A stretch of DNA of 41,439 nucleotides from a virus (lineage: Duplodnaviria > Heunggongvirae > Uroviricota > Caudoviricetes). Positions 1 to 41,439 of this stretch are shown in pieces (the first letter of the stretch is position 1; each line of letters opens with the position of its first letter). The notes below the pieces were generated by a model. The model had not been told where the DNA came from. It saw only the letters and a program-made list of their open reading frames with translations, and did no database searches. Both the position numbers and the translations under genes were made by a program. Location of the stretch: positions 1-41,439 of the IMG/VR virus record IMGVR_UViG_3300044630_004416, one strand, 5' to 3'.

Positions 1-9
1 TAGTGGGAA

Positions 10-82
10 TGGAAGATAGCGGACTCGAACCGCTGACATCCTGCTTGCAAAGCAGGCGCTCTACCAACTGAGCTAATCCCCC
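10..82 (-). tRNA. tRNA-Ala (anticodon TGC)
   Basis: Reverse complement folds as a cloverleaf: GGGGGAT/ATCTTCC acceptor with G3:U70, D arm GCTC/GAGC, anticodon arm CCTGC-TTTGCAA-GCAGG, T loop TTCGAGT. No encoded CCA. Confidence 0.96.
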
Positions 83-241
83 AGATGGATTAGGTGTGAA
101 ACCAGGGACCTAATCTCTATCCGTATGCTGACTTTGCAGTTCAACGTCAAACTAGTAAACTAAACAACGGCGATTGTAGTCTATGTTGAATAATATACTA
201 GTGGTATTTACCGTCAGAAGGAAAGTTCTGTTAACGGTAAG
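83..241 (-). ncRNA. Candidate structured RNA in the tRNA-Pro/tRNA-Ala spacer
   Basis: Hairpins TTACCGT..ACGGTAA (inner CAGAA/TTCTG), ACTAGTA..TACTAGT and GATTAGG..CCTAATC. No ORF. Confidence 0.35.
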
Positions 242-315
242 TCGGAATGATAGGATTTGAACCTACGGCATCTCGCTCCCAAAGCGAGTGCTCTACCAAA
301 CTGAGCTACATTCCG
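242..315 (-). tRNA. tRNA-Pro (TGG)
   Basis: CGGAATG/CATTCCG acceptor, anticodon arm CTCGC-TTTGGGA-GCGAG, T loop TTCAAAT. Confidence 0.96.
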
Positions 316-391
316 TGGTAGTCTCACCGAGGATTGAACTCGGATTTTTACCTTGAAAGGGTAACGTCCTGACCAGTTAGACGATGAGACC
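316..391 (-). tRNA. tRNA-Glu (TTC), CCA encoded
   Basis: GGTCTCA/TGAGACT acceptor followed by ACCA, anticodon arm TTACC-CTTTCAA-GGTAA. Abuts tRNA-Pro. Confidence 0.95.
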
Positions 392-725
392 TTGATGAGA
401 GAATAAGATGCATGTTTAATCTTGATTTAAAATCAAGCGGCTTCATTATTCTCCCCAATTCCAGTTATCGCTGAGACATCATCTACACACTGGCAAACTC
501 TGATGATGAATGTTTTGGGTGAATGGTGGGAATCTGTCATACCCACAATCAGGAAGGTTACACTGACAACCGTATTTCCTAATACCTAGATTCTTCTTGG
601 TCGGAAGTTCTATACCTTTGATTTCTCAACGATACAGCGGGCACCACCCCTAACCTATTACATTATCCCGTGAGTAACCACAAGGATTGTTCTGTCACAT
701 TCTTTGGAGAACCGTCGCTCTCCAA
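392..725 (-). ncRNA. Candidate structured ncRNA in the tRNA-Ile/tRNA-Glu spacer
   Basis: About 330 nt with no ORF and at least 7 hairpins, including CTGTATC-GTTGA-GAAA-TCAA-A-GGTATAG (GNRA loop, G-U wobbles). Confidence 0.45.
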
Positions 726-797
726 TAGGACTGCAGGGAATTGAACCCCGTTCACACCGTTATAAGCAGTGGGCCTTAACCAATAGGCGACAGTCCC
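726..797 (-). tRNA. tRNA-Ile (TAT, unusual UAU anticodon)
   Basis: GGGACTG/CAGTCCT acceptor, anticodon arm CACTG-CTTATAA-CGGTG, T loop TTCAATT. Confidence 0.9.
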
Positions 798-805
798 AGA
801 CTAAA

Positions 806-1057
806 TTAACGAACTTCGTAATCTAGTCTTCTTATTCGTCTCTTTGGAGTCATTGGTTCCATAATCTTTTGTTTCTCTTTTGGTTTAGTGAATCCACTCA
901 CCATTTCAACACGGCTCATGTCTTCAGCAATTATAACAGGTAATCCGTTGTTGTCAAGTCTTATGTAGGCTCTATTAGGACACTTACATGATTGACCACG
1001 GTTTGGTTGAGTTACTTGCAAATCAGTGTTGCAATCTTTGCATCTAATTTTGTACAT
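806..1057 (-). CDS. Hypothetical protein with putative Zn-binding CxxC...CxC motif
   Basis: 83-aa ORF with CKDC and CKCPN motifs, lying between tRNA genes. Confidence 0.75.
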   Translation of the reverse strand: MYKIRCKDCNTDLQVTQPNRGQSCKCPNRAYIRLDNNGLPVIIAEDMSRVEMVSGFTKPKEKQKIMEPMTPKRRIRRLDYEVR

Positions 1058-1087
1058 TGTTTCATACCTTAAAATATTCAGTTGTCA

Positions 1088-1161
1088 CGACTCAGGAGGG
1101 ACTTGAACCCCCGACCAACTGCTTAGAAGGCAGATGCTCTATCCAGCTGAGCTACTGAGTC
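1088..1161 (-). tRNA. tRNA-Arg (TCT)
   Basis: GACTCAG/CTGAGTC acceptor, anticodon loop CTTCTAA, T loop TTCAAGT. Confidence 0.96.
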
Positions 1162-1173
1162 ATTTGTGTAGTA

Positions 1174-1202
1174 ATTGTACCAGACTAATCTTGCTTTGTC
1201 AA
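1174..1202 (-). promoter_or_regulatory. sigma70-type promoter for tRNA-Arg and downstream genes
   Basis: TTGACA-17 bp-TACAAT on the minus strand, within the last codons of the upstream ORF. Confidence 0.75.
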
Positions 1203-1583
1203 GGGGCAGTCTGGGACCCATGGAGCACAGAGTCGGATTTCTCCTCCCAGTGCTCGACACTCATCAGTATAACACACAGAAGTGTCCACTGGTTTCTCTG
1301 AGTATCGGGGCGGTGGAATTCTAACAGTTCCATCGTCTCCTGTCAAGCGTTCATAATCTGAAATTGCTTTGTCAACATCTCTCTTAACACGACGGTCAAG
1401 AAGTGCTGGGTCCTTTATTATATAGTCGTTTAATTGACTATTTGGAAAATACTTTCTTTGAATTTCGTCAATCAGGTCATACCAATGTATCTCATCAATC
1501 CCTGTACATTTTGTAAGTAATCCTACTGATGAGGTAAGTATAACTCCTATGATTGCAAAATTTATAACTTGTTTCTTATTCAT
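1185..1583 (-). CDS. Hypothetical membrane-anchored protein, 132 aa (start MNKKQVINF)
   Basis: N-terminal hydrophobic helix and four C-terminal Cys. The track's upstream extension overlaps the RlpA-like gene, so ATG 1583 is preferred. Confidence 0.75.
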   Translation of the reverse strand: MNKKQVINFAIIGVILTSSVGLLTKCTGIDEIHWYDLIDEIQRKYFPNSQLNDYIIKDPALLDRRVKRDVDKAISDYERLTGDDGTVRIPPPRYSEKPVDTSVCYTDECRALGGEIRLCAPWVPDCPLTKQD

Positions 1584-1620
1584 GGGAGGGGAGAACCTCG
1601 TCTCCCCATTATTTAGTCTA

Positions 1621-1983
1621 TCACACTCTAGTGTAACAGATATTTGCCACTCCCTGTCCTGGATGTGCAATTGAAGAGAATGCCCCATAAGACAGGTCAA
1701 GGTCACGTCCTCCGACATATGGACCTCTATCATTCACTCGCACAATAACTGATTTACCATTTGATTGATTAGTCACCCGCAACTTTGTACCAAATGGAAG
1801 CCATTTATGTGCTACCGATTTACCATATGCATTGTATCTTTCACCGTTAGCGGTGGTTCTACCGTGATATCCATCACCAATACCATAATGTGAAGCCATT
1901 GAACATCCGCTGGCTGCTTCAGCTTTTTGGGGCGTAAATCCAAGAAGTGTTGAAGCAATAAGAAGTGTTGAAATAAAACGCAT
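1621..1983 (-). CDS. RlpA-like (double-psi beta-barrel) lytic transglycosylase family protein with signal peptide
   Basis: Motifs TANGERYN, AHKWLPFGT, VRVNDRGPY and RDLDLS. Signal peptide ends in an AEA site. Confidence 0.9.
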   Translation of the reverse strand: MRFISTLLIASTLLGFTPQKAEAASGCSMASHYGIGDGYHGRTTANGERYNAYGKSVAHKWLPFGTKLRVTNQSNGKSVIVRVNDRGPYVGGRDLDLSYGAFSSIAHPGQGVANICYTRV

Positions 1984-2104
1984 TTAAATTAATAGAACTC
2001 TACATCCCAATAGAAGGGGGGTACACCACACCTCTCGGTGGGCACCTTCCTGGGCACAAAATGACAACAACTCAATCGCTTATAATATAAATTGGTGTTG
2101 TCAA

Positions 2105-2187
2105 TGGGCAGGGCTGGATTTGAACCAGCGTTGGACAGAGCCGCCTGATTTACAGTCAGGTTCCTTAAACCACTCGGACACCTACCC
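2105..2187 (-). tRNA. tRNA-Tyr (GTA), long variable arm
   Basis: GGGTAGG/CCTGCCC acceptor, anticodon arm CTGA-CTGTAAA-TCAG, extended variable arm, T loop TTCAAAT. Confidence 0.95.
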
Positions 2188-2303
2188 GATAAGCCTAAAA
2201 TTAGTAATGCCTCCTTCTATGCTATCTGCATAGCGAGTAACATATTTCCAGCTGGACTTGTGGCGGAAATGCCAAAAGGTTTACTGACTTCAGACTTGAA
2301 CCA

Positions 2304-2332
2304 AGTTTACCAGAAATTGATTCGGTTGTCAA
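2304..2332 (-). promoter_or_regulatory. sigma70-type promoter for the tRNA cluster
   Basis: TTGACA-17 bp-TAAACT on the minus strand, about 115 nt upstream of tRNA-Tyr. Confidence 0.7.
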
Positions 2333-2343
2333 GGTACTGGGGA

Positions 2344-2351
2344 TATTTATA
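2344..2351 (-). promoter_or_regulatory. T4-type late promoter TATAAATA upstream of the tRNA cluster
   Basis: Exact T4 late consensus just after the endolysin stop codon. Confidence 0.65.
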
Positions 2352-2355
2352 AAAC

Positions 2356-3054
2356 TTATGGGTTCTGGAAAACCCTACCCCATCCATCGTTGCCACCAGG
2401 GCACCACCTACGAGCTAGCTCAGAGCGTTTGTAGATGGCACCCTTACCGTTGCTTACAGCGCCCGTATACCCGTCGTTGAGGCTACCGTAGGGGTCATTG
2501 ACGACGTAATCTCCTGATGGTGTCTTGCCTTTAATGACTATCATGTGTCCGCCTGTGGGATTAGATAGAGGACCGCGATGAAGAATACCAGCAACAACAG
2601 GTCTGCCAGCGGCAAGCTCCCTATCAAGGTCAGCAAAAGTAAGGGAATAGCTGAAACTTGACTTAATGCCATAAGATGCGAGAACACGAGTTTGAACCAT
2701 GTGGTCCGTTGAGTCACCGATTGCAAATACTTTTTGAACGTAGGCATCATCGCCCTTTGCTCCTTTGAGTGTGCCTGGTTTAAAATATTCTAAAACCATA
2801 GCACAGGCAGATGAATTACAGGTGCGATTAGCATCTCTGTAGTTATCTGTTTGAGGAAACCAAGGCACATCAAGAATGTTTGATTTTGGTTTCTCTGGTT
2901 GAGTTCTATAAATTCTGACCCAGTTTGCTGAGTCTTCCATTTCTTCTGGTGCTTTCTTTTCAAGAGTCTTTTCTAACTCTTCTACAGCAGCAACATGTTT
3001 TGGATTATTTTCATCAAAATGTTTGAAGAAGTTATGTAAATCAATTCTAGCCAT
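2356..3054 (-). CDS. Putative endolysin, peptidase C39-like family
   Basis: Papain-like Cys/His/Asp arrangement (TCNSSACAM, GGHMIV, VNDPYG), typical of cyanophage endolysins. Confidence 0.8.
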   Translation of the reverse strand: MARIDLHNFFKHFDENNPKHVAAVEELEKTLEKKAPEEMEDSANWVRIYRTQPEKPKSNILDVPWFPQTDNYRDANRTCNSSACAMVLEYFKPGTLKGAKGDDAYVQKVFAIGDSTDHMVQTRVLASYGIKSSFSYSLTFADLDRELAAGRPVVAGILHRGPLSNPTGGHMIVIKGKTPSGDYVVNDPYGSLNDGYTGAVSNGKGAIYKRSELARRWCPGGNDGWGRVFQNP

Positions 3055-3388
3055 CTTTACCTCCGAATAGTTTAATAAAGTACTCTGCGTCTATTACTAC
3101 TAATGGTTTTTTATGATTCTTTTTCATTACCACAATAGGTTCATAATTACCTGCATTTGCTTTTGCTTGTTCATATGCTTCCCAGACATTGAGTTTTTCA
3201 ACATTCTTACATTCAATACTCAATGGGAATTTTTCTCTAGCAGCTCTTGCCATAATCAAATCTTCACCACCAGCACCCATAGAGCGTGATTCAATATCTT
3301 CAGGATGTATGTTTAATTCTTCTATGAGCTTTTCTCTCATCCACTTCTGGAGATTTCTCCCCTTAGCTTTAGCACTTTGAGGCTTCAT
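3047..3388 (-). CDS. Holliday junction resolvase-like (PD-(D/E)xK) nuclease
   Basis: SAKAKGR, GEDL and IECKN motifs; conserved cyanophage family. Confidence 0.75.
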   Translation of the reverse strand: MKPQSAKAKGRNLQKWMREKLIEELNIHPEDIESRSMGAGGEDLIMARAAREKFPLSIECKNVEKLNVWEAYEQAKANAGNYEPIVVMKKNHKKPLVVIDAEYFIKLFGGKDG

Positions 3389-3417
3389 TATATGTTTATA
3401 TTTAACTTAAAATATTT

Positions 3418-3447
3418 ATCTGACCCTCAACAGAGTCATTATACACA
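3418..3447. repeat. 30-bp repeat, copy 1 (inverted relative to 33417-33446)
   Basis: Reverse complement TGTGTATAATGACTCTGTTGAGGGTCAGAT is identical to 33417-33446. Confidence 0.9.
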
Positions 3448-3466
3448 GATTCCAGGGGGTTGTCAA
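3438..3466 (-). promoter_or_regulatory. Consensus sigma70 promoter
   Basis: TTGACA-17 bp-TATAAT on the minus strand, upstream of the resolvase-like gene. Confidence 0.85.
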
Positions 3467-3585
3467 GTCCCAAGTTTTATGCTGTTTTTTGCAGTTTAAG
3501 AAGAGAACCAACCTAGTTCCCCTACAACTGGGTTTAATGGTCAAAACATGATGGTTTTTCTGCCTGGTTACTGAAAATTTGAGAC

Positions 3586-3611
3586 AAAAAAAGAGGGGGT
3601 CCAGCCCCCTC
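3586..3611 (-). terminator. Intrinsic terminator after the 312-aa gene
   Basis: GAGGGGG-CTGGA-CCCCCTC followed by 7 T on the minus strand. Confidence 0.85.
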
Positions 3612-3632
3612 GTAACTTGATTGTCCAGATTA

Positions 3633-4571
3633 TCAACCTTCTAGAATTGACTCAATCCAAACTTCTGACATATTTACCATAATAGCTTGAGCTGCTTCTG
3701 GAGTTTCAGCATAGCCTTCCTCTAGAAGATGCTCTAGAACTACATCATATACATCTGTTTCTTCTCCAAGTCTGGATGCAAGCTTACCTGCACCAGAAGC
3801 TACCTTTCTAGCTACTCTACCAACTAGGCTCTTGCCAGTTTTCTTTGCAGCAGAACCTGCTGCTTGCATCTTAGCCTGAGCAGCATCACTTGTAGACTTA
3901 GTTTTTTCTACTGCAGATTGTCCAGCTGACTTAACAGCACCCTTTACTTTCTCTACGCCACGCTGTAGTTTATTAGCAGCTCTTGATGCTAGATGTCCAA
4001 CTACTGCAGAGCGAACTCCTCTACGACCTGATGGGTCTTTTGAAGCTTGCTTCATTCCGATAGCACTTCTATTGAGTGTCTGACCCTTTTTGCCTGTTAC
4101 TAGTTTATGCTTAGCAGCATAATCACCAGCAGCAGTATCTACTACCTTTCTAGCTTTTTGAACACCACTTTGTACAGCAGCCTTTACTCTACCTGCAGCT
4201 TTTCCTGGAGCATCTTTAACTGCCTGAGCTTGTCTTTGACGAGCAGCAGAAACTACTGCAGTACGTCTTGCTTGCTGACGCATTGCAGTTCCTTGACCAG
4301 TGGTTACTTTACTGGAAGAACCAGCGGCTCCACCACGACCCATGGTTACGGTAGCTTCCTCAAGAATATCTTCAAATGCTTCTTCAATTTCGTCTAGGTC
4401 GTAACCTTCTTCGACCATAGCTTCGATTGTTTCATCAACAATCTCTTCTAGTTCATCATCATAGAGATAATCAATATCTTCAAATAGTTCTGTTTCTTCG
4501 GTAAGAGTTTCCCTTAGTTCGTCGTCATAGACAGCGAAATAAGACTCATAAAGTTTTTGAGTACTTGTCAT
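3633..4571 (-). CDS. Late hypothetical protein, probably virion-internal (acidic ends, Ala/Lys/Arg-rich core)
   Basis: Late promoter TATAAATA at 4603-4610. C-terminal module DVVLEHLLEEGYAETPEAAQAIMVNMSEVW is typical of T4-like cyanophage proteins. Confidence 0.75.
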   Translation of the reverse strand: MTSTQKLYESYFAVYDDELRETLTEETELFEDIDYLYDDELEEIVDETIEAMVEEGYDLDEIEEAFEDILEEATVTMGRGGAAGSSSKVTTGQGTAMRQQARRTAVVSAARQRQAQAVKDAPGKAAGRVKAAVQSGVQKARKVVDTAAGDYAAKHKLVTGKKGQTLNRSAIGMKQASKDPSGRRGVRSAVVGHLASRAANKLQRGVEKVKGAVKSAGQSAVEKTKSTSDAAQAKMQAAGSAAKKTGKSLVGRVARKVASGAGKLASRLGEETDVYDVVLEHLLEEGYAETPEAAQAIMVNMSEVWIESILEG

Positions 4572-4602
4572 TGGAGTTTTTATAAATGTTACTTTATAGT
4601 AT

Positions 4603-4610
4603 TATTTATA
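4603..4610 (-). promoter_or_regulatory. Late promoter TATAAATA
   Basis: Exact consensus about 30 nt upstream of ATG 4571. Confidence 0.75.
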
Positions 4611-4626
4611 AAAACTCCTTTATTAG

Positions 4627-5793
4627 TTATAGTTTAAATCCAGAGAACATATCTTTATTCACATCTTGTTTAATTCCACCAATTACATAGCTTTCAATTT
4701 CTGTTTCTTGTGGTGCGTTTTGCATCATCTTAGAATTTAGCCAATGCTCAGTCCAAGGAAGAGGATTATTTGACATAGAAATATCAAACGCAGGCTTAAG
4801 TCCAATTGCTTTCATTCTACGATTAGCAATATATTCCACATAAGAAGCAAGTAACTTTGAATTTAATCCAATCATAGAACCATCTTTAAACAGATATTCT
4901 GCCCATGCCTTTTCTTCATTTACTGCTTTCTTGAACATTTCATATACATTCTCTTCTTCTTCCTGCATAATTTCTACCATTTGAGCATCATCACCATTCT
5001 TCCAATTCTTAATGATGTTCTGAGTAATTACAAGATGTTGAGATTCATCTCTAGCAATTAGAGAAATAATCTTTGCAGAACCCTCCATTATTTTGAGTTC
5101 TCCAAAAGCAAAAGAGCAAGCAAACGAAACATAGAACCGAATACCCTCAAGGATATTTACATTCATTACTGCACGATATAGTTTTCTCTTAAGTTCTTTA
5201 AGTTCGATACTAGCAGTTGAATGTGAAGTTCCTAAACTCCAGAGATTTCCAGAATCCCACTGATGAGCAGACTCAATAAATTCATCATATGCTTCAGTAA
5301 CACTCTTTGCTCTTTCTAGAATTTTTTCATCATCTAGAATTGTATCAAATACTTCAGATACATCTGGATACACATTTTTAATAATGTAAGTATATGAGCG
5401 ACTATGAATCATTTCCATAGTTTCCCAAATTTTCATACAAGCCTCTAATTCGGGAAGAGAACAATATGGAGAAAATGCCATGCCAGGACCACGACCCTGA
5501 ACAGAGTCAAGCATAATCTGATACTTCAAATTAGAAGTAAAAATATGTTTTTGTTCTGGGCGAAGAGTAGCATAATCTGCACGGTCCTTCTGGAGGGAGA
5601 CCTCTTCAGGTCTCCAGAAGTATCCCAGTTGCTGTTGAGTTAGCTTGTCAAAGATAGGGTACTTATAAGTATCATATCTTTGAATACCAAGTGGAGCACC
5701 AAAAAACATTGATTGCTTTTTAATGTCTACATGATTACTATTAAATACTGTCATTCCTTTAATTTCACTGTTTGTATTTTTAATGAATTGCAT
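4627..5793 (-). CDS. nrdB: Ribonucleotide reductase class Ia beta subunit
   Basis: FWRPEEVSL, EMIHSRSY, LEGIRFYVSF, RDESQH and NPLPW motifs. Confidence 0.98.
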   Translation of the reverse strand: MQFIKNTNSEIKGMTVFNSNHVDIKKQSMFFGAPLGIQRYDTYKYPIFDKLTQQQLGYFWRPEEVSLQKDRADYATLRPEQKHIFTSNLKYQIMLDSVQGRGPGMAFSPYCSLPELEACMKIWETMEMIHSRSYTYIIKNVYPDVSEVFDTILDDEKILERAKSVTEAYDEFIESAHQWDSGNLWSLGTSHSTASIELKELKRKLYRAVMNVNILEGIRFYVSFACSFAFGELKIMEGSAKIISLIARDESQHLVITQNIIKNWKNGDDAQMVEIMQEEEENVYEMFKKAVNEEKAWAEYLFKDGSMIGLNSKLLASYVEYIANRRMKAIGLKPAFDISMSNNPLPWTEHWLNSKMMQNAPQETEIESYVIGGIKQDVNKDMFSGFKL

Positions 5794-5805
5794 GTAATTT
5801 CTCCG

Positions 5806-8103
5806 TTAAATTTTGCAGCTCTCGCAGTCGTCTTCAGCTTCTAATTGACATAGCAATTGTTCCAATGCTTCTCCTTTTACTTCAGTGTCTGCATCAGTTT
5901 TACTATCATATGTATTTTGATAGTATGATGTCTTCCATCCATACTTATAGGTCATAAGTAAATCTTGTGCCATTATAGAAACTGGAACTTCATTATCTGG
6001 ATAATTCTCTGGATTGTATGACCAGTTTCCAGAAATTGCTTGGTCAAAGAATTTCTGCATCACAGCAACAATGTTAATATAACCAGTGTTACTAGACATA
6101 TCCCAAAGAAGTGTATAATTCTTTTTGAGACTTTGGTAGCTGGGAACAATTTGCTTAAGAGGTCCCTTCTTTGATTTCTTAACGGACAAGTAATCTCTAG
6201 GTGGCTCGATTCCGTTTGTTTCATTTGACACAACGGAACTGCTCTCCGATGGCATCTGTGCCGACAATGTTGAGTTCCTGAGACCGTTAGCCACGATTGA
6301 TGCTCTAAGATTCTCCCAATCATAATTTAGTTCATTGGATACTAGTTCGTCTACATCTTTTTTGTAGGTATCAATAGGAAGAATACCTTGAGAATACTTA
6401 GTGCGATGGAAATATTCACATGGACCTTTTTCTACAGCTAGTCTGTTTGATGCTTTGAGCAGATAATACTGAAAAGCTTCAGTTAGTTCATGTACTGATT
6501 TCCAAGCTTCTTTGTCTTCATACTTAAATCCTTGTTTCGCAAGATAATGAGCAAGTCCAATGTATCCAACTCCAAGAGAACGTCTATTCTTTGTAGATAT
6601 CTCTGCAGCATTTACTGGATATCGTTGATAATCAATAAGCTCATCTAGAGAACGAACAGAAAGGTCACATAGTTCTTCCATTTCGGAATGGTGATTAATC
6701 TTTCCAACATTAATTGCAGAAAGAATACATAGTGCAATTTCTCCTTCTCCATCAATATGTTCAATCGGGTCTGTTGGAAGTGTAATCTCTTGACAGAGAT
6801 TGGACATATTTACTTTATCAATAAATGAAGAGTGTGTGTTGCAATGGTCAATATTCATGATATAGATACGACCTGTTTCTGCTCTTTCCTTTAGAAGGTC
6901 TAGAAAAAGTTCTTGAGCGTTGATAGTTTTTCTCGGAATAGCATCATTTCGTTCTGCAGCCACATACATATCGTCAAACGAATCAGTCCCAAAAGCATCA
7001 TAAAGACCAGGAACGTCGTGTGGAGAGAAGAGAGAAATATCTTCATTCTTGATGAATCGTTCATAGAACAGTTTAGAGATTTGGATACTGTAGTCTAACT
7101 TACGAACACGGTTATCTTCGGTTCCTTTATTATTTTTTAATACGAGAATATCCTCTATTTCCTGGTGCCAAATAGGGAAGTGAACAGTTGCAGAACCACC
7201 ACGGATGCCGTTTTGAGTGCAACATCTGACCGTCGCTTCAAATTTCTTGAGGAACGGAATAACTCCTGTATGGGCAACTTCTCCACCACGAATTTTGCTA
7301 TTGATACCTCTGATTCTGCCCGCATTGATACCAATTCCAGCCCTCTGAGCAACATACCTGCCGATAGCCATGTCAGAACTGAAAATAGAGTTGAGAGAAT
7401 CGTTAACATCAATAAGAACACAAGAAGCAAATTGGCGAAGAGTTGTTCTAACGCCTGCCATAATTGGTGTTGGGATGTTGATTCTGTGCTTGGAGATTGC
7501 GTTGTAGTATCGTTTGACATATTCTAGTCTAGTTTCTTTTGGATACTCTGCAAAGATTGTTGCAGAAATTAGCATATACATGTATTGAGGAGTTTCATAA
7601 ATTGTTTTTGAACTCCTATCCTGTACTAGATATTTGTCTACTACTTGACGAAGACCAGCATAGGTAAAAATATAATCTCTTTCGTGGTCAATCCATGTAT
7701 TAATTTTATCCCATTCTTCATCGGTGTATTTGCTAGCAAGTTCTTTATCATAAACACCTTTTAAAATACCAGTAGTAAGATGCTCTCCTACTGTCGGGAA
7801 CCCGTTTTTCCAATTAGCTCCAAAGACTTGCTTATATAGACCGAACAGGAGAAGACGAGCAGCAACAAACTGATAGTTTGGATTATCAAGGCTAATGAGG
7901 TCACTAGCTGACCGAACCAGGATTTCTTGGATTTCATCAGTAGTAATTCCGTCGTAAAATTGAAGTCCAGATTGAATTTCAACTTGGGAAGCACTAACTC
8001 CTGCCAATCCTCCACAAGCACAATCTACCATACTATGAATCTTATCTAAATTAAGTGGTTCAAGAGTACCATTACGTTTTTTAACTTTAGTACCATTGCT
8101 CAT
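5806..8103 (-). CDS. nrdA: Ribonucleotide reductase class Ia alpha subunit
   Basis: N-terminal ATP cone, PTPIMAG, SCVL, SNLCQEI and QMPSESSS motifs. ATG 8103 overlaps the primase stop (ATGA). Confidence 0.98.
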   Translation of the reverse strand: MSNGTKVKKRNGTLEPLNLDKIHSMVDCACGGLAGVSASQVEIQSGLQFYDGITTDEIQEILVRSASDLISLDNPNYQFVAARLLLFGLYKQVFGANWKNGFPTVGEHLTTGILKGVYDKELASKYTDEEWDKINTWIDHERDYIFTYAGLRQVVDKYLVQDRSSKTIYETPQYMYMLISATIFAEYPKETRLEYVKRYYNAISKHRINIPTPIMAGVRTTLRQFASCVLIDVNDSLNSIFSSDMAIGRYVAQRAGIGINAGRIRGINSKIRGGEVAHTGVIPFLKKFEATVRCCTQNGIRGGSATVHFPIWHQEIEDILVLKNNKGTEDNRVRKLDYSIQISKLFYERFIKNEDISLFSPHDVPGLYDAFGTDSFDDMYVAAERNDAIPRKTINAQELFLDLLKERAETGRIYIMNIDHCNTHSSFIDKVNMSNLCQEITLPTDPIEHIDGEGEIALCILSAINVGKINHHSEMEELCDLSVRSLDELIDYQRYPVNAAEISTKNRRSLGVGYIGLAHYLAKQGFKYEDKEAWKSVHELTEAFQYYLLKASNRLAVEKGPCEYFHRTKYSQGILPIDTYKKDVDELVSNELNYDWENLRASIVANGLRNSTLSAQMPSESSSVVSNETNGIEPPRDYLSVKKSKKGPLKQIVPSYQSLKKNYTLLWDMSSNTGYINIVAVMQKFFDQAISGNWSYNPENYPDNEVPVSIMAQDLLMTYKYGWKTSYYQNTYDSKTDADTEVKGEALEQLLCQLEAEDDCESCKI

Positions 8104-9086
8104 ACTTTTTTCCATTGAGTAAATTTAAGTTTTGCTTCTAGTCCTTTATAAGTATTTTCGGCTATCAATTGCTGTGGGACAAGTCCAGCAATTACCATAT
8201 CGTTTATATCTTTTTGTTGGATATTAGATGGCCAAATGACAATCTTTTCTCCAGACTCAATCAATTTTTCATAACGTTGTACAATCTGAAAATTTCTGGG
8301 TTCATTGTCTAAAATGAAAACTCTATCCTTGTAAATAGATTTTTCTAAATCAACATCAGAACCACACATAGCGATTGCATTAGAAAGAAAAAGAGAGTCA
8401 AAGGGACCCTCTGTGACATAAATTGTATTGTTAAAATTTACAGTATCAAGTCCAAATAATTTAACATACCTGTCATCCAGTATGGTAGTAATGTAGCGTA
8501 GATTTGAATTTTTGTCAATAGCTCTACCTTGATATCCAAACATCTTGCCACTTTTTGATAGAAGTGGAATAACAATCCTGGCTTCTTTTTTATTGTTTTC
8601 GATATTTGCCCAAGCATTAAAATCTTCAGCGTAGTAAAATTTAGAAAAGTATTTTTCTGGGATTTGTCGTTTGAGAAGATATTCTTTTGCTTGGTGTGAA
8701 TTATTTAGTTCTGATATTTTTGGTAAATCTATGTCTAGAGATTTCTTAAATATTGGTTTGGTAAACTCTACTGCCAGTTTAGGATTTGCTGTATTTGAGC
8801 CTCTACCAGTAGTACCATTTTTAAATCTTTCCATGACATATTCATCATGGAGTCTTGCGTCAATATCCTTCAAAAAATTAGCAAGAGTTCTTCCTACTCC
8901 ACAATTGTGACACCTAAAAAGCATTTCTGACTTTTTAAGATAAAAGAACCCTCTTGCCTTATTTTTACTTCGTGAAGAATCTCCACAATAAGGACATCTG
9001 AAGTTATATAAATTTTCTTTCTTTTTAGCGAACTTATCTAGTCTAGCAGAAATTAAATTGATGTATTTTGTATCAATGTAAGTCAT
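8100..9086 (-). CDS. gp61: DNA primase (T4 gp61)
   Basis: Zn finger CPYCGDS...CHNCG and TOPRIM motifs EGPFDS and DNE. Confidence 0.95.
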   Translation of the reverse strand: MTYIDTKYINLISARLDKFAKKKENLYNFRCPYCGDSSRSKNKARGFFYLKKSEMLFRCHNCGVGRTLANFLKDIDARLHDEYVMERFKNGTTGRGSNTANPKLAVEFTKPIFKKSLDIDLPKISELNNSHQAKEYLLKRQIPEKYFSKFYYAEDFNAWANIENNKKEARIVIPLLSKSGKMFGYQGRAIDKNSNLRYITTILDDRYVKLFGLDTVNFNNTIYVTEGPFDSLFLSNAIAMCGSDVDLEKSIYKDRVFILDNEPRNFQIVQRYEKLIESGEKIVIWPSNIQQKDINDMVIAGLVPQQLIAENTYKGLEAKLKFTQWKKV

Positions 9087-9108
9087 CACAAAAGCTCAGT
9101 ATGCACCA

Positions 9109-9137
9109 ATCATACCACACCTAGAGTGGGTTGTCAA
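9109..9137 (-). promoter_or_regulatory. sigma70 promoter for primase-nrdA-nrdB
   Basis: TTGACA-17 bp-TATGAT. The -35 box overlaps the TGA stop of the upstream gene. Confidence 0.8.
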
Positions 9138-9562
9138 TCTGCCTTCTTGTGAGTATGTCCATCATGCTGCATCTGCATTTCAGATGGAGCCCACCATCCA
9201 GAAGCTAGTGTTGAAACTGCTGTTGTTAAAACTGCTAGAACAACTCCACATCCAACAGTCATCCATTTAATCTTTCCTATTTCCTTTACTTCTTTCTCGA
9301 TTTCATCAATTCTTTCCGAAACTCCATCATGCTGTTCTTTATTTTCAGCTCTGAGTTTATCAATAAGATTTGTTATTACTTCATCTGTTTTTGAACATTG
9401 TTCAATCTTTTCATCATGTATAGCCAACATCTTACTGATTGTTTGACTAGTCTCACTAATTTTCTCGATGGCGGAATCAATTTTTTTCATCATTCTCTCG
9501 TATACACTAAGCCTTTCTTCAAGTAACGCTAGCTTAGTTTCGGTTGAAGAATTTTGAAACAT
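9134..9562 (-). CDS. Hypothetical coiled-coil protein with C-terminal transmembrane helix
   Basis: Heptad-rich N-terminal region, then hydrophobic WMTVGCGVVLAVLTTAVSTLA. Confidence 0.75.
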   Translation of the reverse strand: MFQNSSTETKLALLEERLSVYERMMKKIDSAIEKISETSQTISKMLAIHDEKIEQCSKTDEVITNLIDKLRAENKEQHDGVSERIDEIEKEVKEIGKIKWMTVGCGVVLAVLTTAVSTLASGWWAPSEMQMQHDGHTHKKAD

Positions 9563-9581
9563 TTGTTTCTCCTACTTTGTT

Positions 9582-9956
9582 TTAACTTGTCCTTGATGAT
9601 GAAAATGTCATAATTTTTTCAAACCCAGCAGAAGATGAATTAATAGTCTTAATCATTTTAACTCTATTACTTGCATTCAAATTTCGATATAAATCTACCA
9701 ATTGTTGTGATTGGTCTGGAGAAACCTGTGCCTTTTCTCCATTATCAAACATTACTACAGATGGACGACCAGACATTGCAATTTGCTTTAACTGGTCAAT
9801 TACCTTTCCTCCACTTTCATGGAGTAAACCTTCAGAAACTTTAGTTTTCTTTTTTCTTTTTGAAGCTGGAATTCCAGGAGGCTCTACGCTTGGTGGTAGA
9901 GAAACTGCAGCTCCAGTTCCAACTGAATTTGCAGCTACTTCTTCATTGTAATTCAT
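9582..9956 (-). CDS. Hypothetical protein, probably virion-associated (start MNYNEEVAANS)
   Basis: ATGA overlap with the upstream stop at 9953-9956. Confidence 0.75.
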   Translation of the reverse strand: MNYNEEVAANSVGTGAAVSLPPSVEPPGIPASKRKKKTKVSEGLLHESGGKVIDQLKQIAMSGRPSVVMFDNGEKAQVSPDQSQQLVDLYRNLNASNRVKMIKTINSSSAGFEKIMTFSSSRTS

Positions 9957-10315
9957 ATCTTTTGAAGTTCCTCCAGGCAATATTGGTCAGTTTGAATATG
10001 AGGCAATGTAGTTGACTCTATTCTGTTTAAAAAAACCATAAAAGATTTTAATGCTGGCCAGTATTTGTTTTCTATTTTAAAAAACAATAATGGAGTGGCA
10101 GCATCACCAAAAATATTATATACTACAATTATGTGATTTAACAAAAGATGAGGTTTTAGAATTCCTTGATTTACATAACGTTTGAGTAATCTTTTGATAT
10201 ACTTAAACTTTTTCAGGTCTTCAAAAAAATCATCTTTTGTCATCGCATTTGGATTGTCATAATTTTTAATTGCAAAAAGCAAAAAATTATCATCATTTAA
10301 TTCATTAAATCTCAT
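9953..10315 (-). CDS. Conserved T4-like hypothetical protein
   Basis: MRFNELNDDNFLLFAIKNYDNP...HLLLNH resembles a widespread T4-like phage family. Confidence 0.8.
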   Translation of the reverse strand: MRFNELNDDNFLLFAIKNYDNPNAMTKDDFFEDLKKFKYIKRLLKRYVNQGILKPHLLLNHIIVVYNIFGDAATPLLFFKIENKYWPALKSFMVFLNRIESTTLPHIQTDQYCLEELQKI

Positions 10316-10328
10316 AATATATTACTTA

Positions 10329-11195
10329 TCAAACACTGGCTACGAATGTTAGGGTTGCAGAATTGGAAGTAACTTCCTCTGTTCCACCAGCAGATGTAAT
10401 CTTAACACGGAACTTGGTGCCACTTAGAGTTGAAGTAGCATTAGTTAGTGTTAGAGTTGCTGAGGTAGCACCAGAGTATACACCACCATTGGTAATATTA
10501 GTCCAAGTAGTTCCAGTTGCAGACTGTCTCTGCCATCTGTATGCTAGAGTTCCAGGTGTTCCTGTAGTTGTAGTTGATACTGTGAATGTTGCATCATTTG
10601 TACCTACAGTTGCAACTGTAATGGTCAAATCGTTTGTAGTATCAACACCACCTAGAGCACTACCTAAAACAGTGATAGTTTCATTTGCAGCATAACCACT
10701 TCCCTTGTTGGTTACTGTTACTGTATAAGAACCACCTGCTCTTGCTACAGTAAACTGAGCACCAGTTCCAGAACCAGATGCAGTTCCTGTAACCGCAGTA
10801 TATGAAGCAGTTCCTGTTGCTGCAGTACCTGCACTGGTGACAGTTAGAATTGCACCATCAGTATAGAATGATGCGTTAGCTGGCTGTACAGAAATTGTTA
10901 CTGCTGATGCTGCATCTGCTGCAATAGTATCATCAGACTGAGTTTCGTTTGCGTTTGTATCTGGGTTAGATAGTGCAACTAGCTTTTCTGCTTTATGGCG
11001 AGTATTTCCTGCAGCATCAGTATATGTGAAATATGACCACCAACCAGGACCATCAATACCACGAGTACGGTTCTCATTTAGTGCAGCTTCTGTTTCATCA
11101 ACAAAAACAATTGTTTTTGCCTGTGAAGATGCAGAAATAGTCTTTTCGACTTTTGACTTATTTGCGTTAGAATCAGTTCTTCCGTAAAGAGACAT
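10329..11195 (-). CDS. Late structural protein with beta-rich/Ig-like C-terminal domains (decoration or fibre candidate)
   Basis: Thr/Ala/Gly-rich; Ig-like YRWQ...ATLTL...FRVKIT pattern; late promoter at 11229-11236. Confidence 0.75.
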   Translation of the reverse strand: MSLYGRTDSNANKSKVEKTISASSQAKTIVFVDETEAALNENRTRGIDGPGWWSYFTYTDAAGNTRHKAEKLVALSNPDTNANETQSDDTIAADAASAVTISVQPANASFYTDGAILTVTSAGTAATGTASYTAVTGTASGSGTGAQFTVARAGGSYTVTVTNKGSGYAANETITVLGSALGGVDTTNDLTITVATVGTNDATFTVSTTTTGTPGTLAYRWQRQSATGTTWTNITNGGVYSGATSATLTLTNATSTLSGTKFRVKITSAGGTEEVTSNSATLTFVASV

Positions 11196-11228
11196 TTAAA
11201 AATCCTCTGAAATATTTTATTCTGTTAT

Positions 11229-11258
11229 TATTTATAAAAAATGGGGAGTTACCTCCCC
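11229..11258 (-). terminator. Intrinsic terminator overlapping a late promoter (TATAAATA, 11229-11236)
   Basis: GGGGAG-GTAA-CTCCCC-ATTTTTTATAAATA on the minus strand. Confidence 0.75.
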
Positions 11259-11289
11259 AGAATTAACTATGAAATTTAGGTAATAAGTA

Positions 11290-11460
11290 TCAGCAATTCT
11301 TTAGAAGTGCTGCTCTTACTGTGGATGCAATTACATTATCTACATCATTATCTGTAGTTTTCACATATCTATCAAGCAAATCACATACTAATTTTTTTGT
11401 TGCACAGCTATTTAATGTAGCAACAAGAATTGGTTTAACTAGTTCTACGAGTGCTCTCAT
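11290..11460 (-). CDS. Small conserved cyanophage hypothetical protein, 56 aa
   Basis: ATG at 11460; ATAAATA at 11487-11493 upstream; TTDNDVD motif. Confidence 0.7.
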   Translation of the reverse strand: MRALVELVKPILVATLNSCATKKLVCDLLDRYVKTTDNDVDNVIASTVRAALLKNC

Positions 11461-11489
11461 GGTTTTTCCCAACTACGGCTATTAACTAT

Positions 11490-14327
11490 TTATCTTAAAT
11501 TTGGGTTTCTCTCTCTTGCAGATAGTGATGGATGGTCATCTCTGTATCTTCTTCTTGGAGCTTCATCATCGTACTCATCTTTCTTTCTAGTTGCTCCTTT
11601 ATGAAGTCCAGTGTCTCCTGGTGCTTTTTGTTTTTCTAAAGTAGCATCTTTACTTAACAGTTGAGCACTTCCAAGTCTACTTGCCTGAACTTCTTTTGGA
11701 GTTCTGGTTCTTCTGAGACCACCTTTTTGTGCTTCTCTCTTTTCAATAGCTCTTGCAGCCCAACCAAGTTTTGTTTCATCAAGTTCGACTTCTTCCATTG
11801 CATGTCCCATTGGAAGTTTTCCTTGTTTCTGCAACTGAAGTCTTTGTTGTTGAAGCATTAGCTGCTTTTTTGACATCATTTGTTGATTCTTAAGTCTCTG
11901 AGAATCTTTAGCTGCATCTGGAGTTACTTGCTCTGCTTTGTATTTTTTCCAAGCAGTTGCATATGCAATTCCTCTTTCTTTTTTGGTTAGCCCATCTTCA
12001 GAATATCCTTTTTTGATGTGCTTGACCATTCTCTCATACTTTTTGCCTGGAGGTGCTTTCTCTTCAATACTTTCAATTTCTTCTGCAGTCATTTTAAATG
12101 TTGGATTAATTATAACTCCATCCTTTACTTTACCTTTCATTTTTGGTTGATGATTGGTAGTTAAGGTAGAAGTTGTTTTAACAAATTTTTTAGTAGCTTC
12201 ATCCTCACTAGCTTCAGTTAGTTGCTTCCAATTAGCAAATTGAAAATCTGATTTGTTATAAATTGTAGAAAGTTTTTCTTGAATAGTATTCAATGCAGTA
12301 TTAGTAGTTTCTACTTCTTCAGATAACATTAAATTAGCTTGCTCAATAAAATAATCAAAATGTTCTTGGTCAATTGATTCAAAAATTTCATTGACTTCAT
12401 CATAGTTAAATGCAATCTCAGATTCAATAAAGTAACGAGTTAGAAGTTCTTTTTCTTCTTTTGTCATTTTTTTAACAAAAGCACCAGCAGCTCTTCCTGC
12501 CGCAGCAGCATTTGACTTACCAGCTCTCTTGGCTGCTACAGCTTGTCCTGCAGCTGCTCCTGCAGCTCCTGCAGCTTTGACTGCAGTTCTACCTGCAGCC
12601 TGAGCAGCTCTACCTGCCGCAACAGTTGCTTTTCTTCTTGCTCTAGTTGCTGATGCAGATTTTTCAGCTTCTTTGCCCCTTGCTCTAACTGCATCATAAG
12701 TTGCCTTAACTTCTGCTGCACGTCTTGCTCCTACTTTCTTTGCAGTATCTACCGTTTTTCTGAGAAGTGCAGTATCTCTTTCAGCTCTTGCTTTGAGTGC
12801 TCCAAGAATACCACCCTTAGCTTTTTCTTTTGTTTGTGTTGCTGTAGATTTAGTTTCTGGTTGTGATTTTTTGACATTAGCGATTTTAGATTGACTCTTT
12901 AGTGCTGAAGTCATTCCAGATGACTTGCTTGATTCCTTTTCCTTTTCTGCCTTTCTTGCTTTGTGCTCTGCAGTTCCACGAATAGCAGATGCCTTAGCAC
13001 CACCCTTTAGTGAACCAATTGACTTTCCACCTTTGGACATTCCAGAACCACGAACTTTAGTTCCTCCTGCACCTCTTCTCCATTCTAAAAGAACTTCTTC
13101 CTCTTCTGATAAAAGTTCAACATAATAGCAGAATGCATCAATTCCCATCTCTTCGATTAGAATATCAATGCCATATTCATTAAGACCTTCTGCGATAAAA
13201 TAATCTGCTGCAAATTCAGCAAGTTCTTCAAAACTAAAGTCTTCTTTATATCCTTTTGCCTTTGGAACTCCTTTTGAAGGAACACAATTTGGAACTTCAC
13301 GACCACCTTTTTTCTTCATTCCAACTTGAGTGTATCCTTTCCAACATGGGTCCTCTTCATTTACTAAATCATACTCTTCAGGAAGACCTTTTGAACCACC
13401 TACTTTATTATATGCAGCTCTACGCTTAGCATCACTCTTATTGTACTGATGATATTCTTTTTCGCTTGAACTAAGTTTTGGAGTATTTACTGGTCTTGCA
13501 CCTGGCTTAGTTGGTGCATCTGGTTTAGCACCACGAGCACGACCTAAAGTATAATATCTGGGACCAGTTTCAGAATCTCCTGAAATTCTCTTTCCTGCGT
13601 CAGAACGTCCAGCTTGATACTCTTTCTCAGATTGACCATGCTTACCTTTGTAGAGTTCGTCTAGTTCAAACTCTTCTTTATTCATTCTCTCCTTTGCTCT
13701 AAGTTTTCCAACCTTTGAGTAAATACGAGATGCTTGTGCAGCCTTCTTAGCAGCAGTTTGTCTATCACCAGCATTTGCAGCAAGTCTTCTTTGATTATCT
13801 GCTTTCTGTGATGCAGTAATTGCAAGAGCAGCAGAAATTTCATCAATCTGTTCTACTTCTTCATTACGTTGTCTACGCTTAGCAATAGCAGCAGCAACTG
13901 CACTTCTGCGCTTGCGAATATACTTATCATTCTTATCATTTGGTTTGCCATCATTATCAATATCAGCATCTTCACGACCTACTGGGTCTAATGCTTCTCT
14001 ACGAATATTGCTCTTAGCATTTAATTTTGCTTGAATACGTTGCTTCATTTCTGGCATAGAAGCAACATTATATAGAGCTAAAGTTGGAGCACTAAATGTT
14101 GTGCCATTGGTGTACACAGACACACCCATATAATCTCTGATTTTCTTATCTTCAAGAAGAGTTAGAGCATACTCTAAAGTAACGTCAATCAAATTCTCTC
14201 GTAGATAATTTTCTTGAGATTCCACATCACCTGGAAAATATGATGCCACAGTCTCCACCATTTTTGTAGCTCTATACATCATGTCTGGAGAAAGAGACAT
14301 GAATTTTGCCGCAATTGATAAATCCAT
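11490..14327 (-). CDS. 945-aa modular late protein (putative internal head polyprotein)
   Basis: Basic modules alternate with acidic EE-x-x-(L/I)-x-E linkers. ATAAATA boxes at 14354-14370. Confidence 0.8.
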   Translation of the reverse strand: MDLSIAAKFMSLSPDMMYRATKMVETVASYFPGDVESQENYLRENLIDVTLEYALTLLEDKKIRDYMGVSVYTNGTTFSAPTLALYNVASMPEMKQRIQAKLNAKSNIRREALDPVGREDADIDNDGKPNDKNDKYIRKRRSAVAAAIAKRRQRNEEVEQIDEISAALAITASQKADNQRRLAANAGDRQTAAKKAAQASRIYSKVGKLRAKERMNKEEFELDELYKGKHGQSEKEYQAGRSDAGKRISGDSETGPRYYTLGRARGAKPDAPTKPGARPVNTPKLSSSEKEYHQYNKSDAKRRAAYNKVGGSKGLPEEYDLVNEEDPCWKGYTQVGMKKKGGREVPNCVPSKGVPKAKGYKEDFSFEELAEFAADYFIAEGLNEYGIDILIEEMGIDAFCYYVELLSEEEEVLLEWRRGAGGTKVRGSGMSKGGKSIGSLKGGAKASAIRGTAEHKARKAEKEKESSKSSGMTSALKSQSKIANVKKSQPETKSTATQTKEKAKGGILGALKARAERDTALLRKTVDTAKKVGARRAAEVKATYDAVRARGKEAEKSASATRARRKATVAAGRAAQAAGRTAVKAAGAAGAAAGQAVAAKRAGKSNAAAAGRAAGAFVKKMTKEEKELLTRYFIESEIAFNYDEVNEIFESIDQEHFDYFIEQANLMLSEEVETTNTALNTIQEKLSTIYNKSDFQFANWKQLTEASEDEATKKFVKTTSTLTTNHQPKMKGKVKDGVIINPTFKMTAEEIESIEEKAPPGKKYERMVKHIKKGYSEDGLTKKERGIAYATAWKKYKAEQVTPDAAKDSQRLKNQQMMSKKQLMLQQQRLQLQKQGKLPMGHAMEEVELDETKLGWAARAIEKREAQKGGLRRTRTPKEVQASRLGSAQLLSKDATLEKQKAPGDTGLHKGATRKKDEYDDEAPRRRYRDDHPSLSARERNPNLR

Positions 14328-14362
14328 ATGATACTCTCTTTGTAAAAAATCTATATTTATTA

Positions 14363-15565
14363 TTATTTATCTTTTCGATTAGCTTTACTAAATGACTGAA
14401 TTTTTTCTCCAGGTGTCATTTTTTGAACGTAACTTCTGTAATCATCAGTTCCTATTTCTAGTGGTCCAGGATGATAACTCAAATCTTTAATCCAAGTTCT
14501 ATGAATTTTTTTCTGCTCATCAACAAAGATTACATAATTTGAACCTCTGGTTACAATTTTTCCAGAGATTCCAGTTTGCATATCTTCAACATATTCGCCA
14601 AGATTAAATATATTTCCTTGGTAATATTGTTCTCTAAGATTTACTATATCTAATTCTGGAGCAACATTCCAAACTTCTTCAGAAAGCTTCATTGATTTTC
14701 TGACTTGCATATAGATTGCACGACATTCCTTTTTACTTACATTACCAGGAAGTCCTTGCTTAAAAGTTTCATAGTCATTTTCAAGTGCAGCTTTACGCAT
14801 CATTGAACTAGTAATACCTTCAGATTTATCAGCATCTGGGTCAGTAATTCCTGCACCAACAACTTCTACTCCATAAAAATCATAAACTTCACCGTTATAC
14901 TTTTGTGCTATCTTTTCGTATTTTTTTACATTTTCATCACCACACATTAAAATCACATGATGATATCCTTCATCGTGCAATGATGATAAAATATCATAAA
15001 TGTTATCTCCGTTTTCTTTGTCATCAATAATATTCTCAGCATAATCTGGAAATACATGCTGCATGATATTTAATTTTGTTTTAAAGTCTAATGGATTCTT
15101 CTTACCATCAGAAGTTCTACTTGGATAAATTCTATATTCCGCATCTAATTCTTCTGCTTGTTCTTGTACTGCAGCTAGAAGTTTTTCATGTCCAAGTGTA
15201 GGTGGATTGAATCTACCAAATGTAATTACTATTGCAGGACCTTCACCAGGGGCTGGCTCCTGTGGTTGTGCAGAAGCAGCAGAACCAGCTCCTGCAGTAG
15301 GACTACTTGCAGGAGCTGGTTTAGTAGAAGCTGGTACATCAGCTGCAGATTGAGGACTAGAAGAAAGAGGAACACCGTTTTTAATTTTATCTTTTTCAGA
15401 TTTTGAGATGGGTACTAATTTACTTCCTCCCATTTCACTCTTTGCAACTATTTCACCTCTTGAATTAGAGTAATATCCTTTTCCAAGATGAACTAAACCT
15501 TTCTTTTCTGCTTCCTTTCCCGCTGGTGTTCTAGCTTCAATTACAAATTGTTTAAAAGTTTTCAT
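14363..15565 (-). CDS. Cytidylyltransferase-like HIGH-motif nucleotidyltransferase with N-terminal capsid-targeting-like sequence
   Basis: ITFGRFNPPTLGHEKLL, SRTSDGKKNPL and SSMMRKAA motifs. ATG 15565 gives MKTFKQFVIE. CTAAATA at 15591-15597. Confidence 0.85.
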   Translation of the reverse strand: MKTFKQFVIEARTPAGKEAEKKGLVHLGKGYYSNSRGEIVAKSEMGGSKLVPISKSEKDKIKNGVPLSSSPQSAADVPASTKPAPASSPTAGAGSAASAQPQEPAPGEGPAIVITFGRFNPPTLGHEKLLAAVQEQAEELDAEYRIYPSRTSDGKKNPLDFKTKLNIMQHVFPDYAENIIDDKENGDNIYDILSSLHDEGYHHVILMCGDENVKKYEKIAQKYNGEVYDFYGVEVVGAGITDPDADKSEGITSSMMRKAALENDYETFKQGLPGNVSKKECRAIYMQVRKSMKLSEEVWNVAPELDIVNLREQYYQGNIFNLGEYVEDMQTGISGKIVTRGSNYVIFVDEQKKIHRTWIKDLSYHPGPLEIGTDDYRSYVQKMTPGEKIQSFSKANRKDK

Positions 15566-15589
15566 CAAAAGAAACTGTTTCTACATCTA

Positions 15590-16060
15590 TTATTTAGGCA
15601 TCCAAGCTAGTTTCAGCAAAGATTTTGCTCGCATCACATTAGTAATTACAACTATACAATTATAAATGTCTGTTGTATTATCTCTAATAAATTTTAGAAT
15701 TAAATCTTTTTCTGGTTTATACAACTTTGAAGTTTTTCTCTTCATCAAATAATAATTTATTACCGAATTAGTTAATTCCTTTGGGTCTGCTAAATTCTGT
15801 TTTGTTTTTGGATATTTTTCTACAAAATTTGTTAATAGAGAATAGATAACAAAATTTTTATTCCTTGATACAATATCCAAAAAGTTTGAGCACAATTTAG
15901 AGAATCTACGAGCAGCTGAGAGGTAGTTATCAAATTTTTGTTTATCTTTTTCTTGAATACAAAATGATAGTGATTCAAGTAGAGCTAATGATTCATCTAC
16001 ACTTTTACTTCCATTGCTAAACAAATAAGATTCAATTGTGCCCAAACTAATTGAAGTCAT
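15590..16060 (-). CDS. Hypothetical helical protein, possible truncated DUF6267-like remnant
   Basis: 156 aa, TGATG-coupled to mazG. Recalled resemblance to the C-terminal helical part of the protein usually found before the cyanophage cytidylyltransferase. Confidence 0.65.
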   Translation of the reverse strand: MTSISLGTIESYLFSNGSKSVDESLALLESLSFCIQEKDKQKFDNYLSAARRFSKLCSNFLDIVSRNKNFVIYSLLTNFVEKYPKTKQNLADPKELTNSVINYYLMKRKTSKLYKPEKDLILKFIRDNTTDIYNCIVVITNVMRAKSLLKLAWMPK

Positions 16061-16500
16061 CAGATATCTCCTTCTTTACGATTCTCTGAACGAAACACTC
16101 GGAAAGCACCTTCTGGATATCGAGCAGTTAGCTTGTCTACATTAGTCTCTAGAACTTCTTCGATGTTAGTTCCTAGTGCAATACATCCCTGAGCAATATA
16201 CCACATAACATCACCAAGTTCTTTAATCATGTGAATTCGTGATTGCTCATTATATGGTTTACCTTGGAAAGCAATCTTTTTAACCACTTCAGCAAACTCA
16301 CCTCCCTCAGCAGTAAGACCAATAGCAGCAGTCAGAAGTCGGTTCAAATCAACGCCAGCACCCATTACATTGTCTTCAGGCACTTTACGTTCTAGTTCAT
16401 TTACCCTAGTAATAAATTCTTCTGGGTTGCTAGAAGCTAGGCTAGTAGTATCTCCAACAAATTGTTGATAAGCATCAAGACTAATTAGTTTCTTTGTCAT
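16060..16500 (-). CDS. mazG: MazG-like nucleotide pyrophosphohydrolase
   Basis: GLTAEGGEFAEVVKK, ELGDVMWY and NVDKLTARYP motifs. Confidence 0.95.
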   Translation of the reverse strand: MTKKLISLDAYQQFVGDTTSLASSNPEEFITRVNELERKVPEDNVMGAGVDLNRLLTAAIGLTAEGGEFAEVVKKIAFQGKPYNEQSRIHMIKELGDVMWYIAQGCIALGTNIEEVLETNVDKLTARYPEGAFRVFRSENRKEGDI

Positions 16501-17876
16501 ACTTTAAATCCTTCAAATGTTCGTGTTTTTTTAGTAAATTTCTCATCATACTCAGAGTCTTCCTTCTGACCAGAATCAGTGATTTTCCCCTGAGCACCAT
16601 CCTCCAAATTATACAGCTTCATCTTGGCTCTGTCAATACCAACGACAAATCTCTTGAAAACAGTTGGGTCATTGTATCTGTTCTTCAACTGCTTTACCAT
16701 AATTTGATTTAATTGTTCCAATTCTTCTGTACTAATGAGAGCAAACATAAAGTCTGCAGTAGCAGGAAGACCAAATGATTCTGATGTATCTGTTAGTTCA
16801 ACATCAGAGTTACCATATCCAGAACGAGTAGTTTGTGTGGCACTGACAATAGGAACATTACATTCTACTGCAAGACCACGAAGTTCTTCTGCAATAGCTT
16901 TGACATAAGTATATGAATTTACCAATGTCCCTTTATATCGAGAAGATGAACAGATATTCAAGTAATCAATAAAAATAATATCTGGGCGAAATCCTTTTTT
17001 TAAAGCAAGTTCGTTCAACAGAGATTTAAAATGTCCAACATGAGCAGAAGCAGTTGGATATTCTTTGATGATTAATTTTCCTCTGGTCTTTTCAGATAAT
17101 TTATTTAATTTTGTTTCATACATTGATTTTGGAAGTTCCGCAATATCTTGAATATTTACATTCAAGAGGTTTGCATCAATTCTTTCAGCAATGCGTTCTT
17201 CTGCCATTTCAAGTGTAATGTAGAGAACGTTGCGCCCCTGCAGGAGGACGGAGCTAGCCATGTGGCACATGAATAAACTTTTCCCGACACCTGTACCAGC
17301 AAGAGCGATATTGAGAGTCTTGTTAGGTATACCACCTTTGGTAATTTTGTTAAAAATGTCAATGTCAAAGGGAATTTTCTCTTCTTTTTTGTGATAGAAA
17401 TCATATCTTAAATCTGAATCTGAAATGTAATCGTGACCAATATGGTCATCAAAAGAAACTGCAAGTGCATCAGAAAGAATAGAAGGAATTGAATCTTTAC
17501 TTCTAGTTTTATCTTTTCCATCTGCAATCTTAATGGATTCTGTCAATGCCAATAAAATTGCTCTATCTTTACACCACTTTTCAGTGGTGTCCAAAAGCCA
17601 TTGTGCATCAACAGATTCATCCTTTAATTCGGAAACTGTAGTTACAGATTCCTGAAATATTGTATCTGATATGTCTCTTCTATTTTCAATCTGAATATTT
17701 AATACAGATTTGGTTGGAATACTATCGTATTCTGCAATAAATTTGTTGACTTCTTGAAAAATAATTCTTTCGGAAAGAGTATCAAAATAAGATTCCTTAA
17801 TAAAAGGAATTACTTTTCTGGTGTAAGTTTCATTAAAAATTAAATTTGAAAGAATTTTAATTTCAATTCTATCCAT
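16497..17876 (-). CDS. gp41: Replicative DNA helicase (T4 gp41)
   Basis: Walker A AGTGVGKS, IFIDYLNI, SATQTTR, SESFGLPATAD and QLKNRY. The ATG is at 17876. Confidence 0.97.
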   Translation of the reverse strand: MDRIEIKILSNLIFNETYTRKVIPFIKESYFDTLSERIIFQEVNKFIAEYDSIPTKSVLNIQIENRRDISDTIFQESVTTVSELKDESVDAQWLLDTTEKWCKDRAILLALTESIKIADGKDKTRSKDSIPSILSDALAVSFDDHIGHDYISDSDLRYDFYHKKEEKIPFDIDIFNKITKGGIPNKTLNIALAGTGVGKSLFMCHMASSVLLQGRNVLYITLEMAEERIAERIDANLLNVNIQDIAELPKSMYETKLNKLSEKTRGKLIIKEYPTASAHVGHFKSLLNELALKKGFRPDIIFIDYLNICSSSRYKGTLVNSYTYVKAIAEELRGLAVECNVPIVSATQTTRSGYGNSDVELTDTSESFGLPATADFMFALISTEELEQLNQIMVKQLKNRYNDPTVFKRFVVGIDRAKMKLYNLEDGAQGKITDSGQKEDSEYDEKFTKKTRTFEGFKV

Positions 17877-18928
17877 CAATCATCTTCTCCATCATCAATA
17901 TCTGTTGGTGCTCCAATACTACCATAAGAAAATTCTTTTTGAGCACATTCGTCAAGTGCTTGCATTAGCTGGGGGGTGAAGAATCTTTCTGGGTCAGCAA
18001 GAATCTGCTTAGCATAATACTTACTCCCATCAATATCATAACGGTTCCCAGACTTAACGAAGACTCCGTACTTCTCACCCAATTCCAATAATCCATGATA
18101 GCGTTCAAGTCCTCGTTCATCATAAAATAGTTTTGTTTGTACTACAGAGTTTTCCTTTGTAAACCTGGACTTCTGTGCCTTACATGTAATGATATTGCCA
18201 ACCACAGTTGTTCCATCTTTCTCCTTTGATTTTGAAAGATAGATGATTGTGGATGCAGCATATTTAAGACCAGTTCCTCCTCCCATTTCTTTCATTGGAA
18301 CATATGCTCCAACAACGTCATAAGTGTGGTTGGTTACAATGAGTGGAATATTAGCTTGACCAAGTTTTAGGGAAAGAAGACGGAACACAGATTTAATTAC
18401 CTGTGCCCTGGTCATATCCCTAGTCTCCTTGCCAGCAGAAGCATCCTCAACCTCTTTGGTGGTCGAGAGCATCCCCAGAGAGTCTAGCACAAAAAGCAGC
18501 GGGGGTCTATCCTCTTTTTTAAGCTTCATATATTCTTCCACTACCTTGAGTGATTGAGTACGAAACTCTTGAACAGTAGTGACAGGAACTAGACCTACAC
18601 GCTTAGTATCAATTCCACGACTGACCATCATATCCTTTGAGATAGCAGATTCAGTCTCAAAGTAAATAACTTGTCCTTCTGGATTTGATGCAAGAAAATG
18701 CTTTACAATTGAAAGAGCGAAGAAAGTTTTTCCTGTGCTGCTTTCGCCAGCGAGAGCTGTAATCTTATTAGCAGGTAGCCCGCCAAAAATACTCCCGCTG
18801 ATGAGAGCATTGATGATATAACTACCAGTGTCAATAAAGCCTGTACAATCTCCTGCGGCGATTCCTTCGTCAACGATTCCTGCATATTCATTTTTTAATT
18901 CTTTAATTACACTATTTAAGAATGCCAT
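17876..18928 (-). CDS. uvsX: RecA-like recombinase UvsX
   Basis: [23 protein letters not shown] and [12 protein letters not shown] motifs. Confidence 0.97.
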
Positions 18929-18949
18929 AAAATACTCCGTTACAATTTG

Positions 18950-21442
18950 TTAAATAAATGCTTCTAATGTTCCTCGTTTTTCAGAAACCCATCCAATAGA
19001 ATCTAAAACATTCCTCAGTGGTTTTAGAAAACTTGTTTCAAATTGCATATTATAATCAATATACTCATGCAATCCAAATTCTTCTGGTAGATTTTGAAAA
19101 TATGAAATAACGTTTTCTCCAATAGGATTTGGTTCTTTTAAATAGACAAACTTAATTTTTTCTCCCTCTTGAATGTAAGGATACTTGTTAGAAAGTTTCA
19201 TCTTTTTAAGAAGATGATTATATAAGATTGCTCCTCTAACTTGAATTGGAGTCTTCTCTGCATATAGTTTAGCAGAACTTTTATATTTGTCAAGATTGTT
19301 GAGACCTCTGGGAAAGGAAATATTAACAACATCTTGTTGTTTAGTTTCGTCTTTGATTTGTTTGATAAATTTGATTACTTCATCATTATCATGATTGAGA
19401 ATAATTCTAAATGCCTTTTCCAATTTATCTCTATAATATGATGGAGTAGAAGAACGAGCAGTTTCCAGACCCATAATTTTCATTTTTGGTTCTGCGTAAC
19501 GAACTCCTTCACTATCCCATACATTAAGAATGTAGCGTTTCTTTGCTGTCCAAATACCTTTGTCTGCAATGTTCTCACGCTTCATTTGCATCTTTTGTTC
19601 AAAGGCATTGACATACTGTGCCAATTCTTTGTAAGAACTTTCAATATATTTCTCAAGTTCCATGCTACAGACCTTATCAAGGAACGAAACAATGCTTTCA
19701 GTAGTTTTCTCTCTTCCCTTGAATACAGCGTCAACAAAAGGACCCATATTAAGATAAATGGAATCAGTATCAATAGCAATAACATAATCTTCGTTCTTAC
19801 TCTTTAGAATTTTATTCATATACTCATTTAGACTCTTTTCAATCCATCGAATAGAAAGTTGTCCAGAAAGAGTAATAGCTTCTGCGTTGGTAATCAGGAA
19901 ATACCTGAAGTATTCATTTCCGATGGCACCATAGGCAGAGTTGAGTTGAATCTTACGTGCCATCTGAATGTTATTACAGCGGGCAATCTCTTTCTTCAAC
20001 TCAACTGAAGGATTCTTTTCGTATTCTTGCTTAGCAGCAAGCATCTTCTTCTTGTAAATGGTTCGGTCTTCATATGTTTTCTGCATGAGCTTAGGTAGAA
20101 ATCCTTGCTCATGAGTATCATACATTGCTCCATTTGGACATACAGTACTGCAATCTAATGAAGAAGTGTCAACCTGCTTATCGAGAAGTTTATCCACAGA
20201 TACACCAGACATTCTTTCTGTCAGAAGAGTTTCTGGTGAAATATTGTATTGCATGATAAGGTGTGGATATAGAGAGTTAAGGTCAAAGGAAACAACCCAA
20301 TTATGTTTTCCTACGATAGGGTCTTTGACATGAGCACCTTCATATGCATATTCCTTTTTGTGAGATTTCTTTGGAGGAACTACAATGTTTTTCTTTTTTA
20401 GGTAGTTGAAGATAATGTTATCCCAAGTTTTTACTTGTGAATATACATCTTGATAATTCTGTTTAGCATCATACGCCATAGTAAGACAAAGCTCAATAAG
20501 TTTCATCTTATCATCTAGACGCTCAACAAGCTCTACGTCACGAATGTTATAGTCTACAAATTTTTGCCAGTTCTTAGTATAGAATTCTTTAAAATTTTCA
20601 AACTCACTATGGTCCAACTTTTGCTCACCAAGTTCTACCATTGCAATATGGTCCAACCTGTAAGATTCTTGATTGGTATAAGTAAATTTTTGATACAAAT
20701 CAAAGTAGTCTAGACAAGAAATTCCAGCAATTTCATAGACAATTTGTTTTCTTCCACGAACAATAATTTCTCTACTTGAAACTATATTCCAGGGAGAAAT
20801 TGATTTGAAGTGTTTTTCAGTTAGAATTCTATCAATTCTTCTCATAATATATGGAATATCGTATAAGTAAACATTCCATCCAGTTACTACATCTGGAGTA
20901 TTATGAGCCCACCAAACAAGAAAATCTTTGAGCATTTCTTGCTCAGTCCAAAAAACACGATACTCTACATCACTTCTTGTTGTTTGATATTCTCTGGTTC
21001 CCCATACATTAATTTTTTTGCTGATTAAATTTTTGACAGTAATGCATAGCATTTCTTCTGATGCTGCTTCTACATTTGGAAATCCATTTTCACAAGCAAC
21101 CTCAATGTCTAAGGAATAAATTTTCAGATGAGTAATATCAAATTTAATTTCATCCTCTGGAAATTCATCAGCAATATATTGAGATAGATATCTCTCATAT
21201 CCATATATTTGAAAATTATCTACATCTTCATATTTTTTCATAAATTCTCTAGCTTCCTTTACCCTAGAGAATTTAATTGGACTTACATATTCTCCATCAA
21301 GAGTTACATATTTAGTTTTATTTGGAGAAGGAACAAATAAAGTTGGTGAGAATTTTGTCTGAAAAATCTCTTGAACTCCATCATCATATCCTCTATAATA
21401 AATTGTATCTCCAATAAGTTCTATATTTGTAAAAAATCTCAT
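18950..21442 (-). CDS. gp43: Family B DNA polymerase (T4 gp43)
   Basis: Exonuclease DIEV; polymerase motifs SFDLNSLYP, KIQLNSAYG, DTDS and KKRY. Uninterrupted. Confidence 0.98.
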   Translation of the reverse strand: MRFFTNIELIGDTIYYRGYDDGVQEIFQTKFSPTLFVPSPNKTKYVTLDGEYVSPIKFSRVKEAREFMKKYEDVDNFQIYGYERYLSQYIADEFPEDEIKFDITHLKIYSLDIEVACENGFPNVEAASEEMLCITVKNLISKKINVWGTREYQTTRSDVEYRVFWTEQEMLKDFLVWWAHNTPDVVTGWNVYLYDIPYIMRRIDRILTEKHFKSISPWNIVSSREIIVRGRKQIVYEIAGISCLDYFDLYQKFTYTNQESYRLDHIAMVELGEQKLDHSEFENFKEFYTKNWQKFVDYNIRDVELVERLDDKMKLIELCLTMAYDAKQNYQDVYSQVKTWDNIIFNYLKKKNIVVPPKKSHKKEYAYEGAHVKDPIVGKHNWVVSFDLNSLYPHLIMQYNISPETLLTERMSGVSVDKLLDKQVDTSSLDCSTVCPNGAMYDTHEQGFLPKLMQKTYEDRTIYKKKMLAAKQEYEKNPSVELKKEIARCNNIQMARKIQLNSAYGAIGNEYFRYFLITNAEAITLSGQLSIRWIEKSLNEYMNKILKSKNEDYVIAIDTDSIYLNMGPFVDAVFKGREKTTESIVSFLDKVCSMELEKYIESSYKELAQYVNAFEQKMQMKRENIADKGIWTAKKRYILNVWDSEGVRYAEPKMKIMGLETARSSTPSYYRDKLEKAFRIILNHDNDEVIKFIKQIKDETKQQDVVNISFPRGLNNLDKYKSSAKLYAEKTPIQVRGAILYNHLLKKMKLSNKYPYIQEGEKIKFVYLKEPNPIGENVISYFQNLPEEFGLHEYIDYNMQFETSFLKPLRNVLDSIGWVSEKRGTLEAFI

Positions 21443-21804
21443 TCGGAAATTAGCTTAGTGTATAGATTTAGAATTTCTGGCTTTGGTTCAATGATGGTCA
21501 TAATTTTATCAGAATTTAATAAGATATCCACATCATTAGTAAAAAGTGGATACTTTTCTAATTGAGCATAATCATTCTGTACGGTTATTGTTTCCTTTCC
21601 ATTTTTAATATTTTTTTCTTCTGTCTTACTCAAGAATACCGCATTGTATGGAGGGAAATGCTTATCATCTTCGTCATAATCCCAATAGGTCAATGTTTCA
21701 ACTTTGTATGGATTTTTCATGTACAGAGAAGGTTCTTCATCAAGCTCCTCATATTCACAAATAATATAATCATTAGTCGTCAGTTGAATTAATTTAATAT
21801 TCAT
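21439..21804 (-). CDS. Hypothetical protein, 121 aa (start MNIKLIQL), possible Sm-like fold
   Basis: The track's extension overlaps the promoter at 21833-21861, so ATG 21804 is preferred. Confidence 0.75.
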   Translation of the reverse strand: MNIKLIQLTTNDYIICEYEELDEEPSLYMKNPYKVETLTYWDYDEDDKHFPPYNAVFLSKTEEKNIKNGKETITVQNDYAQLEKYPLFTNDVDILLNSDKIMTIIEPKPEILNLYTKLISE

Positions 21805-21832
21805 GATAAGGCTTTGGTGGACATCTCTATGT

Positions 21833-21861
21833 ATGATAGCACACCAAGCCCCCCTTGTCAA
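21833..21861 (-). promoter_or_regulatory. sigma70 promoter for the gp43-uvsX-gp41-mazG operon
   Basis: TTGACA-17 bp-TATCAT, directly after a terminator U-tract. Confidence 0.8.
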
Positions 21862-21862
21862 G

Positions 21863-21899
21863 AAAAAAGACCCAGCCCTGATAGTTGCCAGGGTGGGTC
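21863..21899 (-). terminator. Intrinsic terminator downstream of hsp20
   Basis: GACCCA-CCCTG-GCAACTAT-CAGGG-C-TGGGTC-TTTTTT. Confidence 0.8.
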
Positions 21900-21934
21900 G
21901 GCGGCGACGATATTTGGGGATTTCCCAATTCTAT

Positions 21935-22438
21935 TTATTTAATAGTGTTTTCTCCAGGGAAGTTTGAATCTCGGTCTTCTGTTAAAAACTGTGGGTCGGT
22001 TTTTACCCCAGGAATTGACCAAGTAGTTTTCTTCTGATGCTCTGGAATAATTCTTTCGATATCTACTGTTAGAAGTCCATGATTAAAATCTACAGAGGAT
22101 ACTCTATGCTCATCGGAGAGTTGAATCTTACGGGTGAAGGAACGTTTTGAGAGACCTTTGTGTACATACTGTTTTCCAGTATCTCGTTCCTCAACTTTGC
22201 TGGCAATTGTGAGAACGTTTTGTTCTGTAAAGACTTCAATCTCTTCTGGTTTAAATCCTGCAAGAGCGACTTCAACTGTGTAGTTACTGTTGTCATGTTT
22301 GACGATGTTGTAGGGAGGATAGTTAACATTGACGTTATGATGCATTGCATCTAGTCTGTTAAACATTTCATCCAGACCTACAGCGAGTGGAGCGTAGTCG
22401 TTCCAAAATGTATCTAATGATTGAGTGGTAAATTTCAT
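21935..22438 (-). CDS. hsp20: Small heat shock protein (Hsp20/IbpA family)
   Basis: NYPPYNI, VEVALAGF, HKGLSKRSF and GLLTVDIERIIPE. SD AAGGAG precedes ATG 22438. Confidence 0.95.
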   Translation of the reverse strand: MKFTTQSLDTFWNDYAPLAVGLDEMFNRLDAMHHNVNVNYPPYNIVKHDNSNYTVEVALAGFKPEEIEVFTEQNVLTIASKVEERDTGKQYVHKGLSKRSFTRKIQLSDEHRVSSVDFNHGLLTVDIERIIPEHQKKTTWSIPGVKTDPQFLTEDRDSNFPGENTIK

Positions 22439-22574
22439 TTTCTGAATCTCCTTAGTAAGCGAGAGTTTTAATAGAGACCCCGAAGGCATCTCTTCACAAT
22501 TATATATATGCGTTGACCAAAATTGCAAGTTCGGATTTCCGAAAATAAATACTATTACACTTGCAAATTATAAA

Positions 22575-22901
22575 ATGCTCTCTACTCAGTATCGCCTGAG
22601 ACTTCAGGCTATTTGTGAAAAAATTGTAAACGGAGAATCTGTAGAGTTATCCGATATGATATGGGCAGAGAAACTCGCCGCAGCAAACAGAACCGCTGGC
22701 ACAATGCTTAGACAAGCAAGAAGAAAATCAGAAAATCCTAATATGCAAGAAGGAGATTTAGATGATTTTCTAAATCAATTAGATATTGGTGGACTTGGAA
22801 ATGAAAGATATGGTATAGGTGGATTCAATACAGTTGATGATATTGTAGACTTTTTCAGTGAAGGTAGAGATAAGCCAGATGACTGGAGACAAAGAGATTA
22901 A
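22575..22901 (+). CDS. Conserved cyanophage hypothetical protein
   Basis: 108-aa ORF MLSTQYRLRLQAICEKI...RD; ATAAATA at 22545-22551. Confidence 0.8.
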   Translation: MLSTQYRLRLQAICEKIVNGESVELSDMIWAEKLAAANRTAGTMLRQARRKSENPNMQEGDLDDFLNQLDIGGLGNERYGIGGFNTVDDIVDFFSEGRDKPDDWRQRD

Positions 22902-22912
22902 ATAAATAGATA

Positions 22913-22966
22913 TACGTTCATTCGCTATTTTCAAATAGCGAACGGAAGTAAGCCGACTCGGAACGG
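22913..22966 (+). promoter_or_regulatory. Glutamine riboswitch-like aptamer 1 (glnA RNA motif)
   Basis: CGTTCA-[P2 TTCGCTATTT/AAATAGCGAA]-CGGAAGTAAG-CCGACTCGG-AACG matches the recalled glnA motif core. Confidence 0.75.
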
Positions 22967-22967
22967 A

Positions 22968-23138
22968 ACGTTCATCTATGGAAGCACTTCTTTTAACGTG
23001 TTTACAGTCACAACTCCTGTTTAGGAGGATTGATATGGCTGATTTGACTCCAAAACAAAAGAATGATTTGATATGGGAAATCAAACAACTCACACCTAAA
23101 AAGTGTACCCTAGACGCAAAAGCCGACTGAAGGAACGC
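22968..23138 (+). promoter_or_regulatory. Glutamine riboswitch-like aptamer 2 with an ORF-sized P2 loop
   Basis: CGTTCA-TCTA...TAGA-CGCAAAAG-CCGACT-GAAGGAACGC. Confidence 0.6.
22978..23130 (+). CDS. 50-aa small ORF embedded in aptamer 2 (MEALLLTCLQSQLL...DAKAD)
   Basis: Translated by hand, open from ATG 22978 to TGA 23128-23130. Below the ORF-track cutoff. Confidence 0.65.
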   Translation: MEALLLTCLQSQLLFRRIDMADLTPKQKNDLIWEIKQLTPKKCTLDAKAD

Positions 23139-23169
23139 TCTTTAACCTCAACCATTAAGGAGAACCCTA

Positions 23170-23316
23170 ATGTCACAAGCAACTTATCGTGGTGTAAAAT
23201 ACGACACAGAAATTAAAAAAGAAGAATTTGCAAGTAACTGGTTACTGTTGATTCGCAAACAAATTGAAAGAGAACAAAGACTACATGATGCACAAATTGC
23301 TATGGCAATGAAATAA
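23170..23316 (+). CDS. DUF4278-like small protein, 48 aa (MSQATYRGVKYDT...)
   Basis: SD AAGGAG upstream, YRG motif, downstream of glnA-type aptamers. Not in the ORF track. Confidence 0.8.
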   Translation: MSQATYRGVKYDTEIKKEEFASNWLLLIRKQIEREQRLHDAQIAMAMK

Positions 23317-23344
23317 AAAAAGAGGGGGCATATGCCCCCTTTTT
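23315..23344. terminator. Bidirectional intrinsic terminator
   Basis: A-tract, AGGGGGCA-TA-TGCCCCCT, T-tract, between convergent genes. Confidence 0.85.
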
Positions 23345-23346
23345 AA

Positions 23347-23769
23347 TTACTCTGCTTGTTTCTTTTTTCCAATATTATATTTGGATTCAAGAATCCATTC
23401 ATGCTTGTCTTTAAATGCTAGTACCTTAATTTGACTTAGCGGAGCTGCGTCAATAACTTGGTCTGCATTTACAATTTTAACAAGTCCCCAATCTTGTAGT
23501 AATTGGGCTACTCTATTTTTTCTCTGAACATCATTCAGAAATAGATTTGCTCGCTTTCCATCGAGTGCGAACAGTTCTTTAAAATGAACGATATAATATC
23601 TACCTTGTTTATGTAAAATATGGCAAGATTGATATAGCTTTTTTTCTTTACGAGAAGCAACACCAATTCTGGTTAATGTTTCTCGTACCTTTAAAAAATC
23701 ATCTGGTTCATTTAAAATAACTTCAACCATCTGGTCAGCTGACCATGATACTTCAGTATCAGTATTCAT
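23347..23769 (-). CDS. regA: Translational repressor RegA
   Basis: DFLKVRETLTRIGVAS, LYQSCHILHKQGRYYIVHFKELF and KYNIG motifs. Confidence 0.97.
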   Translation of the reverse strand: MNTDTEVSWSADQMVEVILNEPDDFLKVRETLTRIGVASRKEKKLYQSCHILHKQGRYYIVHFKELFALDGKRANLFLNDVQRKNRVAQLLQDWGLVKIVNADQVIDAAPLSQIKVLAFKDKHEWILESKYNIGKKKQAE

Positions 23770-24148
23770 TTTTTCCTCCACGATTCATCTTAGATTTAAT
23801 AAATTCAATTTGCTCGTCTGTTAAAATTTTTAGAGCAATTTTAGCTTTCTCATCACTATAGCCATAATATTTTTTAATAAGTTCAAGAGAACTATTATTC
23901 TCCTTTTTCAACCAAGGCGAGAAACGTTTCTTTGGTCTGATAATATTTATATAAAAATCATATTGTAGCTTCTTGTCTAAGTTACAATAGAAATTCATTT
24001 CATTCGCAAATAAAATTGTATCTAAAAATCCAGAGAAACACTTATTAATAACATAAGGAGGGTATTGAGATTCATTGGAAGAATCGTCATCCATTAAATT
24101 ATTCTTAGTCTGATTGATAGAATTTAAATAATCTTTTAATTCTGCCAC
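23759..24148 (-). CDS. gp62: Clamp loader small subunit (T4 gp62)
   Basis: YPPYVINK, LQYDFY and YYGYSDEKA motifs; position before regA. Confidence 0.92.
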   Translation of the reverse strand: MAELKDYLNSINQTKNNLMDDDSSNESQYPPYVINKCFSGFLDTILFANEMNFYCNLDKKLQYDFYINIIRPKKRFSPWLKKENNSSLELIKKYYGYSDEKAKIALKILTDEQIEFIKSKMNRGGKNEY

Positions 24149-24153
24149 AATTA

Positions 24154-24441
24154 CTACACGATAATTTTCTTGTCTGGAGTAATAATATTACTATACATCT
24201 TAGTATATTGTTCTACAATACTTTCATCTGCTTCAGTAATGTATACTACGAATCGTTTGTCTACAGTAATCTCGGTTTGTGCTTTACTAATCATCGGAGA
24301 CCATGGAGCAAATCCAAGAGTCCCTTGACCAGTAGGAACCCCGACAATTGCGTTTTCAACCACAATTACTTCAAAGGTTTCTTTAATTAAATTGGCAATT
24401 AGGTCCTCACCAGAGGACATACGAATAAGTTTTACGTTCAT
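24154..24441 (-). CDS. Conserved hypothetical protein, possible Sm-like fold
   Basis: MNVKLIRMSSGEDLIA...FAPW; lies between gp44 and gp62. Confidence 0.8.
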   Translation of the reverse strand: MNVKLIRMSSGEDLIANLIKETFEVIVVENAIVGVPTGQGTLGFAPWSPMISKAQTEITVDKRFVVYITEADESIVEQYTKMYSNIITPDKKIIV

Positions 24442-25385
24442 TTGAATTTACAGTCACACATAATTTCGGTAAGGCAAGCTAAAAGATTAATTTCCTGGTC
24501 TGCTACAAATGGCACTTTTGATTGATAATTTGCAATAATTATAACAGCTTGAGGAATAGATGGTGCTTCCAATGAAGTATAAAGAGAATCATATATATTG
24601 CGAATAATTCTGTTTACATCATTATCTAAGTTTTCTACCACCCACTTTCTAACTGAAGCAAAGTTTTTGTCTTTCATAAAACCAACTAAGGTTTTAATAT
24701 TTGCATCTGAAAATGTTGATAAAATTCCACTATCAATAATTCCACCAGAAGAATATCTCTGTAGCTCATTTAAAATTCTACGCCAGTCTGGAAAGAATTT
24801 ATTTATTACTTCAACAATAACTTTTTCATCATATTGAACATTTTCTTTCTCAAGAATAGTCCTGATACGGTTGAAGAATTCTGCAGCAATTCTTGCTTTT
24901 TCTTTTCCTGTGATGTTGAAGTCAAAGACTGCACACCTTGAGTGTAGAGGCTCAATGATTTTGTTTTTGTAATTGCAGGTGAAGATGAATCTGCAATTGC
25001 GATGAAACGTCTCAATGTTTGCCCTAAGTAAGAGTTGTACATCGTTGGTTGTGTTGTCAGCTTCATCAATAATGATGACTTTTGGTTTACCAGTTGTTTC
25101 CAGTGATACGGTCGATGCAAAGTTCTTTGCTTTGTTTCGTACCGTATCGAGAAATCTGCCCTCATCGGACCCATTAATGACATAACAATCAACTCCTAAT
25201 TCTTGACATAAAGCCTTAGCAACAGTAGTTTTTCCAATTCCTGGAGGACCAGAAAGAAGTAGATTTGGAAGTTCTTGATTATCTACAAAATTCTGGAAAG
25301 TTTTTTTAATATTTTTTGGTAATATACAATCTTCAATTTTTACTGGTCTGTATGTTTCAACCCACAAAAAATCATTACGAGACAT
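24438..25385 (-). CDS. gp44: Clamp loader large subunit (T4 gp44)
   Basis: LWVETYRP, GPPGIGKTT, IIDEAD, LHSRC and FPDWRR motifs. Confidence 0.97.
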   Translation of the reverse strand: MSRNDFLWVETYRPVKIEDCILPKNIKKTFQNFVDNQELPNLLLSGPPGIGKTTVAKALCQELGVDCYVINGSDEGRFLDTVRNKAKNFASTVSLETTGKPKVIIIDEADNTTNDVQLLLRANIETFHRNCRFIFTCNYKNKIIEPLHSRCAVFDFNITGKEKARIAAEFFNRIRTILEKENVQYDEKVIVEVINKFFPDWRRILNELQRYSSGGIIDSGILSTFSDANIKTLVGFMKDKNFASVRKWVVENLDNDVNRIIRNIYDSLYTSLEAPSIPQAVIIIANYQSKVPFVADQEINLLACLTEIMCDCKFK

Positions 25386-25389
25386 TTTT

Positions 25390-26061
25390 TTACTCCATAA
25401 TTGAAGAATCTGGTTCTAATGCAATAAGATAAGTTAGTTTATGATTAGAACTAATAAATGTTGACACATTTGGGAATGAAATCTGTACAGTATAGTTATC
25501 TGGAATGATTTTCAGATTTTCAACTTTAAAATTTGCAGTAAAAATTTTACTAGTAGTTCCAACAACAACTGAAAAATTATTTGAAGTTACATCTTCTTTA
25601 TCTTTTACAATCAGACTCATTTCAGTTCCATCACCTGTCAATGAGATATCGGTGAGGTCATAAATTTTTGCTGCTTTGTTGATAGAATTTAAAATATCGT
25701 TTGAAAGATTAAATTGAACATCAACAGTTAGGTCAGGTAATTCTTTCTGACTTGTAGTAATCAGAGAAGCATCGCAGTAGTAATACTTTACTTTAGATTT
25801 GCCACTACTGATGACTACATACTTTTCATTGGAAAAATCAAAATCTGCATCTTTGAAAATTGTCAGACCACCAAGAAATTGTCCAAGGTCATAAATTGCA
25901 AAGTTATGTTCAAAAGATTCTTCACATTCATACACTGCTATAATGTTTTTTTGTGGAGAAACTGTCTTTAGAACATTACCTTTTTTTACTACAATTGATG
26001 AATTGATATTTGAAAAATTTTCCAGAACATTCTTAGTTTTATCAGAAATTTTCATATTCAC
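25390..26061 (-). CDS. gp45: Sliding clamp (T4 gp45)
   Basis: LENFSNINSSI, FAIYDLGQFL and YLIALEPDS. Start is GTG 26061 or ATG 26055. Confidence 0.95.
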   Translation of the reverse strand: MNMKISDKTKNVLENFSNINSSIVVKKGNVLKTVSPQKNIIAVYECEESFEHNFAIYDLGQFLGGLTIFKDADFDFSNEKYVVISSGKSKVKYYYCDASLITTSQKELPDLTVDVQFNLSNDILNSINKAAKIYDLTDISLTGDGTEMSLIVKDKEDVTSNNFSVVVGTTSKIFTANFKVENLKIIPDNYTVQISFPNVSTFISSNHKLTYLIALEPDSSIME

Positions 26062-26366
26062 TTAAACTCCTGTAGACCATTGTTAGTACGAGAATAATGC
26101 CTATCGAAATGAAGTAGAAGCATTGCGTAATGAATCACCTTCATAAGGTCTCGTTTGTTGTGACCATCCTTATCACCATATCGGCTGCCATACTTAAGAA
26201 TATTAGCTTGACAGAAATCTGGTGCAAGACCTTTTGCTGCCATTAGGTCAATAGTCTGAATTTCGCTATATTCATCCTCGTGACCACAATAATGGCTTCC
26301 ATAGGTGCTCACAACATACTCTTCAATATCTTTGAGGATTTTTTCCTCGTTGTACTTCCATTGCAT
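26058..26366 (-). CDS. Conserved hypothetical protein (DUF3310-like by resemblance)
   Basis: TYGSHY, FCQANILKYGSRYGDKDG and DLMKVIHYA motifs. Confidence 0.75.
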   Translation of the reverse strand: MQWKYNEEKILKDIEEYVVSTYGSHYCGHEDEYSEIQTIDLMAAKGLAPDFCQANILKYGSRYGDKDGHNKRDLMKVIHYAMLLLHFDRHYSRTNNGLQEFK

Positions 26367-26384
26367 AATTAATAATCTCCAAAT

Positions 26385-26408
26385 AAAAAATGGGGAGAAG
26401 AACTCCCC
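26385..26408 (-). terminator. Intrinsic terminator after cobS-like gene
   Basis: GGGGAGTTCTTCTCCCC-ATTTTTT on the minus strand. Confidence 0.75.
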
Positions 26409-26410
26409 GT

Positions 26411-26439
26411 ATTATACACGATTTAGAAAACGGTGTCAA
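26411..26439 (-). promoter_or_regulatory. Consensus sigma70 promoter for the gp45-gp44-gp62-regA operon
   Basis: TTGACA-17 bp-TATAAT. The -35 box is encoded in the last codons (VDT) of the cobS-like gene. Confidence 0.85.
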
Positions 26440-27532
26440 CCTCTTCATTAGTTTCTACTGTTGCTTCTTCAGTAATATCTGTAACAGAAGCATCAATGTT
26501 CTTGTAGAGGTCTAGGAAAGAACTCTTGGTGTCATCATCAAATCGGTTGATGCAAACGTTGATTGCCTTCTTGCGATTTTTGAAGATGGCGAATGACTGA
26601 ACAATGTGAACCAGACGACGAGTGGTAATGATTTCGTCTACACCACCATCATAGAAGGTCTTACGAATGGTATCTGCCCAGACAATTAGCTTATCTACAA
26701 ACTCCTCATCCACAGTCTCAAAAGTCTTCATCAGGTTCATGAGAATTTTTTTCTCAGTAGACATCGAAGGATATGCCTGCTCAAAGGTGATTGGGAAACG
26801 CTCAAGGAAAGCTTCGTTCATCACATTGGTGCCAATGAAGCGACCATCATCAGAACCTTTACCTTTGGTGTTTGCAGTAGCAATCACATTGAACCCTGCA
26901 GCAGGCTTGACATACTGATTGATTTTCTTGAGGAAAACACCCTTACCTTCCAGCACAGACTGGAGGCACATGATTTTGTTAGAGGCAAGGTCAATCTCGT
27001 CAAGTAGTAGAACTGCACCACGCTTGAGGGCATTTACCACAGGACCGTCGTGCCATACAGTCTCACCATCTACCAGGCGGAAGCCACCCAGAAGGTCATC
27101 CTCATCGGTCTCGACAGTCACGTTAACCCGAATCAGTTCACGCTTTAGCTGGGCACATGCTTGCTCAACACTCACAGTTTTACCATTACCAGACAGACCA
27201 GTAATAAAAACAGGGTAGAACATACCAGACTTTACAATCCGCTTCACATCAGTGAAGTTACCGAAAGAAACATAGTTCTTATCTTTCTGAGGAATAAAGC
27301 TAACTACTGGAGTTGCAGGTGTTGCAGACATAGAATTAAAAGTTTTTTCAAGAGTTTCAACAGCAGTCAGATTCCAAACTCCACGACCAGATTTATGAGT
27401 CTCTAGAGCCTTACAAATAGTCGCAAGTGAAGTATTGGAGCTTGCAGCATATTCAATCAGTTGTTGGCGAGTAACAGTTTCGCCATAGACAGCAGAAAGA
27501 TTTTCGATAAGTTGGTCAGTCAGTTGAGTCAT
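26423..27532 (-). CDS. cobS: CobS-like / MoxR-type AAA+ ATPase
   Basis: GLSGNGKT, LLLDEID, TANTKG, NEAFLERF and ITTRRL; matches the T4-like cyanophage cobS family. Confidence 0.9.
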   Translation of the reverse strand: MTQLTDQLIENLSAVYGETVTRQQLIEYAASSNTSLATICKALETHKSGRGVWNLTAVETLEKTFNSMSATPATPVVSFIPQKDKNYVSFGNFTDVKRIVKSGMFYPVFITGLSGNGKTVSVEQACAQLKRELIRVNVTVETDEDDLLGGFRLVDGETVWHDGPVVNALKRGAVLLLDEIDLASNKIMCLQSVLEGKGVFLKKINQYVKPAAGFNVIATANTKGKGSDDGRFIGTNVMNEAFLERFPITFEQAYPSMSTEKKILMNLMKTFETVDEEFVDKLIVWADTIRKTFYDGGVDEIITTRRLVHIVQSFAIFKNRKKAINVCINRFDDDTKSSFLDLYKNIDASVTDITEEATVETNEEVDTVF

Positions 27533-27562
27533 AATAAAATTAACCTCGTGTGGTATGAATGT

Positions 27563-27591
27563 AGTATAGGGGAAAGGGGGAGGGAAGTCAA
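27563..27591 (-). promoter_or_regulatory. sigma70 promoter for the cobS-like gene
   Basis: TTGACT-17 bp-TATACT. The -35 box overlaps the upstream TGA stop. Confidence 0.75.
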
Positions 27592-29750
27592 GCGATTTGC
27601 TCGACGAATTTAGATAAGATGATTTTATTGTAAGCCTTCTTACCCATTTGTTTTTTAAATGTGGTGGTCACATTACCAGTTGCTGGAATTTGAGATTGGT
27701 CATCTTCTGTAGGAGTAGAATCTCCAATTTCAATGAAATACAATTCATTATATCCCATTGAAATTGAAGTGAAAGACCTAGTTTTAGACCATTCAGCAGA
27801 TACACTACTCCAGGAAGAATACTCATCTTTTAGATGACGAGCAACAAAAGACTTAGCTGCATAGAAATCAATAAGTCGGAAACCAACTGCATTAGAGCCA
27901 GTTACTTGACGATAGTAATCGACAAATGAAGATGTAACTCCAATACTTCCATTTTTAGTAATGTTCATCATTGTGATTTTGTGCTTCCTGTCTTGGAAAC
28001 AAAGAATATCATTGTGCTGCATCCAACCAGAATGAACAATATTTCGTTGCCCATGATGTGATGGACGATTATATGAAACTGAATTTGACTCTCCATCAGT
28101 TAGAAAAACTGTATTTACTTTATCTACTTTGTAAGTTTTTTTGAATTGGTCGAACAAAGGAATAGCAGCAAATACACATTCATTCAGAGGAGTGCTTCCC
28201 AAATCATAATGACCATACTCATAAGGAAGATATACTCTGGTGTCTAGAAGATAAGAAAGTTTCCAGATGTTTTGCATTTGCTTTTCTAGTTGAGCAGTAT
28301 TCATTTTGCTGCTCAGAAAATTCACCAGGAGAAAATCATTACTGATATAAATTTGATTTTCTTTAATTTTTAGAGTTTTGCTCCTAGACAACTTAGCATA
28401 ATTCTGTGCAACATTCTTATCGTTGAAAGAATACACTTCAAAAGGAACTTGAGTTTTTTTGCAGAATTGAATCAAGTTAAACAGTTGCTTGACAGTTCCC
28501 ACAAGATTTCCTTGCATAGAGCCAGACCAATCAATATACATGATTAGACCGTGAGATTTACCTTTAGGTAGTACAGTAATCCTCTTGAAAATATCATCAT
28601 TCCATTTATAAGAATGCATTTTATTTGTATCAAGAACACCTGTTCCAGCAGTAGCAGACCGATTATATTCGGTTGCTCGCTTCTTCATTTCAAACTCTTT
28701 GATGAGATATGAAACTGACTTTTTAGATTCTTCTTTGTACTTTTTGTAATCAGATTCTGATTTCTTGTACAAAGATTTGTAATAATCTTTGTTGGCATAT
28801 CCAGTAGGATTCGCTTGCCGAACAAGTTCAGCAAAAATATTAGGAAGGTCTTCTCCAAATTCTTTCCAATTAATAATGTGATTATCTACATTAATTTCTG
28901 GAGGAAGTAGATAGATATAATTATTACTATTCATATTAGCAAGTTGCTTCTGGTTCTTAGACCAGGCTGCATCAGTTTTAGAGCTAAAGTCTTGCTCAAT
29001 CCCAGAATTATTAGAAGTAGACTGAGTAGCATCGGAAGGAGAATTTTCCTTTTTGTCAGACCCCTCATTAGGAGAACTATTACTTTGATTCTCTGTTACT
29101 TGACTATTTTGAGATTCATCAGTCTGAGAATCCATTTGCTCAGTTTCACCATCGGAGTTATCACAATCTCCAGTAGAAATTTCAAGTTGCACTTCAGTTT
29201 CTTGTTGAACGTGTTCAACAAGTTCTTTAACGATGTTGATAACATCTTCAAAGGTTTCTGCTGCTGCAATTTTAGTTACAAATACTTGTTCTTCTGGAGA
29301 AAAATCAATAAAGACTCCACTACTCACATTGCCAAGTTTAAAATATAGATTAATCCTGTCAATAAATTTGAGAGAATTTACATCAATAGACTTAATTTCA
29401 AAAAAGTCTTGGTCATTCAGTTCAGAGTATCCACGATAAAATGCACGAGCAAGACCAGGATACTTTCGCTTCATTAGCTTCTCAATACGAGCATCTTCCA
29501 CCACATTCATATAACTATGAGGAAGATTCAAGTCTTGCCCAACAAGGTCTGGAGTATAGATAGCATGACCTACTTCATGACCAACAAGAAGGTCATAAAC
29601 ATCATCAGAGGTACTATCCCAGACAGGAAGAGTCAGAACACGATTATGAGTATCGAAGCTTGCAGTAGCAACTGAACGATGTTCTACAGTAAGGTTCTCA
29701 GTTGCAAGAAGTTTCGCAAGAATACTCTTGGATTGTTTGATGTCGGACAT
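27588..29750 (-). CDS. Metallopeptidase-like (HEXXH) plus VWA domain protein, CobT-like partner
   Basis: GHEVGH and NVVEDARIE near the N-terminus, acidic linker, MIDAS YIDWSGSM, GSTPL and FLTDGE. Confidence 0.85.
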   Translation of the reverse strand: MSDIKQSKSILAKLLATENLTVEHRSVATASFDTHNRVLTLPVWDSTSDDVYDLLVGHEVGHAIYTPDLVGQDLNLPHSYMNVVEDARIEKLMKRKYPGLARAFYRGYSELNDQDFFEIKSIDVNSLKFIDRINLYFKLGNVSSGVFIDFSPEEQVFVTKIAAAETFEDVINIVKELVEHVQQETEVQLEISTGDCDNSDGETEQMDSQTDESQNSQVTENQSNSSPNEGSDKKENSPSDATQSTSNNSGIEQDFSSKTDAAWSKNQKQLANMNSNNYIYLLPPEINVDNHIINWKEFGEDLPNIFAELVRQANPTGYANKDYYKSLYKKSESDYKKYKEESKKSVSYLIKEFEMKKRATEYNRSATAGTGVLDTNKMHSYKWNDDIFKRITVLPKGKSHGLIMYIDWSGSMQGNLVGTVKQLFNLIQFCKKTQVPFEVYSFNDKNVAQNYAKLSRSKTLKIKENQIYISNDFLLVNFLSSKMNTAQLEKQMQNIWKLSYLLDTRVYLPYEYGHYDLGSTPLNECVFAAIPLFDQFKKTYKVDKVNTVFLTDGESNSVSYNRPSHHGQRNIVHSGWMQHNDILCFQDRKHKITMMNITKNGSIGVTSSFVDYYRQVTGSNAVGFRLIDFYAAKSFVARHLKDEYSSWSSVSAEWSKTRSFTSISMGYNELYFIEIGDSTPTEDDQSQIPATGNVTTTFKKQMGKKAYNKIILSKFVEQIA

Positions 29751-29773
29751 GGGTGCCTCAATTCGTTGCACTC

Positions 29774-29813
29774 ATAGTAACAGGTCCAACCCTGCAAGTC
29801 AATGGGTTGGACC
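29774..29813 (-). promoter_or_regulatory. sigma70 promoter with the -35 box enclosed in a 10-bp inverted repeat
   Basis: TTGACT-17 bp-TACTAT; arms GGTCCAACCC/GGGTTGGACC at 29783-29792 and 29804-29813. Confidence 0.7.
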
Positions 29814-29824
29814 ATAAGGATAAC

Positions 29825-31540
29825 TTATATTTCTTTAACCTTGCTGAAGTTCTTCACTTTCTCAAATTTCAAAACTCTTTCAAACTTATCATGGAGAAGG
29901 TCTCCTTTATGGGAGATAACAAATATATTACTTCCATCATCAATACCACCACGAATAATACGAAGAAAATCTTCTGTTCCAGATATATCAAGAGAACTAT
30001 CAAATACTTCATCAAGAATCAATAAATTAGTATTTGCAGAATTTTTTAATTTTGCAATTGCTCTCCAAGTAAACATCAAAGCCAAATCAATTCGCATTTT
30101 CTCTCCTTCTGAAAATGAAGTATAACTAAAATCATCTCTGAATCTAGATTTGATAGTCTCTTCAAAATTTTCATCAAGATTAAAGTTTACATAGAAGTCC
30201 ATTAATTGAAGATACTTATTGATAAGCTGATTCATTACTGGAAGATACTTTTTAATAATTTTTGATTTAATTCCAGTATCTTTAAGAAGACTTGAAACTA
30301 CTTCGTAATTATTTTTATTCAATTTCATCTTATCCAGTTTCTTCTTTAAAGTAACTCCTTCAGATGCAAGAGAAGTTAATTTTTGTTTTTCAACTGCAAT
30401 GTCTTTATCAGACTCTGAAATTTTACCAATCTCTTCCTTCAAAGAATCAATAAATTTTACAAGACCTTTACATTTATAATTTTGAGAAGCCATTTGAATT
30501 GTCAATTCATTAATCTCTGACAAAATTTTCTGAGATTTATCAATGATTGATTGAGACTCTTCAATTTTAGCTTCTACTTCTTGAATTGATTGTTCTAATT
30601 TTTCAATCTGAGAATTACATTTAGTAATATGTTTTGTTTTAACTTCAGCAGTTAAATCTTGTTGGCAAGTTGGACATGTATCATTTTCATTATAAAATTC
30701 TTTATTGTTCTGATAGTCAGATAATTTTGTCAAGAATTTTGTCTTGTACTTCTCTAAATCTTTAATATTAACTTTTGGAATATTTGCTAACTCTTTATTT
30801 TTTTCATCTAACTGTTCGCAGATAGAATCGTATTGAGTATTACATTCTAATATCTGAAATTCATAGTCTTTAATTTGTGTTTGTTTATCTTCAATACTTT
30901 TTTGAGACTGATTTGAAATATAGTCAATATGATTCTTTTGCATCTTAACTTTTTCCTTCAAGAATTCAATTTCATTCTCAAAGGTTTTAATCATTTCATT
31001 ATTTGTCTTAATTCTATCTTTTAGAATTACATTCATCGTAGAAAAGATACGAATATCCAAAAGGTCTTCAATAATTTCTCTTCGATGTGCAGCAGGAAGT
31101 TGCATGAAGGGAACAAACGTACTGCTACCAAGAATTACAATTTGAGTAAATGATTTGTAATTTAGTTTCAGAATATTTTGCTCTAAGTATTTCTGTTGGT
31201 CTGAATTTGCAGCAAGTTGGTCTAATGGATTTCCATCTACATAGATGTCAAAAATATTTGGCTTGAGCCCACGAATAATTTTGTACTCTTTTGAACCAAT
31301 ACTAAATTCAAGTTCTACTTTACAATCTTTTTCATTTACAGAATTGATTAACTGATTTTTGTTTACTTTCCTAAATGACTTATTGAATAAAGCAAAAATT
31401 ATAGCTTCAATAATAGTGCTCTTTCCAGCTCCATTGGAACCAACAATTAAAGTAGTTGAAGTTGAATTCAAATCAATACTAATTGGTGTATTACCTACTG
31501 CAAGAAAATTTGAATAAGTGACCTTTTTAAATAAAATCAT
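29825..31540 (-). CDS. gp46: Recombination endonuclease ATPase subunit (T4 gp46, SbcC/Rad50-like)
   Basis: GSNGAGKST, central CPTC hook, FSEGEKMRIDLA, LDEVFDSSLD and ISH. Confidence 0.97.
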   Translation of the reverse strand: MILFKKVTYSNFLAVGNTPISIDLNSTSTTLIVGSNGAGKSTIIEAIIFALFNKSFRKVNKNQLINSVNEKDCKVELEFSIGSKEYKIIRGLKPNIFDIYVDGNPLDQLAANSDQQKYLEQNILKLNYKSFTQIVILGSSTFVPFMQLPAAHRREIIEDLLDIRIFSTMNVILKDRIKTNNEMIKTFENEIEFLKEKVKMQKNHIDYISNQSQKSIEDKQTQIKDYEFQILECNTQYDSICEQLDEKNKELANIPKVNIKDLEKYKTKFLTKLSDYQNNKEFYNENDTCPTCQQDLTAEVKTKHITKCNSQIEKLEQSIQEVEAKIEESQSIIDKSQKILSEINELTIQMASQNYKCKGLVKFIDSLKEEIGKISESDKDIAVEKQKLTSLASEGVTLKKKLDKMKLNKNNYEVVSSLLKDTGIKSKIIKKYLPVMNQLINKYLQLMDFYVNFNLDENFEETIKSRFRDDFSYTSFSEGEKMRIDLALMFTWRAIAKLKNSANTNLLILDEVFDSSLDISGTEDFLRIIRGGIDDGSNIFVISHKGDLLHDKFERVLKFEKVKNFSKVKEI

Positions 31541-31802
31541 AACTAACTGTTTCTGGTGGAATTACAAAGTCTTCTGGAGTAATTACGCAATAATTATATC
31601 CAAAATTTTTACATGCTGCAATAGCATCTTCTTCTTCAATTTCAAGAGATTCCATTTCTGGAAACCCATCTGCTTCTAACAACCCAATATAGCGCAAAGC
31701 ATCGTCGTGGTCAACAAACAATTGAAGAACTTTACTTCCATCGGATGTTTCTACGGCATATGCACCTTCATGTTTTTTTCCTTTGAGTGTTAGAATATAC
31801 AT
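31527..31802 (-). CDS. Conserved cyanophage hypothetical protein
   Basis: EGAYAV...DDALRY...DFVIPP; lies between gp47 and gp46. Confidence 0.8.
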   Translation of the reverse strand: MYILTLKGKKHEGAYAVETSDGSKVLQLFVDHDDALRYIGLLEADGFPEMESLEIEEEDAIAACKNFGYNYCVITPEDFVIPPETVSYDFI

Positions 31803-32848
31803 TATTGAACTTCACATGCCTCCACATAAATTGATTTTACAATAGTTTTTAATTGTGGTTTATCATAATTATCTTTCATATCTTCTATAAATTTCTGAAG
31901 AGTTGATAATGTATCTTCATGCTCTGCAGTTATTATTTCATCGTCAGAATCAAATATTGTATTGTCTTCTATAATTTTTAAATCATAGATTCCAATAGAA
32001 TAGAATTTCTCAATAATTTTATCAAATAAGTAAGTATCTGTTTTATTTTCTACTATTACTTTAACATGAGTATTTTTGTACTCAGATAAATCAAAATTTA
32101 TATAATCATTTTGTTTATCATTATAGTAAAATTTTCTAAACATCTTATATGGATTTTGGAAAAATTTTATTTCTCCAGTATCTAAATCATATAAATGAAA
32201 CCCTCTTCTTTCATTATAATCACTCCATGTTATTTCATATGGATTTCCAAGATAATGAATATTATCCATTACCGATTTGTGATGAAAATGACCAGAAAAA
32301 ACTTGAGAAAATTTTTGAAAAATATTTCGTTCTAATCCCCCATCAAAAGTATGTCCTGGATGAGCTTCAAAGCCATTGATTTCAAGGTGTCCCATCACAA
32401 CATTACTTTTAGTATTTTGAAGGTGAGACATTACCTTGGTCTCATTCTCTGAATTAATCCAAGGAACCATTGTAATGGTAGTTCCTAATATATCTATATC
32501 ACAAACTTCATCGTACACAGAAATATTATCATATGAATTTAATAACAAAGATGGTGCATTTAATTTATTAGTATTTTTAAAATAACAATCATGATTTCCA
32601 GTTATCATGTGTACCGTATAATTTTTCAGCTTATCAAAAATATTTTTCTTAGTCCATTCAAAGCTTTGATAATCAATTGATTTTCTATTATCAAATGCAT
32701 CTCCAAGATGTATTACTGTTGATACATTATATTTCTCTAGAGTAGGAAAGAAAACATTCTCGTAAAACAGATTGAAATAATCATGAAATTCTTTGGAATT
32801 TTTTCTTGCACCATAATGAGTATCAGTAATAATTGCTACTAAATTCAT
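31802..32848 (-). CDS. gp47: Recombination endonuclease nuclease subunit (T4 gp47, SbcD/Mre11-like)
   Basis: TDTHYG, HLGDAFD, GNHD, GHLE and SGHFH motifs. Confidence 0.97.
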   Translation of the reverse strand: MNLVAIITDTHYGARKNSKEFHDYFNLFYENVFFPTLEKYNVSTVIHLGDAFDNRKSIDYQSFEWTKKNIFDKLKNYTVHMITGNHDCYFKNTNKLNAPSLLLNSYDNISVYDEVCDIDILGTTITMVPWINSENETKVMSHLQNTKSNVVMGHLEINGFEAHPGHTFDGGLERNIFQKFSQVFSGHFHHKSVMDNIHYLGNPYEITWSDYNERRGFHLYDLDTGEIKFFQNPYKMFRKFYYNDKQNDYINFDLSEYKNTHVKVIVENKTDTYLFDKIIEKFYSIGIYDLKIIEDNTIFDSDDEIITAEHEDTLSTLQKFIEDMKDNYDKPQLKTIVKSIYVEACEVQ

Positions 32849-32865
32849 AATGTCAGTTCTCCGTG

Positions 32866-33336
32866 TTAGCGATTATTGCGATATTCAAGATTTTCTTTAA
32901 TACTATTCATGTCAGACATATTAAATCCCATTACACTGCTGTCTGCAGCAAATACTTCATCAAATCCAGACCTTTCAAGAAGTTTTGTTTTAATTTCTAA
33001 TTGCTTCTTTTCTTTTTGAATTCTGCGTAGAAAAGCAAAGTAAATAATCTGAGTAAAATATGCAAATGGATTAGTAGACTTTTCTGGATTAAAGTTATCA
33101 ATATACTGCAGACAATTTTCAATGCCATCACATATCATGTCATCCTTAAACATGTAGTTGACAAAGTTAGGACGATATGATAGATGAGTAGCAATCTTAA
33201 GAAAACACTCTCCAATATAGTTTGGAACTTTAGGTTTGGGTAGACCTTCTTCCTTTGATTTTTTTACTTCATTTCTGTAAATAACCAAAGCATCTAGAAA
33301 ATCTTTGTTATTTACGTAGTGTTCTTTTTTCTTCAT
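32866..33336 (-). CDS. gp55: Late transcription sigma factor (T4 gp55)
   Basis: HYVNNKDF, PNFVNY, DGIENCLQY and NPFAYFTQIIYFAFLRRI motifs. Confidence 0.97.
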   Translation of the reverse strand: MKKKEHYVNNKDFLDALVIYRNEVKKSKEEGLPKPKVPNYIGECFLKIATHLSYRPNFVNYMFKDDMICDGIENCLQYIDNFNPEKSTNPFAYFTQIIYFAFLRRIQKEKKQLEIKTKLLERSGFDEVFAADSSVMGFNMSDMNSIKENLEYRNNR

Positions 33337-33362
33337 TCAATGTGGTCTATGCAACTGTGGTT

Positions 33363-33391
33363 ATTGTAACACAAAATCAGAGCTTTTGCAA
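33363..33391 (-). promoter_or_regulatory. sigma70 promoter for gp55
   Basis: TTGCAA-17 bp-TACAAT on the minus strand. Confidence 0.7.
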
Positions 33392-33397
33392 TACCCC

Positions 33398-33426
33398 TTG
33401 ACAAGACCCTCAAATATGTGTATAAT
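33398..33426 (+). promoter_or_regulatory. Perfect sigma70 promoter oriented antisense to the uvsW operon
   Basis: TTGACA-17 bp-TATAAT on the plus strand, with no plus-strand gene downstream. Confidence 0.7.
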
Positions 33427-33446
33427 GACTCTGTTGAGGGTCAGAT
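33417..33446. repeat. 30-bp repeat, copy 2 (inverted relative to 3418-3447)
   Basis: TGTGTATAATGACTCTGTTGAGGGTCAGAT. Confidence 0.9.
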
Positions 33447-33468
33447 TTAATTTAGATACTTATAAGTA

Positions 33469-33867
33469 TTAGATATCTATATTAAGTTTAAAGGACTGCT
33501 CTAGTATCTTTCTAGCATCATTAATATTAATTTTAAATCCTAATTCTTTATCAAGTGAAACTTTATTATCATCAGTTTCATTAAGGTACTTTCTTAAAGT
33601 ATTACGATAAAGTCTTAGGATTTTTTCATCTGCTTCTGCAACAGTAAATACTTTTTGTGTTTCAATAAAAAAGATATCTTCTTTTGAAAACTTAATCCAA
33701 GGTCTCATATCAACCTTATACATTTCTCCTGCAGGAGTCATTATTAATTCAACATTGATTTCAAAAGGATTTTCAACTACAAATCCATTTTCACTTTCGC
33801 ATGATAATACTGTTCCTACTAGCTCTGTTCCATCTATTAGTTTTAGTATTCCGTAAAATTCATTCAT
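33469..33867 (-). CDS. Conserved hypothetical protein, possible Sm-like fold
   Basis: GILKLIDGTEL...VENP...MRPWIKFS; lies between uvsW and gp55. Confidence 0.8.
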   Translation of the reverse strand: MNEFYGILKLIDGTELVGTVLSCESENGFVVENPFEINVELIMTPAGEMYKVDMRPWIKFSKEDIFFIETQKVFTVAEADEKILRLYRNTLRKYLNETDDNKVSLDKELGFKININDARKILEQSFKLNIDI

Positions 33868-35339
33868 GATTTTTCTGGTTTAAAATTTACTGGAATTATT
33901 TCATATTCAAAATGTTCTTCAGAATAAATTTTAATTCTTTCAATTAAGTGATTTAATGTATAATTCTTTTTATCCTTTGTGGAAAAATCATCAGCAATAT
34001 CAAATAATTTTGCTTTTGATTTATTTTCTCCTTTTCTAAGAACTCTTCCTATTGATTGTAAATTTCTAATTCTAGATTTACTTGGAGAAGCAAAGATTAT
34101 ATTATGTAAATTTCTAATATTGATACCAGTAGAGAAAGTACCATATGAAGCAATAATAATACAGTTAGATTCTTTTTCTGTTAATTCACGAATTAATTCT
34201 CTTTCTTCTGTATCAACACCACCATATACGAAAAATACTTTTCTTTGATTTCCCACTTCACTATTTATTAAATCATATAATACTTTGCCATGCTTTTCTA
34301 CCATAGCAAAAAGAACTAGAGTATTTCCCTCTTGGTTTATTGCTAATTTTTTAATATAATTGTTTCGTCGTTGATGACGACAAATATAGTCTATTTCCTC
34401 TTGATACGACTCAAATGACGAATACCCATGTTGTAGTAAAAGGATATTGATTTTTAAATTAGAAAGGTATCCTTTTTCAATTAATTTCTTGGTTTTGACT
34501 ACTTTATTCACTGGACCGAATAAACCCTCTAAAACTAGCTGGTTTACGTTCGCTCCATCTAGGGTTCCAGTGAATCCAATTCTATGTCTACAGTTATGTA
34601 ATTTTGTCATGATTGAAATCAATGACTTGGCTTTGAATTGATGTGCTTCATCACCAATAACTGCATTATATTTTTCAAAGAAAGATTTAGGTAATTTATA
34701 GATTGATTGCCATGTTGTGATAGTTACTGGTTTGTTGGTTTGTTTCTCTTTACCAGAATAAATTTTGTGGCAATATGTATCACTATTCCAACCATAGTCA
34801 TTAAAATCTTTTGATAACTGTTCTACCAATGATGTAGTAGGAACAATTATCAATGTGTTTATATCTTTATCTGTAAAATATCTAACGATAGAATAAATCA
34901 TTAATGACTTTCCAGATGCAGTAGGAGAAAGCAATAATTTTCTGTTGGTCTTTAATGATTCATAGATTGCCTTATATTGATAGTCTCGGATTTTAAATGG
35001 AATATTTAATGTTTTAATATAATCAACTATTCCTTCTGGAGTAATATCTTGATTATTTTCTTTTGGCATTCCATAGAATTTATTATCCTTATCAATATAA
35101 GTATATTTTCTAATACACAGCCATTCTGTTAGATAATCATATAGTCCGCAATAAATTAATCCATCCATCGGACTGAATAATCTTATTTTTCCATCCCACA
35201 ATCTTTTTTTGTATTGAGGCATGAATTTAGCATTAGGTACATCAAATGTAAAATATTCAGATAACTCATATTTGATATGAGGTTCACATTCTACAGTTAA
35301 ATATACTTCATTCTTCTTTTGAATAATAACATCTGCCAT
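33864..35339 (-). CDS. uvsW: SF2 helicase UvsW
   Basis: RDYQ, SPTASGKS, GDEAH, GFTGT, STGINI and QSIGRVLR. Start MADVII at 35339 (TAATG overlap). Confidence 0.96.
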   Translation of the reverse strand: MADVIIQKKNEVYLTVECEPHIKYELSEYFTFDVPNAKFMPQYKKRLWDGKIRLFSPMDGLIYCGLYDYLTEWLCIRKYTYIDKDNKFYGMPKENNQDITPEGIVDYIKTLNIPFKIRDYQYKAIYESLKTNRKLLLSPTASGKSLMIYSIVRYFTDKDINTLIIVPTTSLVEQLSKDFNDYGWNSDTYCHKIYSGKEKQTNKPVTITTWQSIYKLPKSFFEKYNAVIGDEAHQFKAKSLISIMTKLHNCRHRIGFTGTLDGANVNQLVLEGLFGPVNKVVKTKKLIEKGYLSNLKINILLLQHGYSSFESYQEEIDYICRHQRRNNYIKKLAINQEGNTLVLFAMVEKHGKVLYDLINSEVGNQRKVFFVYGGVDTEERELIRELTEKESNCIIIASYGTFSTGINIRNLHNIIFASPSKSRIRNLQSIGRVLRKGENKSKAKLFDIADDFSTKDKKNYTLNHLIERIKIYSEEHFEYEIIPVNFKPEKS

Positions 35340-35770
35340 TAAATACTTCCTTGCATAAACTTCTGCCAATCAATGCTATTTTTTATTTGAAATCCTCTTG
35401 TATTGATATTCTCTAGAATTTTTTCTAGAACAAAAATCATCTCTTTATAATAATTTAAATTAGCTGAAGATTTTTGAATTTCTTCATCTGATTCAATGTA
35501 CAGTTGAACATCCTGTTTTAGTATTTTTAAATCAAAAGGTTTTTCTTTGTAAATTTCTGCGTCTGCTTTTCCTGTGTAATATTCAAATTTATCTCTTAAC
35601 AGTTTTTTATAATCTTGTTCTTTCTTGATTTTGATAAGTCTTACATCAGAAAGAAAATTTAAATACTTGCTATGTAATTGTGGAATTTTAATAGATTCGT
35701 GGTCTAGAACATCTTCATCCATCACGGAATCTTTTTTCCATTCATCCTTAATAAAGTTAATATCAATCAT
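35339..35770 (-). CDS. uvsY: Recombination mediator UvsY
   Basis: WKKDS, IPQLHSKY and RGFQIKNSIDWQKF motifs. Confidence 0.93.
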   Translation of the reverse strand: MIDINFIKDEWKKDSVMDEDVLDHESIKIPQLHSKYLNFLSDVRLIKIKKEQDYKKLLRDKFEYYTGKADAEIYKEKPFDLKILKQDVQLYIESDEEIQKSSANLNYYKEMIFVLEKILENINTRGFQIKNSIDWQKFMQGSI

Positions 35771-36303
35771 AGTTTATTGTCATTAATATCATATATGTTG
35801 TATATAGTATACTTAAAGCTGGCGTCAACTGCAAAATACTCTGTGTCGGTATAGGTTGAGTCGAAATTTAATCCTCCAATATTTACTGGAAATAAGTCTT
35901 TAAATACTATCTTAAATTTTTTATTGAAATTTGAATCTAAAACAAATAGAATACCATCACTATAAGTTTTATCTTCTAAATCTTCTCCTGGCAAATCTTG
36001 AATATCAGATTCATATTCTGGATGTCCTAATTTTCTAATCCAATTATGTATTGTCACATAATTTTTCATCTTTTCATCAACTAAAAATCTGATATTTAAA
36101 TCATCAAATGAAATTTCATCTCCTGGATGAGGAATAAAATTTAATCTAGTAGCCTGTGATGCTACTGACAAATTAATTGAAGGAACATTTGCTGATTGAC
36201 AGTAAAATGAAACTTGAGGATATTTAATCAACTCAAATTTAAATCCAACTCCAGATAAAAAATTAGTTGGACATTTTGGATTATCTATAAAATTAGCTGC
36301 CAT
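35767..36303 (-). CDS. gp3: Tail tube terminator / tail completion protein (T4 gp3-like)
   Basis: NFLSGVGFKF, FYCQSANVP, LNIRFLVDE and FKDLFP; position after gp23. Confidence 0.85.
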   Translation of the reverse strand: MAANFIDNPKCPTNFLSGVGFKFELIKYPQVSFYCQSANVPSINLSVASQATRLNFIPHPGDEISFDDLNIRFLVDEKMKNYVTIHNWIRKLGHPEYESDIQDLPGEDLEDKTYSDGILFVLDSNFNKKFKIVFKDLFPVNIGGLNFDSTYTDTEYFAVDASFKYTIYNIYDINDNKL

Positions 36304-36325
36304 GATGTTTTATTTTTATTTAGGA

Positions 36326-36352
36326 ATAAAAAAAGGAGCCCGAAGGCTCCTT
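36326..36352 (-). terminator. Intrinsic terminator after gp23
   Basis: AAGGAGCC-TTCG-GGCTCCTT plus T-tract. Confidence 0.9.
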
Positions 36353-36372
36353 AGAAAGATATGTGAAATGAA

Positions 36373-37764
36373 TCACATTAGGTTTAGAACTCTGGTTCTT
36401 CTGTAGTAAACGTTGTCGTTTGCAGTTAGAGCACCAGAACGCTGGGTTAGACCACCTGCGAATGGGTTTGCAACCATTCCGTAACGGGTCTTGAAGCCAA
36501 TCTTTGGCTGGAAGGTGTCCTGACCGATGGAACGAACCATCTGGAGAGGTACATATGGGCAATAGAATAGACCTGCATCATATGCATTGGTTCCCTTATA
36601 ACCCATTACATAGTAATGGTCATTAGAGATGTTTGCGGAATATGGGTCAACATATACCTTGATACGACCATTGATTGTACCAGCTAGAGTTGATACGGTA
36701 TCGTCTGGGGTCTCGTTTGGATTTAGTAGTGGGGTGTAGTCGAGAAGCTTAGCAGCAGCTAGAGCACTTGCAACGTCTGCAGAGCAGATGATGAAGTTAC
36801 CCTTCCCTCTACGAGTCTCATGACCGATTGCGTTTGCATCACGCTCAATCTGGAACATGAGTCCCTTCCACTTCTCTACTGACCAACGACCATTGGAGTC
36901 AACGTCGAGGTCGAAAGAACCAGCATTAGCTACGTTGTTCTGAGCACCTGGCTTAGCAGTTACATAGATTGTACGGATAACTTCACGGTTAATCTCTGCA
37001 AGAATCTCTGTTGAGAGAATGTTTGCAAGCTCAGTCTCAGCATCAAGACCATGGATAGCCTTGAGGTCTTGTGCTAGTTCTAGGGTGTACTCAGCTTTTA
37101 GAGCACGGCTCTTTGCTGTTACAGTTACCTTCTCGATTGAGAAGCTCATTTCACGGAACTCTGAACCAGACTCACCTAGAGCTTCAGCAGAGTTGGTGTT
37201 CATACCACCAACGTAACCGTAGTTACCTGCAGGTGAAGCATTTAGTACGTTTGGATTGGTTGAAGTCTCGCCAGTTGCAGCAGAGTATGCACCACCAGCA
37301 GCAGAGAAACCTGAAGGAACTTCGTTGAAGAAGGTCTCGTTATCGAATACGTTTGGAGTGTTGCCGTCGCCATTACGGTCGGTTCCACGATGAGCACGCA
37401 TTGCGAAGATTAGTCCAGTAGGACCGCTCATTGGCTGAACACCGCAAATGTCATAAGCAATTAGCTTAGGCATTGAACGGCGGATTAGGCTGATTAGAAC
37501 TGGGTCAAAACCTGCAACAGGACCACCAGCAGCAGCGCCACCAGAGAAGCCATGTGCGCCTGTACCAGCACCACCTGAGGTGAATGAACCAGTGCTATTT
37601 GCTGCTACTTCTGAAATAACACCACGCTCTTCACGTAGGAATTGCTCTTGGTTCTCAAGTAGAACTGCGGTTACAGCCTTACGGTGTCTATCTGTGATTG
37701 GGGAGAGGTCGTTGTGCTCTAGAATTGGAGCCCACTTTCTCTGTAGTTGTTCTGAATTAAACAT
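36373..37764 (-). CDS. gp23: Major capsid protein (T4 gp23)
   Basis: KWAPILE, LIRRSMP, GVQPMSGPTGLIFAMR, SRALKAEY and QPKIGFKTRYG motifs. Confidence 0.99.
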   Translation of the reverse strand: MFNSEQLQRKWAPILEHNDLSPITDRHRKAVTAVLLENQEQFLREERGVISEVAANSTGSFTSGGAGTGAHGFSGGAAAGGPVAGFDPVLISLIRRSMPKLIAYDICGVQPMSGPTGLIFAMRAHRGTDRNGDGNTPNVFDNETFFNEVPSGFSAAGGAYSAATGETSTNPNVLNASPAGNYGYVGGMNTNSAEALGESGSEFREMSFSIEKVTVTAKSRALKAEYTLELAQDLKAIHGLDAETELANILSTEILAEINREVIRTIYVTAKPGAQNNVANAGSFDLDVDSNGRWSVEKWKGLMFQIERDANAIGHETRRGKGNFIICSADVASALAAAKLLDYTPLLNPNETPDDTVSTLAGTINGRIKVYVDPYSANISNDHYYVMGYKGTNAYDAGLFYCPYVPLQMVRSIGQDTFQPKIGFKTRYGMVANPFAGGLTQRSGALTANDNVYYRRTRVLNLM

Positions 37765-37814
37765 TGGGGTAAAACTCCTTTTTAGTTTGAATTTATTTGT
37801 TAGGAATCTATTAA

Positions 37815-37822
37815 TATTTATA
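37815..37822 (-). promoter_or_regulatory. Late promoter TATAAATA for gp23
   Basis: Exact consensus about 50 nt upstream of gp23. Confidence 0.85.
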
Positions 37823-37836
37823 AAAAATCTAAATTA

Positions 37837-38985
37837 TCATTGAGCCCAACGAGATACTGCATCTACATATGCAGCCATTGGTCCTTCAAAGAAATCTTGA
37901 TTCTTCTCAACAAGGTCTTCCACATAATTGGATTGAGCCTTAGGGAAATAATTTTCCTTAATAGTTTCAATCTTGCCACGGAAAGATTCTTCACTAATAA
38001 ACTCAACACCTTCGGAAAGGTTGAACAGTTTTTCTTTCTGTGTTTCAGCTAGACCTTCGGATACTTCTGCAATAATTCCATGTTTAATATAAGAGCCGAT
38101 TTCTTGGTTTAGCTCAACATTGATTTCAATCTGTTCGTTGAGTTTTTCCTCCATTTCATCTAGTTTAGCTGCCATTTCGGCAACTACATCCTGTTGCTCT
38201 TCAGGGAGATTAATATTGTTCTCCATGAAGAGATTTGCAAGACCAGCCATTAGATTTTCAGCAATTTCGGTCTTGATGCCGTTGTCAATAGAAAGCTGAT
38301 TATCAGCAATCCATTGCTCAGCAACATAATCTAGGTGAGCATCTACACGGGTCTCAAGTGACTCAGCAATTTCTTCAATTTCTTCTTGAAGTCTTTGCTC
38401 GTATAGTGCTTCAAACTTTTCTACTTCCTCAACTACTTTAGCTTTTACAGCTGCTTCAAAAATAGTTGCGGCTTTTTGCATGAAGTGCTCAGAGAGTTCT
38501 TCGCCGTGGAAGAGAGCATTGAGGTCTTCAGTGACATCAATCTCAATTTCCTCTGCCTTCATTTCTGTCTTTTCCTTTTTAGAAGACTTTTTATCTTTTT
38601 TGTCCTCTTTCTCTTCACCTTCATCTTCATCTTCTTCTTCATCTTCTTGAGCTTCATATAGTAGCTCTTCATCATCTAGCTCTTCTTCTTCTCTCATTCC
38701 CTTTTGACCAGGGGCTGAGCCTTGAAGACGCTGCATTGCATCTGGTGACTTTGCACCAGCATTTACTTTAGAAGATGACTTCTTTACTCTTGAAGAAGCT
38801 TTCTTGCCAATTTCATCACCTTCTGGTTTGGTTGTTGAAGAACCACCTAGTTCTTCTGGTGATGCACCCTGGCCAGGAGTGCTGTGTTGTAATTTTTGCA
38901 TACGGTCTCCTGGTTTTGCGTGAGCAGTGACAACGTTTCCTTCTTCTAGAAATTCGTCAAATTCTGTATTTAATACATTGGACAT
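37837..38985 (-). CDS. gp22: Prohead core scaffold protein (T4 gp22)
   Basis: KAATIFEAAV, YLDY-like HLDYVAEQW and IETIKENYF; acidic; lies between gp21 and gp23. Confidence 0.93.
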   Translation of the reverse strand: MSNVLNTEFDEFLEEGNVVTAHAKPGDRMQKLQHSTPGQGASPEELGGSSTTKPEGDEIGKKASSRVKKSSSKVNAGAKSPDAMQRLQGSAPGQKGMREEEELDDEELLYEAQEDEEEDEDEGEEKEDKKDKKSSKKEKTEMKAEEIEIDVTEDLNALFHGEELSEHFMQKAATIFEAAVKAKVVEEVEKFEALYEQRLQEEIEEIAESLETRVDAHLDYVAEQWIADNQLSIDNGIKTEIAENLMAGLANLFMENNINLPEEQQDVVAEMAAKLDEMEEKLNEQIEINVELNQEIGSYIKHGIIAEVSEGLAETQKEKLFNLSEGVEFISEESFRGKIETIKENYFPKAQSNYVEDLVEKNQDFFEGPMAAYVDAVSRWAQ

Positions 38986-39027
38986 CGAAAAAACCCTCTA
39001 GAAATATGTGATATTTTCTAATATTAT

Positions 39028-39681
39028 TTATGAAATTTTAATGTTACGTAGAAAACTTTCAAAAACTTGTAGTTTTCTTTCAGTTAAACTAGCTCTTGAG
39101 CTATTATAAATTGCTCTTTGATATTGGTTAATAACCTTTTCTTCTAGCATTCCATTATTCCAAATCCATTCCTTTCCTTCCATGATTCCTTGAACAAAAG
39201 CATCAGGAGCGGAAGGGTCTGCTACGATATCTGCAGCAGTGGAAAGCATGAAATCGTCTTTTACAATATTGATTCCATTTTTTTCTTCAATAGAACCAAT
39301 TCCTCTTGAAGAAACACCTAAAGTAACTCCAGATTCAAGAAGAGACTTAGCAATTTTGCCCATTGGAGTTTCTAGAATTTGAGCTTTGCCAATAAAATTA
39401 GTTCCTTCTGAACGAAGAGAAACAATCTTATGTGACACTCTATCTAGGTTGATTGTTGGACTGTCTGGATGACCTAATTCACCTAAAGCACGACCTTTTT
39501 GAACATAATTTTCATTATATGATTTAACTTCACGAGATAATGTTTCCATTGGATACATTCTTCCATTACGGTTTTTTAATTCCGCCTGAAGAAATACACC
39601 TTCAATGTAAAGGTTTTTTCTACCACCTTTTTCTTCGGTGATAACTTTAATATTTTCTATAGTTTCGGTGATTAGTTTCAT
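39028..39681 (-). CDS. gp21: Prohead protease (T4 gp21)
   Basis: MKLITE, NRNGRMYP, ALGELGHP, GVSSRGIGS and DIVADPSAPDAFV. Confidence 0.97.
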   Translation of the reverse strand: MKLITETIENIKVITEEKGGRKNLYIEGVFLQAELKNRNGRMYPMETLSREVKSYNENYVQKGRALGELGHPDSPTINLDRVSHKIVSLRSEGTNFIGKAQILETPMGKIAKSLLESGVTLGVSSRGIGSIEEKNGINIVKDDFMLSTAADIVADPSAPDAFVQGIMEGKEWIWNNGMLEEKVINQYQRAIYNSSRASLTERKLQVFESFLRNIKIS

Positions 39682-39926
39682 TGTTCGTAAGTTTCTTCTG
39701 GTACTTCTTCGTACTCGTCTTCATACTTTATTACTGGACTACCTTGTTCGTAGTAATCACTATCATCTTCATAATTACTTGTGCTGAAAAGATTCTGAGC
39801 AATTTCAACTTTTCTTACTCCAATTTGCTCAGCAGCTTTTCCATATAAGGCATCATAAATTTTTTCATTTGCATTGAGATTGTTTCTAGTAATAATACTA
39901 TCAACAATCTCCTGTGATAAAGACAT
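39678..39926 (-). CDS. Small prohead core-like protein (gp67/gp68 position), 82 aa
   Basis: Start MSLSQE after SD GAGGT; acidic C-terminus; lies between gp20 and gp21. Confidence 0.7.
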   Translation of the reverse strand: MSLSQEIVDSIITRNNLNANEKIYDALYGKAAEQIGVRKVEIAQNLFSTSNYEDDSDYYEQGSPVIKYEDEYEEVPEETYEQ

Positions 39927-39967
39927 AAATACCTCAATCAAAATATTAAAATTACAATAACTATTTA

Positions 39968-41439
39968 TTAAAATTTACCTTTACCGTAGTCAGAGGGTGA
40001 AATATAGTTTTTAAATTGAGAATCTAATCCACCTCCAGCAGGACCAGCTTCACCTGATGCAGCAACATCTGTTGGCATTTGTTGCTCTTGACCAGGAGGT
40101 AGTTGTCCCTGCTGGTCCATCATCATTTGATTTGGGTCCATAATTATTCCAAGTTGCTTTTCCTTATCAATTTGCATATCAATTTCTTCAATTTCATCAT
40201 CAGTTTGTTTTAGAATTTGTCTTCTGACGTATTCTACAGAGAAATATTTTCCAAGATATGGTTCTACTTGATTTACAATATTAAGTCTATCATTAAGAAT
40301 TTCTGAATTTTTGAGTTCAGTAAAATGATTATCGAAGATATAATCATACTGAATAAACTCCTTCATTTCCTCCCAATCATCTGCAGTGATGATACCTTTG
40401 AGAAGAAGTTGAGTTCTTAGTAAATCGTGGAATAAATCACTAAAACGCTTACGAAGTCTGCCTACAAACTTAGCAAACTTAAGTTCGTCTCTGGTGATTT
40501 CGTTAGTTCTGCCGATTGTAAATGAAGATTCTTGCTCTAGTCTTGATAGAGGAATGTTGAGAGACTTGTATAATTTTTTCTGGAAATACTTAACGTCTTC
40601 AAGTTCTCCAAGATTCTGTCCACCTGGGAGTGTAGTAATTTCTGTTCCACGACCACCTTCTCTTCTTGGTAGCCAGAAATCTTCAAGCATACTTAGATGC
40701 TTACGGTCATCACGAATTTCTCCAGTTGATGAATCATATACAAGTTTATTTCTGTATCTACCCATTACTTCACGTAGATACTGTTCTGCTTTTACTTTTG
40801 GTAGATTACCTACGTCAATATAGAAGATACGACGTTCTGGTGCTCTTGAAAGTCTGTAAATTACAAGTGAGTCCTCAATCATTCTGAGTTGATTGACAGA
40901 CTTAATAGCCTTATACAGATAACTTAGGACCATATTTCTGTTATGGTCAAACAGTCCAGAAGGAACGTATGTTATAGCATCATTTGAAATTTTAATTCCA
41001 TTTGCATCAGAACCCTTGTATCCTTTTGGAAAATAAATATAATACTCTAAAAATTCACCATAGTCATATTTTTGACCCTCCATTGTGGTCAATGAATCTA
41101 CATTTTTATTTCTCTTAATTTCTCTTACACGTTTAATTTTTAGAGAATCAATGTAGCGAAGTTCTTTAATGCCTTCCTTTGGCTTATCGAAATCAATAAT
41201 TTTATGATAATATAATCTTCCATCAATATACCAACGACGGAAAATATTATGACATTTTTTGTCAAAATTAAGTAATCTTAAAATATTGCCAAACTCTTCT
41301 TTTATTGCTTTTTTAATTTTTTCACTCGCTTGTAGATTTGATAGTTCTACTGAGACTGGAGCGAAGTCTAAATCACTACTAATTGCTTCGTTGATAATAT
41401 CATCAATTGCACCATCAATTTCTGGATGCAATGCAATTT
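39968..41439 (-). CDS. gp20: Portal vertex protein (T4 gp20), 5' end outside the window
   Basis: WYIDGR, YRLSRAPERRIFYIDVGNLP, EDFWLPRREGGRGTEI and RDELKF. The frame stays open to the window edge. Confidence 0.98.
   Translation of the reverse strand, partial: IALHPEIDGAIDDIINEAISSDLDFAPVSVELSNLQASEKIKKAIKEEFGNILRLLNFDKKCHNIFRRWYIDGRLYYHKIIDFDKPKEGIKELRYIDSLKIKRVREIKRNKNVDSLTTMEGQKYDYGEFLEYYIYFPKGYKGSDANGIKISNDAITYVPSGLFDHNRNMVLSYLYKAIKSVNQLRMIEDSLVIYRLSRAPERRIFYIDVGNLPKVKAEQYLREVMGRYRNKLVYDSSTGEIRDDRKHLSMLEDFWLPRREGGRGTEITTLPGGQNLGELEDVKYFQKKLYKSLNIPLSRLEQESSFTIGRTNEITRDELKFAKFVGRLRKRFSDLFHDLLRTQLLLKGIITADDWEEMKEFIQYDYIFDNHFTELKNSEILNDRLNIVNQVEPYLGKYFSVEYVRRQILKQTDDEIEEIDMQIDKEKQLGIIMDPNQMMMDQQGQLPPGQEQQMPTDVAASGEAGPAGGGLDSQFKNYISPSDYGKGKF

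Follow-up and report, generated by a model that had tools for sequence, protein, structure and literature searches.

In the glutamine-I riboswitch class, as described for the gifB/IF17 leader of Synechocystis (PMC6212724; PMC6698751), a P1 helix of CGUUC and GAACG and a P2 of variable length are combined with a base-triple G in the ACG strand, a linchpin pair, a loop-E motif (AGUA opposite GAA) and a P3 helix, and the aptamer is followed by an anti-SD segment 3' of P1 and by a DUF4278-type gene. In the structure of Ren et al. (2015), as far as it is summarized in PMC6698751, the linchpin joins, over a long range, the bases that come next after ACG and GGAACG. The cyanophage locus described here has all of these parts, and it differs from the described class in that a single P3 serves two cores, of which the second has its parts in a circularly permuted order (GGAACG, loop, CGUUCA) and no loop E, a translated gene sits in one or both P2 loops, and the element is phage-borne. 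Doublets of glnA-type cores that lie a few bases apart before one gene, often with the same sequences as those studied here, were treated by Sherlock et al. (2022) as two independent riboswitches in a row (PMC9481103), whereas the covariation reported below argues for dependent, nested cores. ORFs in stems are not mentioned in that review of tandem riboswitches, and phages are not mentioned by Klähn et al. 2018 (PMC6212724). In the available parts of the respective sources, the paper on S-CREM1 makes no mention of ORFs inside the aptamer, and the glnA alignment file of Weinberg 2010 contains P-SSM2 and several ocean-metagenome rows, with the split core and the ORF in the unaligned 3' flank, and does not contain P-SSM4. 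No published description of a nested, gene-holding layout was found in the literature covered here. In its architecture, the element represents a new form of the glutamine-I riboswitch, with nested cores, a common P3 and genes in its stems.

Two further groups of RNAs are useful for comparison. The tandem glycine riboswitch consists of two cores of one class with conserved inter-aptamer contacts and a single expression platform, and the present element resembles it in having two same-class cores whose mutual contacts serve one platform. The glycine aptamers are arranged next to each other, with tertiary contacts holding them together, and, to our knowledge, they have no common helix, no nesting and no coding sequence. 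Group I introns carry homing-endonuclease ORFs in peripheral loops, and trp and erm are controlled by leader-peptide attenuators; the locus is similar to these in that an ORF lies in a loop closed by a functional helix, so that ribosome movement is set against RNA folding. Unlike in these systems, the host RNA would here be a metabolite-sensing aptamer with glutamine as its putative ligand, the start and stop codons are part of that aptamer, and the ORF encodes a conserved small protein that is neither an endonuclease nor a throw-away leader.

A glutamine-I doublet in the only plus-strand unit

The window, by which we mean the whole stretch of 41,439 nucleotides that was analysed (positions 1 to 41,439 of IMG/VR record IMGVR_UViG_3300044630_004416), derives from a T4-like cyanomyovirus, with a tRNA cluster, a manA RNA, hsp20, regA and clamp-loader genes. 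The manA RNA (109 bits, 516-724, minus strand) lies within a cluster of six tRNA genes (10-2187, minus strand), and in P-SSM4 a manA RNA is found approximately 90 nt upstream of the riboswitch with its nested ORFs. Nearly all long ORFs of the window are on the minus strand, and the sole plus-strand unit (22575-23316) comprises, from 5' to 3', a 108-aa gene, the RNA element with a 50-codon ORF inside it, a 48-aa gene and a two-way terminator. A reading made earlier from the sequence alone (hereafter the sequence-only reading) had singled out the riboswitch region as the only plus-strand unit; among long ORFs this holds, yet the unit begins earlier, with the 108-aa gene of family phrog_507 (22575-22901, plus strand), which ends 13 nt before the riboswitch and has a homologue at the equivalent place in DSL-LC02. 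The terminator (23317-23344), a G+C-rich hairpin flanked by T runs at either end, is common to the unit and a converging regA-like gene. A promoter scan returned no sigma-70-like site directly upstream of 22915, so the riboswitch unit may be read through from 22575.

A search of metatranscriptome runs returned three only, with 4% of the sampled words. The contigs recovered are relatives that cover the conserved cores, some with the ORF and others with a short hairpin instead; since such RNA-library contigs show neither start, strand nor level, they are no evidence for expression of the unit. In freshwater and aquaculture metatranscriptome contigs, close relatives have a short hairpin where the window has the ORF, with the joints at 22976 and 23113 (for example with the loop GGGAAACC). 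ORF-holding and hairpin forms stand side by side in those contigs and thus co-occur in the same waters.

The element begins with CGTTCA (22915-22920), of which CGUUC(1) (22915-22919) forms the 5' strand of the outer P1 and, in the nested fold discussed below, would pair with 23133-23137. The P2a hairpin (22921-22942, strands 22921-29 and 22934-42, loop UUCA), which covaries in relatives, has 9 bp; the first aptamer had been described as compact with a 10-bp P2, and it is compact with one pair fewer. Core 1 (within 22943-22965) contains CGG with the linchpin base G22945, the AGUA half of loop E (22947-50), the 5' strand of P3, CGACU (22954-58), and GAACG(1) (22961-65), and runs through the GGAACG at 22960-65. 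A GAA linker, in which G22966 pairs with C23117 as a linchpin, precedes CGUUC(2) (22966-22973 for both), and CGUUC(2) (22969-73) can pair with 22961-65 to form the inner P1' hairpin. In the second aptamer, CGTTCA at 22969 leads into TCTA, a segment in overlap with the ATG at 22978, and 132 nt later come TAGA (23111-14) and a variant core that extends through GGAACG (23132-37). The 5' strand of P2b (22975-22989) starts with UCUA (22975-78) and continues via GG and GCACUU into codons 2-4 of the nested 50-codon gene (22978-23130, plus strand), and its 3' strand (AAGUGU, CC and UAGA; 23101-23114) faces it across the ORF. Core 2 (within 23114-23137) holds ACGC with the linchpin base C23117, the P3 3' strand AGCCG (23121-25), the stop codon (23128-30), which overlaps the GAA half of loop E (23129-31), and GAACG(2) (23133-37). 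The extra GAACG copies noticed in the sequence-only reading at 22940, 22961, 22966 and 23133 are present. The expression platform (23138-23162), with the anti-SD CUCUUUAA (23138-45) predicted to pair with the RBS-holding UUAAGGAG (23155-62), is followed by the 48-aa gene (23170-23316, plus strand). In S-CREM1 and S-PM2 (L003 778-799, L009), the P2b hairpin is nearly identical in sequence to the P2a hairpin of the window (22921-22942, UUCGCUAUU...AAUAGCGAA). This suggests, by comparison of sequences, that units may have been swapped between the P2a and P2b positions via recombination of the repeated cores.

The assignment to a glnA-type doublet, as originally proposed, was supported. In an E-value scan of the region, the Rfam model Glutamine (RF01739) matched the first core at 22913-22969 with 32.4 bits (E 3e-5; cut-off 35), and in a default Rfam scan of the window with the gathering score of 35 Glutamine is absent, because the first core lies slightly below that score. 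Homologues score 33.5-35.6 bits against RF01739, with the DSL-LC02 copy at 35.6. RF01739 is a linear model by which the split second core cannot be scored; however, nine compact copies that carry the exact second core of the window reach 35.1-39.4 bits, above the cut-off, and the split core thus appears to be a genuine family sequence that is interrupted in its P2 loop. The further features of the class are also found: the P1 strands, two CGUUC and two GAACG, are invariant across all copies, and a P2 helix follows CGUUCA immediately, with both P2a and P2b covarying, the latter across 130-190 nt of coding sequence. The Watson-Crick linchpin, which joins the bases that follow ACG and GGAACG, is consistently formed across cores only, and there is one loop-E motif (AGUA opposite GAA) per doublet, the inner core being without it. 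The glutamine-II class (Downstream-peptide motif, RF01704) was considered and rejected, as its model scores 13.5 bits (E 0.89; cut-off 33). In that class the 3' tail that follows GGAACG forms P2 in a pseudoknot, and when 124 tails among the matches listed were read by eye, none of the expected conserved pairs with the strand that follows ACGC were seen.

Fold of the paired cores

At least 120 loci in IMG/VR matched a sequence pattern of the second core, and removal of duplicates left, among the matches listed, 92 ORF-holding copies from cyanomyoviruses and 32 compact ones. The sequence-only reading had drawn two tandem aptamers, with CGTTCA at 22969 paired to GGAACG at 23133, and in its plain form this would mean that two self-contained aptamers (22915-22965 and 22969-23137) each bind glutamine, that the second merely has a long, ORF-holding P2 loop, and that the pair gives the downstream gene a steeper dose response. 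Such an arrangement has points in its favor, as the Rfam model aligns both units in linear order and a review from the Breaker laboratory counts 157 glutamine doublets as pseudo-cooperative tandems (PMC9481103). With nearest-neighbour energies, a constrained tandem fold is slightly more stable than a nested one (-54.5 against -51.4 kcal/mol), so that the energies do not favor nesting. The unconstrained minimum-free-energy structure (-58.5 kcal/mol) pairs unrelated segments and was set aside.

The comparison of copies does not agree with independent units. In all 124 copies among the matches listed, core 1 has AGUA always and RAA before GGAACG never, and core 2 shows the opposite, so either unit alone would possess only half of a loop-E motif. 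The cores are obligate pairs with a linker of 3-5 nt in 122/124 copies among the matches listed, which is too short for an expression platform between the units. Across the cores, the two linchpins are formed in 122/122 and 120/122 copies among the matches listed, whereas within the units they are formed in 95/122 and broken in both units of all 27 window-type copies (G.G and C.C); the cross-core linchpin moreover swaps from G:C to C:G between freshwater and marine clades, a change that may be one evolutionary event. For P3, mutual information singles out the core-1/core-2 positions 16:8 (U-A 98, A-U 18, U.G 2, G-C 1) and 13:11 (G-C 93, G.U 20, A-U 6), again among the matches listed, and these define a 5-bp inter-core helix. 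The intra-core P3 pairs as drawn by Rfam fail in about 19 of 119 copies among the matches listed and the inter-unit pair in none, and an A.C mismatch in P3 is present in 94 of the 119. When 22 compact doublets were aligned, the nested structure was 96.3% paired and 10 of its pairs had changes in both strands, while the tandem-specific pairs failed in nine of the 22, and RNAalifold, unaided, predicted the outer P1 and the inner hairpin from this set. Loop-E halves, linchpins and P3 are thus common to both units. Because the ACG strand of core 1 comes directly after P2a and CGUUC(1), the base that follows GAACG(2) is within its reach only when CGUUC(1) and GAACG(2) are paired; since the linchpin requires this pairing, the fold would be nested. 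Given that P1 is invariant and that the energies do not discriminate, the case for nesting rests on the linchpin, P3 and the split loop E. We consequently regard the plain tandem as quite improbable, and the best fold on comparative grounds appears to be one of interdependent, nested cores in which the ORF would be enclosed not by P2 alone but also by P3 and the outer P1.

We consider it rather probable that 22915-23162 acts as one sensor, with two nested glutamine-I cores and the P2b gene inside, for which glutamine binding and the direction of control are inferred. In this sensor, the outer aptamer would be built from P1 (22915-19/23133-37) and the P2a hairpin, and core-1 ACGG-AAGUA together with core-2 GAA-GGAACG-C would supply its loop E and its linchpin G22945:C23138. 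P3 (22954-58/23121-25) would have no terminal loop and would instead open into the second, circularly permuted core, which would consist of the P1' hairpin (22961-65/22969-73), the linchpin C23117:G22966 and P2b around the translated gene. The outer and inner aptamers would thus have P3 in common, and the stop codon of the gene would fall in the loop-E strand, 3 nt ahead of the outer P1.

The gene inside P2b

The separation of the P1/P2 strands of the second aptamer by an ORF, with a TCTA/TAGA stem, was part of the sequence-only reading, and covariation of that stem is found in homologous cyanophage loci. In the 92 distinct split copies among the matches listed, positions 1 and 2 of P2b are invariant, position 3 is U-A in 35, C-G in 48 and U.G in 9, with 0 mismatches, and positions 4 and 5 show compensatory changes with 1 and 3 mismatches, respectively. 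The mean contiguous stem in the same 92 copies among the matches listed is 6.4 bp as compared with 4.0 +/- 0.18 for permuted partners, and complementarity extends into the first and last codons of the ORF, with an ORF-end duplex energy of -15.5 kcal/mol as compared with -10.7 +/- 0.3 for permuted partners. The window has the weakest P2b of the set, with 4 contiguous bp that reach about 12 bp when extended (UCUA/UAGA, GG/CC and GCACUU/AAGUGU). In the extended P2b, Leu-rich N-terminal codons (CUN/UUR, 22978-22995) lie opposite Lys/Glu-rich C-terminal codons (AAR/GAR, 23095-23114), and the RNA helix may therefore set part of the composition of the protein.

The ORF itself was as the sequence-only reading had it: 50 codons, with the ATG in the 5' arm of P2, the TGA (23128-30) in the 3' half, within the core, and a C-terminal DAKAD that is encoded by the aptamer core. 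The frame from the ATG in P2 to the stop in the core is open in 91/92 split copies among the matches listed, against 1 and 0 for the other frames, and the start codon always lies 9-12 nt past CGUUCA inside the stem and the stop always inside the core in the copies among the matches listed. The layout of an ORF within the riboswitch is not due to chance. Purifying selection is evident from a median dN/dS of 0.20 in the middle of the ORF (362 pairs from 32 window-type sequences, 99.7% of them below 1) and from entropies of 0.86/0.46/1.25 at the three codon positions, and ten residues, both cysteines (Cys8 and Cys43) among them, are invariant in 29 sequences. AlphaFold2 predicts a helical hairpin (residues 2-20 and 25-38, pLDDT 80.6) with a disordered DAKAD tail. 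Based on these comparisons of sequences, the nested ORF is confirmed as a real gene.

Homologous families exist in marine phages (phrog_504 and phrog_6471), and by profile comparison the marine P2b family is related both to the window-type family and to the P2a-loop family, with 98% probability for each link, although the common DAKAD tail adds to the score of the former. No named family was found for the nested protein in Pfam or, for the window copy, in PHROGs, and the ESM Atlas gave no usable match. The hydrophobic N-terminus was also considered as a signal peptide or lipoprotein signal, and this reading was rejected by eye, as there is no basic n-region, no lipobox and only 7 residues before the Cys. 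The nested ORF also contains an in-frame ATG (23036), preceded at a distance of 7 nt by a strong AGGAGG (23023-28). A 31-aa product is possible from this ATG, and part of the nested protein may hence arise independently of P2b. The AGGAGG can form a small hairpin with CUCCU (23010-14), and the internal start is not kept in most relatives. The P2a loop holds a gene as well in many phages (L004 599-799, L007 310-513, L036, L043 and others); one P2a-loop family has 61-69 aa, ends in IGRK and has its stop inside core 1, another has a signal-peptide-like start (MTKALLLLAWVPLLS...), and all P2a-loop gene products have two conserved cysteines.

How much the gene matters to the RNA is a separate question, and two readings assign it a lesser part than we do. 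P2 could be a permissive insertion site, that is, a neutral but transcribed loop, with the riboswitch acting on untranslated mRNA for the downstream gene only and the nested gene expressed at a constitutively low level. This would agree with the variable length of P2 in the family model, with the presence of related protein families in either loop, and with the finding that P2a and P2b, each either compact or ORF-holding, occur in all four combinations (20, 68, about 21 and about 11 copies among the matches listed), which makes the ORF dispensable for RNA folding. A neutral passenger would, however, not be expected to keep its start in a fixed register 9-12 nt after CGUUCA in the stem and its stop always in the core, nor to have ends that are complementary beyond the conserved stem, and we therefore hold this reading to be unlikely. 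A still smaller role for the protein follows if the ORF is a regulatory leader only, similar to an attenuator, such that the act of translation would matter and the peptide itself would do nothing. The shortness of the ORF, its overlap with regulatory RNA at both ends and the dictation of its final five residues by the aptamer core would all suit a leader, but the dN/dS of 0.2 across the middle of the ORF, the invariance of two cysteines and several other residues, the confidently predicted helical hairpin and the homologous phage families do not, and we give this reading very little credence.

Proposed working, distribution and meaning

For the gifB leader, Klähn et al. proposed an anti-SD arrangement in which glutamine turns translation on (PMC6212724). 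In the window, an anti-SD/SD hairpin is predicted immediately 3' of the outer P1, and C23138, with which the anti-SD begins, is also the base that pairs with G22945 in the linchpin. By analogy with gifB, we infer that glutamine turns the 48-aa gene on. With glutamine bound, both cores would lock and C23138 would be pulled from the anti-SD helix, by which the RBS of the 48-aa gene would open and this gene would go up, while the start codon of the nested gene would be buried and that gene would go down. The nested start codon and the 20 nt that precede it lie inside P1'/P2b, beside the inner pocket, and glutamine should thus keep this start shut. A ribosome on the nested gene would in turn melt P2b, P3 and the outer P1; as it would open the helices of the sensor, translation and sensing may be mutually exclusive on one molecule. 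Such a ribosome would stop 3 nt before GGAACG(2), which would be near enough to disturb the anti-SD, and one finishing at 23128-30 could unmask the downstream RBS at low glutamine and so blur the ON switch. Taken as a whole, we tentatively propose a two-site glutamine sensor with opposite outputs, in which the nested gene or genes would be off when the IF17-like gene is on, translation would reset the sensor, and the two-cysteine helical products of the nested genes would, as matched partners of the DUF4278-type peptides, act on glutamine synthetase or nitrogen signalling of the infected host; we regard this complete scheme as possible, and as less probable than not.

The downstream gene was expected to be DUF4278-like. 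A DUF4278-type gene does follow, although the match of the window copy to the Pfam family (PF14105) is weak, at 13.2 bits (E 0.12; cut-off 25.3) and over residues 3-14 only, and the downstream proteins of relatives score 23.3-24.7 bits. The 48-aa protein keeps a single N-terminal YRG..Y repeat, with only about 13 DUF4278 residues, where the family has two repeats. It is a fusion, with residues 1-22 matching phrog_5049 (the DUF4278 YRG motif) and residues 23-45 matching phrog_545, a peptide that is a separate 28-aa ORF in relatives: DSL-LC02 and DSL-LC03 have a 45-52-aa DUF4278 gene with two YRG repeats and an overlapping 28-aa ORF (L001 1059-1300; L002 1408-1628). The same fusion as in the window is carried by S-CREM1. 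Here we speculate that the 48-aa protein might have a role in the control of glutamine synthetase, and it might, as the sequence-only reading supposed for a small phage protein, tune nitrogen assimilation in the host.

BLAST against phage genomes revealed the same layout in DSL-LC02, DSL-LC03, S-SRM01, P-SSM4, P-SSM2, P-SSM7, S-SSM7, P-RSM6, P-HM1 and P-HM2 and also in single-cell viral contigs; P-SSM4 has ORFs in both P2 loops, and S-CREM1 and S-PM2 have the same second core with a short hairpin instead of the ORF. Among 185,579 species genomes that were scanned, there were 4 matches, all on short contigs from metagenome-assembled or single-cell genomes and one of them also a viral record, and no version of the element on a host chromosome was seen in this set. 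This last one, a contig of 189,106 bp filed under a Prochlorococcus single-cell genome, carries the element and equals an IMG/VR viral record in length (L138 / L089), and it probably represents the genome of a phage that had infected the cell. Marine picocyanobacteria have the glutamine-II class only (PMC6212724). Given that the core is found only on phage-like contigs and that the marine hosts have glutamine-II only, the nested form looks phage-specific.

Riboswitch aptamers are usually taken to be compact, non-coding and self-contained, and the present form departs from all three, as its two cores lend each other conserved parts and need pairings more than 200 nt apart, and as real genes lie within its stems, so that start and stop codons are parts of the sensor itself. 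Such elements are overlooked or wrongly drawn by standard family scans, and tallies of 'tandem' glutamine riboswitches may cover a different machine than assumed. The layout is a natural case of competition between the ribosome and ligand-dependent RNA folding, and it points to small conserved phage proteins that are tied to the nitrogen status of the host.
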